Assembly (NCBI GenBank): GCA_030704615.1
Contig: CM060731.1
Coordinates: 30,504,001-30,568,000, forward strand
Source of the DNA: Takakia lepidozioides
Lineage: Eukaryota > Plantae > Bryophyta
Length of the DNA stretch: 64,000 nucleotides
Direction of reading: 5' to 3'
Shown: positions 1 to 64,000 of the stretch, piece after piece
How positions within the stretch are numbered: position 1 is the first letter of the stretch
How the letters are laid out: each line of letters starts with the position of its first letter
Made by a program: the position numbers and the translations under genes
The notes under the pieces: generated by a model
The model's input: only the letters and a program-made list of their open reading frames with translations
The model's database searches: none
Told to the model about the DNA's origin: nothing

Positions 1-87
1 TCTTTTGCATGAGCATTGCCTTCTAGCAACTCTCCAGGCCAACTCACTGCACCTGTGAAGGCTGCTAGTGTTGGTATTTTTCCCGCT

Positions 88-1041
88 CACTACAGGAAAA
101 GGGGGGGGGTTTCGACGTCGTGGCCACGCCGCGACGTCGTCAAACAGCCCTTTTCGGGCCGGGGAAAAAACCAAATTTGTGTCGCCCGGGCGTCGCAAGC
201 CCGTCGCCAAAAAAACGTCGCAAATTTGCGACCAATGGGGGTCGCAAATATGCGAAACCACGATTTATGACGCCTGGGCATCGAAAAAAAACAAAAAACC
301 AACCTACTCTGCAATGAAGAATTAGCACCGTCCGAGGGTCGCAAAGTACGACGCCCGGACGTCACAATTTAAGGGGGTACATTTGAAATTAGGCAGAAAA
401 ATTTGAATTTCAAAAACTTGTTGACCATTGACTCCGGTTCTGTCTAATGACGATATGTTCATTGTTCTACATATATCATGCAATGCATACTTGAACGTAA
501 GACCTCCACGTTATAACATTTCTAAGACACTACAAACTAACCAACATACCTACGCTACATCTATGTATCACAAAAACAATATATATATATATATATACAT
601 ATAAAGATTTCCTTTAGGTTCTTTCAAGTTCATTCAAGTTTCTTCAAGTTTCTTCAAGTTCCTTCTAAGGGGGTCTCTCTTGTGACGCCGGGGAGTTACA
701 ACCTCCACAGCCTTAGTGCCCAGCCCCAGCATCGTCGCCGTTGTTGTACCCCCCCCACCGTCAGGCGCCCCGATGTCATTGTGTGGACCTAAGCTGACCA
801 CAACACCATTACAACCCCCTGTGGTGACGTTGTTGCGACCCCCTGACGTCGCAACGTTGGGCGTCCCAGCGCGGGGCGCCCCCAGCGACACTTTTGTGAA
901 GTTGAGGGCAGCAAAGCCTAAAAAATAAAAATAAAAATAAACAAACTCCCACTGTGGTGATGCTGTTGCGACGCCCTGGCGTCGCAGAGGCGCTGGGGCG
1001 CCCTTAGTGACGCTTTTGCGACGCCGAGGCGTCGCAACGTC

Positions 1042-1083
<42 letters not shown>

Positions 1084-1308
1084 ATTTTCGACGTCGAGGC
1101 GTCACAAGAAAAAAAATACGTCGTAGCAAGGGCCCTCTTTCCCCCTTCATGCCACATTACGACGGCTGGGTGTCGTAATTGTGTCGCAGCGGGGGATTGC
1201 GACGCCGAGGCGTCGCAAAAAAACGCCGCGAACTCGACGACGCGGGCTCAGCGCTGCGCAGCGCGTGGGGGCGTGGCTGACGTCGCAAACCCCCCATTTA
1301 CTGTAGTG
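88..1308. mobile_element. Non-autonomous CACTA (En/Spm) element
   Basis: Starts CACTACAGGAAAAGGGGGG and ends CCCCCCATTTACTGTAGTG. 3-bp TSD GCT on both sides (85-87, 1309-1311). CpG-rich CGTCG/CGACG subterminal repeats, no transposase. Termini match the large element at 31057-61218. Confidence 0.93.
1045..1081. repeat. (AT)n microsatellite
   Basis: Perfect AT dinucleotide run; a shorter run lies near 579-597. Confidence 0.95.
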
Positions 1309-1311
1309 GCT

Positions 1312-2763
1312 GGGCAATAGCAACATCCCCAATGAATGTCACATGAAGTTGCACACACCGGCCATCCTCTGTCTGCCATCTAGGCCTGTAAGAGGCTGAC
1401 TCCTCCCAAAAATCCAAGGTGAAGCCTATGGGGTACAACACTGCCCCACTAACAAGGACATTGTAAGAGACCGCGACTGTCACAATGACCTTGGCTTGCA
1501 TAACTGAGCCATCTGTAGGGTGATCCAGCTGTAGTCTAATGGCCAATTCACGTCGTGTCATGCCCCGTGCCTGCTCTGATCCTTCCAAAGATGTCTGTAT
1601 CTGGAAAGGACATGGCTCCATATCTGCCTCCGTGAGGCCCAAACCTGCAATAGCAGCTCTGCTCAGCATCAGTGACTGAGCTCCCGAGTCCAACAAGACC
1701 CGCAATGGCCGGTACCTCTTGCCTGCCGGTCTAGTCAAAGAGAAAATGTCATCCTGATTGTCTAACAAGACAAATGGACAGGTGTCACCATGGCGCGCTC
1801 AATGGCTGGCCTAGTTGGCAACTCCGTCAATTTAGCAGCTGCAGCTTGCCATGGCGGAGCCGTGGCAGTCGACCCTCAAATCCGAGGATCCCTCCGACAC
1901 AACACCTTCCACTAACTCCGCAGAAGATGAAGTGATTTCCCCACTTTCACAAAGTGTCGCCGCCAGTCTGAACACTTCAGCTGGTCGTACGCCTAGCGTT
2001 GCAATCATGGTCGCCGAAAACAATGGGGCTTGACACATAGATGTGGCTGCCCCCAATAGCACATTAGCTGCACTAGCCCTTGGCAGCAAGTGTCGGTGTT
2101 GCACGTGTAGCTCTCCCCAGTGGCACAATGACCTCCGCATCGGTATCCGTCGAACGAGAACTAGGTGCCATAGATGACGTCGACACTGTCTCCGCCAATG
2201 TGAATGATTGAGGCAGCCTGGCCTGACGACTTGCCTCCCTACGCTGTGGATCCAACTTCACCTCTACACCTCGTGGCTCATGAACTCGTGCTGCTCCTCG
2301 AGTCACAGCTGCAGCAGAATCTACATGTACAAGTGGTCCTCCGAGTGCTACCCCGCACATAAATCCCATGCCTCCATGCCTCCATGCCTCCCATGTCTCA
2401 TCTGTCAGAATGACGCTGCTGAGGAGGAACAAGAGGTGGACCCTCAGATCTTGGAGCTGGTACCACCTGAACTGTGGTCATGGCAGCAAGCTTTTGCTCT
2501 AGCTGTTGAAGCCAGTTAGCCATGCCTTGGTCAACGCCCTGACCTCCACGTCCTTGGCCATACTTTGCTTGCCCTCGTCCTACACCTCGTGTCTGACCAC
2601 CTCGTCCAATCTGATCAGGTGCTCCACTTCGCCCTTGGCCACTATTGTTCCCTTGGAACAGACCTCGCCGCAACTCAGGGTGCAAGTTATAACACTGGGC
2701 CTCTCCATGCCCATACTTGCCACAATGCCCGCACTGCAACTGTGCAGGCTGTGTGTCGCGCCC
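1312..2763 (-). mobile_element. Degenerate LTR-retrotransposon gag-protease remnant (Ty3/gypsy-like), interrupted by the CACTA at 88-1308
   Basis: CCHC zinc knuckle CGHCGKYGHGEAQC followed by a G/R-rich tract (ORF 2398-2967). Retropepsin active-site motif VLLDSGA in ORF 1298-1768. Reading frames are broken. Confidence 0.75.
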
Positions 2764-3020
2764 TTGGAGGAGGAGATCGAGGAATTTTCTCTCGTCCACC
2801 GCATTGAGAAGCTTGCCATAGCTTTTTGGACTCATCCGCACACACCCTGGGACGCATATGATGCACATCCGCATCACCAAGAACCTTTGGGTATGTGGCC
2901 ACTGCCACACTGCCACCAAGCTCATCTCAAAATATTGTTGGGCGAACAATTGTTGTGAGGGATGCAAGCCGCTTTCACCACTTCCAAGATGGGGCTGCTC
3001 TTGTAGGGATTTACTGGTGA
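2764..3020 (+). pseudogene. DYW (cytidine deaminase-like) domain fragment of a PPR RNA-editing factor
   Basis: Across frameshifts it reads EEEIEEFSLVHRIEKLAIAF-GLIRT..., [49 protein letters not shown]-stop. This matches the canonical HSEKLA...CxxCH...DYW C-terminus. Confidence 0.88.
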
Positions 3021-3394
3021 AACACTTTGGAACAGGATGTTCCCAGTATACATTTGAACTTAAAATATTCTTTTATGCCCAGGTATCTAAAGACTCTAGA
3101 TTCCCTCTCTTTCGTTTTATGTAATAACTATTTAAGTTTATATAGAATATTCATCTAGAGTTCAAGCATCCCTGGCGTCAAAGTGAGATGGTAGGAATGG
3201 GTCGTGCCTGATGGCTCTTGTCATCTTTTGCCGCAGCTACAAGCTATACAGGTACTGCATTGTGGCCGGTTCAAGTTGTGAAGGGAAGGAGCACCTTCAC
3301 ATCAGAAATTGACCGAGCTTCCGGATCAGCCGGTTGTTAGTTCTGTGATACCTGCCGGTTCCGGAGGCTGGATATGAATTCATATTTGAATATA

Positions 3395-3880
3395 CCGTCC
3401 CTGGACAACCGTTTAGGCGATAATTAATTCAAAATGAAAGTGCCTAATAAATTCTGTGAATTTTTCAGATTTTGGCCTAATTGTTGGGAAATTATGGGAC
3501 CAAAGTGCCTAATGCCCAAAAATTCCACCAAAAAACTTGCAAGCCTCTTCTCATGTTGTTTGTAATAAGATCAAAATTTCTTTGAACAAAAATCAATACA
3601 AATATATGCGTGCGGAAATAACTAGCCTACCAGCCTACCACACCTCAAGAGTACCATTATGTAAGAGGTTTCACCATGAACCAGCATACCAATTTGAAAA
3701 CCAGTGTACCCAATGACCAATTAAGAAAATAAATGTTTTCTCTTCTCATGTGCCTAATTCTAAAAAATTATAGCATGAAGATGCCTAATTTGAGAATTTG
3801 TTTTCAAAACATGCCTAATTTTTTGATTGATTGATTTTATTATTAGGTGCAAAAATGCCTAAACGGTTGTCCAGGGACAA
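3395..3880. mobile_element. MITE with 22-bp terminal inverted repeats (possibly Tc1/mariner type)
   Basis: GTCCCTGGACAACCGTTTAGGC (3397-3418) and its perfect reverse complement (3857-3878). AT-rich interior with repeated TGCCTAAT. TA on the left flank; right TSD degenerate. Confidence 0.75.
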
Positions 3881-4829
3881 TGGCTTTAGCCTGTCCGACA
3901 GCTGTTGTTTAATGTTGTGCTAATCTTTGCACTTAGCAAGCATTTCTTTTCTTTTTCTGGGTAGATGGTAGACAATATGTCTTAGGTTTAGATCAAGATT
4001 GCTTGCATCGTTCTTAGAGAAACAGACCTGCCTTTCAGATCTTGTAAAGTGGACCAAGACCTACATACCTGTCACCATATGGTGGACTACAACTGGGATT
4101 GAAAATTTGATGCCAACACAGCCATGGGTGGCGCCTTAGAGCAACGAAGATCCCTACTTAAGAAAACTGTGGAAAGTATTTTACATGTTATCTAAGGACC
4201 ACTGCGAAGGCAACTTGGCTTGGACTTCACATGATAGACATTGTTCGCACACTCACAACAAATACATACTAGTTATCAGTAGCACCTCTTCTTGTAGAAC
4301 GTGGATAGTCAGTTTCAAACAATCAAGACCAGGCTGAAAGCCACAAATCTCTCAAATGCATCTACTCAGTGCACAACCCAGATCTAGATGATATCTGACT
4401 GAAAAACCAGTGCAAAAACATGTATTGATAAGATGTCAACTTCCAATTCTGCAAACTCTGTTAGAGGACAATGGTCCTCATCTCTCTGATCCAACCATTA
4501 GTGTTGGGCTAGTTCAGACTGTGTATTCAAAACAATCTAATATCAATGGTCATTCTATGTACACTTTCAACTCACTCTTATACACAAATGGTCTGGCCAC
4601 TTGGCAACCACAAATCACAATGAAACCTAATCTAGATGAAGCTTTTCCTGGGAATTCGCTAGCTATGAGGTCCTTGAGTATAAATCATTGTATTTCTAGA
4701 TCGTCCAAAGGCAGAGATCATACTCCATCTATAGAGGGTCTTTGGCTGTATAATTCCCTCCTCAATACCTCACTATCTTCCGAGTATCTTCCCCGTCAAT
4801 ATTTGCTCATATCTCGAACGTTTGCACTC

Positions 4830-5220
4830 TCCCATACTCTATTTGTCTTATACTTATATTTGTATAGACTGAAGAAGTCATCTTCGCCAACCTCCAGATG
4901 CATGTCCCTATATTCCTTTAAAGTGTAGACATTACACTTGCGGGCGTATAGCATCCGCCTTGTTCAAATCAACGTGGTCCGACAACAGCAGCTCGTTCCT
5001 ACCATGATGAGCCTCTCGGCCCATGTAACAATCTTATGGTCGATAATACCAACGACATGCCACAATTACTTCTCCCGTAAGGGAATCCTCGAATATGTCA
5101 TCTATTTGAGCCACCCACAAAGGCCAACTCTCATGGGGAGGATACATCAACACATTGTCTCCAACGTTTATGACTTCACAAGTATCTTCCAGGAGGAAGT
5201 TCTCAATTGGTAAAAGCAAC
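4830..5220 (-). pseudogene. BAH-domain pseudogene (EBS/SHL-like BAH)
   Basis: INVGDNVLMYPP...WVAQIDDIF...VIVACRWYYRP*DCYMGREAHHGRNELLLSDHVD, then after a frameshift KCNVYTLKEY...VGEDDFFSLYKY. It follows the BAH consensus (WYYRPEE...E-LFLSDH-D...KC-V...DDFF), with a premature TAA at 5034-5036. Confidence 0.8.
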
Positions 5221-6986
5221 TTCATTTTTCCTACAAGCAAAAGCAAACCTAAGAGAAGATTTCTAATGTCCGACCTTGCTTTGATATCACTAGCACTCGG
5301 CGATGGTCTCGCAATGGTGACAGACTACTAGCTGCTTGCGATTCACCCACTAAGAGAGAGCAAGCGCAGATTAGAATGGGATTTGAGGAGATGTTCAACA
5401 AGTTTATATGGGAGCAACCTCTCTCTGAGTTCTCTGGAAATATTTGAGCTTTTTCCAACTTTTTGTTTCTTTGTCTAAATTTGCTCATTTCTGTTTTTGG
5501 AAAAAGGGAACAATCACCGTTGGGAAACTTAGTAAGGGTCAGGGTTAATTTGCAGGGCAAGAGTAAGTTCCAAGAAAGGATTGCCGTGATTGAATTCATG
5601 TTATGTAGCTGCTCCTGCAAAATGGTCACATTCGAGTTTCAACAGCAGTAGTGCACCCAACTGGCTTGACCATAATCGCAGCAGAAGGAGCCTACTTGTG
5701 TCGCGTTGGTTTGCTTTGCTGCTCTATTATAAATTTTTCCCTCGTCGTCTTGTGTATTGTCATCTTTTGTCGTATAAGTGCGGATTCTGGTTCCACAGGA
5801 GTGTAATCGACATTCTCTGCCTCCAGCTCGTTCAGTACGTGCTGTAACTCTGATGTGCTTATCATTTTCCCTTCCTTGAATGAGACAGAGAGATAGGTGC
5901 TTCGTTTACATTTCCAGGGTGAGAATTAGGCCATGGCTGGGGAATAAGTCCACGGAAATCTCACTGCAAAATCAAGAGGTACAAGAATTGATGCAAGAAT
6001 TGGTAGCTCACCTATAGCGTGGATGTAGAGGGATAGTCACCACTGTGTGACACACTGATGTGCTCTCCCCGGAGCATCGCAGAGCAAGAATAGCCCCTTA
6101 CACGGAGGGATTGATAAAGGCCAGAGAAAGATCGACTCATCGACCAAAATCTGCGGCCGAGGCTATGACGTTGAGGGCATAATGCCCAGGTAATATCGAC
6201 TATCCCGGAGTCTTTTGTGAGCCTTCTATCCGTCAGGGTATTGAAACTCAGCCAGAAACGCCGGTGGCTTGGGCACAGCTTACGACAATCCGGGTACAGT
6301 GAAGTGATTGCTGATGTAAGGGCTGGTACCCACGCAAAATGATCCAGCACTGTTCTAGCCATCAATCCAAGCTATGTGTTGGGCTGCGATTGCACATCAA
6401 GTTGAATAGTCACACTTGGGAATACCCGGGCCACACTCTCCCCTTTTTTAAGGTTTCACAGCAACTGGTAGCTTTTAGCTGGATAGTGCACGCATGGGCC
6501 ACCCAAGTGCTTCACAGTTGTATCAGTGTATAGGCCCGGATGCGGGTGTGTGAGACTCCAGGAATGGAGAGCAGCAGACATTGGAGGGCCTGTCTGAAAG
6601 GAGAGCAGCAGGGAGCGCATGGTGGTGCCGACTACCCACCTGCGCTCTGCGTACTTAACTTAAAGGAGGTATGGTGGCCTCTTTGCACCTGCGGTGAAAA
6701 CGTCCATTCTGCACCTCTAACACGTGCCAAGTTAGTGTAAGAGGGCCAACGGTGCTCGGCAATCCTAGTGGCCCATTTGCACCTTATTCATTTTAATGAC
6801 ATCACCGAATGAATCTGGGGTTGCCTTGTTCCGGTTTCCGGCTGGGGACGTGCAGGAGAGTTTCCCGGTAGTAGCGCCCCTAACCGGCCGGTTTTAGTCA
6901 CTTCCGGTAATCATTGCCTGCCGGACGCATTTCCCGGCAACGTTCCATGCCGGCATGTGATGACATGCGATGACATACATATAGTA

Positions 6987-7085
6987 CTAGAGAACGGGCC
7001 GTGTTTGGCCGATTCTGTCCTGTAAGCGGCCTTTGGGCGAGCCCTATGGCCGTGCACAGGACAGAGTCGGCCAACGCGGCCCGTT
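6987..7085 (-). mobile_element. Helitron-like 3' terminus (long GC-rich hairpin followed by CTAG|T)
   Basis: Near-perfect hairpin 6993-7085 centred on GGGC-GA-GCCC. On the minus strand it is followed by CTCTAG then T. Confidence 0.55.
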
Positions 7086-7249
7086 ACTGGCGTTGAAGGC
7101 AGGTGGTGGGTGTGGCGGATTCTCTCCGCTACGGGCGCTATATGATTGAGTTTTGCGGTATCCGTAAAAAAATCGATTGCCCAAATTCAGCGCTACGGGA
7201 GAGGATATTAAACGGGCGAGCCTCAGTGGATGGTGGATGGGTTGATGGC

Positions 7250-7749
7250 NNNNNNNNNNNNNNNNNNNNNNNNNNNNNNNNNNNNNNNNNNNNNNNNNNN
7301 NNNNNNNNNNNNNNNNNNNNNNNNNNNNNNNNNNNNNNNNNNNNNNNNNNNNNNNNNNNNNNNNNNNNNNNNNNNNNNNNNNNNNNNNNNNNNNNNNNNN
7401 NNNNNNNNNNNNNNNNNNNNNNNNNNNNNNNNNNNNNNNNNNNNNNNNNNNNNNNNNNNNNNNNNNNNNNNNNNNNNNNNNNNNNNNNNNNNNNNNNNNN
7501 NNNNNNNNNNNNNNNNNNNNNNNNNNNNNNNNNNNNNNNNNNNNNNNNNNNNNNNNNNNNNNNNNNNNNNNNNNNNNNNNNNNNNNNNNNNNNNNNNNNN
7601 NNNNNNNNNNNNNNNNNNNNNNNNNNNNNNNNNNNNNNNNNNNNNNNNNNNNNNNNNNNNNNNNNNNNNNNNNNNNNNNNNNNNNNNNNNNNNNNNNNNN
7701 NNNNNNNNNNNNNNNNNNNNNNNNNNNNNNNNNNNNNNNNNNNNNNNNN
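7250..7749. other. Assembly gap (500 N)
   Basis: Run of N; ORFs spanning it are artefacts. Confidence 1.
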
Positions 7750-7831
7750 ATGGCCGTGGCAAGTATCCTTCAATATCCCTCAATCAATCCTTCAAGAGCT
7801 CTTCAACATTGTCCACCAAAGCTCCTCGAAG

Positions 7832-7945
7832 GGTTCTCCAAGGACCCCAAAGATCCTCCAAACACTCCTCCAAGGACCCCAAAGATCCTCCAAATACTCC
7901 TCCAAGGGCCCTCAAATATCTTCCAAACAATCCTCCAAAGGCCCT
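7832..7945. repeat. Short tandem repeat (CTCCAAGGACCCCAAAGATCCTCCAAA-like, ~3 degenerate copies)
   Basis: Direct repeats visible in sequence. Confidence 0.8.
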
Positions 7946-7972
7946 TAAATTTCACTAAGTCCTTTCACTGTT

Positions 7973-8365
7973 GATACCTTAACAGAGGTATAGTCTGAGG
8001 TTGCTAGGGTCCCTTATGTTGATGATACCTTTACAGAGGTATAGTCTGAAATGAGGGTTCTGTTTGGTATACTAACAGAGGTATAGTCTGAGCTGATTAG
8101 GGTCCACATATGGTGATACCTCAACAGAGGTATAGTAAAAGGGACAAGCTCTTGTTTGGTATACTAACAGAGGTATAGTCTGAGCTGATTAGGGTTCACA
8201 TATGGTGATACCTCAATAGAGGTATAGTAAAATGGACAAGCTCATGTTTGGTATACTAACAGAGGTATAGTCTCACATTAGGGTTCACATATGGTGATAC
8301 CTCAACAGAGGTATAGTCAAAGGGACAAGCTCTGTTTGGTATACTAACAGAGGTATAGTCTGAGC
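7973..8365. repeat. Tandem array of 9 units sharing core (A)CAGAGGTATAGT, with alternating A/B units (~90-bp dimer)
   Basis: GATACCTCAACAGAGGTATAGT and GTATACTAACAGAGGTATAGT units alternate; the linkers repeat every second unit. Confidence 0.9.
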
Positions 8366-10686
8366 ATACACTACTAGGGTTTGTAATGAAGAGCTAGAAT
8401 GCAAGTCCTTGACTTCTATGCTTCTACTCAAGCAAAAATATGGTCTCTAGGTGGTCATAAGAGGCATCTTCTTGCTCTCTTCCACCCCAATGTGCAACCA
8501 AGAGTGGTCCAACTCAACTTGCAAGTCATTGTCCACCAAATCAATCCCCCTTCTAGTCCTTGGGATTTGATTGCAAACTACCATATCTCCATTGCCGAGC
8601 AATCATGCATTTGTCTCCTCATCACTTGACAATTGCTCCAAATCAACACAAATTATCTCAATGTGTAGGAGCAATGCTTGTCACTTACAATAATGCTCCC
8701 AAGCAATCCGCCTTGGATCCCACTCTCACGCCATATGCCTCATTTGGGGTCTTGCACCAATCCATCATCCATGTGCTCCCCGTGGTCATTTGAATGCATG
8801 TTTCATGACCTCTTGGCCTATGTGTTGCTCTCCTTCATCATAACATGAATCAACACCTCTCCACTTCACACACAAATGGATCTCAAAGGCCTTCACCTCT
8901 TGCTAGTTCAAGAGCTCCCCTTCTCAAACTTGAACTTACAAACTCAAGCGAGCATGCTCCACACATGCACCACTTGCTTGGTCAACTATCCACCACAAAG
9001 CTCGCACTACCAAGAGCATGAATAGCCAAGTATTGCCTCCCCCTCTTGTCACATTACATAGTTAGGGTGAAGCTATGCATACATTGAATGATGATTTCCC
9101 TTCAAGGATTTCCCACCACATGTTCTCCAAGCCCTTCCAATGGCACCCTAAGCTTGGCTCCACACCACCATGATTGGAAGATTTCTTCACATGCTCCCTT
9201 TCAAAACCTCTTGAGCTTCTTAGTGCTCTCCAAGTGCTTGCCCTTGTTGTCTTCAAGACCAAGCATATATAGCTCCTTGGCTTCTCTTCCACAACATCCA
9301 CACTTTGAACTTGCTTAACCCTAGCTTGATAGTGAAATGAGCACTAACAAGCCTTTAGTCACTCTCCACAAGCCATGGCGCACACCATCGACTCCATAAT
9401 GCATACAAAGGATTCTCAAACCCTAGAATCCATGCTTCCACACACACAAGACTTCCTCCTTACAATCCTTGCAAAATCTTGTGACTCAAGAGCTTTCTTC
9501 TCAAGCTCTCCAACTCCTTGGTGCATGCAATACTCGAGCACCTTTCCTTGCAACCCCTTGCAAGCCTTGTGATACAAGAGCTAAATTCTCCTAGCTCTCA
9601 ACCTTTTAAAATACAAGTGCAAAACTAATCCTTACACTCCGCACTCACAAGCATAAGGTGATCTTCTTGTAGTGATAAGAGATGAGAAATGAGAGAAGTG
9701 GAAGACAATGAAAGCTCTCAAAGCATGAAGCAATCACACTAAGAACAAGCCCTAGTCCTTCCAAGTGAAATCCACTCTATCACATAAACTAAGTCAAGCC
9801 AAGGGCACCTTTGCTAAGGGAATCCACCCTACAAAGCCCTCAACACACTCCCTCTCAATACCTAGAACTATGGAGATGAGAGAAGCTCATGGAGGCTCAA
9901 CTACAAGAAGATGAGCCTCCTCAACACTCACAAGGGGAAAACCTATCTCCATGTCTCAAGTGAGGCTCGACACCTCACTTGGCATGTGAGACCAAATGAA
10001 GTCCCAACACACAAAATATAAATATAAATATCTAAAATGTCCTAGTTAACTAGAAGTAGGTAATTCTAGATAACCATGACTAAAACCATGACAAACAGCT
10101 TTGGCAGTAGTTCTTCTCAGATCCTTCGGAGTAGTGGGACAATAGGTTTGATAAGGTGAAACTATCTTCATTTAGAACGGGAAATATCATCTCAGTTGGT
10201 ACAGAGACCCTGCAAGTCCAAAACTGACTGGATCAAATTTCTTATGAGTGGTCACTGAAAAATGGTACGATGATGTGTTGTGCGCTCAATTGTATGTTAA
10301 GTCGCATAAGCTAGTTGCTCTTGGCTAAAGCGGAAAGCAGAGTCCCAGTTAGTTGAGAGGTGTTGGAAGCTTCGAAGCAGTTATTAATCAAGAACCGTAC
10401 ATTCGTATGTATTATAGACCTATGAACCCTAATGTTTGTATCGCTTGACCTATGCTGCTGAATTTTATATGTAAAATTATCTATCTATCGCATTTACTCT
10501 CACCCGTCTTTGAGTTTGGAATTTTGGAAGATCGTGGTGTGAATATGGTGCTTTTAGGTTACTTTCTTATGCCTTCGTGGATGAACTTCGGGGCACCGCA
10601 CTGGTAATGTAAGGACCCAGGACGCTGAATATGGCAAATCCTGATCATATCCAATATAAACGCGCCAATCCAATATCGATTACGTA

Positions 10687-10788
10687 CTAGAGAACGCGCC
10701 GCATTATGGCTCCTAGTGAGTCACTAGGGCGAGCCCGGGAGAGCGAGACCTAGGGCGAACTAGGAGCCATAATGCACCCTAGGCGTTC
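10687..10788 (-). mobile_element. Second Helitron-like 3' terminus
   Basis: Same TACTAGAGAACG end and GGGCGAGCCC core as 6987. Perfect 17-bp stem GCATTATGGCTCCTAGT (10701-10717) / ACTAGGAGCCATAATGC (10759-10775). Confidence 0.5.
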
Positions 10789-11443
10789 CCTGGCGTAAAG
10801 GACTTTTGGGAGCAGATTCTGCGAGGCCCTGATTATGCAGGCCATAATGAGGCAATTAAAGTAAAACTGCCGATTAGGAGAGTCAAACAGCCGATTAGGA
10901 ACGCAGAAAGCGCCAGCGCCGTGGAGCTTCGATCTTCTGCATCCCAATTTGCCTCAAAAACGGCAGAATGTGCCCCCAAAATCCTTTACGATTCTTCATC
11001 AACTAGTTTGTGTCGTCGAAAACAGAGGTTTTCTTGTGCTTTCTCATCTCTCATTTCCAAGTGATGACGCTGGTTGTATGTTGTCATAGTAGGTCACCGC
11101 CAACATGTGAGGGCTCGGAAGACTCGGAAGGCTGCGTGACCAGTACCATGTGATCGCTCAACTCAGCTCAACACCACAACTCGCACTTGAGATACTTGTT
11201 GACCACCCCAATAGATGAGGACAAACCGAGCCTCCACATCCAAAGCATAAAGCTTTCAAAGAGTGAAGCACAGGAAGGGCAGGAGGGTTGGCTGACCACA
11301 TTTTATTCATAATAGAGGCAAAACCGGACGCCCGAACAAGATGTACCTGCGGAGTCTAACACATCGAAGGAGGTCGAGTCTCAAATCAAACTACAGAAAC
11401 TGGGAGCACAAGACAACTGGAAGTAAGAGCATCAGAGGCATTC

Positions 11444-14400
11444 CTACCGCTTATCAAACTTCATGAATCTTAGGGCTATTACTCCAGCCATGCAAAACAT
11501 AATATTAAATACAAAAAGGACGCCCATGCTTTTGAAACGGGCTTCATAATTCAAAGACATTTGGTCATGCATGATAGTCCAAGCCAATAAGTGACCTTCA
11601 TCTTTCACACGCACACACTGGCAATCGGGGCAGCTTGCAGGGTCAAGGGTACATGTGTTGCAGGGGGGACTCTCAGTGTCACAGTAGAAAGCGATGGCAG
11701 TCAGTGAATTGATCGTGTATTGGGTGGGGTTGAGCCAATACAGCCAGATCCATATTTGGGGTATTCTTGCCTTGGGAATCATAAAGCCTGATGTCATGTT
11801 CCTGCAAGTCCAACATCTTTGGTGTCTAGATTAGAGTGAGGTGTAGACCTCTAATGATCAGATGAAAGAGAATGACAGTTTGAGACAGGTGAAAGACACG
11901 GCCTTACTGTCAGGCAGAGATCAGAAGGAACAATTATTGGCAGTCTTGAATTAGTTGTCCCCTTGAAGCTACCATGGCGAGGCTTTTCTCAAAGGACAAA
12001 AAGGGCATTCTATATACTGCGCAAAGTCAAGTCCCTACAGACTCACACCTTGGAAGGCTACATAAGCGTCCAGTTTCAAGACGAAACACCCTTGCAAGGG
12101 CCATATCACATAGCCTATACACAGGCTACAAAAGGATATAGATTCTGTTTGTCACTTCATACGAAAGCATCTGATGGACAGAACATGCAGTCATTCCTAC
12201 TACATAATTTCCAGATGGAGGACTAACCAGAAGTTTACAATGATTGGAATGATGATTGTCGCAACCTGCAAAGAGAGAGTGACAACCAGGTCCAATTGAC
12301 AACTATCTCAAGATGGTTTGGGCTGAGCCAAGCTTCTTTCTTTTACTAGAATCCTAAAGACAGGAAAGGTAGAACTTCCAAGAGGGTATGGTGTTGTGTA
12401 CAGGTGGTGCACAGGATTTCCTTCATTTGTGCGCCTATGTGTTATCTTTCCATTATGATTCCAACTGTCCAAGTTCTATCAATTGTGTTGGTGTGACAAT
12501 TATTCTAGAGCCATTTTTACAAAACAGATTTCCTGGTCTATCTGGAGAGTGCAGCCCAGGGCTGATGGCATCACTGGCTCACCTGTGCATTGGGAGTCAA
12601 CATTGCTAAGAAGATGCCGAAGAATGTGATGCTGGATGAATACTCAAAGAAAATGAACCAAAACTGGAAAAAGTCTTTTGCTGAATCTGTGGCTATTCCA
12701 GACATGGTGAAGCATATTGAACAGAAGAGAAGCGTTGAGACGCATAAATATGGGATCTGCCAGTGCACACAGAGTCCACAACTTAATCTCATAGTGGACA
12801 AATGTAGATGAAGTTCATTGCTTTCTTGAATCTCTCTCTCATGGCCCTCTGTGAATGTTATAGAGTTTATTTTTTCTTTCTATAGACATTATAAGGTATC
12901 ATTTCATTTCTTTCACATGTAGACTTTAGGAAGTTCCATTCTTTCTTTCTTTCTGAGCTTTCCGTGGACCTTATAAAGCACCATTTCATTTCATTTCATT
13001 TCTGAGCTTTCCGCGGGTTATAAAGCACCATTTCATTTCATTTCCTGCAGTATACTATCAGATCAGAAATGAAATGGAAAGTAATGTCCTTGTCAGAGGC
13101 TTTGCATTGCTTATGAACATGAGGTAAGCTTTAAGTTTTGCGTTTATATGTACGGGTACTAAACTTTCTTCTCTTGGGGGTGCAGCCAGAAACATCTGCC
13201 ACCCACGCTCAGATCTTGCATAGTACAAGGGAAAAAGGTGACTTACCTCAGCAAGTGTCCATGAAAGGTTGTACAAGAAAACAGAATACATGTTGGAGGC
13301 CCGTTCACGGTAGTAGACCATGCGTTCTGCATTAACCTGCAAAAACGCAGACACTTAAACCTCTCTTTTTGGAATCCCAGTGGATATAACTTTCTTGCTC
13401 TCCTCTCTATCCAGAGGATATCATAAACAATAAATTCTTCTCTCTTTGTTGAAGAACAGGGGAATTACCCGAACCAAAATTTATATGCCGGAAACCTTGA
13501 TCATACAAGTCACGAAATGCCCATCCAGATAAGATCATGATTGCTCACTCCCACTTGGGCATATGGTAGTCTCATTGGAACTTCCTGTTAGCCCCAGTGG
13601 CCCCTCATCGGCCATGGGAATGCAGAGAGGACCAATACTGGAATCAGCAAACCAAAAACGATCTGGACTAAGATCCGAGAGAATCGTCACAACTATCCTA
13701 GGGTCCAAAAGTAAAGCTTCCTAGGGTCTTTCTGTCCCAAAAAAACTGGACAGCACCTGTGGGATGACATTATTTGCATTTGATACAGCCACCATCACCA
13801 CTGCTATGTAGACTAGGCCCGTTCGGGAGACCAATCCAGGAGCAGTGTCGTACTTGATCTGTAGAAAAAGGCATGATACATCAAGCGAAGGGGTTAGATG
13901 GAAAACATCACCCAAAGCAGTGGGAATTGCTGAAGTTCATGCCCTCATTTCCCAGGAAGCATACACTCATTCTTACACAAAAAACAAAACAAAAGCACAG
14001 CTGTCTAAACTTAAACACAGATAAGACTTGAGAACACGTTACATCCATGAGCCTCACAAATAGAGGTACGAGTCATTATAAAACCTGTTAAGAGAAAATT
14101 GAACATTGACAAAGTACTCCTTTTCATCAATGATCAACAGACCCATACTGAAAATTCAAGTTTCCCTTGCTCTCAGGGACATCAGAAAGGGAAGGATATA
14201 TGCCTGCCAAAAAGTACTTCCTAGGATCAATCCAAGGACAGTGACCACCGTCATTCGCCCGAAACTGCACCAAAATGCACATCCATTATCAGTAAAAGAG
14301 TGTACCCTTCTCCACTTATGAAGATAAAAACTCCCAAATAACATAATGTTCAAGGATCATGCCTGTAGATTCCAGTAAGTTTTCATGTAACTCAGAACCA

Positions 14401-17400
14401 GGAGGACAGAGCTCCGGAGTTCAAGACTAGGACCCTTGTACTTCCCAAATAAAAACATACAAGTATAAATAAGGTATTGGGCCTTTTGAAACTTGTGTTC
14501 TCAGGAGAGAAGGTTCCATCCCAATGGCCATGCAGCAGTGCAATACAGACACTCCGCACTCAAAACTAGTGGAAAAAAAAATCCTGAACATCCAGTTCTA
14601 CCTAGGCCTTATCACGAAGATCTGTGGTGGAAACAGCAGTACCTGTAGGAAATATTCCGCCAGTAGGTCCGGAATTGTCGCTTGACAACAACAACAAACA
14701 TGAGGGACCATGTGGCAGCATATCCTTGTGTCAGTGGCTCTTTTCCAATCTTTCCTTTTCCAAATTTAAAGGAGTGCAGTAGCGCCACTACATCACCAGG
14801 GTACAGGTATGCACTAAGGACATGGTTGGTAGAGCATGTCCTTATCTAGAATAAAATTTGATGATTGTTTACATTGGGACAAGGGGCTTGGCTACGAGTA
14901 ACCTGAGTCTATATGATTATGAATCATGAAAGATTGGACATCACCACAGTATGTGTGTTGGTTCACAACTTTCCATAGGTTGAGAATGCTAACAAAAATT
15001 AAAACCAAGACAGTGATCTTGAAAGAATATTTGGCAAAAAGAAAATGATAGAAAGGACATCCATGTAATGGATAATTCAGCCCTAGAACCAGTTTCAATC
15101 TTGCAAGCTTGGGAATTCATGCATCTTCCCACCTCCCCCACTGATGGACTACCTTAATGGAATTCATGTCAAATTTCATTCTGCGTTCTGATGTTCCAGT
15201 CCCGACAGAGGAGAAAGCAGGGAGATGTAGACATCAGTCTAGATCAATTGACCTCAATTTTCATGATAGATTTCGACAACAGTGGTTCGCGCAACAATAG
15301 AGAATTAAAACAAAAGTTGATGTCCTCATTGGAAAGGAGTCCCAGATGAACTTACTATTCCTCTGGGCAAGAGAACTTGTTTGATAATCCAGTGCAAAGT
15401 CACGTTGAGCAGTATGCCCAATGCCAGCTCCAATGATCTCCAGCATGTATGATGCAGGGTTTTGATGCACTGGACATTCTTGGACTCCAGGCAGAGAGTG
15501 GAAGTAGTTCTGCAGAACATGCCTGTTTCTAAGCAGAAGTCCATCTCCTCAATTTCAATGTTTAGCAATATAATTACACCATTTACCCTTTCCAATTTTT
15601 TCTTAAAAGAGCATATTGTATGAGTAACGTAAAACTGCAAAGATTTACTCTAAATTTGGCCAAGGAAGAAATGAGAGGAAATGATACCTTGTAACGTCCG
15701 TGGAAAACTCAAAGAGAACAAAAACTTGTAATGGTTACAGGGGGCCCCAGGACCCATAAGACAATTTAGAACAGCAGCAAAAACCACATCAAAAGACAAC
15801 AACAAAACATCACTCAAAAACAAAAGTGTGACAAGAGGGTAGGAAATACCGAAGAACAACAAGCTTACCAAGAGCTCTTGAGCATTTGGTCCAATTGGTC
15901 CAAAATAAGCGACTTCTCCACCATGCTTCAAGAGCAAGAGTTGATCAAAATACAGAAATAGCCGTCGGTTAGGTTGATGTATGGTGCAGATGACACTACG
16001 CCCTGAGCCAACTATGTTAACGACACCACGCATTACAATCAGTGCAGCACGACTGTCCAGCCCGCTGGTTGGCTCATCAAGAAATAGGATACTGGGATTT
16101 GCCACCTGCACAAGCACACAATTTCGAAGTTGATTCCAGCAATAATGTGCAGAGAGACAAAAGACACATAGATGGCTGCCTAGATGGTTCGCTCTCGAAA
16201 AAACGACCATCTTTTAGTGCAGTATGGTCTAGTCAAACTCCACAAGTTTCACATCAATACACCATAGTATAGGTATCGCACTGACAGTTTAATCAAGATG
16301 TTTGGAGAGACCATTTTCGTGCTAAGATAAGTATTATACAATCATCTTCAAAGTTTACATTTGCAACAGAGTGCAAGAATACAACATCATCCTTCCAAGT
16401 TCTGCACCAAACACTGCATCTATTACAGGAATATTGAACATAGATTTCTCTCTGACCAAAGGACTTAATAGTTTCACAAGGTGCTGTCCAGGGCTGCAGC
16501 TTAAGAGAAAGAATCAGAATATTTTGAAATGACATGGTACTTTTATTGAAAGAAGAAACATGACTTTACTGAGAGAAAACAGAAAAATCAGAAATAGGGG
16601 TAGTGATTAACCTTCTTTGGTATGCAGGACTGACTAAAATACTATAAGGCTACACCAAAAATCCTTAACTGAAAAAGGAAAATTAAATTGACTTTGAAGG
16701 AGGATATTCATACAAGCTCAACCCCAATTGTGAGACGCTTGGCCTCCTCCACTGAGAGTCCTGCGTCTCCAATGGAACCCACCAATTTGTTTGGTATGTC
16801 GTTTAACTCCAGCAAGTCCATGACCTGAGTTACTGAAGGTGAAGGTTGAGAAATTGAAGCTTCTCTTAGCAGCAGCTGGTTCCTCCTGACGCTATGTAAT
16901 CACTCCCAAATGAGATGAAGTGTTTTATGTTCACCTTCCATTGTATTGAGTACACACCAAGGCCCCTACATGTACTGCTATAGAATGATCAGAACTAATA
17001 GTGTAGCACTAGCAATCACAAGGGCATACAGAATTAGCACCTATGCCAAGATGAGCATTCGTCCGACTACTGGCCACATAGGAAAGCCTAAAACCGGTGG
17101 ACTCCTATGAACCAAGCCTACTTACCTCTTTGACAAACTGTTTCCGCTGAGCAGAAGCGGTGCCTCTTGGAAGGCGAAGGGCCCCACTAAACTCCAGCGA
17201 TTCTTTCACTGTGATAAAAGGTGTGTGAATGTTATTCTGCTCCACATACCTGACCCCAAAAGGCAGCCCTTGTTTGCCAATAGTAGAGCTTACCATCAGT
17301 AAAGTCAAGTTTCTCCATAGGCCAGAAAACTATCTCTAAGCCTTTTGTTCAAATACTGGCTTGCACAGACAATCATGTAAAGGTTCTATAGATGCCACAT

Positions 17401-20400
17401 GAGTTGGTGTCAAGCACTACATTTAGATACAGGTCTTGTTATGCTTGCTAAGACAACTCTACTTTAGGAACCGTGCTAGTTATTAGCCGATGATGTGATG
17501 AAGACATCCGGTGTGGCAAGAGCTGGTTTTTGGTAACCCATCCTCCTGGAAACTTACCCTGCTATGCGAGCAAATGTCTCCTGCAATTTAGGATACCCGT
17601 TGATAAGGATGTCACCACTGACTCTGCCGATGGTCTTACGGCCAGCAAGCACATCAAGAAGGGTTGTCTTCCCGGCCCCACTGCTCCCCATGAGGGCAGT
17701 CATAGTTCTAGGCTTAGCAAACCCTGAAACATTGGAAAGCAACACCCGCGGTTCTCTAAATGCAGGTATATCCACCTGACCAATGCAACAAGACCATACC
17801 TTGAACATCAGGTGACAAAATTCACAGTACTCGCTCAATAGTGAGTTTCTCTCATCTTTGGATCATTTGAACAATTCGACAGAACATTCACAAAAGAACA
17901 GGTATGCAATCATCATAATCTCAATTTGGAGTCTCCCATATGAACATTCTCTGTTTTCAAATGGTACCACAGGTTTTCTGAGCGAGTTTGTCAATAACAA
18001 CATCACCAAAGCACAAAACAGCCACTTAGAACTCAGACAGCCAAAATGCAACCAACAAAGTATATGTCCGCAACTGCTGAAAGCATTGTTTGAAATAGAC
18101 CCTCAGACCTGAGACTTGTGGACTATTAAGCAAGTAGGTTAATTAATTTTCAAGCTTGCAGCATAGAATAGAGTACACAATGCAACACATATACTTGTCC
18201 TTTCAAATTTTACAGATATATGAAAGAAAGAGAAGAACTTTATAACCTCCAAAGGAAACTCAAAGAGCTTATAGGACACAGGAAAGAAAGCAAGATAAAA
18301 ATGGGCCCCCAACAACCAGCCAATATCTTTGGAATAAGGCTAACACACAAGAGCCATTGGTACCCAACCTGATCTGACTGATGGTGAACTGCAGTTTGCT
18401 GCAACAGGTCATCTTAGAAAAGAAACATGTACAAACATGTGTCATTACAAGAACCATCACCTCGTAAGTTATGTGGTGAAATGACAAAATCATGGGTTCA
18501 AACTTTATTCTCGAAGCTCCCACAATCACAGCAGCACCATCAGGCCTCCCACTTTCCATTTTAGAAAGCAAGAAGCTGCCTTCCTTATCCTGGAATGACC
18601 CTCCAACAGGTTTTGTGTCAGGACACTTCGTTATGGCTGAGGCATTTGGCTTTGAAGAGGACTCCAGCCTTGCAGCAGGTGGCATCCTCACCTGCAGTAA
18701 AGCCACAAATCTGGTGGGATAACGAGGGTGAAAAAGGGGAAGAGAAGGGTGGGGGAGGTGGGAAAGAGGCAATAAGAAAATCCGCCGCAGTATAACAGTG
18801 TGCTGGTAAGTTAGTTCACATGACAATAAGAAAATTGGTTGCACAGAAATCTAAAAGCCCTTTATGTTATTAATTGAACCTTTTCTAGAAATTCAACCCC
18901 AATGACAACATCCCCCATAGTTGCTAATGACAACTCTATAGCATACCTCGTCATGCCTTACATTGGCAACAGTGTAGAAACAAAGACAGGTCAGAATGCA
19001 GTAGTAGCTTGAAAGGATGATGACAGGAACCCAATATCCACGAAAGAATGTGGTGGGAAGCTGGTAAAGCTCCAGATAGGCTTGCCCAACTTTCAAGTCA
19101 TCTCTCCCCAAACAATAACTGATCTCATTACTGCAGTCCTGCATGGAAACAACAGGGGATTTCTAAAGGAGCGATATGGACCACAAGGCTTTGATAACAA
19201 CAAACATCAAGCCATGCAACATTGGACTTTCTTTGCCAGATTATACTTAATCTTCATTACAAGACAAGACCAAGAAAGAACTCCAAAGTCATGCTCCTAA
19301 CTATCACATTCTTGGATTCTGAATGTCAAAGCACATGCGATCGGCTCCTGCGACTAACTTATGAACCTTGATTTCTGTCCATTAATTTGCCTCACTTACT
19401 TGATCGTATTTACCAGAGAGGAACTCGTTGCATATCAGTGCCGTGACACCCCACTGAAGAGGGCTGATGTAGTAGACCCAAATCCACCAAGGAGGCACCT
19501 TGTTTTTGGTGACAATAAATCCAGCAAATAGCAAAAAAAATATAATAGAAAGACCTGCAAGAGTTTCACCTCAAGTGATATCAGATCTCTTTCCTTGCTT
19601 TCCTTGAATCATGACTTGTGATTCCCTTCCCTTGTTACCACTCTCCCTTCAGTTCTCTGGCTCTCGTAGTTTTGGACAGAGAAACCAACCGTATGTTGTC
19701 CCCGAATGCTAGCCATCTACAAGAGCAGAAGAGAGAGGCCTCCACTTTCAAGTACTTGCCCATAGGTTGTGGGTGCTCTATGGGCGACACTGGAGCAGCA
19801 GTGCAGGAATGCACATTGTGCTTTCTAGGATGATGCCTATACCACCCATCATAATGTCCTGCAAGTGGACCATTGTTGGCTGTGTGCCAGTCTATGGCAA
19901 TATTGGGCTGAGTTTCCATACCATGATGGGTAGCAACCATACAGAAGGGTGACGTCAGGAACTTGCCCTTAAGGTCACATCACTTGCAAGGAATGGTCAA
20001 CGTGTACATCCTCTACACGCACTAGGCACAAATGCAACATGCATAACAGTCCAAGCAACGCCACCTTGTAGCAGATGAGGAGAACATTAACCTATCCTCA
20101 TGTCCAAGTAGACAGTGTTTTGTGCCGATGCCCAGAATCTAGGTATGTGGTGTTTTTAAGACAAAAAATTCCAGACACAGCCAACCATTGCAAGCACAGC
20201 AGAGCTACAATCCCAACCTGCAAGAGCACTTGCTGCCTCCTTTGTACGGCACTTGGAAGCCAAAACTCGCACCAGTGCCGCAAAAGTGATTGCCTCAATA
20301 AATACAACTAGAACATACAATACATAATGCAATCCATAGTGGGCAGAGCTGAGCCCTGTCAGAAAATATATCAGAGGTGTATATATAAGCATCTGCATGG

Positions 20401-23400
20401 TCATGAAGGAGCATGATTGGTATAGTCTACATTAGGCCATAGTTCCATACTTCTATTCAAACAAAAGTTCATAGAAGACAGGATAAAAGGGGGGGAATTG
20501 AACACATTCACAGTGCCAAGCTATACAAACACCGAGATCCTTGGCACATACACATGAGCTCCTTGTATGAGATATAAACCCTCAAACAATTGAAAGACAT
20601 AAATGTACAGTCTCCGCCTTGCGTTATTGACGACACACAGAGTATGGTTAAAAAAACTTGTTTCCATACATCTGTGACAGGATTTCAAAGTGGTATGCAA
20701 GTGCATACTAGCATGCAGTATTTCCTACACACTCAGTATCTGTACCTCTATCAATGTGAAAGGAATCTGGCTGAGGGTGCAGGCGAGCACATAGGCATTG
20801 GGCCTGAAGAACCTCGCAGCATATTGCTTCTCAAACACCTACAAGATACAATCTAAGTCATGCTGCGATGGTTGGAGAACCAACTGCAAAACATTCAACA
20901 CAAACAATTATTTTCGTACTGAGAAGGCTTAAATGAAGATCATGAATTGTCATCTTCACTCAATCTACCAGAATGAAGTAAAACAAAAGCCCAATGGCAT
21001 GCGCAAAGACTTCCCTCAGAGAAAATCTTGTAACATCTCCAACCATGACCTGGCAGGCAAACCAAACAATTGAAAAGCAGATGAAGTTCAAGAGTTTTGA
21101 GCCAGTCAAGCCAATGTAGAACCTGCCGCTCATCTAGTTGGATGGGTATTTGAGACACTGTGTTCAACGATAGGGCCATGACTGCGAGGAAAGCAAGAGA
21201 CTTGCGTAAATCCATATCAGAACGACCTGGAGTATTTGGCACTTGGTAAAATAGAGTCCCAGTGAATGCTCCTAAGATGAGAAGCTGCATGTTCAGTGAG
21301 ATAGATCAGCTGCTGATAATGAGTCAGTATATATTTGCAATTTAAAATGAGGTAGCTGAAAAACTGGCAGAGTTAGTGAGAGATTATTTTATCTACTCAC
21401 ATGATACGACATAAAGGTGAAAAGGGAATACAAAGGTGATCTCCAACAATAGCATACCAAAGCTTGGAATCCCAAGCAACCCTTAGACAGGCAGCCTAAA
21501 TGAAGCAGTCAATGTCTTCTTGAGGCGGAAGTGTCTAAGGCCATGTCAAAAGCACGAAGAATATCCAAACAAGCAAAGTTAGGCATAAAGCTTCCCTGAA
21601 CTTGTTTCAGTCTGTGACATGGGTAAGGAGCTTTAGGGGTGACCTGAAGGGCCTACTAGACTGAAATTTAAACTGAGGGTGGGGAGTCTACCTTTGAACA
21701 ATAAACAGATGCACAGAGGAAAGGGAGATTGTCAATGCCCAATGTGCGGGCGGCCTGAAGACAGTGTCCATTGTCTGATGGGGTATTCTCATCAGAGAGC
21801 GACCCTCTTCAGGAACATCAAGAGCATAGTCCCTGCACCTTTGTGCACTCAAGATCACACTTTAGGCTGAGCCTAAGGCTCTGCCCCTGTTGGAGTCCAA
21901 CTGTTGGGCTGATCACACACAGCAGATTGATGCTTGTGTGAGGGGCTTCCTAGAGGAAATCTGGAAAGCCTGGACCAGTTGTTTATATCACAGTAATTCC
22001 CACCAGTGGAGTGAGCCCCTCACAAAGTTAGTGTCTGTTCCCGTTTGTTCCGCCCACATTGGGCGCGGCGTCTATGGGCACAAGGCTACAGAAAACATGA
22101 GTACATTCTGTCTTCTTGACGTAAATTAAGGCTGAGTGAACCTCTGGTTGCAAGAAGTGGCAACTGTGACAATTGAATGTGATGGATGATTGCACCTGCA
22201 GATTACGGGCAAGGACAAAGCTTGTGTTCCGCAATGCCAAGGTGGCCTGGCGTTTGAAAACTGTCTTTGTTGAGGGCCACCAGTCTTGCACAAACTCATG
22301 CTCAAAGACATTTGAAGCTGATGCATCCTCCTGAATCATATCAACACATCCTGATTTAGCTCATCTCAGATTTTTATCAGTCATGACACATCCATGAAAG
22401 TGAAATATGTCAATTTACATCTGCTGGGTTTGTACTTGACTGAAAGATAGATACAAGTGCAATTATCCAATATGTTCTTCAATCAAAAGATTGGGGGCCT
22501 TCCCTTCAGCAATGTCTTAGCTTAATGCCATTTCCAGAGTTACATGTACCAGTAGGTAGTAGATGGATAGCAGTACTAGTTGTAGAGCCTTCTTTGCCTT
22601 TAGATTTCAAATTTCAACATGTAGAAGCAGATAAGTCACCAGACATGTATATTCACTGATATTGGACCTCTAATACCAGAATGGAAATTCGCGAAGAATC
22701 TCCATCAACTTTTAGGTGGTTGCGAAACAATATGAGTTAAGAGTGTACCAGAGAACGCTCAAGCTGCAAACGGACATTGCCTGGGGCCTCCTGAACATTT
22801 TTTACAATATCTGCAGCAATATAGGTGCTTTCTGGAAATGCCACATACTCAAGTCTACCATGGCTGTTCACAACTCCTGTTATACAGTCTCCTTCTTTCA
22901 CTTGTGTGGTCTGCTGGATATTAGCAACAGCTGCCATTCCTGTGGCTTCGACTTCAGAAACTACAATGGCACTCTTCCCACCTGGTCCACAGGCATCCCT
23001 GGTAAATAGAAATGGATTTGCTGGGATGATCTGACACCAATCCATTTAAGATACTGGCTTTTGGATGTCCTGATGTTGTAAGCTCAGGGATGCTGATCCA
23101 TTTCAGCATCCACAATTGACCATCAACCTTTGAAACAACCTGAATATGCCACCATGTAGACCATCGCAGTATTGGGCTCATCGTGCAGTTTTAACTTAGA
23201 ATACACCAGTAAGACTGCAAAGCAGTAGAAGAGTCTGCCCACAGTCTTCACCAAGCACCACTGTCGAGCTACCCAGCTGGATGGCCTATTGTATTACATC
23301 TCACATTCACGGTGATCTTAGTAACTGTCTTGTTTAAAAGTCGAGACATTTATCATACGGAACCCAGAAAAAAGAATGCCACAGCTAAGATGTATTCAAT

Positions 23401-26400
23401 TGTTGTGATTGACAGCAACCTCACCTGCCATGACTTCTTTGTCCCTTAGTTCCAGACCTAAAGGTTTTGCTGCTTCCATCCAAAGCTCATGTACATTCTG
23501 TATGGTAAACAGGGCAGGGTAATCAGAACTTGGCCATCGAAACAAATCTAACTGGTTTTTTGCTGATGGTGTAGCAGTGAGATTCGCATCCCAGGGATAT
23601 AAGCACATCCACCAAAGTTCCCCACAGTATTGCACAACTAATATTCTGTATCAAGCTTTCTCTTAATCACCGTGTTAGAAGCGTTTGTGTAACTACAAGT
23701 ACATAGTTGGTCGGGACTGGAGTTGACTGAATCATAACTCTAGTCTGACCTATGAGTTGGTGTTCAAGAGTGACAGAGTTTCAGATTTCACCACATGGAA
23801 GATACTTTCGAGTGATGGGTACCTTTGGGCTATCAACAACACGCAACACGTCCTTATGCATATCAGAACCTGAATAGGCATCAACAAACTCATTGCTTGA
23901 TAGATGTGTGCAACCAGGCTGCAAGAAACGCACGCCTTCTTCTGTGGTTACTTCTTGTAGAAAATCTGCCACATCCACATGACTTGGTTTCATATATCTG
24001 CACCCAGAGTCTGCAGCAAGCTTAGACATATTCATGACATTAGGAAGAAAGATAGAAATGAAATGGTACTCGTCCACGGAAAGAAAGGAAGGAACTTTAT
24101 AGCATCCATAGGAAGCTCAAAGAGAAGAGCTTTTCTAGGGTAATAAATGTGCAGCTGGGATAACGAAGATAAAGCATGGCCAGTTTGTGTGCTCTTTGGG
24201 ACTCATCTTGGTTTTTTAAGGAATCATGGGTGGGGTATGTGATGCTATTCTACTTTTGGTCTGTTGAGCAAATCAATCTCTCCAAATAACCAAAGAAAAA
24301 AGAAAATCCTTGGAGCTTTCATGCTATTGGATTCCTTGTGGAAGCACTAAGCACTTTCAGAGATCTACTAGGGTAAAGTGATGATTACCCAAGATCAGCA
24401 AAGTATGGTAGCAAATCTTCACGCGGTCCCTGATAGATGATGCGGCCTTCATTTAAAACAATGACCCTGTAGGAGAAGAGAAGTGGAGACTATATAAACA
24501 AATGAGACATGTACATTGTGTTTTGTTTTGCTGCTATTCTAGTCTGAATTACACTCGTGGACTCGCAGATTAACTTTATGCCCTGGGTTTGCTAGAGCCT
24601 CCATTGGTTAACCTGCTGAAGGGTTTTGTTGTAAGCACAGCAATGAATGAAGGCCGAGCAGAACATAACTAACACACTAACCCTTACTACCTAGCTTCTC
24701 AGAGAACCCCATAGCCCAAAGGGAAACACGAAAGAACAAAAGACTTTATAATGTCCATGGGAAGCTCAAAGAGCTCACGTGACAAGGGGAAAGAGAAAAC
24801 TGGACAGAAGGGAGAAAGAGGTTCAAGTTGGAAGAATGTTTCACCTATCAAAAAGATCAAAAACTTCAGGGGAAGGTTGAAGCAATGAGAAAAGGCAAGT
24901 ATATCGTCTTATCCTTGCCATTGTGCGAAATGCACAAACAATGTCATATGTAGCAGAGCTGTCAAGTCCTGTACTGATTTCATCAAGGAAATATACAAGA
25001 AATGTCCCTGCAATGACCAACAGTTCGCAGTTTAACTATAAACACTGATCATGAGACAGAAGTGAGGGCTTGTAGAAAGGAGGAGGGAGTTAAGATGGGA
25101 ACCAATGACAAGTTTCAACCAATGCAGCGAAGGGAAAATTACGGGAAGATCCTTTCAGCTCATAATGATACATGCCTGAGACCATTTCAGCAGTTGTAAC
25201 TCGATGTCGCTCGCCTCCACTGACTCCACGTGTTGTTGTATTCCCAACAATTGTGTCAGCCGGACCCCGAAGTCCAAGTAGATGTAATGTCAACTCCAAA
25301 GGTAAATTCTCTCCCCCAAGCTCGGTCTCTACCTGCAAACAACGTCTTATGAGTACATTCTACCTGCAAGAGCCTCTTTCAAGGATTTTACACAATTCTC
25401 ACTTAAAGACACAACTAAATCACCAGAGGGACTGCTCGGAAAGAGAAGAATAGCAAAGAGCATCAATTGCTAAAACTTGCTGGGAGCTAATCAAGCACAC
25501 TTGAAAATTGAAGCAGGTTCTACACACAAGAAATTTTACTTTGTATGCTAAACTGTTGAGCCAAGAATGAAAGAAACTTACAATCCCAGCCTCGTCAGTG
25601 ACTTTTATGGCTGTTTTCTTGAAATTACTAGTACAAGCATAGGCAAACTCGCAAGTTTCGCGCACAGTGAGTGTAGGCAGATGTCTATCGGTCTGCGCAA
25701 TGAAGGTTGCCACGCGCCGCACTTTAAAATCCTCAAGACCTTTTCCATTGTAAGTCACTTTTCCCCGGAGTCGGGTGGACTTGTCGACAAACAACCTTCC
25801 AGCTAATGCTTTGTGCAAGCTGCTCTTCCCTGGGAAGCCATCTTCAGGAGCTCAGGATTGCTGGACTTAGACCACTGCTGACACAGACTAAAATTGGTTA
25901 AACACCATAGACTTGTCTGCGATTTAAGCTAAGAGTGTCAAAAGACAAACATGAGGTTTGAAGCTATATGGCACACTGATGAATCAAACCTACCACTCAG
26001 GGTCAGTCCTTACCGCATCCAGGAGGACCACAGACAAGTGTTAATGTCCCAGGCATTAAATAGCCAGAGCAATTTTCGAGCACTGTGAACTTTTGTGCAG
26101 CTTTCCTCTTGGTAAAGCAGGGCAACAAGCACTTCAGAAAAACTGATCCCACAGTCTCATAACCTTGTGTTGCTCCTGCTACTTGAGCAGTGTATGTTAT
26201 GTCCTTAAACTTGATGACCTGCAGTTTCAGTTCAGTTCAGGAAGAGTTGCGGAGCATGTTGTGGTAATATTTGCCTGAGCATAGCAGCATTATTGTTGTC
26301 AGCTCCATTATGTAGAGGAAAGCTTGGAATTCTTGAGCATAACATTAGATCACAACTAACATTTCTGAGATCTACAAGAAATGAGTATTGTACTACTGCA

Positions 26401-27633
26401 ATTGCCTGCATTGCACAGAGACAGGTCTGCAATTACCTGAGGTGCAAGTGGAGGCAAATGTTTGTTAAGTTTCATAAGAAAAGCGAGCAGGCCGTCCTCT
26501 AGTAATTTGTCGATGCCTGTAACCGGAGCACGCTGAAGCTTTGCTGCCTCGGAAGACCTCTTCTTCGTCAACACCTAAAAGAAAAGCTTGAGCGTGTTAA
26601 GGATCTCACTAGGTCTTTGTGGCACACCCGTCTTAAGGTCCATCTCAAGGAGCCACCTAAATGCACACTGCATTGCCTACGGCAGGGTATGTAGCTTACT
26701 AGGATGCCTAGAGATAACATAACGATAACCCTCGCAGATCAACTGGCAAGGTCTTTCACATTCTTGAGCTATTCCAGCTGATATAGCTGCCGTTGAATGT
26801 TACCAGTGCCGAGCAATGTGCAGTGCAACGTCTCATACACGTCCGGATTAGTTAGGATGTAACACTTTGATCGGTACTGTTTCTCACTTTAGATTTCATT
26901 TGATGGAACAAACCCCAATACTACATGTAAACCTTCTGGTATTCTTAGATGTGTATTGCTGCCTCTCGGAAGCATGGAAGATGGTCCGACTGAGTCTTCT
27001 GTACTGTTGTGAATATAAATGACAAGCAGATTACTGTTTTGTATCGAAGTAACAAGACGAACAACTTCTTTACGTAGGATGGAATAGAGCTTACGCATCT
27101 GCAGAATGCAAGGGTGGAAAGGGTCTCCTAGTTTTGTGATTTACTATTTCAAAGTCTGGCAAGCAGGCCGATGTAGTAGATATGCTTACTGATTCCAAAA
27201 TCAAATTGTTCTCCGCAGAAAGGCCGAGGTCATCCATTTGGTTATGATATTTAATCACCAGGTTCATCAGTTCGTATTTCCCAATATTTTGCAATTTATC
27301 TCTTAATCCAGTAGGATCTGGCTCAAGATTCGTTAGATCAAAAATGGTCCCTTGTTTTGCTTTGTCGCGAAGCTTTTCGAAACTCTTCCTGATAGTTTCA
27401 ACGGGGCTGGGTGAAACTCGGCCAGGAGAGGTCACAGACCCCTGCTTGCTCTTTCTAAATTGCACCGCTAAGTATAAGCTTGAATGAGTTCGCTCAAACC
27501 ATTCCCGCAACATCTCTGTGAAGTAAAACGCTTCAGACGCTCTGATTGTTCCAGAAGCTCTAAGCATCCATGCTCGTTTTTCTCTGCTCGGTGATGCAAG
27601 TTCCTCGTTTTGGCTTCCTGAACTGGAAGCCAT
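11444..27633 (-). CDS. ABCG: Full-size ABC transporter G family / pleiotropic drug resistance (PDR) protein, about 30 exons, NBD1-(PDZ-like)-TMD1-NBD2-TMD2
   Basis: Spliced exons give NBD1 Walker A GPPGCG|KSS (~26020/25825), signature [15 protein letters not shown] (~25200), Walker [13 protein letters not shown] (~24980) and [10 protein letters not shown] (~23960). TMD1 includes [17 protein letters not shown]2 has [21 protein letters not shown] (~17670), [16 protein letters not shown]|[21 protein letters not shown] and ICTIHQP, then NPASYMLE. The last exon WIWLYWLNP...KFDKR ends at a stop at 11444. GT-AG phases are consistent where checked; the 5' exons (27633-26570) are less certain. Confidence 0.93.
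21480..22110 (+). mobile_element. Old LINE (non-LTR retrotransposon) 3' fragment in an ABCG intron
   Basis: [39 protein letters not shown] is homologous to the copies at 34690-35820, 48802 and 51008. Confidence 0.75.
22749..23497 (-). CDS. PDZ-like domain encoded by two exons (23497-23425 and 22981-22749) of the ABCG gene
   Basis: In-frame join (73 nt, phase 1, plus 233 nt): [60 protein letters not shown]...[21 protein letters not shown]. It shows the K-x-LGL loop, IVVSEV strand, GD motif and terminal V-x-L-x-L-ER strand typical of PDZ. Confidence 0.7.
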
Positions 27634-28537
27634 TGCAATGCTATTCCTGCCGCTTCTTAGTCTATGCTCCGTTTCACATGCTAATCGACAATAACCTCAT
27701 GTTTGATGTACACGATATTGGATTGCCTCAACCACATGCAATAGTCAGAAAGAGGGATGAGAAACTAGGGCTCCGTGGGCCGTATCCATAAGAAAATCAT
27801 ACAACCAAAAACTGGTTGTCATGCGCGAAGCCTGCAGGTATCTGCAGCACGGATATAGAAACAAAAGCTTGGATTGTGGTACTATTCAAACGGAGGAACA
27901 TCAGAAATTATCTCATGGAGAAATAACACATCAATTTGAAGGGGGTTCTATCAACCGAATTCCACATTTCCAACAATTGTCATCCTAAGCGCCCATAGCT
28001 CAACAAAAGGCTGCAGTGGAGACATTGCAACGCCTAGACATCCTTCTTCGATAACCTAATCTTCTGAGGTTGCCACCAGTGTTGGTCTGGTATCTTCAAT
28101 TAAGGGTCCTGGTATGCAGTTTTATTAAGACAGGTAGGTTTTCCAATAATGCAGCCCCTGATTTTTTCAAGTATGAATCTGGTATGCATAGAGTGGTTTA
28201 AAAAAAAAATCAATCCGGATATAAACAATGGTATCTGAATGTCAATAACCTAGAAATATGAACTCGGATATGGTATTAAAAAAATAAAAATAAAAATGGT
28301 ACTAGTATTCAAATTCAAATTCAATATTGAAATGGCCATTTGAACTATTCAAATGGCCATTTCAATAATCAAAGAAAACCACAAGGGAAACATGCTCATC
28401 TCATAGGATACCAACCCCCATACAATTATACACTGAATCAGAATTGCATCCATAGTGTCTCGCAAATGAAGATCAAAGTGTCAAGTTATAATCAAAACAG
28501 CTAGTATATGCCCCTAGCCCTAAATCTCAACTCTACA

Positions 28538-31056
28538 TTACAAAGTACCCCAGTCATCATCCTCAAAGTATCCAGCTTTCTCAAGCAGCTCCTCGTTGTC
28601 TTCTAATAGTGCCTCCTCATTCAGAAAAAAATCATCTAGTTTGTCTCCATGAACAAGCTTACAATCAGCCCGAGCATCGCTAGGCCAGTTCTTATAAATC
28701 ATAACTAGCTTGTCAAGATTATCCACTCCAAGTCGACACCTCGTCAAACCTGTGAGAACACCTGCAACTAAAAAGATCCTTTCGGTCTCAATTTGAGAAC
28801 CGGGGATGCCAAGTATTTGTCGGGCTAGAAAGCCCACATTCGGGAACCATGTCTCATTGTCAAACCAGCAATTCAAGGGATCAAGGTTGTCCACATTATC
28901 CACTGAAACACGATGAAACAAAGACAATTATGCCTTCAACAGACCCTCGGAGGCCTCCTCTCGTGATGCCACAGATCCAAACAAAGAATCAGAAGTGATG
29001 GTATGACCTGGAAGGGGGTTTACGGTTTCAAATTCACAGTCAGCCTCGGTTGGTTGTACAACTCGAGGATTCAAACAATCCATCACTATTTAGCAGTGGC
29101 AGCAGCACCAAAGCATCATATGCTTGTACCAAAGTTTCAACCCGATCTCTACCCACGTAATTCATCAGACACTTCATGTCCTTTGGGGTGAATGCAGGGT
29201 TGACTGGACCAAAATGGACGTTACCGGCATAGTTTTAGATGACTGCAATTGATGGTGTCATCAATTGAATTTGAATTAACTCATTAAAACCGACAAATAT
29301 ATATATGTCATTGGATTCCTAGCTTCAATACGCACCCACAGCAACTCTCCAATCATGAATCCGATAAGAAATGACTCTGCTATGGACTTTTGAACACCGT
29401 CATTGTAGACTGTTACCGCAGTGAATGGAATTACAATGGACTCAAGTTCTCATATGTGCCATTGGTGAATTCCATTGAAATTTGGACTTAAGGTGACCAT
29501 TTTGGTCCACATCATAGGTATGGATTTGAAGTGGCAAAATCATTTGTCATTTGACTCATATGGACTAATATATATAAAACAAATAGGCGTTTTTTGAAAA
29601 GTCCATAGCTCATCTTGTTTTTTGGATTTTGGGTGTCATTTTTTTTCTAGAAGTATAAAAACCTATAATCTTCAATGGCTAGGTGACATATTGAAATTTT
29701 TTTGTAAACTCTAATTTTTAGTTTTTCATAATTTCTCTAAATAATATACTAAAATATTTAATGAATTATATCTTTAATATTTGGGGTAGAACTCTTTACT
29801 AAATATGTTCAGTATACCATTATCTATCACTAAAATATATATTTTGGATAGTATCATCAATTTTTTGTTTTTTGGTCATGGACTTTCATGGAGCAGGATT
29901 TGCCGTTTTTGGTCTACTCAACCCTGCAACTGCCCCTTGAAGCGAGGATCGAGCATCAAAGCCAATATGTTATGGGTCTTTGCCCTATTGAAAGATTCTG
30001 CAAATGACAAAAAATGACGCAAAACAGTGATCACCTCCATCGTCATACGACCATACAGAAACTCAATCTCTTGGTCAAATTCACCACAGCGTAGAGGGGG
30101 CTGCACTAGAGCTCGCTGCTGGTATGCAACATTCATCTTCCCCATAATGGCCATGGCAGCAAATAATGCATCACTCAAAAGCCAGTAATCTCTTCTCTGA
30201 TTCAACAAACATTGATCATGCACGAGAGGGTTTAGGGTATCAATTCCTGCCCGTACGATGGCCCAAGTTAGACCACTTGGAACTCGAGCTTGCAACAATG
30301 TGTTGCTCTGTCGCGTATAACAAATGTTAACGGCAGTAGCATACTCAAGTGTCTCTTGGAACATAATGACTTTGGAGGCAAACCTCATCTTCACTGGCGT
30401 TCTTAATTTCATGTGCCGCAGTCCAGCCTCAGTGCAGGCCCTCTGCCACTCAATCCTCCCCTTCCCGGACTTCTTTGTCCATGTTATGGTTTTCTGAAGG
30501 GCCTGCTGAGCACCCTTAAGGCTGACCTCCTTCATGCCTTCACCAACCTTGGCCTTATTTGTTGCATACTGGCAAGCTTTGCTCATCACATGTCCAAAAC
30601 AAGTACCAGGATATGGTTGCTGCAGCTTCAATGGATCACAACTCACAACAGATATGAATGCAGTTGTAAAGGTGCCAAGATTGACCCCCTCATCCTCGAC
30701 ATATGCCAAAACATTGTTGGTCAAGCCATGTTCAGCTAAGAGAGCCTTCAGCTGCTCAGCTAGAGCAACCCCACATGTATCAGGGGCCTCAAAAATGCTC
30801 AACAGTAACATGGCAAGGGTGCCACACCTCATTGATAAACTTTATTACCAATGCAAATGTATCATAACCTGATCTACTCATCCAAAGGTCAAATGAGACT
30901 GTTACTGTTGTACATTGAGCTATCAAATGCAACACATACCTCTCCATAGTCTTTGCAAGAAGGGCAGGAAGATGCTCATGCACAAGTTGTTTCTTAGAGG
31001 GAAACACCACAGTTCCATGGAGGCTCATTACTAGACGCCTCAACCATGGATTCTCT
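28538..31056 (-). pseudogene. hAT transposase, catalytic and C-terminal dimerisation part
   Basis: TVSFDLWMSR (first catalytic Asp), CFGHVMS (CxxH), MLDPRFK and FPNVGFLARQILGIPGSQIETERIF (dimerisation domain). Frameshifts, stops and a MITE insertion are present. Confidence 0.9.
29185..29936. mobile_element. PIF/Harbinger-like MITE inserted in the hAT transposase
   Basis: Imperfect TIRs GGGGTGAATGCAGGGTTGACTGGACCAAAA / TTTTGGTCTACTCAACCCTGCAACTGCCCC, with 3-bp flanks TTT/TTG. Removal restores LDPRFK-DMKCLMNYVG. Confidence 0.75.
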
Positions 31057-32074
31057 CACTACAGGAAAAGGGGGGCCTTTGCGACGCCCGAGCCACGCCG
31101 CAGCGTCGGGAAAACGTCGATTTCGGGCAGGGGGCAGGCGCAGAATTTACGACGCCCGGCCGTCGCCCGGCAGTCGCATAGGCGTCACCAAAATGACGTC
31201 GCATAAATGCAACGTATGGGGGTTGCGAGCCCCCGCCCCAACTCTCACAACTGCCGGACGTCGCTTTTCAGGCCGTCTGCGCCGATGACAGGGGCCTCCT
31301 TCGAACGACGTCTCGCCATCACGGCCTTCTAGCCGACGGCGTTGGTGGGGGCGTCGGCGCGGCGTCGCATCCTTTTTTTTTCTAACTTGCTCGGGAGTCC
31401 CATCCTAAAACCCAAAAACACGTGGCGTAAGCCGGGTGGTACGCCAAGCGACGCTAGTGCGTCGCTGCAAACGACTATTGGGCGTGGCAAAAAAAAAAAA
31501 AAACGGGAGTAGGAGTCGGTCTCCGCCACGCCCGGGCGTGTGTTTTGGCGACGCTCTGGCGTCGTTTTTTTTTATTTTTAATCAAAAAAAAAAAAAAAAA
31601 CGTGGCGTTGGTAGGTGGCGGGCTACGCGACGCCAGGGCGTCGCGGCTTGCGACCCCTGGACCAAAAAAAACACGTCGCAGGGGGTGTCGGGCTTTGCCG
31701 CCCGCAAATGGGATTGGCGACGCCCGATCGTCGCGGCTTGTGATCCCCGCCCAAAAAACACGTCGCCATTGGCGACGTCCTGTAGTCGCGAGGGCAGCCT
31801 GGTGGGAGGGAGGGGGGGGGGGGGGGTTTGATTTTGGGGATGAATTGGGGGTGGTTTTTTTTTTGCCTGGTTTTGTTTCTGGGGATGGGAGACCTTACAG
31901 TTTCATTTCTTTGATTTAACAAGTACACAATTGAGCAAGCATGAATCGAAGGTGAGGACGGTGCGACACATGAATAAGATGGAAGATGGAAAGATGAAAA
32001 TATATTTACAGGAAATGAGCTGAAAAGCTCACAAGGGTTCAGTAGGCTGACCCTGGGACCTACATGGACTAGGA

Positions 32075-33169
32075 CTAGTCATCCTCATCCTCATCCTCAT
32101 CTTCAGTGGAGGACTCGGAGCTATCCGATGAGCCTGATGACTCCGCGCCCTTTGCCAGAGCACCTAAATGAGAGCGGCATTCCCCTAAGTCCCACAGAGC
32201 TCTCATCCAATCCCTGGCCATGACCCCCGACCTCATCCATACTAGTGCCTTGTAGTGCACTCATCCCCTCCGTGTTGGCCATGTTCTTCATGAGGGATTG
32301 CCAACCATGCTCCTTAGCGTAGTTATATTCTACCGTAGATGGCTTCCTCTCAAACGCGCGTTGCTACACATGCCACAAATTAAAGGCAGTTCTTCGCGAT
32401 GATGGAGCCAGAATGAAGACATAACAAAATCCATAGGAAAGTACGACTTACAAATCGCAAGATAAAACCCTTGGATCCGCCGGCGCCCCACTTGTGTGTG
32501 GATTCGTGCTTGTCAAGGCGGATTGTTGTTGCTTCGCGTGCCCGGTAAAATTTGGCCCTGTTTGCGGCATCAGTCTCTCCCGCAATGAGTGCATCCCACG
32601 ATACCTATGCAAACCCCCCCCCCCCCCCAACAATTAGTGAATTACACACATACGTTGCATCGAATCCACCTCATTAATGCACATGCAACAAATGGAAGGT
32701 GACATGATTCAGGATTTGCCAACCTGTGTAATTCCATAAGGTGGTTTGGGTATGGCCCCCTTTTCCATTGCCCTCCGAACTGTCTGGCACGGTCCTTCAT
32801 GTCCTTCAAGTTAGCCCCACCATCTCCATCACCCTTGTGTCACTCCAATTGCCCGGAAACCGGTGGTCTAACTCACGGGCATACGCCCGCTTCGCGCCAA
32901 AGTGCTGATCAGCCCACTCGATGTGCAAAGGGAACCACCTCAATGCGAGTTCGAAGGCTAGTTTCTTCATAGCCAGAACGCACCACAGGGGTCACCACGG
33001 CGATTCACCTCCACCGGTGGCACCACGATCTTTGCCAACTCCACGTCCTGTATTGCCAAGGGCATGTTCTTCTTCCCACCCTCTCCCTTCTTTGTAGCCT
33101 CCTTCCCCTGCTCCTTTGTTACCCTACTGCCCTCCCCCGCATGCACACTCACCCCTTCCTCTCCATGGG

Positions 33170-33200
<31 letters not shown>

Positions 33201-34352
33201 CTTTTCCTTCCCCTTCTCCACGACCATCTCCTTCCCCTTCCCCGCTACTTCATCTCTCTCCTTCTCCATCTCCATTCTCTCTCTCTCTCCTCGGCAGCCC
33301 CTTCATTGATGGTAAAAAGGATCTCGGGAGGTCGAGGCCTCTTCTGCTTACCTTTGGTGTTCGGGTCCTTCATGAATACCACGTGCTCTCCCTCATTGGC
33401 AACCCCACTGGACTGCACCAATGAGGCCAGCCATGTTGCTGCCTCCTGAAGACAAATAATCCCTCCAAATTCAAAAAAAGAAACAAACAACAAAGAAAAT
33501 CATGCATGCAAAGGAAAGGATAAAACATGGAACAAGGTGCGACAGTTGTACCTTTGCAAGCTTGTCCGACTCGCCCCCGGTGTCACCCGATGTGGCAGGA
33601 GTCCCCGTTGCCGGATGTGCCCGCTCTATCCCCTCCCGGAGCGCCACTGGAAGTAGATTCCAGATGTGGAGCATAGCCGGCGGCGGCGCCCCATAGTCCA
33701 GGCCCTTCTTTGCTGACCGCTCAGGCTCAGGGGGCGGCATCGCTGATCGGCTAGGCCGCTCCGAACCGGCCCATACCTCCTCCTCTCCCCCCCCCCCCCC
33801 CCCCCAAATGCGTATCAGGGTAGAAGCCCTCACCCGGCTTGACTTCTTCGAGGCACTTCGCTATCTTGGCCACTTCATTGGCCCTCCTCGTCTCCTCCTC
33901 CCTCATCAACAACAATGGGCTAGCAATGGAGGCTTTCAAAGGCCCTTGAACCTGACGTTGGGCCTTGGTAAGTGCAGCCTTTGATGTGGAGGAAGGGGTC
34001 GCTATGGGGGTGATATCCAAAAGTTGCCCTTACCGGGCCCCCAAACGGGTGATGTGCTTGCCAAGGTACATTTCACCCGTCTTGGTGGCCGGGGGTGTGC
34101 TCAACTGAGCATCCGGCTTAGCAACAACCTCCCGAATATGAGAGCTGGCTGAGTCGGCCCCTGACGCATCCAAGATGTGGATAAGAGGGGGGGTACTGGC
34201 CTCGGGGGCAGACGAACCCTCTGGCTGCGGCTGTCAACGGGGCTGGTTAACCGTGAGACGCCCTGGCGCGTCACACGTGCCGGCAGAGCAAACGGATTGT
34301 CCGCCCCTTTCTTTGGGGCAGGGGACTTCTTCTCTTTCCCCATAAGCTGGCA
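32075..34352 (-). pseudogene. CACTA TnpA/ORF2-like gene, 3' exons (decayed)
   Basis: Spliced fragments ...PPVEVNRRGDPCG..., KPPYGITQ|VSWDALIAGE...KFYRAREATTIRLDKHESTHKWGAGGSKGF and an acidic C-terminus resemble the Ptta/En-Spm (Transposase_24) region. Stops and frameshifts are present. Confidence 0.55.
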
Positions 34353-34597
34353 CCTGTCATGCAAACCCACAAGTTGGCCTCATTAGGAAACAACCTCTAC
34401 ATTCCAGATCAAAAACAAAAAAAACCAAGCATGTCGGGGGCTGAGAGCAGCAAGTGCTCGGGGTTTCGAGAGGGGGCAACAAAGAGAAAAGAAAAAGGTG
34501 GGGGGGGAGTGACTGAGCACCACGGGCTCAGTCACCCCCCCCCCCCCCACCCCCCCCCCCCCCACCCCCCCCCCATTTTTTATTTTTTTTGTTTCCT

Positions 34598-34633
<36 letters not shown>

Positions 34634-34689
34634 GCTGCTCACAAAATCAAACAAACCACAAGGGAGAGAGGGTGCAGAAAAAGTCAAAA

Positions 34690-35820
34690 AGATTGTACTC
34701 ATAAGACGTTGTTTGCCGTAGCCTTGTGGCCATTGACCCCGCACCCAGTTTGAGCGGAAATAAAAGGGACAGAACCTGCCTCTGTCAAGGGCTAACGTTG
34801 GTAGTAAGACTTACCTTCATATATAGAATTAATCTGGGTTTTCCAGATATCCTCTAGAAATCCCTTCACACAAGCATCAATCTGTCGTGTGTGATTTGCC
34901 CAATAACTAGGCCTCAGGAGGGCCTGGGCTTTTGGTTCAGCCTTGAGACTTTCAAAGTTGGTAACCAGAGGTACATGCACAATTCCCTTGATAGATTTGA
35001 AGAGAGCGTCTCTTTGGTGAGAGAACCCCGGACAGTGTATCAGAAAATGAGTACTGTCTTCAGATTGCCCACACAACGGGCAATTGCACTCTCCCTTTCC
35101 TCTCTGCTTCTGTTTGTTGTTCAAAGGTAGGCTTCCTGCCCTGAGTTTAAATTTCAGTCTAGTGCCGAGAGTGGATAGACCCTTGAGATCATCCAAGATG
35201 TCCTCCCCCATGTCACTGACTAGAAACAAGTTCAGGGAAGTTTTCCGCCTAACTTCATTTTCATCAGACAATCTCATGGCAACAGACATGGCTTTGGACA
35301 CTACAACCTCTAAGTCAGATTTATCAACCCATATTGCAGATCCGTACTCCAAGGCAGGTCTAATAATGCGACAAAGCATGGTTTTCTTAACCTCAGAGTT
35401 GACCCCTCTGCAGAAAAAGTTAAAAAGAGAGTGTGTAGGTACAGATAGGGCATCTTCATTGTTAGCCCTCCTAAGGGCCTCTTCAATGGAGGAACCCTTC
35501 TTTTCCCAAGCACTAACCTCAGTAGTATCATCATCCAGAATCTCCATCAACTTAGAATGGTACTTCTGGATTTTTTCCAACCACTTCCCATTCTTGTTCG
35601 CTGAAATGCCAAGAGCAACCCAATCATCCAGAGCTAAGGTCTCAAGTAAGAAGACAGGCCGGTTATCACCGGCGTCTTCGAAAGCTTCGAATTCCAGCTT
35701 TTGTAAGGTGGCATGGAAGTCACCTGGTTTTAATCTGTGCAAGTGTAGCTTGCACCGCTGGAATTGGAGGCGGTAGGGGCAGCTGATATCCGAGTGCTTT
35801 AAGCTCATCCTTCCATTCAA
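34690..35820 (-). mobile_element. Internally deleted LINE (non-LTR retrotransposon) ORF2 derivative
   Basis: 342-aa ORF with RT-thumb-like IIRPALEYGSAIW fused directly to a C-terminal CCHC knuckle CPLCGQSEDSTHFLIHC; the RT core is missing. Confidence 0.78.
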
Positions 35821-36337
35821 GCACAGCCTTGCTGGCTTTCTGCCAGGTCAGCCAAAAAACCATGTCAGTATGATACCATGGTGAATCAGAAACAAGAAAA
35901 GAAGATGGTAGATAGTGTGTACAAACACCACTAAGTACACTGGAAAAGGAAGAGAGGGAAGTTATTCACGTCATGTCAAGACATGGACAGGACCCATAAG
36001 GGTCATTGTCAATTAAAGACATAAACAGCCCTAGATATGACACTATCTCACACTTCAAGTCTTGTCAAATCATCCCAAAAGACACCACCCAATCATCCAA
36101 GACAAAACAGGGTGGGAGGGCGGGGTTTGTTCTTGTGTGGGACAATATAAGATATTGTTGTCCCTGTGCATGCTGCAAGCTGGCCTCTTGGTTCAGCCTG
36201 TACACATACCTTACCAGCAGGTCAAGTATTGAAGGAGCACAGAAGTGCCAAGGTTATGCAAGGGGCAAGGTACCATGGTCCAGCCTGCCTTATTACCATT
36301 TCAAGACATGTTTTCACACATACATCTTGGACATGAC

Positions 36338-37172
36338 CAGTGTTGGGCGGTTCTTGCATTTGTGAAGGAACCTTCGGTTCCGGTTCCAAAATTATTTCAA
36401 GAGACGGTTCCGGATCCGGTTCCGGTTTTTTTTTATTGAGCCGGTTTCCGGTCCGGTTCCGGATCCAACTTTTAAACATGGGGGCGGTTCCGGTTACCGG
36501 TTAGTTGCTGATAAAAACCATCGGTTCCGGTTAGGTTCCGGTTCTATTTTAAAAATATATTTGTTTAATTTAATTAGATTTAAAATATTTTATCAGTCCG
36601 GTAGATTAAATAGCAGTGTATTCACATATTTGAACTAAAATCCAACGATTTTGTTAGTTTTCACTAACACAAAAAAACAAACAAAAATACTCTAGATAAA
36701 CTGGTAGAAGAAAATGGGTAAAATTTTATGGGTTGAAAGTACTATTCAGCTACCTGGGCAAGTATTGGCATCTTCAAACATTTTATTAATGAACTTAGCC
36801 AGGATATCATGGAGCTGGAGATTGAACCCAAGATCTCATGGCGCTGAAGCATTGAACATAGAATCTCATGGCCTTCAAGCATTGAACCCAGGATCTCAGG
36901 AGCTTAAGAGCATTAAATAAGTTTTTCCCTGGGCCCACCAGCCCCACCAAGGGGTCAAGAACCAAGAACCGGAACCGGAACCACTTTGGAGCTGGAACCG
37001 CCGGTTCCCACACATGTGGTCGTAGCTGGAACCGCCGGTTCCGGTTCCCACACAATCCCCAATGAGCGGTTCCGGTTTCGGTTCCGGTTCTGCACAGGCG
37101 GGTCCGGTTCCACATAACCGGAACCGGAACCGGCGGTTACCCGGGGCCCAGGCGGGTAACCGCCCAACACTG
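36338..37172. mobile_element. hAT-type MITE
   Basis: 15-bp TIR CAGTGTTGGGCGGTT / AACCGCCCAACACTG. Perfect 8-bp TSD GACATGAC (36330-36337, 37173-37180). Dense CCGGTT/AACCGG subterminal repeats. Confidence 0.93.
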
Positions 37173-37399
37173 GACATGACCCACAGGTCGCAACAACCTA
37201 CCTTTTCAGCCATTAATTATGGCAAGTCATGCATCAGCCAAGGCATAAGGACCAGCCTGCAGTTTGTCAGAATCTCAGTATGCCACCAAGCAGTCCAACT
37301 TGAGCAAGATGAAATAAATTCCATATCATTTGTATTCACCCCGAGACATGTGATCATACAAGGTGTCAAGGGAGTGTGAATTCACCCTGTCAAATTGCA

Positions 37400-40300
37400 G
37401 GTTCAAGACTTGTACAAACAAGTAGAATGAATAGCCGAGATCCAGCCTCTTTTGTATATAAAAAAACCAGATTGCACGTCATAGGCCTGATGTCATGACA
37501 GAGCCAGAACTATAGGTAGGATCCCAATGTAGCTTACCATCCTCATCCTTCAAGAGTTCCATGCTAAAACAGGCAAAGAACACCTTACTATGATCCAGTA
37601 CACATCAGAAGCAGGCCCGAAAAGGAACAGGGCGGTGCCCTATCAAGCTGCCGCCATGACCTTCAAGGCCACCATTTCCATAGACACCCAAAACCGCCAA
37701 AAACATACCACCAAAAACCAGATCCTCTTTGGCCAAAAGAACTTACAACCTAGCTTAATAATCCACAGGCCTTGTTGTTAAAGGTCAAAAGGTAGGGTCA
37801 AAACGTAGTCAAAAGGTAGGGTCAAAAGGTAGGATCAAACGGTAGGGTATGGTTTGTATGCAAGCCTCTGGAAACAGGCCAGTTAGGCCGAGCTACGCAT
37901 CGGCGACAGAATGACAAAGGCCAAAACGCAGGCTGTAGCATGCCAAATTAGGGGCAATCGGGTTGAAATCGGGGCTGCAGGCAGCAGCCACTTCTCAGTG
38001 CAAAAACCCACAGGTCTCCTCAGCCCATATCCCAATCTGCATGCTCAAGAAATTTCAAAGTAGGTGAGGATCCTCACCTGGTCCTATCACAAGCCCCCAC
38101 AAAAACCAACAGGTTAGTGAGGATTGTGGAACCCCAGGTGAATCACAGACCCTCACACTTGTCATCGATGTCAACTAAGAAACTCAAAAGCAAGAGAAGG
38201 AGATAAGAACAAGAGAATCCCTAAACTCCAAAGGCACCTTAAGCGATTGGGGAAGAGGGTTATGCGCCATCACACCCGCAGCAGGCCGCCTCCACAAAGC
38301 ACATAAGCAATGAAGCAAAGCAGGCACAATCGCAAGGCATTAGAAAGCCCGGGAGAGTCACTCCCTATCACTTGTATAGGACACGTGAGATAAATGGGTA
38401 TTTTGTAGGGAGGTATTACTTTTACTTTGGGTATATTTTTAGTACCCTATAATTACATAATTTTGTAATGGTGATTTTTTGGCATGTTATTTTAATTATA
38501 ATTTTTTATTTCAAACAAATATTAGGCACCCTATATTAATAATACATTTTTTTTTTTACAAGACAAATGAATTTATTATTTGGTTAAAATAAATTCATTT
38601 AAAGCATTCGCATCATCCGCATTCAAAGTATAAACGTTTTGCGCTCTATCGAAAGTCATAGTGACTGAACTAATAATTGAATCTACATCTACTCACTTGT
38701 TGTCGGTATGATCATATTTGAATATAAAATGTCCTCTAGATTTTGAGAAGTAGTTTAATAACACCATAATTGGTGTGGTTGGTCTATTTAGGAGATCAAT
38801 AGGCTGTCGCGATATCCCCCACCTGCTCCCTACCTTCCTTCTCATTTTTTGAATCCTACCTAGCCACTATTTTTTTGTAAGTATTAAGTTCTCCCCTAAG
38901 AGCATGTATATATTTTTGGAATTTTTCATAGATATTTATCTCAACCCTATATTAGTTTAAGAAAAAATTAAAATCAGACATTATTTTAGACCCTATATTA
39001 ATTTAAATTCACTGATCACAATATAATGTACCATTTATTACTTTTAAATGTTTTCTAATTTTTATCTTTTGTGAATAAATTGCACCCTATATATTTTTGC
39101 ACGTCGGTTGGAAATTTTTGGAAGTGACCTCCCCAGGTTAGAAAGGAGGGAGAGAACTTCCTAGCATAAGTGCTCTTGCTAAGCATAAAAAGCCAGAGGA
39201 GGGAAGATGCCACTGCATTCATAGCGGTGTTTCCCGTTGCAAGAGAGACAAGGCGCCACCTTCGCGCCTCCCCAGGCGCTCGTCCAACATGGGTACGACA
39301 CCACAAACGGGGCAGCCACCGAAACACGTCCGCCATAACACTCTCCTCGCGAGCTCAGAAGCACATCGCATGCTTCTGACAGCGGGAGAGACGACATAGG
39401 GTTTTTTGTCCCCCGATTTTTCATCCGCGGATGAAAAACAATAGGACGTATCTGTATTCCTTGATGGATTTCATCCGCAGCAAGGTTGAAAATAGGGTTT
39501 GGGGTAGGGGTTAGGGTTTCCACCGTAATTAATCATAATTAGGGGTAGTAAAGATCAATTGCAGGCCATAATCACGTTATCCATAGACATATCACTTATG
39601 TCAGGATGAAAAAGTAGGGAATATCATCCGTGACAGCGTCTTACCTCCACCTGGGTAATTTTATCATTCCTCACCAGACCATCCGGTATGGATAAAAAGA
39701 GTCAATAAAAGAGGAATGAAAAAAAATATTATCCTGGTAGTTCAACCGGTATGGATGAAAAAATAGGATGATGTTGGCAATCTTCATAGAGGTAATTTTT
39801 TTTCTTCAATGGTCACTCATCCGATATGGATGAGAGTCAATAAAGGATGAATGAAAAAGCCAAAAGAACCATCCTAGAGGTAATTCAGTGTCCATCATGG
39901 TGGCTCATCTGGTATGGATGAAAAAGCTGATAGAGGATGAGAAAACGAGAAGTCAACACTGATAGCAAACTGCCAATTCCCAGTAGAGAGGGAGACAGAG
40001 GGAGAGAGGGGGCACCCACCAACCAGCCCCTGGTATGACATGAGGATGAGGAAGTAGGCCTTTCCAGCCCCTTGGCAAATCTGTCCAGGGGTTAGAAGCT
40101 ACTTTGAAGAGGGAGAATCCTCATGAAGGGGTCTGGTATGCACTCCATTGCAGGGTGAGTGCATACCACACTTCTCCCTCTGTCTCCCTCTCTACTGGGA
40201 ATTGGCAGTTTGCTATCAGTGTTGATTTCTTGTAAATCCTCTATCGGCTTTTTCATCCATACCGGATGAGCCACCAGGATGGACACTGAATTACCTCTAG

Positions 40301-41450
40301 GATGGTTCTTTTGGTTTTTTCATTCCTCATTTATTGACTTTCATCCAGACCGGATGAGTCACGATGTGCTTCTGAGCTCGCGGGGAGAGTGTTATGGCGG
40401 ATGTGCTTCAGTGGCTGCCCCGTTTGTGGTGTCATACCCATGCTAAACGAGCGCCTGGGGAGACGCGAAGGCGGTGCCTTGTCTCTCTTGCAGCGGGAAA
40501 CACCGCTGTGAATGCAGTGACATCTTCCCTTCTCTGGCTTTTTAAGTTTAGCAAGGGCACTTGTGCTGGGAAGTATCTCTCCCTCCTTTCTAGTGCCTTG
40601 CGATTGTGCCTGCTTTGCTTCATTGCTTATGTGCTTTGTGGAGGCGGTTTGCTGCGGGTGGTGATGGCGCATAACTTTCTTCCCCAATCGCTTAAGGTGT
40701 CTTTGGAGTTTAAGGATTCTCATGTTCTTATCTTCTTCTCTTGCTTTTGAGTTTCTTAGTTGACATCAATGACAAGTGTGAGGGTCTGTGATTCACCTGG
40801 GGTTCCACAATCCTCACTAATCTGTTGATTTTGTAGGGGTTTGTGATGGGACCAGGTGAGGATCCTCACCTACTTTGAAGTTTCTTGAGCATGCAGATTG
40901 GGATATGGGCTGAGGAGACCTGTGGGTTATTGCGATGTGAGGTGGCTGCCGCCTCCAGCCCCGATTTCAACCCGACTGCTCTTGGTTTGGCATGCTACAG
41001 CCTGTGTTTTGGCCTTTGTCGTTCTGCCGTCAATGCGCAGCTCGGCCTATCTGGCCTGTTTCCTGAGGCCTGCATACAAACCATACCCTACCTTTTGATC
41101 TTTGACAGCAAGGCCTATGGATTATTGAGCTAAATTGTAAGTTCTTTTGGCCAAAGAGGATCTGGTTTTATGGGGGCTGCCTTGGCAGGTTTGGGGCTCT
41201 AAGGATATGGTGGCCTTGAATGTTATGGCGGCAGCCTGATAAGGAACCGAACTACTCCTTTTCGGGCCTGTTTCTTATGTATGATGGATCATAGTGAGGT
41301 GTTCTTTGCAAGCTTTAGCATGGACCTCTTAAAGATGAGGATGGTAAGCTGTAATGGAATCATACCTATAGTTTTGGCCTTGTCATGACATCAGGCCTAT
41401 GACCTGCAATCTGATTCTTCAAGATGCTTGTGTGTACATGTCTTGAATTT
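37400..41450. repeat. Large imperfect inverted duplication (foldback) centred near 40090
   Basis: ~37400-38347 plus 39138-39380 are reverse-complementary to ~40365-41450. An inner ~170-bp IR lies at ~39832-40010 / ~40173-40340. Homology extends outward (35950-36030 vs 41840-41920). Confidence 0.85.
38348..39137. mobile_element. AT-rich non-autonomous DNA transposon with 8-bp TSD
   Basis: TSD TTAGAAAG (38340-38347, 39138-39145). Imperfect TIRs CCCGGGAGAGTCACTCC / GGAAGTGACCTCCCCAGG. The empty site is seen in the inverted paralogue near 40585. Confidence 0.85.
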
Positions 41451-42599
41451 GTAATATGACAGGCTGATCTCACATTCCCTTGACGCCTTGTATGATTATA
41501 CAAATGGTATGAAATCTGTTTTATCATGCCCAAGTGGATTAGACATGTCATGATCCTGAAATATTGCAGGTTGGTCCTTATGTTTTGTTTGATGCATGAC
41601 CCTATGCTGATAAGGCAAGGTGTTGCAATCAGTGATTATGACCTTGTCATGACACCAGGCTCGTAACTTGCAATTTTAATGATTCATTGGCCAAGATGGC
41701 CGGATCTCGGGTGTTCAAGATGTGTGCATCCCCTACATGAACAAACCCCGCTTTCCCACCCTGTTTTATCATGACTGATTGAGTGATGTCAATTCATGGG
41801 AAGCTATGACAAGAATGGAAATGTTAGATGGTGCCCTGTTTTGGGCTGTTTATGTCTTTAATTGACAATGACCCTAGTGGGTCTTGTCCATGTCTTGACA
41901 TGACATGAATATCTTCCCTCTCTTTTAAGCTCCGACGAGATGAGTTTAAGGTCAGATGGTGGGATTAGCTGCAGCATATGTCCAACACCAGATATCCTAA
42001 GTTAATTGACTCTATATTTTGGAAACAGGACCGCCCACCGACCTGTCTAACAGGCTAAGTCCTGGCAGAAGACAGTAGAAGAAATTCTCAAGGACTTGGA
42101 CCTGGAACCGCAAGTCTTCACCCTGCTGGATAAATCTGACTTAGAGGCTGTAGTGTCCAACCATGTCTGTTGCCTTGAGATTGTCTGATGAAAATGAAAT
42201 TAGGCAAAAAAACTTCCCTGAACTTGCACAACAACACACCCTATGTAATTTCGACGATTTAGTTTGGCGCTAGCGTTGACTGTTGTCACTTTTGACCGTT
42301 CCAACCATTTTGTAGTCAAAATTTTATATTAAAATATTCGAGGTGCTAGACAACCGTAAAAATTTTGACTGTAGTGAGAGACTTTGACTACCTAAAATGA
42401 GCTGACTGCGACAACCAGTTAAGCAATGGCACGTGTAATAACAATACATAAATTATATAACAATATATATGTGGATAATAAGAAGTAAAAATCTTTAACT
42501 ATTTTTTCACTGACCCAACACATTAACAATAAACTAATCGTGTGCTGGTTAAGGGTAGTGAAACATAACAACTGAAATATCTGAACGAATGATTAACAA

Positions 42600-42800
42600 A
42601 TGCCTTGCTGGCAGCTATTGGATGAACGTATGAAATGTTAGTGAAACAAAACAAATGTTTATCTGAACAAATGATAAACAAACGCCTTGTTGGCAACTAT
42701 TGGATGAACGTATCAAACATAATTTTTGTGCACTGGATGAACGTATGAATGAATGATAAAGCAAACGCCTTGCTGGCAACTACTGGATGAACGTATGAAC
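42600..42800. repeat. Tandem repeat, ~3 copies with core AAACGCCTTGCTGGCAACTATTGGATGAACGTAT
   Basis: Direct repeats visible in sequence. Confidence 0.8.
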
Positions 42801-42984
42801 GAATGATAATGCACTTGGCTCGAATTTAGGGTTGCTACTTGGTGTTTTTGGGGTCTGCATCCAAAGCATCGTGATAGCATCGTGAAAGCTAGTGAGCTGT
42901 AGTTTGGAAGTTGCGGGGCTTCTGGAGAGGAGCGGAGGAATGAATACAATCGCAAGGCGGGCTTTGTGTTTAGGGTTTAGAGCT

Positions 42985-43105
42985 GGCATGAGCGGAAGTA
43001 TAGTGGATGCACGACGAGTGTTTTTCGAAATGCCTGAACGCAATGTAGTCTCGTGGAATGCAATGATGGCAGGATTTTCTTAGCAAGGGCATGGGCCGGC
43101 AGGTG
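42985..43105 (+). pseudogene. PLS-class PPR fragment
   Basis: [34 protein letters not shown]. Confidence 0.8.
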
Positions 43106-45129
43106 CTGATTGCTCTGTGTGTCGGAGCACAAACCGCTGTCTTGGAGCACGGAGCAGAGCTGGCATGAGTTGTTTACAGATCCTTCCAGATAGTGGGACA
43201 ACCGCAATCGCAAAGTGTGGCTTTTTCTTAATGTATGATGTGAAGAAGTTTGTCAATCCTGCAAATGTGGGCTCTTGGCTCCTGTTATTACCACGATTTG
43301 GTATTCTTCCTCATGTTTACATGGTTCTTGGGAGAGTCAGCTTGGTCTTAGCAGGCCGTGTTTCAATCTCTGCCCGCTCAGCTGCACCGTGGTGGTTCTC
43401 ACGGACCAATCCGACATTACCTGACTACAGACACAAGCAGCACACACAAGAGGTCCTCTTGGGTTCATGGTCAGACCTGTTTTGCCCTCTCCTCAGACTC
43501 GGCCTTGAATTTGAAGCACGAAGCAGAGCTGGCATGAGTTTTTTTGAAGATCCTTCACGATGGTGCGACAACCGCAATCGCAAGGTGTGGCTTTTTCTTA
43601 ATGTACGATGTGAAGGAGTTTCTCCATCCTGCAAATGTGGGCCCTTGGCTCCTATTAGTAACACGATTTGGTATTCTTCCTGATGTTTTCAAGGTTCTTG
43701 GGAGAGTTAGCTTGGTCTTAGCATGTCGTCTTTCAATCTCTGCCTGCTCAGCTGCACCGTGGTGGTTCTCACAGACCAATCCGACAATACCTGACTACAG
43801 ACACAAGCAGCACACACAAGAGGTTCTTTGGGTTGATGGTTGGTCAAATCCTCCATGGGTCATGACACAAGGTCAAGGTCGACAATGTGGTGAGGGCACC
43901 TTCTTCTTGAACCTATTTCTGCCTGTTTTACGCCCTCATCAGACTCGGCCCTGAGATGCATATTGAATTCTGTAAGTTGGATCTGTGGTGGTTAGGAGTG
44001 ACTTTGACAAGTTACTACCGATGTGGCGGCAGGAAAGTATCCAAAAACAAATAACATAGATGAGGAGAAGCTCGTTGGTGGATCTATGGTGGTTTTTGGA
44101 GTGATTTTGACATGTTACTGTAGTTAGGGATAGGGCTTCAGTGTCAGCTGCTTCAGCTGCTAGCTGCAGCAAGGCTGAGGATGTATTCACGACTTGTACA
44201 CAGCCATAGATAGCTGAAGGAGTGCAGGGATAGATTGTGGGTCCAGATTCATCCAAGAGGCCCGGATTTCAAAGCTTCAGATTACCGATGGTTCCCTGTG
44301 GAGTATAGCTACAAGAACAGATGGTCAACTGGAAGCCGCAGCAGCGGCAGCACAATGGATAAAATCGGGCACTGCTAATCAAGGCACCTTCTTCAACACA
44401 TTTCACCCTGTTTTCCCTTCTTATCAGAATCCGCCCTAAATTTCCATGTTGAATTCTGCAAGTTAGCTGGTTGAGTGAATCTAGTTTGGAGTGACTTTGA
44501 CATGATACTGCCAATTTCAGAACAGGAAAGTATCGAAACAGGTAACAGAGATGAGGAGAAGCTGTGGAATGAATACTTTTCAAACACCAGTCAATGATGG
44601 TATAACTGAGGCTAAAAGGTGAATGCCTGTTAGATTACAGAGAGTAGCAGACACAAGTCAGCATAGGAACTAGTGTGATAAGCTGAGTTGTGTTTTTCCT
44701 AGAACAATCTAGGCTGTCCTTGTCAGCTGCTTGCAGCAAGGCAATGATGAATGCATGATTTGTGCAGAGGCATGGATAGCTGAAGGAGCAGGGGTAGAGT
44801 GTGGGTACAGATGCATCCAAGAGGGCCAGATTTCAAGCACAAGATTACCTATGATTCCCTGTGGATCAATAGCCACAAGAAACCTGCATGGGTATATGGT
44901 CAACTAAAGGCAGCAGCTGCAGCGGCACAGTTGATAAAATCAGGCACCTCAACCATGACCACAGCTTTTGGAACTAGAGGATCAAGAGAGGGAGTCCACA
45001 ATGCGTGGCACTTCTGGGCCTGTGAAGATGCTTCAGACTGAGAGAGGCTCTAGGCCTGGAAGCTGGAAAGCAGGTGCACACTCACATTATCCAAAGTGGA
45101 TTCACACCAAATGTTTTTCTCCTCAACAC

Positions 45130-45992
45130 CCTTGTATGTTAAGTGCAGAAACATCATGGATGTTCACCACGTGTTCAACAAAATGCCTCAACGATCTTTG
45201 ATCACGTGGAATATATCGTTGGCAGATTTACCAAGGATGGGTGTGGTAGGATTGCATTGGAGACCTATGAGCAACTGTTGCGCAGGGTGAAGCCCAACCA
45301 CATCACGTTTGTTTGTGTTTGCAATGCGTGTGCAAGGCTGGGAGCTCTGGAAAAGGAAGAGTCCATGGTGACATCGTCTAAGCTGGATTTGTACCGAATG
45401 TCATTTTGAACACTGCCCTGGTGGACATATATGCCAAATGTGGGAGCATCGAGGGTGCAAAGGGAGTGTTCAAAAACATGGCTGAACGAAATGTGGTGTT
45501 GTGGAGTGTGATGCTTGCAGGGTATGCACAGCAAGGACACGGGATGGAGGCTTTGGAGACATATGAGCAAATGATGTGCGAAGGAGTGAAGCCCGACCAC
45601 ATCACGTGTGTGTGCGTTTGCAGTGCGTGTGCAAGCCTTGCAGCCCTGGAAAAGGGCAAAGAGGTGCATGGCGACATCGTCAAAGCTGGAATTGTACCAG
45701 ATGTGATCCTGAACACTGCGAGAACACTGCCCTGGTGGACATGTATGCAAAATGTGGGAGCATCGAGGATGCAAAGGGAGTGTTCGATAGTATGGCTGAA
45801 CGAGATGTGGTGTCGTGGAACGCGATGATTGTAGGGTATGCACAGCAGGGGCGTGGGATGGAGGCTTTGGAGGGTATGAGCAAATGATGTGCGAAGGGGT
45901 GAAGCCCGACCACATCACGTTTGTGTGTGTTTACAATGCGTGTGCAAGCCTGGCAGCCCTGGAAAAGGGCAAAGAGGTGCATGGCGACATGT
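45130..45992 (+). pseudogene. Tandem P-L-S PPR triplets (frameshifted)
   Basis: [96 protein letters not shown], repeated ~3 times across frameshifts. Confidence 0.92.
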
Positions 45993-46913
45993 TGAATTCT
46001 GCAAATAGGCAAAGAAGTGCATGTTGAATTCTTTTGAGACAAATTATGTTCATTTATTCTTCTGTTGGATTGTTGGTTGCAGTCTTTGTTGCCCTCTGTC
46101 AAGATCTTCATAATTGGGATTCTGGTCTTCTCTGTACATCAACATTTAACATTGAGACTGGAACAGAAAGCTCATTGTTCTGCTACTATGCGCTCATACC
46201 GGTTTGGCATGGCCACTCCTTTGTAGCTAAAGTAAGCTGGAATTTTTATTTGTAAGCTTGTTATTCAGACTGGTATTGGTTTTGCAAGCACAGTGTAGGG
46301 TCCACCTCTTTGCAAATTAAGCCGTATGTGCAGGCATACTATGGTGAAGAGAGGGACAGTTTGGGGCTGGTCTAAACAAGTTCCTCTGCTTTCCTGCTTT
46401 GCAGAGAATAGCAGTGGCAGAAGAGGTTCTTCCAGATCCACAAGCTGTAGGAGAGTCATTTGGAGTGAATGTGCCTGACCACATAAAACAATCAGTCTCT
46501 ATGTCTTTGTACAAGGTTGGCCAACCAACCTGTGTAGGGGATCTCAGCACCCACAAATCCTTCAATTGGCCCGGAGGTGCTACTAGGAACGCTTGGCCTA
46601 CAGCAATGCCTAACTTTTAAGCACCCTAAGGCTGGTTCAATCAAGACACACTTCAGAGACCTGGATGTACTAGTTTCAGTTGCCACTTTCTTCACTGGTT
46701 CTGTTTCTGATCTGCTCAGAGAGAAAGGAGGGTGCACAATATATAACAGGGTTGTGTACTTGTCATTGTTAGGTGGATTGACGCAATCATCTCCAACATG
46801 TATTTTGCAGATTGGACAGTGTCACTGTCCGCTAGTGCATGAACGTGGCTGTCATTCCAAGTTAGCTTTGCTTGCAAAGGAGAGTCTGCAGTTTCGGTAA
46901 TTTCATTAATTCT

Positions 46914-47820
46914 CAGGCTGGGAGCTCTGGAAAAGGGGAAAGAGGTCCATGGTGACATCGTCAAAGCTGGATTTGTACCAGATGTCATTCTGAACACTGC
47001 CCTGGTGGACATGTATGCCAAATGTGGGTGCATTAAGGATGCTAAGGGAGTTTTCAACACTATGGCTGAACGAGATGTGGTGTCATGGAACGTGGGGGGA
47101 ACATGATGCTTGCAGGGTATGCACAGCAGGGACATGGTATGGAGGCTTTGAAGACCTATGATCAAATATTGATGGGGGAAGGGGTGAAGCCCCGACCACA
47201 TCACGTCGCAGCATACTGGTACTTCACAGCCATGGCGGCTCTCTCAGCCCCTCCCTTTTTTTTTCTTCTGTTTTTTTTTGGCAATGGAAGAGAGCAGCAG
47301 CTCTGCTGTGTCCTTCCCTTGCTTATGCCGATCATTAAAGTGGAAATTGTACCAGTTGTCATTCTGAACTCTGCCCTGGTGGAGACATGTATGCCAAATG
47401 TGGGTGCAACAAGCCTGATGCGAAGGGAGAGTTCGACAATATGGCTGAACGAGATGTGGTATTTTGGAGTGCCATGATTGCAAGGTATATGCATTATGAT
47501 GGGTATGGGATTAAGGCTTTGGAAACCTAAGAGCAAATGATGTGGGAAGGGATGAAGCCAGACCAGGTCATGTTCATTTGTGTTTGTAATATGCATATGC
47601 GAACCTAGCAACCCTGGGGAGGGGCAAAGAGGTTCATGGTGACATTATCAAAGCTGGAATTGTACCAGATGTCATTCTGAACATTCCCTTGGTGTACATC
47701 TACGTCAAATGTGAGCCTGGCAACCCTAAAAAGGGCACAAAGGTCCATGGTGACATCGTCAAAGTTGGAGTTGTATCACTAGATGTCACTCTAAACACTG
47801 CCTTGGTGGATATGTATATC
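46914..47820 (+). pseudogene. Further degenerate PLS PPR repeats
   Basis: Repeated [37 protein letters not shown] units with indels and intervening sequence. Confidence 0.88.
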
Positions 47821-50800
47821 AAGGCAGCCCTGGAAGTGGATGTCACTTTGGGTGACATGGTAGCTGGCACCACCATTCTCTGGAACTACAAGTTCCTGAA
47901 TTCATTCTCGAAATGATTTCTGATTTTCTCTTGACATGTCCACAATAGTGCTGGACCTAGATGCACAGCAGATTTTCCTTACTAAATGACTTCACTTGGG
48001 ATGGATATGGCAACATGGCCCTCATGTTGGTCATCTGTAGAATGTGACCAAACTTGTTTTATAAAACACTCTTGATATATATAAACCAGTTTTGAGCCAT
48101 CCAAATGTTTTTGGTTCCTGCCATGTATTTGTATTCTATGTTTTGTAGTATTTGTAATGTATTTTCAATGCAGTGTAACGAATCAAAAAATTTAAATACA
48201 AAACCTATTAATTCACATATATAGATATAAAATAAACAAAATAAACAAAAAGTAAATTAAAAAAAACTAAAAAGCAGTAATAAATCAAAACTAAAAAAAC
48301 AGATATCAAGCAAAAGGCCTCCCCAGTTTCTATATATATCATATATGTATGTATGTATGTATTTTTATATTTACGTGTATATATATATACCCCAGAGTGA
48401 AACATATTTACTAAAATGTGTCCTCTTTTACTGATTCACAGTAGAATATTACACTATACAAAGTCAAGCAAACTCACTATCACTGATTTACAGTCAAACC
48501 GCATACTAAACATCATGGAATATAGTCAATATGTTCCACTTCAGTTAAACCACTTTATACACGTCATAGCCACGTCATAGCCACGTCGCATCCACGTCAT
48601 AATGTGCTGCCTACACGTCACCCCCTAGGTTTTACTGTCACATTTCACTGTCAGAACCTGGCATCTGGGTTTGACTGCTTGACTGAAACGACTTGACATT
48701 TGTCACGCATGTTTGACTATGGAGGCTTGGAGTAAAAATGTCGCAAACGACTCGAAAATGAGTCAAATACAGAGTCGAAAAGCCCAGCTTGTATTGTAGT
48801 GTTGTTTCCATTCAGTGACATGGGAGAGGACATCTTGGATGACCTCAAGGGTCTACCCACTCTCGGCACTAGACTGAAATTTAAACTGAGGGCAGGAAGC
48901 CTACCTTTGAACAGCAAACAGAAGCAGAGAGGAAAAGGAGAGTGCAATTGCCCGTTGTGTGGGCAATCTGAAGACAATATTCATTTTCTGATACACTGTC
49001 CGGGGTTCTCTCACCAAAGAGAAGTTGTCTTCAAATCTATCAAGGGAATTGTGCATGTACCTCTGTTTACTAACTTTGAAAAAGTCGAGGCTGAGCCAAA
49101 AGCCCAGCCCCTTTTGAGGCCTAGTTTTTGGGCAACTCACACACAGCAGATTGATGCTTGTGTGAAGGGAGTTGTAGAGGATATATGGAAAACCCGGATT
49201 AATTCTATATGTGAAGGTAAGTCTTACTACCAACGTCAGCCCCTGACAGAGGTAGGATCTGTCTCTTTTGTTTCCCCAAGAGAGGGGGCAACAAGGAAAA
49301 GAAAAGAATGTGGGGGGGGGAGTGACTGAGCTGCTTGCCCCCTGATGTCTCCATCTCTCTCCCTCTTTCTCCCTCTGGAAACTGGGTTTATGGAATTGTT
49401 GTCCTGACTTCCATCCTTGAGAAAATTGAAAAAATTGAAAAATTGGGTTGCATGGAATTTTGGATGTTTTTCATCCAAAATACAAAAAAAAAAATCCTAG
49501 TGAAACTTTTTCTCACTAAATACCTGTGAATTGCAAAACTCCTGTCAGTTCCTATTTTTTCAATCCAACCTGGATGAAAAAAGGACTTCATCTAATAGGA
49601 CCTAAATATGGGGCAAGACATGTATAAAAAAAATCGTTTTAAACCCCCCAATGTTTTTCATCTAACCTAGATGAAATACGGACTGCTAAAGACAGGATGA
49701 ACGCACGATGTCTTTCATCCTCCGCGAATGCGAAACGAACAACGTCCGTCGGGCGTATAGGCTGGCGGATGTTTTTCATCCTGAGAAGGATGAATGACGG
49801 GCCAGACAGGGGAAAACCCTGTGCAACCCTAATGTCTTTCTTTTTGCGCTGCACTTAATATTCTGATGTCTTGGTGCTGCTGGATGCCAAGTGGGATTGC
49901 AAAGCAGGGGAAGGAATCACTTACCAGGGACTCATCCTAAAATGTTGAAAAACTAAACTACTCTATGGTTTTTCTTGATCCTACCTCCTTCATTCCTTGA
50001 TTTTTGAAGAACAAGTGTAATGCTTTCCACGATGGGCTATTTCGGCCAAGCCAGTGGAAAACCTCTGTTATGTTGTGACAATCGGGTTTATGATGGCTTG
50101 TGTGAGAGACACACATCTGTTTTTCAGGCCCTAGTTTGCTTTGCTTACCTTATGGTAGTTGGAAACAAATTGAGAGGCTGCAAGGAACTGTTTGTTGCAG
50201 CTACTCGGGTACCTCTGTTGTATGGTGAAGTTTCTGCCTGTGGCTATTCGGCTGACACTGAAATATGACAGTAATATAAATGGTAACTGGTTTTTGAGGC
50301 AGCCAGGGTGGTCAAGTGGAAATACCCCCTGGACATGGTGTAATGACATGGTCAAATGTGGAATGATGTGAAGGGTGTATTGACAGTATCATATACTGTC
50401 ATAGGATGTATATGCAGTCTTTTATATGTACCTTGTTGTGTCATGAACTTTGATTTTCAGCTGTAGCAAGAAATAAAGGTATAGGGGTATTCTGGAAAAC
50501 TTACCAGACATATCCACCTCCCCTGTGAGGGCAAGTTGTGCTGCAGACCAGTCTAAACAAATACTAGCAGAGCAAGATATTTAAAAACTGTGATGTCCAA
50601 GTGTTTTTTTTTTAAGAAAAGCCTCCATGACACCCATGGGGTTTTAGTAAGTATGCTTGGATTACAGCTTGCAGACAGTAAATCTGTATGATTATTTGAC
50701 CTGGACCACATCAAGGCCAAAATATGGCCAAGTACCCGCCATCCCACCCAGACCTCTGAATGTGTATCATGATCATGACTGGTGGTCAATCAGCATCAGT

Positions 50801-51007
50801 GACATACTCTTTGGGTTATGAATAATACTGACATGAACACATTACTGTGCATGGATGTATTTCTGGATTTTCTAAGCTTGGTGATTGATGGATGGTGCCA
50901 CTGTTAAGTGGCTGATATGTCTGATTATTCTTTCATGACAACGACCCTAGGGGTCCTGTCTTTGTCTTGACATGACAAAAAATATCTTCCATCTCTTCTG
51001 TGCTGCT

Positions 51008-52243
51008 CTCTTTTAAGCTCCCGACGAGATAAATTCAAGGTCAGATGGTGGGTTCAACTGCAACATATGTCCAACACCAGATATCCTAAGTTAATCGACT
51101 CTATATCTTGGAAACAGGACCGCCCACCGACCTGTCAAACAGGCTAAGTCCTGGCAGAAGATAGTAGAAGAGATTCTCAAGGACATGGACCTGGAACCGC
51201 AAGTCTTCACCCTGCTGGATAAATCTGACTTAGAGGCTGTAGTGTCCAACCATGTCTGTGGGCAACCTGAAGACATTATTCATTTTCTGATATATTGTCC
51301 GGGGTTCTCTCACCAAAGAGACGCTCTCTTCAAATCTATCAAGGGAATTGTGCATGTACCTCTGTTTACTAACTTTGAAAAAGTCGAGGCTGAGCCAAAA
51401 GCCCAACCCCTTTTGAGGCCTAGTTTTTGGGCAACTCACACACAACAGATTGATGCTTGTGTGAAGGGAGTTGTAGAGGATATATGGAAAACCCGGATTA
51501 ATTCTATATGTGAAGGTAAGTCTTACTACCAACGTCAGCCCTTGACAGAGGTAGGATCTGTCTCTTTTGTTTCCCCAAGAGAGGGGGCAACAAAGAAAAA
51601 AAAAATGTTGGGGGGGGGGGAGTGACTGAGCAGCAGCAGCTACTAAGTCACTCCCCCCCCCCCCCACCTTCTTTTCTTTTCTTTGTTGCCCCTTGATGTC
51701 TCCCTCTCACTCCCTCTCTCTGTCCCTCTCTGTCCCTCTGTCCCTCTCCCTCTGTCCCTCTCCCTCTGTCTCCCTCTCTTCTGTGCTGCTCTCTTTTAAG
51801 CTCCCGACGAGATAAATTCAAGATCAGATGGTGGGTTCAGCTGCAACATATGTCCAACACCAGATATCCTAAGTTAATCGACTCTATATCTTGGAAATAG
51901 GACCGCCCTGTCAAACACGGTAAGCCCTGGGAGAAGAGAGTAGAAGAGATTCTCAAGGATCTGAATCTGGACCCGCAAGTCTTGACCTTGCTGGATAAAC
52001 CTGACTTAGAGAGTGTAGTGTCCAAAACCATGACTGTTACCAGAAAATTGTCCGATGAAAATGAAGTTAAGAAGAAAACTTCCCTGAACCTGTTTCCAAT
52101 CTATGACATGGGGGAGGACATCATGGATGCGCTCAAGGGTCTATCCCACTCTTGGCACCAGACCTAAATTTAAACTCGGGGCAGGAAAACTACCTTTGAA
52201 CAGTAAACAGAAGCAGAGAGGAAAGGGAGAGTGCGATTTCCCT
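51008..52243 (+). mobile_element. Two tandem LINE 3' fragments separated by a G/C hairpin and CT-rich tract
   Basis: Copies start at CTCTTTTAAGCTCCCGACGAGAT (~51008 and ~51790) and share the KFKL.AG.LPLN / CCHC region with the other copies. Hairpin at 51581-51692. Confidence 0.8.
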
Positions 52244-52250
52244 GACGTAC

Positions 52251-52379
52251 CTCTGCTGCTGCGGCTGGTGCTGGTGCTGGTGCTTGAAGCAAGCTGGCGC
52301 GGCGAGCTGGCGCGGTGCTGTCGCGGCTGCCAGCGGCGCAGGTCCCCGCCGCTGCAGGGCGTCTCTCCCTGCTCACCAT
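52251..52379 (-). pseudogene. Probable first coding exon of the TnpA-like gene
   Basis: ATG...MVSRERRPAAA...APAPAPAAAAE followed by donor GAG|GTACGT. It is separated from the downstream exons by ~18 kb of inserted repeats. Confidence 0.4.
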
Positions 52380-52787
52380 GGCTCTCTCTCTCTTCAGCTC
52401 ATTTAGGTCGCGCCTCTACGCGGCATTCCTACCACACAGGGGAGAGAGACATCAGCCCATGCTTAGGGCAAGAAAGCAAGAGAGAAAGTGAGGGAGGAGG
52501 CGGTGCTTACCTTGGGCGTTGGAGCGGCGTTGGGGCAAACTCTTTGGGGCTTTGCAACCACCTCGGGCTCAGCAGCAGGTGCGTTTCTCCTCCACCCTAA
52601 ACCCCACTCTCTGAACTACCTCTCTCCAAAAGAACAAACGAAAACGGGAGGGGAAAGAGATGCTTCAAGCACTTAGGGAAAAAAAAAAAAAACGGCGCCT
52701 ACGTGCGACGCCCGGCCGTCACACGCCTGCGCCCCGCCCTTGTTTTGAAATGTAAAAATGATATTTGTGACGGCCGGCCGTCGTTAC

Positions 52788-53034
52788 TTGCGACCCCCGG
52801 CCCCATAAATAAATAAAAACATGTTGCCCCCCGCGACGGCTTGCCGACGCGGGGTGCGACCCCCAGGTAAAAAATTGAAAAAACTCGTCGTCAAATGCAA
52901 CGCGAGGGTGTCGCAGGAGGCGACGGCCGGCATTTCTGGGTTTGGGTTTAGGGCCTTTTGGGTTTCTTAGTTTTTATTTTTTATTATTATTTTTCATATG
53001 GTACTGGGTTAGGGTGTTTGCTTTTCTTTATGGT
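52788..53034. repeat. Internal inverted repeat arm pairing with 60523-60703
   Basis: GGGTTTAGGGCCTTTTGGG..CTTAGTTT...TTTCATATGGTACTG..GTAGGGTGTTTG.TTTTCTTTATGGT is the reverse complement of 60523-60654. The looser CG-rich match extends outward. Confidence 0.88.
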
Positions 53035-54380
53035 GCTGGGTTTTGGATTGGCGGTTTTGGTTGCGGGTCTTGGGGTTAAAAGGATAAACGGTGTAATTAG
53101 GATTCACATACCCAAAATGTGGTTCAATCTGATAATCGCAAAGCGCTGGGTCTCAACAAATTTTTCCATGGTGTGGGCATCCTGAAGATAGAACGAGAGG
53201 AAGGATTTATTGTCTTGGGCTCTAGCACCATAGGGATGCTTCGCCTTTGGTTATCAATTTTGAAAGCCCCGGGGCTGAGGCATAGGGTTTTTTTGCCAAC
53301 GGTTTTTGAGAAATGAAAGTGTTGGTAGTGTGTGTTAATTAGGATGCGATGGTGAGGAAACATCGACCCGTCTCCTCGAGGATGGGGAGGTAGTACCACA
53401 TATCGATTGTGGCCCTAGAACGACCGTTTTTCGTGGTGAGGAGCCACCCATTGCATCTGATCCAATACATGTTGCCAGGCACAATCGTAGAAGGGTCTGG
53501 GGCCAAATTTCAGGTGATGCGGAGGATGTTGACACTCCGGGATTGAGTCGGGCGCGCCGCGGGTTGCCCCCTCGCGGGCCACCCCGTCCAACCCCGTCCA
53601 CCTTTGACCCCCCGACAGGATTGAGTGTTGGTACACTAAGTGTTGGGAACGAATACCGCCGGCCGGCACCAGACCACCGAGGCGACGACTGCATGTTGTC
53701 GAAAAACATTACAAGAAGAACAGGATTGCGGATGCGGCAAAGGTGAGTGTCTTTTCCACCCCTCTCATTAACATTCATTTAAGGTACATTTAGGTTTATC
53801 TAATAATATAGTATGATTGGTAAACATACATGAATCAAAATTACGACATAAGTATTGATGCGTCGTTCACTACGCACATTGTAGCCACGACTTGATGCCC
53901 AAGCTCGCAATCACATTGCATAGGAGGCATTTCGCGCCGGTCTACTTGCAGAATTTGTGCCAAAGCATGTGCCCGATGTGACTAGTTGGTTCCCCCAACA
54001 ACACGTAGATGAGATTCGTAGGGTCGAGGGGTATCGTAGGTGTCGTAGGCGTTATGGCCGGCAACGAGCAGGCCCACCCCCCCTTCCAGTTTCCTCAGGC
54101 GGTCCCTCTGATTGTGGCCTCCCCCCCCCCCCCGTCTGTTTCTTTGCCTGATCCACCTCCGGTAGTACCTGATCCGGACGTTGTACCCCCGGCTGCCTCC
54201 GACATTACATCCTCAACCACCTCCACTTTCATCTCCTCCACCAGCAGTACTACCTCCACCTCCACCTCCACGTGCATGTGCCCCCTGAACCCCTAGGAGG
54301 GGTCGGCTTCGCCCTAGGTCTCCTCCCCTTCGGCTTGGGCGGCCTGAGCCAGATCCTCGCCCCCGATGAGAAGCGCATAA

Positions 54381-55043
54381 GACTATATTACTGAGGACCG
54401 TCCAGCCTCGTTGTTGGGGGAATCATCTCGACCCTCCCACCCCCATCCGAGAAAATGTGGAGTTCGAGTATTGGGGGAGACGGTATGTTGTGAGAGCCGC
54501 TACAGACCTGCTATGGGTCGGGGTTTATTCACAGTCAATGATATTGTGGTTCATCCTCGGAGAAACAACATGATGGACTTGTTTCCCTACTACGGTCCAT
54601 ACTACACCTCCGCGGAGTTCCGTATATTACGCCTCGAAGCCCCAAACATCCGACCATACATTTTGTGTGTCAACGGACAAGATGTACGTAGACGAGGGTT
54701 CTCTCCCATTGAGATCAGATTTTGTGATGGTGACCCCGACATCTTCGGCAATGTTGCTGGGCTGGTCAATAGTTCTTTTGGTCATCCTAGGAGAACCAAT
54801 GTAATATGGGACAAGCGAAGCGATGGACATAAGAGCTTTTGTGGTCATACGTCAGTATACAGTGAGGGGATGCACATGTTTGTGATGACATGTGCTAGTA
54901 GGACTATTAGGGCTGGCAGTGAACTATTTGCATCATACGAGTTCTCCCGGGATGATTGGGACTTTCGATTACAGCGTGAGTGGGATGTGTATGATAGAAA
55001 TAGGGTTCATTTGAGACAGGGATCGCGTAAAGGGACATTGTAG
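54381..55043 (+). CDS. SET-domain (putative protein-lysine methyltransferase) reading frame inside the CACTA element; possibly the 3' part of a decayed gene
   Basis: SET motifs in order: MGRGLFT (GxG), PYYGPYY (YxG), GNVAGLVNSS (RFINHS-like) and ASRTIRAGSELFASY (ELxxxY). The frame is open from 54381 to 55043, with an in-frame TAA at 54378 and a Pro-rich degenerate region upstream. Confidence 0.8.
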   Translation, partial: DYITEDRPASLLGESSRPSHPHPRKCGVRVLGETVCCESRYRPAMGRGLFTVNDIVVHPRRNNMMDLFPYYGPYYTSAEFRILRLEAPNIRPYILCVNGQDVRRRGFSPIEIRFCDGDPDIFGNVAGLVNSSFGHPRRTNVIWDKRSDGHKSFCGHTSVYSEGMHMFVMTCASRTIRAGSELFASYEFSRDDWDFRLQREWDVYDRNRVHLRQGSRKGTL

Positions 55044-56099
55044 ATATTCTCATGATGTACTTTGTATACATCCGATTAATCGATTGATGTAAATTTTTTT
55101 CTTGTTGCTCGTGTGTGTTGCAACTTTGCATATGTGATCTAAACATACTTATGCACATGTGGACCAAATATGAGCTTGAAACAAGTTGATTCAATGGGTC
55201 ATTCTAGTGTTGAACACAACTACGTGTCATAAAGACGGAAAATTGCGTTTCGCCTGCAGATGATTTTTTTTTTAATTCCATTTTCAAGCCATATGCTTAA
55301 TGATAGCATATGCAATGTGCGTGCAATATTTGGGAGTAAACAAAAGTCATTTGGACCCATAACCAGATTTTGTTCTCTCATTTGCACTCCAAAGTTGAGT
55401 TATCTTCAACTTCATACACTCTTTATGAAGAGTTGTGCAAAAGTGACCCTAGAAACACACTTATTTTTTTTCCATTTTCTTTTGGTCCAATGTTTTGCAT
55501 GGATGTAGTGGTGCAAAGCCCGATGTCACAAAACAAAATAGAGCTAAGAATAAAATCATTACGCCCCTCAAAACCGCAATCATATATTTTTTAAATGCAA
55601 ATATTTATTTTAAATTCATTTAAATTCGATTTAATTCAAAATTGGTGCAAGGGTGAGTGCGTCGTTGGGGAGGCAAATGTTTTTTTTTTTTTTTTTTTTC
55701 AAATGTTTTTTTGGTCTGCTGGATCTTTGTTAAGGTATTGCGTACATATTTAAGCACATGTAGGAAAAAATGAAGCTTGAGCCACATCTGTTTGTTGGGT
55801 GCAATGGCATGAGAGGATTTTCTTTCACATTAATAAACAAAAATTGGTTGATAGGGTGAATGCGTCATTGGGGGGGCAAATGATTTTGTTTGGGTTTGAA
55901 ACTTTGCATGCGTGTACGTTGCGCACATACATGTAATTATTGAATGACATATTGATGCACACACACATTGAAGGTTGTTGTTTGCATTTCGCTTATAATA
56001 AAGTGTATGGTTGCAAGGACACATTATAATATATGTTCCTATGTTCATTTGTTCGTATTAGGACTTTGTCCATCTCTTCCCGGTCCTTTCTCTTGGCAC

Positions 56100-59000
56100 C
56101 CCATCCAAAACAACCCAAGTACATCAGGCGGGAGCCGTGGGTGAGACGCCGCCCCCACGATGATGACGATGACAGTGACAGTGACAGTGACAGTGACAAC
56201 AACAATGAGCATGGAATTAACCAGGAGGATGTGCAAGCCATGGATGATCTCTTAATGCATCATGTGGGCGCTGATGCATCCCATGAAGAGGGAACCCGGC
56301 CAATCGATGATCCTGACATGGCCCCCTCAAATGACATGTAGAGGGAGGCGAGAACTCCTTTGTACGAAAGGGCGAAAGAGTCGACTTTCAACAATCTTAC
56401 TTTTGTTCAATCTTCAAATTCGATTTGGGATAAGTAATGTTGGGATGTCTGCCATAATGCGAACTATTGTAGACTATATCCTTGCTCCACACTTGAAACC
56501 CAAGATGCCATGGTCGTGGAAAGAGGCGCGCGAACTCTTGGACTCTGTGGGGATGGGTTATAATATTTTTCATGCATGTCCATGTGATAAAACCCTATAC
56601 TACGGAGAGGATTCACATCTCACCAAGTGCCCAAAATGTAAGAAAGACCGATATCGGGATGATGTTCAAGGGAAAAAAGTACCACGCAAGGTATAAGCGT
56701 AATTCGGAGATTACTTTTTTTAATCTTCTCAATGTATGTAAAGTGTATTCCACAAAGTTTAGGTTTAGAGAGTAGTACTCATGCAAGATCTAATTGTGGT
56801 TTTGGAAGGAATGAGTGAGGAGTGGAAGGAGCGACGTTCGGTTTTGACCATTCATACCCAAATGAGGGAGATGCTGCATAAAGGGAAAAACATAAGGGTG
56901 TTGTATTATGTGTGCTAATGGGATGATTACATGTGGGGGGCGTGGGGTATTTCATCCTAGAAAATGCATTACTTTCCGATCATCCCGTGATTGAGGGCAC
57001 AGTACCGAAGCCCCGAATTGGCCAGACTCATGAGATGACACGCCTCGCATCGGAGCCCCCCGGGAAAGGTGTGCAGGCCACAAAATTCACAAGCATGGAG
57101 GCATATTGAAGAGATGTGGCTTTTTCTCTTGGAGGACCTACGACATGTCCACCTCGGCTTCTCCTCGGATGGGGTCAACCCATTCTCTGTCCAGTCATGT
57201 AGTCATTCCACTTGGCCGGTGACCATGGTGAATTACAACATCCCTCCGTATCTTTCAATTAAAAAATACCATATCATGTTGGCTGCCATTGTGCCAGGTG
57301 AGTGTACTCATTTCATGTTTATTATTGCCTTAGACTTTATATTAAACTTCTGATCTCTGACGCAATTCGGATGCAAGATTGATGAGTGACATAATCATGA
57401 AGTAAGACATATAATTCATTTTATAGTATAATTTGCATATTGGTGGAGCATTGAAACAATGATGTGAATGTCTCATAGGGAAAAAACAAGTGGCAAACAT
57501 GGACACGTACTTGCGACCTCTTGTTGATGAACTTAAGGAGCTATGGAGGGGGGTCTCGGCATTGGATGCTTCACTTGACCCTATGGCCGGACAATCTTTT
57601 CAGATGAGAGGCATCTTGCTTTGGACAATGCATGATTATCCAGGTATATTATGTTCCCCATGAACAACCCGCGTACATTCACTTGTCAATGTCGGATAAA
57701 ATTGATGAGGATTGGGATTGATTGAAGTAGCGGCGACAGTCTTGTGCACCGTAGTGGGGTAGATGACATTATGGGCCATGTACATGACAACTCTTTGTTT
57801 TTGCTAATGTGGCGGGATGTGTAGTACATGACTAACTGTTTGCTCGGGGCTAAGCACCAAAGGGTACCATGCATGCTTGCATTGTGGCGATGATCTTGAT
57901 GCACATAGCTCCCGCCATCTTCACAAGATGGTATATCCCAATTACCGCAAATTTCTTCCTATGAGCCATCGATGGAGAAGAAGAGAGAAACACTTGTTTG
58001 ATGGAAAAGAGGAAGTACGTCCCCCCCCTATGACACGGTCCAGGCAGTTTTGGGAGGACCGATGGAAGGAGGCCCATGCGGGCACGGACGGTGAAATGGA
58101 CGTGCTCGGCATGAAACGACTTTCAATCTTCTACGAGTTGCCATATTGGGCGGTACATATTTCACAAAAACACCGTCAATATCCCTATGCATGCATGTGA
58201 TATTGCACATTTGGTATGCGGTGCATTGTCACTTTCACGTAAATTTTTTTGTGTAAGTCTTTGTGGGTGAAGATTTATGTAGGACCTGAAGATTCGCCAT
58301 CTTCTAGATCCCATGCATATTGAGAAGAATGTCTGCTCGTCCTTTTTTCGGGTTCTTCATGGCACGCCGGCAAAGAAAGGAGTGGCTGCAAAAGGAGATT
58401 CTCTCGGTGTTAGAAAAGAGCTTGAAGAGCAGGGTCGCATGCGCCATCTATGGGCTGAACAAAATGGTGTGGACCCAAAGGGTGTTGTACGGTGGAAATA
58501 TAGGCGCGCACCTTAGCAATGGACAAAGGAGGAATACAAGAAAGTGATAGCCACCATAAGTGTTGTCCGAACACCTACTGGTTATGGGTCATCCCAAAGA
58601 TGTCTTGCAATAGATTGTGGTAGTCATGAGACTTCAAACCCCGTCTTCTTCGCTGAACTTTGTACGGTTCTTATCAGCCTCTATGGCCCTCATCAAGAGG
58701 TTATTTTTTCCTCTATGTAATTCTCGGATGTGGGACATTGACTCCCGAGGTTCGTGAGACAATCTATAGATTGGGAGGCTTGTTCCGGTGGATTTGCTCC
58801 AAAGAGTTGGAAGAAGCAAATTTTCCACTCATAAAGAAGGAGGCGGCGGAGGTAATGTGTACGTTGGAGATGCACCTTCCTCCCTCTTTCTTTGACATCC
58901 AAGTGCACTTAGTGGAAGAGGCTTCGATTGCCGGCCCCGTTCATTCTCGGTGGATGTACTTCCTTGAGCATATATGAAGACTTTGAAAGGATTTGTAAAA

Positions 59001-60284
59001 CAAATGGCGCACCCGGAGGGTAGCATGGCGGAGGGGTTCACGTTGCAAGAAGCTATGTTCTATTGCATGGAATACATGGCAAGGGTGGATAAGGAAGCCC
59101 CTCGGATGTGGAAGGAAGAGGAGGATGCACGAACCAAAGACATCGTTTTGCCCAAAAAATCGAAGAGGATAAAATTGTCGACCTTGGTGATTGAGCAAGC
59201 GCATGACTTCATACTGAAGAACACCCCATTCATACATGAGTGGGATGCAAGATACAATAATCTTGTTCAGCAACGAGAGGAGGAGACGGTTGCATGGAGG
59301 CGGAACCATCCAAGGCCGGTTACTAGACGCCCACGATGAGGAGCGGGCCGCCGAAATGTTCATTCATAAAATTTGCCCATGGAATTGCAGCCTCTAAGTT
59401 CATTCCAACAGTGGCTTTGGACTTTAGTTTATGACGCCGTTGCTCAAGAAAAGGTGGTTTCAGATTTGGTGCAAGACATTGCAAGGGGCCCCTCTCAATT
59501 CGCGACCTCATACACGGCAGTTTGGGTTCACGGTCATCATTTCCGCATTCGTGCTCTTGACATGAAGTGCAAAACAACCTTTGATTCTGGCTTGTGTGCC
59601 ACATATTGACAAGACTCCGTGTGGGGCAAGGAAGATACACGACCTGCTATGAACAAACTTGAGTACATTGGAGAGCTTGAGAGCATACTCCAACTTCAGT
59701 ATACAAGGTACCGGCCTCTTCTTTTCAAGGGAAGGTGGTTCCAGCCACATCTTGTGGGGCCCTTCGCAATACTGGTGCAAGATGATTGTGGTTTCATGCG
59801 CGTCAATGCAGATAGGCTCAACCCTACTCATCGTCCCTCCGATGAGCCTTTTTCATGGCCTTCAGACATAGAGCAAGTTTTCTTCTCCGATGACAAAATA
59901 AGAGGGGAGAATTGGAAGGTGGTTGTGCATGCTCAGCCAAGAGGAAGACGTATCTATCATGGTCTCGGATCTCCATGGGGTGAGACAATTGCGGTGGACG
60001 GAGAGACTGGTCATAATGATGCTGATGATGGAGGTTGGGTAGAGGGGGTAGAAGAGGATGATGACGCCCCGGACAATGCATCCCGGACCCTATATGATGA
60101 AGCTCTAGAAGATACGGATGTTGGAGAAGGAGACGAAGACATGGCCATTGACAACGAGGTGAAGGATGATTTGGAGGTGCCTTTTGAGGGCCGGGCCATT
60201 TATGACGATGACTCCGATGACCAAGAAGACTTGCAACTTGATGAGGATGAAGAAGCTCCAGATGATGATGTTCAAGTTGATTAA
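56100..60284 (+). pseudogene. CACTA TnpD transposase (Transposase_21 / DUF4218 / DUF4216 architecture), intron-containing, with stops
   Basis: FHACPCDKTLY...CPKC...RY, LGFSSDGVNPF...STWPV...NYNIPP, YLRPLVDELKELW, LLWTMHDYPG, HLLDPMHIEKNV, PPSFFDIQVHL, GPVHSRWMY, PEGSMAEG, DEPF...QVFF. Several in-frame TGA/TAG codons and frameshifts. Confidence 0.93.
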
Positions 60285-61221
60285 ATCAAAGCTACATAAC
60301 AATTCTCGCACCGAACTGGACCCATCCCTTCGATTGATTGTACATGTACATGCATATCGTAGTTTATTTCTATGATTGATCAAATATGACTGTGGCTGGT
60401 AGTCTTTCAAGAAAGAAGGCAGATGCAATGAATATATTGGAGCAACACATACAGATGTGGTATCAAGAGAATTATCAAAATGAATGTCACAATCTACAAG
60501 AAGGTCCACAACAACAAGCTAAACCATAAAGAAAAACAAACACCCTACCTCAGTACCATATGAAAAAAAAAAAAAAAAAACAAACTAAGAACCCCCAAAG
60601 GCCCTAAACCTAAACCTAGAAAGCCCTGCTGTCGCTGCCTACGACCCCCACGCGTCGCAACTTGCGACGCAGTTTTTAGGATTTATGAGGCCGGGGGTCG
60701 CAATCTGCCTGCGACCTGTTTTTTTGTTTTAAAAGAATTGATTTATGAGGCGGGGGGTCGCGAACGGCGACGGCAAGCCGTCGCAAACTGTGACCTGTTT
60801 TTTTGTTTTGCAAGAATAGAGCAGCCGGGCAGTCTGCGATGCCCGGCCGTCGCAGGGGCCTTTTGCCCTTCATGCCACCATGCGACGGCCTAGCGTCGCA
60901 AGAAAGGGCTGCGATGAAAGAAAGGGCAAGAAAAGGTTTTTTTTTTTTCGGCGTGCGACGACCGGCCGATGCCAGAAAAGGCTGCCTTCTGCCCTTCGCT
61001 GGGGGGCGACGCTTGGGCGTCGCACGGAAGGGCTGCCTTTTGCCCTTCATCCGCCCGTGCGACGGCCAGGCGTCGCCGCCAGGTGGCGACCCGTGGGGTT
61101 TGGTTGCGACGGCTCGACGTCGCAAACACGTTCCGTGGGGTTGGCGTCGCTCGCTCGGCGCCGCGTGGGGCGTGGGGGCGCGGCTGGCGTCGCAAACCCC
61201 CCCCCATTTGCTGTAGTGTCT

Positions 61222-61880
61222 ATTGCTGATAGAGGCATATAGCCCTTGGCAATCATCAAGACAAGATCTTCAATGAAACGCTTCTGGGTAGGGTTATATT
61301 TCTTGTATGGTGTGGCAGATCCAAAGAAATTGGTTATGGCAGAAGGAGTAGTGGACTGTCTCTTCTTACATTTTTGCTTCTTGTTTGGATCTCTATCCTC
61401 CAAGGCTTTCTTGTGGGACTTGTACTTGGCCAGATCGTGAGCATGTTCATTACTTACATGTTTCTTCATGGCAGTAATGCCATGTTCAGGATTGTAGGTT
61501 ACAAATCTTTTACGAGATCTGATGGAGCTGTGAGAGCTCCCTTCATGGGACTCTGAATGGCACATTACACACCTCATCAGCTGGGTAGCCTGGACATCTA
61601 CAACACTTGCAACATCATTCAAAACAAATAACGCCCATGCCTCAGATCCTCTATGGTAAGAAACCCAAAATTTCTGATTCTCTAAGAGCACCATGAGGCG
61701 TTGCCTCCACAAAGCATCTTCTTAAGCAATTCTGACCTCCTCAGCATCCTCAACATCCTCAGCAGTTATTTGTAGGACCTCCCTCAGAGGTGACACCTTC
61801 ATCTACAATGGCATCAGTGAGTGACAAAATTTCAGTATCCTCCCTTGGAAAATCACAATCTTCCAAGCCCTCCATTGTTA
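61222..61880 (-). pseudogene. hAT transposase N-terminal part (BED-type zinc finger)
   Basis: MRCVMCH...MKKHVSNEH...FIEDLVLMIAKGYMPLSAI. Removing the CACTA and one TSD rejoins it in frame to ENPWLRRLVM at 31056. Confidence 0.88.
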
Positions 61881-64000
61881 CTGCTCAAACACTTAACCTG
61901 CACTAAGACTCGAGCTGAAACACTCAAACACGGAGGTTTAGGTCATACTCATGCTTACATATGCCCGTAGTAGCTCTAAAGCCATAAAAAACCACTTTAA
62001 TTGGTGCTCCATTCTCCTCGATTCCAAATCTGTTGTACAACCTCCATCAATCTGCCGCCGAAGCTGCCAAGACGCTCATAAACTCATGAAACCATGCATC
62101 CATAATGTCTATGTACATATTAACATGATACCCGAACAGACCTGCAGCGAAGAGTCGAGCTCTGGTAGGGGGCGGGGAAAGGAGAACCCTAACCGCTGCC
62201 TGCTAGGGTTTGGGGGCCGCCAGGGAACTCGAGAACCTTCGGGTAGGGTATTACAAATGTTTACGGGAACACATAACAATAGGTTAGGTTAGGAGAGACC
62301 CTGGTTGATGCCCGGCGAAACCCGGAAACCAGACCAACATTGTCTTGGACCACGCTAATTCCTGGACCACTCTAGAATTAACCGGGCCGAATGAAACTGC
62401 TTTACATATTCTAGGTACCGAGGGATTCATGGAATTCCAGGATAGACTCCATTTTTTTATTTTTTTTGTTTATTTTTTTTGCTTAAGAGGGGACAGAGGC
62501 CCTCAAAATTTTATTTCCTCATTAATTTGTCGTAAGAATTGGACGGAGCAGATGTTAAGTTGGGGAAGGGCCATTCGTCATTCCCAGTGCTCTCCAAATT
62601 TAGGAAGGGACGGTACGAATCATTGATTCAAGCACATGGACCTTCCTTTAGCACCATGACTTCCTCGGAAGGTACCTCTCGACAGCCAATCGCAGACTGC
62701 CAAGTACAGCATGCACCTCCTCACCCGCTCCCTCGTTTTTGGCAATCACCGGCTGACGGTGAAGATTGAAAGGTCAATTGGTAGGGCCAAGGACTCAGCT
62801 CAGTTGAAATTTCGAGGGTCCTCTCGACTTCCTTTCGCTTTTTGTCTATCTGTTTCATTGTTCTCTGTGAACTCCCTGTTGCTCTTGCTTCCTTCGTATA
62901 GGTGTTTGCCCGCCTTCCGACCTTGGTACGGGGTTGTTTTGTTCCCCTTTGAAGCCTTCACCGCCTTCAGTGGTATATTTTCCACCCTTCTTAATTTATT
63001 TGGACAGCTTATTCAGAAAAAAAGATCCATCTATGAGAATATGAGAAAAACCTGTCCCCTGTTTTGATCTTATTAAATATCATCCTCTTCCACGCTTCGA
63101 CATTGTTTCATCCTTGTTTTTCATCACGTATTATTGTACAACCATACTTATTAGGTATGTACTATGATGCCCTTGAAAAATCATACCACCCAGCTGCATG
63201 CCATCCGTTCCAACGTCAGGTCTTCCAATACGGCATATGCACGTGGAACAGAAGATTAACGTGTCATTCACTCTGTGATCCTGACCTGCCCACCGTCCAC
63301 GTACCCTAACAAGCCACCGGGACCACCGGCCCGGCCGCAATTTGAGGATGGATGAAAACATTTCACTGGCTGGCGAAGGTGACTTACGGTTGGTGACCGG
63401 TGTCGCCAGTCGGAACGGATATGGGTTGGTTTAATTATCTTAAATATTTTACGAGCCCATTCCACCGGCGTCGAACCCTCCGCCAGAGCCCAACACTTGG
63501 CATTATGTCAGTGGGAAGAGCTCAGGAGACTGACACGTGGGTGAGAACCAGGGTTAGGTGCGGGACCGCAGGTGGTCGTCGTGCTGTTTAAGAGCTCTCG
63601 CTGCGTTCTGCTGTGTGTATTCCCACCGCACGGCACTCGCAGCGATCCTTCTCCAGTCTAGCTCGTTCAGTGTTCTTTGGTTGTAATTTCGTTGAGATTT
63701 CCAAAGATTATAGTCAGGGTTTGAATGGTCTGATCTCCTTTGGGGGATTTCGGGGTGAAGGGCTGTCTTCTCGGAGCAATGGCGACGATAACAAACCCGG
63801 CGTTGTATGTGGCGGGTTTGAGGGAATCATCAAATGTTGCGATGCACCAGAATGTCGGTAACGCGCGGATGGGTTCAAGAGTTTCATCAGCCTCTTCGTC
63901 TCTCTATTCTTCCGGGAGTTTCAGTAGCAATTCCCAGATGGCACAGAAAAGAAGGAATGCGGCTGTGAGGGCTATTGCTGCACCGGAGGCTCCGGAAGCT

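Follow-up and report, generated by a model that had tools for sequence, protein, structure and literature searches.

A full-size ABCG transporter gene of Takakia lepidozioides, found intact in the 64,000-nucleotide stretch of DNA analysed here (the window), contains two exons (B and C) between the parts coding for NBD1 and TMD1. We consider it likely that these exons are constitutive and that they encode a divergent PDZ fold in the cytosolic NBD1-TMD1 linker, apparently gained once and held under purifying selection.

The gene lies on the minus strand (11447–27633, ends approximate) and comprises ~25 exons, which encode the order NBD1-insert-TMD1-NBD2-TMD2. Exon 1 is within an open reading frame (ORF) beginning at the ATG at 27633, and the C-terminus reads ..LRFMKFDKR, followed by a stop. 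Over its whole length, from 27567 down to 11447, the gene aligns collinearly with its Riccia sorocarpa orthologue P0014 (tblastn). Pfam searches found ABC_tran and ABC2_membrane on the window exon ORFs and, from these ORFs together with the orthologue P0004, gave the duplicated reverse domain order (NBD-TMD). Walker A, Walker B and ABC signature motifs are present in the ORF translations, with VSGGERHRV as the NBD1 signature and TIHQPN as the NBD2 H-loop. The NBD pair is asymmetric, with LLQPS in NBD1 corresponding to IHQP in NBD2. Since Walker A/B, the NBD1 signature and the NBD2 H-loop are retained, the transporter is probably an active pump, as judged from these motifs.

The exons around the insert, all on the minus strand, were defined from translations, tblastn and contigs of the public run X1. 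The NBD1 signature region is encoded by 25175–25301 (ORF translation), joined in X1 contig record 4 to the exon that carries a Walker motif and, in place of the H-loop, LLQPS (24844–25006; record 4, ORF translation and tblastn). A short NBD1 exon follows (24389–24465; tblastn and the record 4 joints 23997/24389 and 24465/24844), and then exon A, the final NBD1 exon, which ends in phase 0 (23823–23997; sequence and joints 23497/23823 and 23997/24389). Exon B (23425–23497, 73 nt), identified by translation and spliced in record 4, encodes the first part of the insert and ends in phase 1. It is separated by a 443 nt intron with CT..AC ends (22982–23424; joint 22978/23422, cut at +3) from exon C (22749–22981, 233 nt, phase 0 end), which encodes the main part and is identified by translation and by X1 contigs to both B and D. 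Exon D (22196–22330; record 2 joint 22329/22748, cut at +1) encodes ordinary ABCG linker and the helix preceding TM1, and aligns from Pdr5 residue 502 in the orthologue comparison. Exons B and C together make up 306 nt. Very deep coverage was observed at 21900–22133 and 25293–25400; a repeat search found no repeat of ≥30 nt common to these two regions.

Full-size ABCGs have the order NBD-TMD-NBD-TMD, with a short linker between NBD1 and TMD1. The best solved match to the transporter is Pdr5 (PDB 7p03; E 7e-57), and it is similar to Pdr5 and plant PDRs with respect to the NBD-TMD-NBD-TMD order, the asymmetric NBDs and the short basic C-terminus (..KR). In contrast to these, its NBD1-TMD1 linker (126 residues, compared with ~38 in Pdr5) is ~90 residues longer and would hold a folded domain; in P0004, the insert is positioned between ABC_tran (259–424) and ABC2_membrane (678–889) by Pfam. 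The insert-bearing proteins also differ in having an ~230-residue N-terminal extension and in being separate from rice PDR, which groups with insert-less proteins opposite the insert clade in a quick maximum-likelihood (ML) tree. PDR_assoc (PF08370) and ABC_trans_N (PF14510) are absent in P0004 and in the precomputed domain lists of P0014, P0015 and P0031. The description of the gene as a PDR/ABCG transporter in an earlier note on this DNA is therefore right as to a full-size ABCG and not as to a canonical plant PDR, given the domains missing from P0004 and the separate tree placement.

Searching 1.84 billion representatives with exon C gave 13 matches at E ≤ 0.001, 10 of them true relatives (one a 1500-aa ABCG). 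The other three (P0007, P0011 and P0013) are long repeat proteins with several short matching stretches and were set aside; the repeats of P0007 and P0013 carry a GD-containing word (e.g. QLKKGDCILG, IREGDSVKV), and none was seen in P0011. Full-length carriers include, among liverworts, Riccia (two species), Marchantia, Calypogeia, Marchantia paleacea and MpABCG27, and, beyond liverworts, Spirogloea, Closterium (Zygnematophyceae), Chlorokybus, the prasinophyte Cymbomonas and the fern Adiantum; MpABCG27 and the fern belong to a second insert-bearing subclade. Exons B and C were also found in six loci of other samples (at least four distinct genes), where the intron that splits them is in the same glycine codon. 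The insert is absent from oomycete, brown-algal and rice PDR relatives, and no seed-plant carrier is among the best matches. In the quick ML tree, a single branch (SH-aLRT 100) has all 14 sampled carriers on the same side, and the insert was apparently acquired once, in the ancestor of a green-lineage ABCG clade. This clade would comprise prasinophyte and streptophyte algae, liverworts, a fern and the window plant, and would lie outside the canonical plant PDRs. Exon C shares 53–55% identity with its liverwort orthologues, comparable to the 49–72% of the exons on either side, and the insert domain appears to be under purifying selection. The “unusual architecture” of the earlier note is real in so far as an ABCG has a PDZ-like insert; it is, however, peculiar to no single gene, being ancient and common to the clade.

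Exon B, which carries the motif W....KPLGL.L.D in its minus-strand translation, can be read as PDZ β1, a carboxylate-binding-loop-like X-Φ-G-Φ (KPLGL) and β2, and exon C as β3 (IVVSEVE), αA, β4 (GD.IT), β5, αB (AADIVKNV) and β6 (VRLQLER). Comparison with canonical PDZ domains (PF00595; PDLIM2, PDB 3pdv/2pa1) reveals a similar size (~90–100 residues), the same element order and the X-Φ-G-Φ loop; the PDLIM2 PDZ further shares GD.I in β4, a helix ahead of the C-terminal strand and, in that strand, L.L.R (RLQLER in the insert, RLQLDR in PDLIM2). In contrast, the insert has only ~15–20% identity to canonical PDZ domains, below the Pfam gathering score, has an extra 10–15 residues between β4/β5 and αB, and sits within a membrane transporter rather than a soluble scaffold.

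The loop and the β6 motif are the most conserved parts of the insert. The exon B motif is kept in the liverworts and in loci L001, L002, L005, L006 and L007, and the X-Φ-G-Φ loop in the liverworts, all six land-plant loci, Chlorokybus and the second subclade. The lysine preceding the loop is not retained in the MpABCG27 subclade (QPWGV or PPLGV); of the loop itself, only the glycine remains in Spirogloea (PLGA) and Cymbomonas (PAGC), and Closterium has PPIDL in place of KPLGL together with Gly-rich expansions within the domain; the Closterium replacement implies that the loop is not needed universally. At the position aligned to the start of PDLIM2 αB there is an Ala/Asp-like residue, not His. 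The replaced loop and tolerated low-complexity stretches of Closterium, the variable lysine, the αB residue and a divergence sufficient for Pfam PDZ models to miss the domain would all fit a PDZ-derived fold that no longer binds C-terminal peptides and has a spacer role, structural or regulatory, at NBD1/TMD1, where it might contact the NBDs or bind membrane lipids; some PDZ domains bind phosphoinositides. We regard this possibility as somewhat unlikely: the wide retention of the loop argues against it, and the concentration of conservation in the loop and β6 is as expected if a binding groove matters.

Assignment of the insert as a divergent PDZ fold draws on several types of search, in which the window exons were queried one by one and the complete domain was examined via the database orthologues P0004, P0014 and P0015. 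Profile A6 (36 family members), reached after three rounds of alignment enlargement, was compared with 177,635 PDB sequences and placed PDLIM2 PDZ domains at ranks 1–3 (E 0.0012, 0.0018 and 0.0045). The alignment, borderline by its E value, runs in one register over nearly the whole domain (query 6–93 against chain 7–83 of 89), with PLGL of the insert aligned to PWGF of PDLIM2. Comparison by hhalign with five PDZ domains of E. coli DegP, DegQ and DegS gave scores of 28–29 (P 1.1–1.8e-4), ~10 SD above a column-shuffle null of 9–10 ± 2 (maximum 16.6), and in none of three runs did any of the 100 shuffles score as high as the unshuffled profile. This profile-profile similarity to HtrA/Deg PDZ domains extends from β3 to β6. 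The insert differs from them in that its N-terminal strand and loop have no local alignment and in that it has no protease context, and there is no sign of a recent common origin of the two.

Structure searches returned almost only PDZ domains: 50 of the top 50 Foldseek matches to an AlphaFold model are PDZ, as are all ESM-Atlas shape matches, and PDZ clusters lead among language-model features (Riccia insert 0.86, window exon C 0.91). Confidence in the AlphaFold2 models is low (pLDDT 35.7 with the 13-row alignment A3 and 38.9 with the 30-row A4); matches to models at this level can be meaningless, and the models were used solely for fold-family resemblance, not detail. A3 was made without the window's 24-residue exon B row, which aligned correctly once further exon B rows were present. 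In most structural alignments the N-terminal part with KPLGL is unplaced. PF00595 remained below its 23.2-bit cut-off (E 0.077 in 1 of 13 members; E 0.089 for the Marchantia insert, profile positions 9–80 of 81), and window exon C alone gave no Pfam match and nothing useful in the PDB sequence search.

A lineage-specific β-rich domain with another, perhaps novel, fold, resembling PDZ by convergence on short motifs (GD.I, L.L.R), would account for the low-confidence models, the lack of a significant Pfam match and the top ranks of hydrazine synthase with profile A3 and the DegQ protease domain with profile A5, both above PDZ domains. Such a fold is improbable, given that five kinds of test indicate PDZ and nothing else, that the best alignment takes in the loop as well, and that shuffled profiles fall far short of the observed score. 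Several modest, agreeing lines of comparison thus make a divergent PDZ fold of ~100 residues the most likely assignment. The PDZ reading of the earlier note is upheld by the PDLIM2 ranks, the hhalign probabilities and the structure matches; Pfam scores below the cut-off and low AlphaFold confidence are caveats to it.

Exons B and C are transcribed coding exons of the full-size ABCG gene, with the predicted junctions matched exactly by spliced contigs of X1, a run whose status as RNA is a tool's guess. Record 4 (669 nt) contains, in order, 51 nt of exon C, exon B, exon A, 24389–24465, 24844–25006 and 25175–25301, and record 2 (339 nt) has exon C spliced to exon D. The three joints flanking exons B and C read CT..AC on the plus strand, i.e. 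GT..AG on the minus strand, as do the further upstream joints with the exception of 25006/25175, which is printed as CC..TG and becomes GT..AG only after a shift within its 4 ambiguous letters. The position of the B/C joint fits 23425/22981, in agreement with the proposal that the second of two AG acceptors is used: the decoy AG is 17 nt upstream of the acceptor used, the exon start that it would give (22998) leads to an in-frame stop, and only acceptor 22981 is in frame. The motifs quoted in the earlier note for exons B and C all occur on the minus strand where it had placed them, and the contigs join A-B-C-D as it had predicted. No exon-skipping joint is among those listed for the X1 contigs, a type of data with which rare isoforms are still possible. 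That B and C are a chance intronic ORF, a mis-splice or a decaying pseudo-exon outside the functional protein is scarcely credible, despite one unspliced low-depth X1 contig inside the B/C intron (23029–23226), the guessed RNA status and the fact that joint skipping of both would preserve the frame, because X1 contigs show splicing on either side of each exon, both exons are conserved between a chlorophyte alga and land plants and stay in the reading frame of the adjoining ABCG sequence, and annotated full-length proteins of several genomes include the insert.

The divergent PDZ fold would lie in the cytosolic linker, immediately ahead of the helix leading into TM1. Beside the membrane, the domain may dock a short peptide from an interacting protein, either a tail at the C-terminus or a hairpin within the chain, and docking could couple partner binding to placement of the transporter or to its ATPase cycle. 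Peptide-dependent regulation or polar targeting, as envisaged in the earlier note, would be possible outcomes. Binding of the transporter's own C-terminus is disfavoured, since the ending ..(F/Y)(D/N)(K/R)R is non-canonical as a PDZ ligand; insert-less relatives have similar C-termini (..LKR, ..QKR). We tentatively propose, as an idea more likely wrong than right, that these green-lineage ABCG pumps have their own PDZ receptor, at which a partner motif docks at the NBD1/TMD1 hinge and switches transport or polarity, and that this arrangement originated before land plants. PDZ domains of canonical order are scarce in plants.

We know of no eukaryotic ABC transporter described as containing a PDZ-fold domain, and a full-text literature search gave no description of one with such a domain internally. 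Databases hold no annotation for the insert domain; because it escapes Pfam, members of the clade, the named gene MpABCG27 among them, are all annotated as plain ABC transporters. Since no seed-plant member is among the best matches, the clade may stand for a role in transport or signalling since lost or replaced in seed plants. The insert is a module of 102 codons with phase-0 introns on either side, and its role could therefore feasibly be tested by in-frame deletion in Marchantia or a moss. CFTR and ABCC2 are PDZ ligands of NHERF scaffold proteins. If docking occurs, the two systems would be alike in that a PDZ-peptide interaction places or regulates an ABC transporter; CFTR and ABCC2 carry the C-terminal ligand, with the PDZ domain on a separate scaffold, whereas the window ABCG contains the PDZ-like domain itself. 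It would then represent a built-in counterpart of the scaffold-mediated control of animal ABC transporters.

The insert is encoded on the minus strand by two consecutive exons of a full-size ABCG gene, exon B (23497–23425; 73 nt, i.e. 24 residues and one extra base) and exon C (22981–22749; 233 nt, 77 whole codons), which on translation join in frame to give 306 nt, or 102 codons; the motifs quoted in the earlier note are present, KPLGL in exon B and the others among the whole codons of exon C. Reading of the sequence over 22000–24200 places the end of exon A, which closes NBD1, at 23823 (phase 0, GT next) and the start of exon D, which resumes the linker before TMD1, at 22330, both on the minus strand, and phase-0 introns lie on both sides of the insert. 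The caution in the earlier note that the in-frame join depends on the second of two AG acceptors was well placed: the upstream AG, 17 nt before the acceptor used, would put the exon start at 22998, from where translation meets a stop, and the B/C joint in contigs of the public sequencing run X1 is compatible with 23425/22981.

Run X1, which contained 29% of the words sampled from 21900–25400, was taken as RNA because its contigs are spliced, its RNA status being otherwise a guess. One contig (record 4, 669 nt) runs from exon C, of which it covers 51 nt, through exons B and A into three NBD1 exons farther upstream, and a second (record 2, 339 nt) has exon C spliced to exon D, so the proposed check of exon inclusion across exons A–D came out positive. 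The joints flanking exons B and C read CT..AC on the plus strand, equivalent to GT..AG for a minus-strand gene; the joint 25006/25175 is printed CC..TG, with four ambiguous letters. No exon-skipping joint is present among those listed for the X1 contigs (three joints are not displayed, and rare isoforms are beyond the contigs’ reach).

The insert very probably adopts a PDZ-like fold. The lines of evidence are each weak or borderline alone, are different in kind, and none indicates another fold; the PDZ assignment of the earlier note is favored by profile, hhalign, structure-search, and language-model comparisons, and lacks a Pfam call and confident AlphaFold2 models. Exons of the window entered these comparisons individually, and the complete domain was studied through orthologues from databases. 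Pfam makes no PDZ call on the insert (best PF00595 E value 0.077, in 1 of 13 members); the Marchantia insert aligns to profile positions 9–80 of 81 with an E value of 0.089. Against all PDB sequences, the match to the PDLIM2 PDZ domain strengthens with alignment size, from E = 0.41 (13 rows) to 0.058 (35 rows), and with a 36-row profile including a second, more divergent subclade PDLIM2 PDZ entries rank 1–3 (E = 0.0012–0.0045; query 6–93 aligned with residues 7–83 of the 89-residue chain). This full-register profile match is near-significant, and pairs PLG(L/V) of the insert family with PWGF of PDLIM2, β3 with IMVTKV, GD.IT with GDIIVAI, and RLQLER with RLQLDR. In a planned single hhalign comparison with an alignment of five DegP, DegQ, and DegS PDZ domains from the annotated E. 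coli K-12 genome, the insert scored 28.0–28.8 (P = 1.1–1.8e-4), compared with a mean of 9–10 ± 2 and a maximum of 16.6 for 100 column shuffles. PDZ clusters also rank first by language-model features, both for the Riccia insert (0.86) and for exon C of the window (0.91).

Two AlphaFold2 models were of low confidence (pLDDT 35.7 and 38.9), and show strand, short helix, strand, strand, helix, strand, the PDZ β3-to-β6 order. Foldseek searches with a low-confidence model returned PDZ domains as all 50 of the top 50 PDB matches (best E = 0.17), and an earlier, independent low-confidence model gave about 44 of 50, with lower Z. ESM-Atlas shape matches of a low-confidence model were all PDZ (TM by query 0.46–0.52).

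By tblastn the gene is collinear with a liverwort orthologue from about 27567 down to 11447, in about 25 exons, and Pfam detects ABC_tran and ABC2_membrane on the exon ORFs. In the ORF translations NBD1 has LLQPS where the H-loop is expected, and the NBD1 and NBD2 motifs together show the asymmetry typical of full-size ABCGs; nothing in these motifs suggests a dead pump. In the Riccia fluitans orthologue (P0004, 1500 residues), the insert, at about 553–656, lies between ABC_tran (259–424) and ABC2_membrane (678–889). Alignment of P0004 with yeast Pdr5 (PDB 7p03) stops in NBD1 at residue 548 (464 in Pdr5) and restarts at 674 (502 in Pdr5); the NBD1–TMD1 linker is thus 126 residues in P0004, compared with about 38 in Pdr5. 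The insert is located on the cytosolic side, directly ahead of the helix leading into TM1.

With the 77 residues encoded by exon C as query, a search of 1.84 billion representative proteins gave only 13 matches: one ABCG (P0004, residues 580–653), nine short ORFs, and three repeat proteins, the last discarded as unrelated after inspection. A word search limited to the P0004 insert added Riccia sorocarpa and Marchantia polymorpha, and a profile search recovered from genomic contigs 23 short ORFs that correspond to exon C. In all six contigs inspected, an exon B with ..LW..A.KPLGL.L.D lies upstream of exon C, the intron splits the same glycine codon, and ABCG exons flank the insert on both sides; the two exons stand 60–300 nt apart, roughly 300 nt for L001, L002, and L007 and roughly 60–100 nt for L005 and L006. 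Two of the six loci (L005:2869–3300 and L006:2836–3300) are diverged paralogues from one Logan sample (SRR33208241); their domains are Cys-rich variants (..VCEVNPKG.., ..VCEVEPTG..).

A whole-protein search with P0004, followed by inspection of the linker, extended the insert to the leafy liverwort Calypogeia, to Spirogloea and five Closterium proteins (Zygnematophyceae), to Chlorokybus, and to the prasinophyte Cymbomonas. The second subclade comprises MpABCG27 (P0044, insert 639–742), Marchantia paleacea, the fern Adiantum (P0041, 569–679), and two further sequences, has QPWGV or PPLGV as its loop, and lacks the lysine before it. The Closterium proteins (P0033–P0037) retain both ends of the domain, the initial W and the terminal VRLQLERP, have PPIDL in place of KPLGL, and contain long low-complexity expansions, rich in Gly and Glu, within the domain; P0033 has an apparently duplicated or mis-modelled stretch in this region. 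ABCGs of oomycetes, brown algae, and other stramenopiles and a rice PDR are without the insert, with 2–18 residues at the site, and no seed-plant carrier is among the best 120 matches of 8000 candidates scored, which does not prove absence. In a quick, midpoint-rooted maximum-likelihood tree of 26 proteins, with insert columns among those retained, all 14 carriers fall on the same side of a single branch (SH-aLRT 100), a distribution compatible with a single gain. Full-text literature searches yielded no paper connecting PDZ with ABCG in Marchantia, mosses, or bryophytes, and a survey of ABC transporters in charophytes makes no mention of PDZ.

Other features of the locus are as follows. One low-depth X1 contig (198 nt, 3 mismatches) lies wholly inside the B/C intron (23029–23226), and may derive from unspliced pre-mRNA, carried-over DNA, or a related copy outside this locus. 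In X1 and a second public run, X2, contig depth reaches thousands at 21900–22133 and 25293–25400, compared with about 10–50 over exons; these stretches, linked by many short chimeric joints, are probably dispersed-repeat or other-locus sequence within introns, and a repeat search found no repeat of at least 30 nt common to both. Both runs have a depth spike with loose ends at 24708–24824. The ABCG introns contain a 31-nt direct repeat (24094–24124 and 24743–24773, 87% identity), translations of 24699–24860 and 18139–18315 share FE.P...IK.F, and the short repeated intron element may be MITE-like. Just upstream of the gene, two long minus-strand ORFs (129 and 304 residues; 28538–30832) have a ..LDPRFK.. 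motif and a C-terminal dimerization-like W..N...FP.....A...L.IP.S....ER.F stretch, and by eye resemble fragments of a transposase of the hAT family.

With a conserved X-Φ-G-Φ loop (KPLGL in the window) and a position next to the membrane, where NBD1 meets TMD1, a PDZ fold would be well suited to docking, the predicted ligand being a partner’s short tail or internal hairpin. A non-peptide role, structural or lipid-binding, is a serious rival, because Closterium has lost the loop motif, tolerating Gly-rich expansions within the domain, and the MpABCG27 subclade lacks the lysine ahead of it. Binding of the transporter’s own C-terminus seems unlikely, since this ends in ..(F/Y)(D/N)(K/R)R, and insert-less relatives have similar ends. 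Were the domain to dock a peptide, partner binding could couple the location of the transporter, or its ATPase cycle, to that partner.
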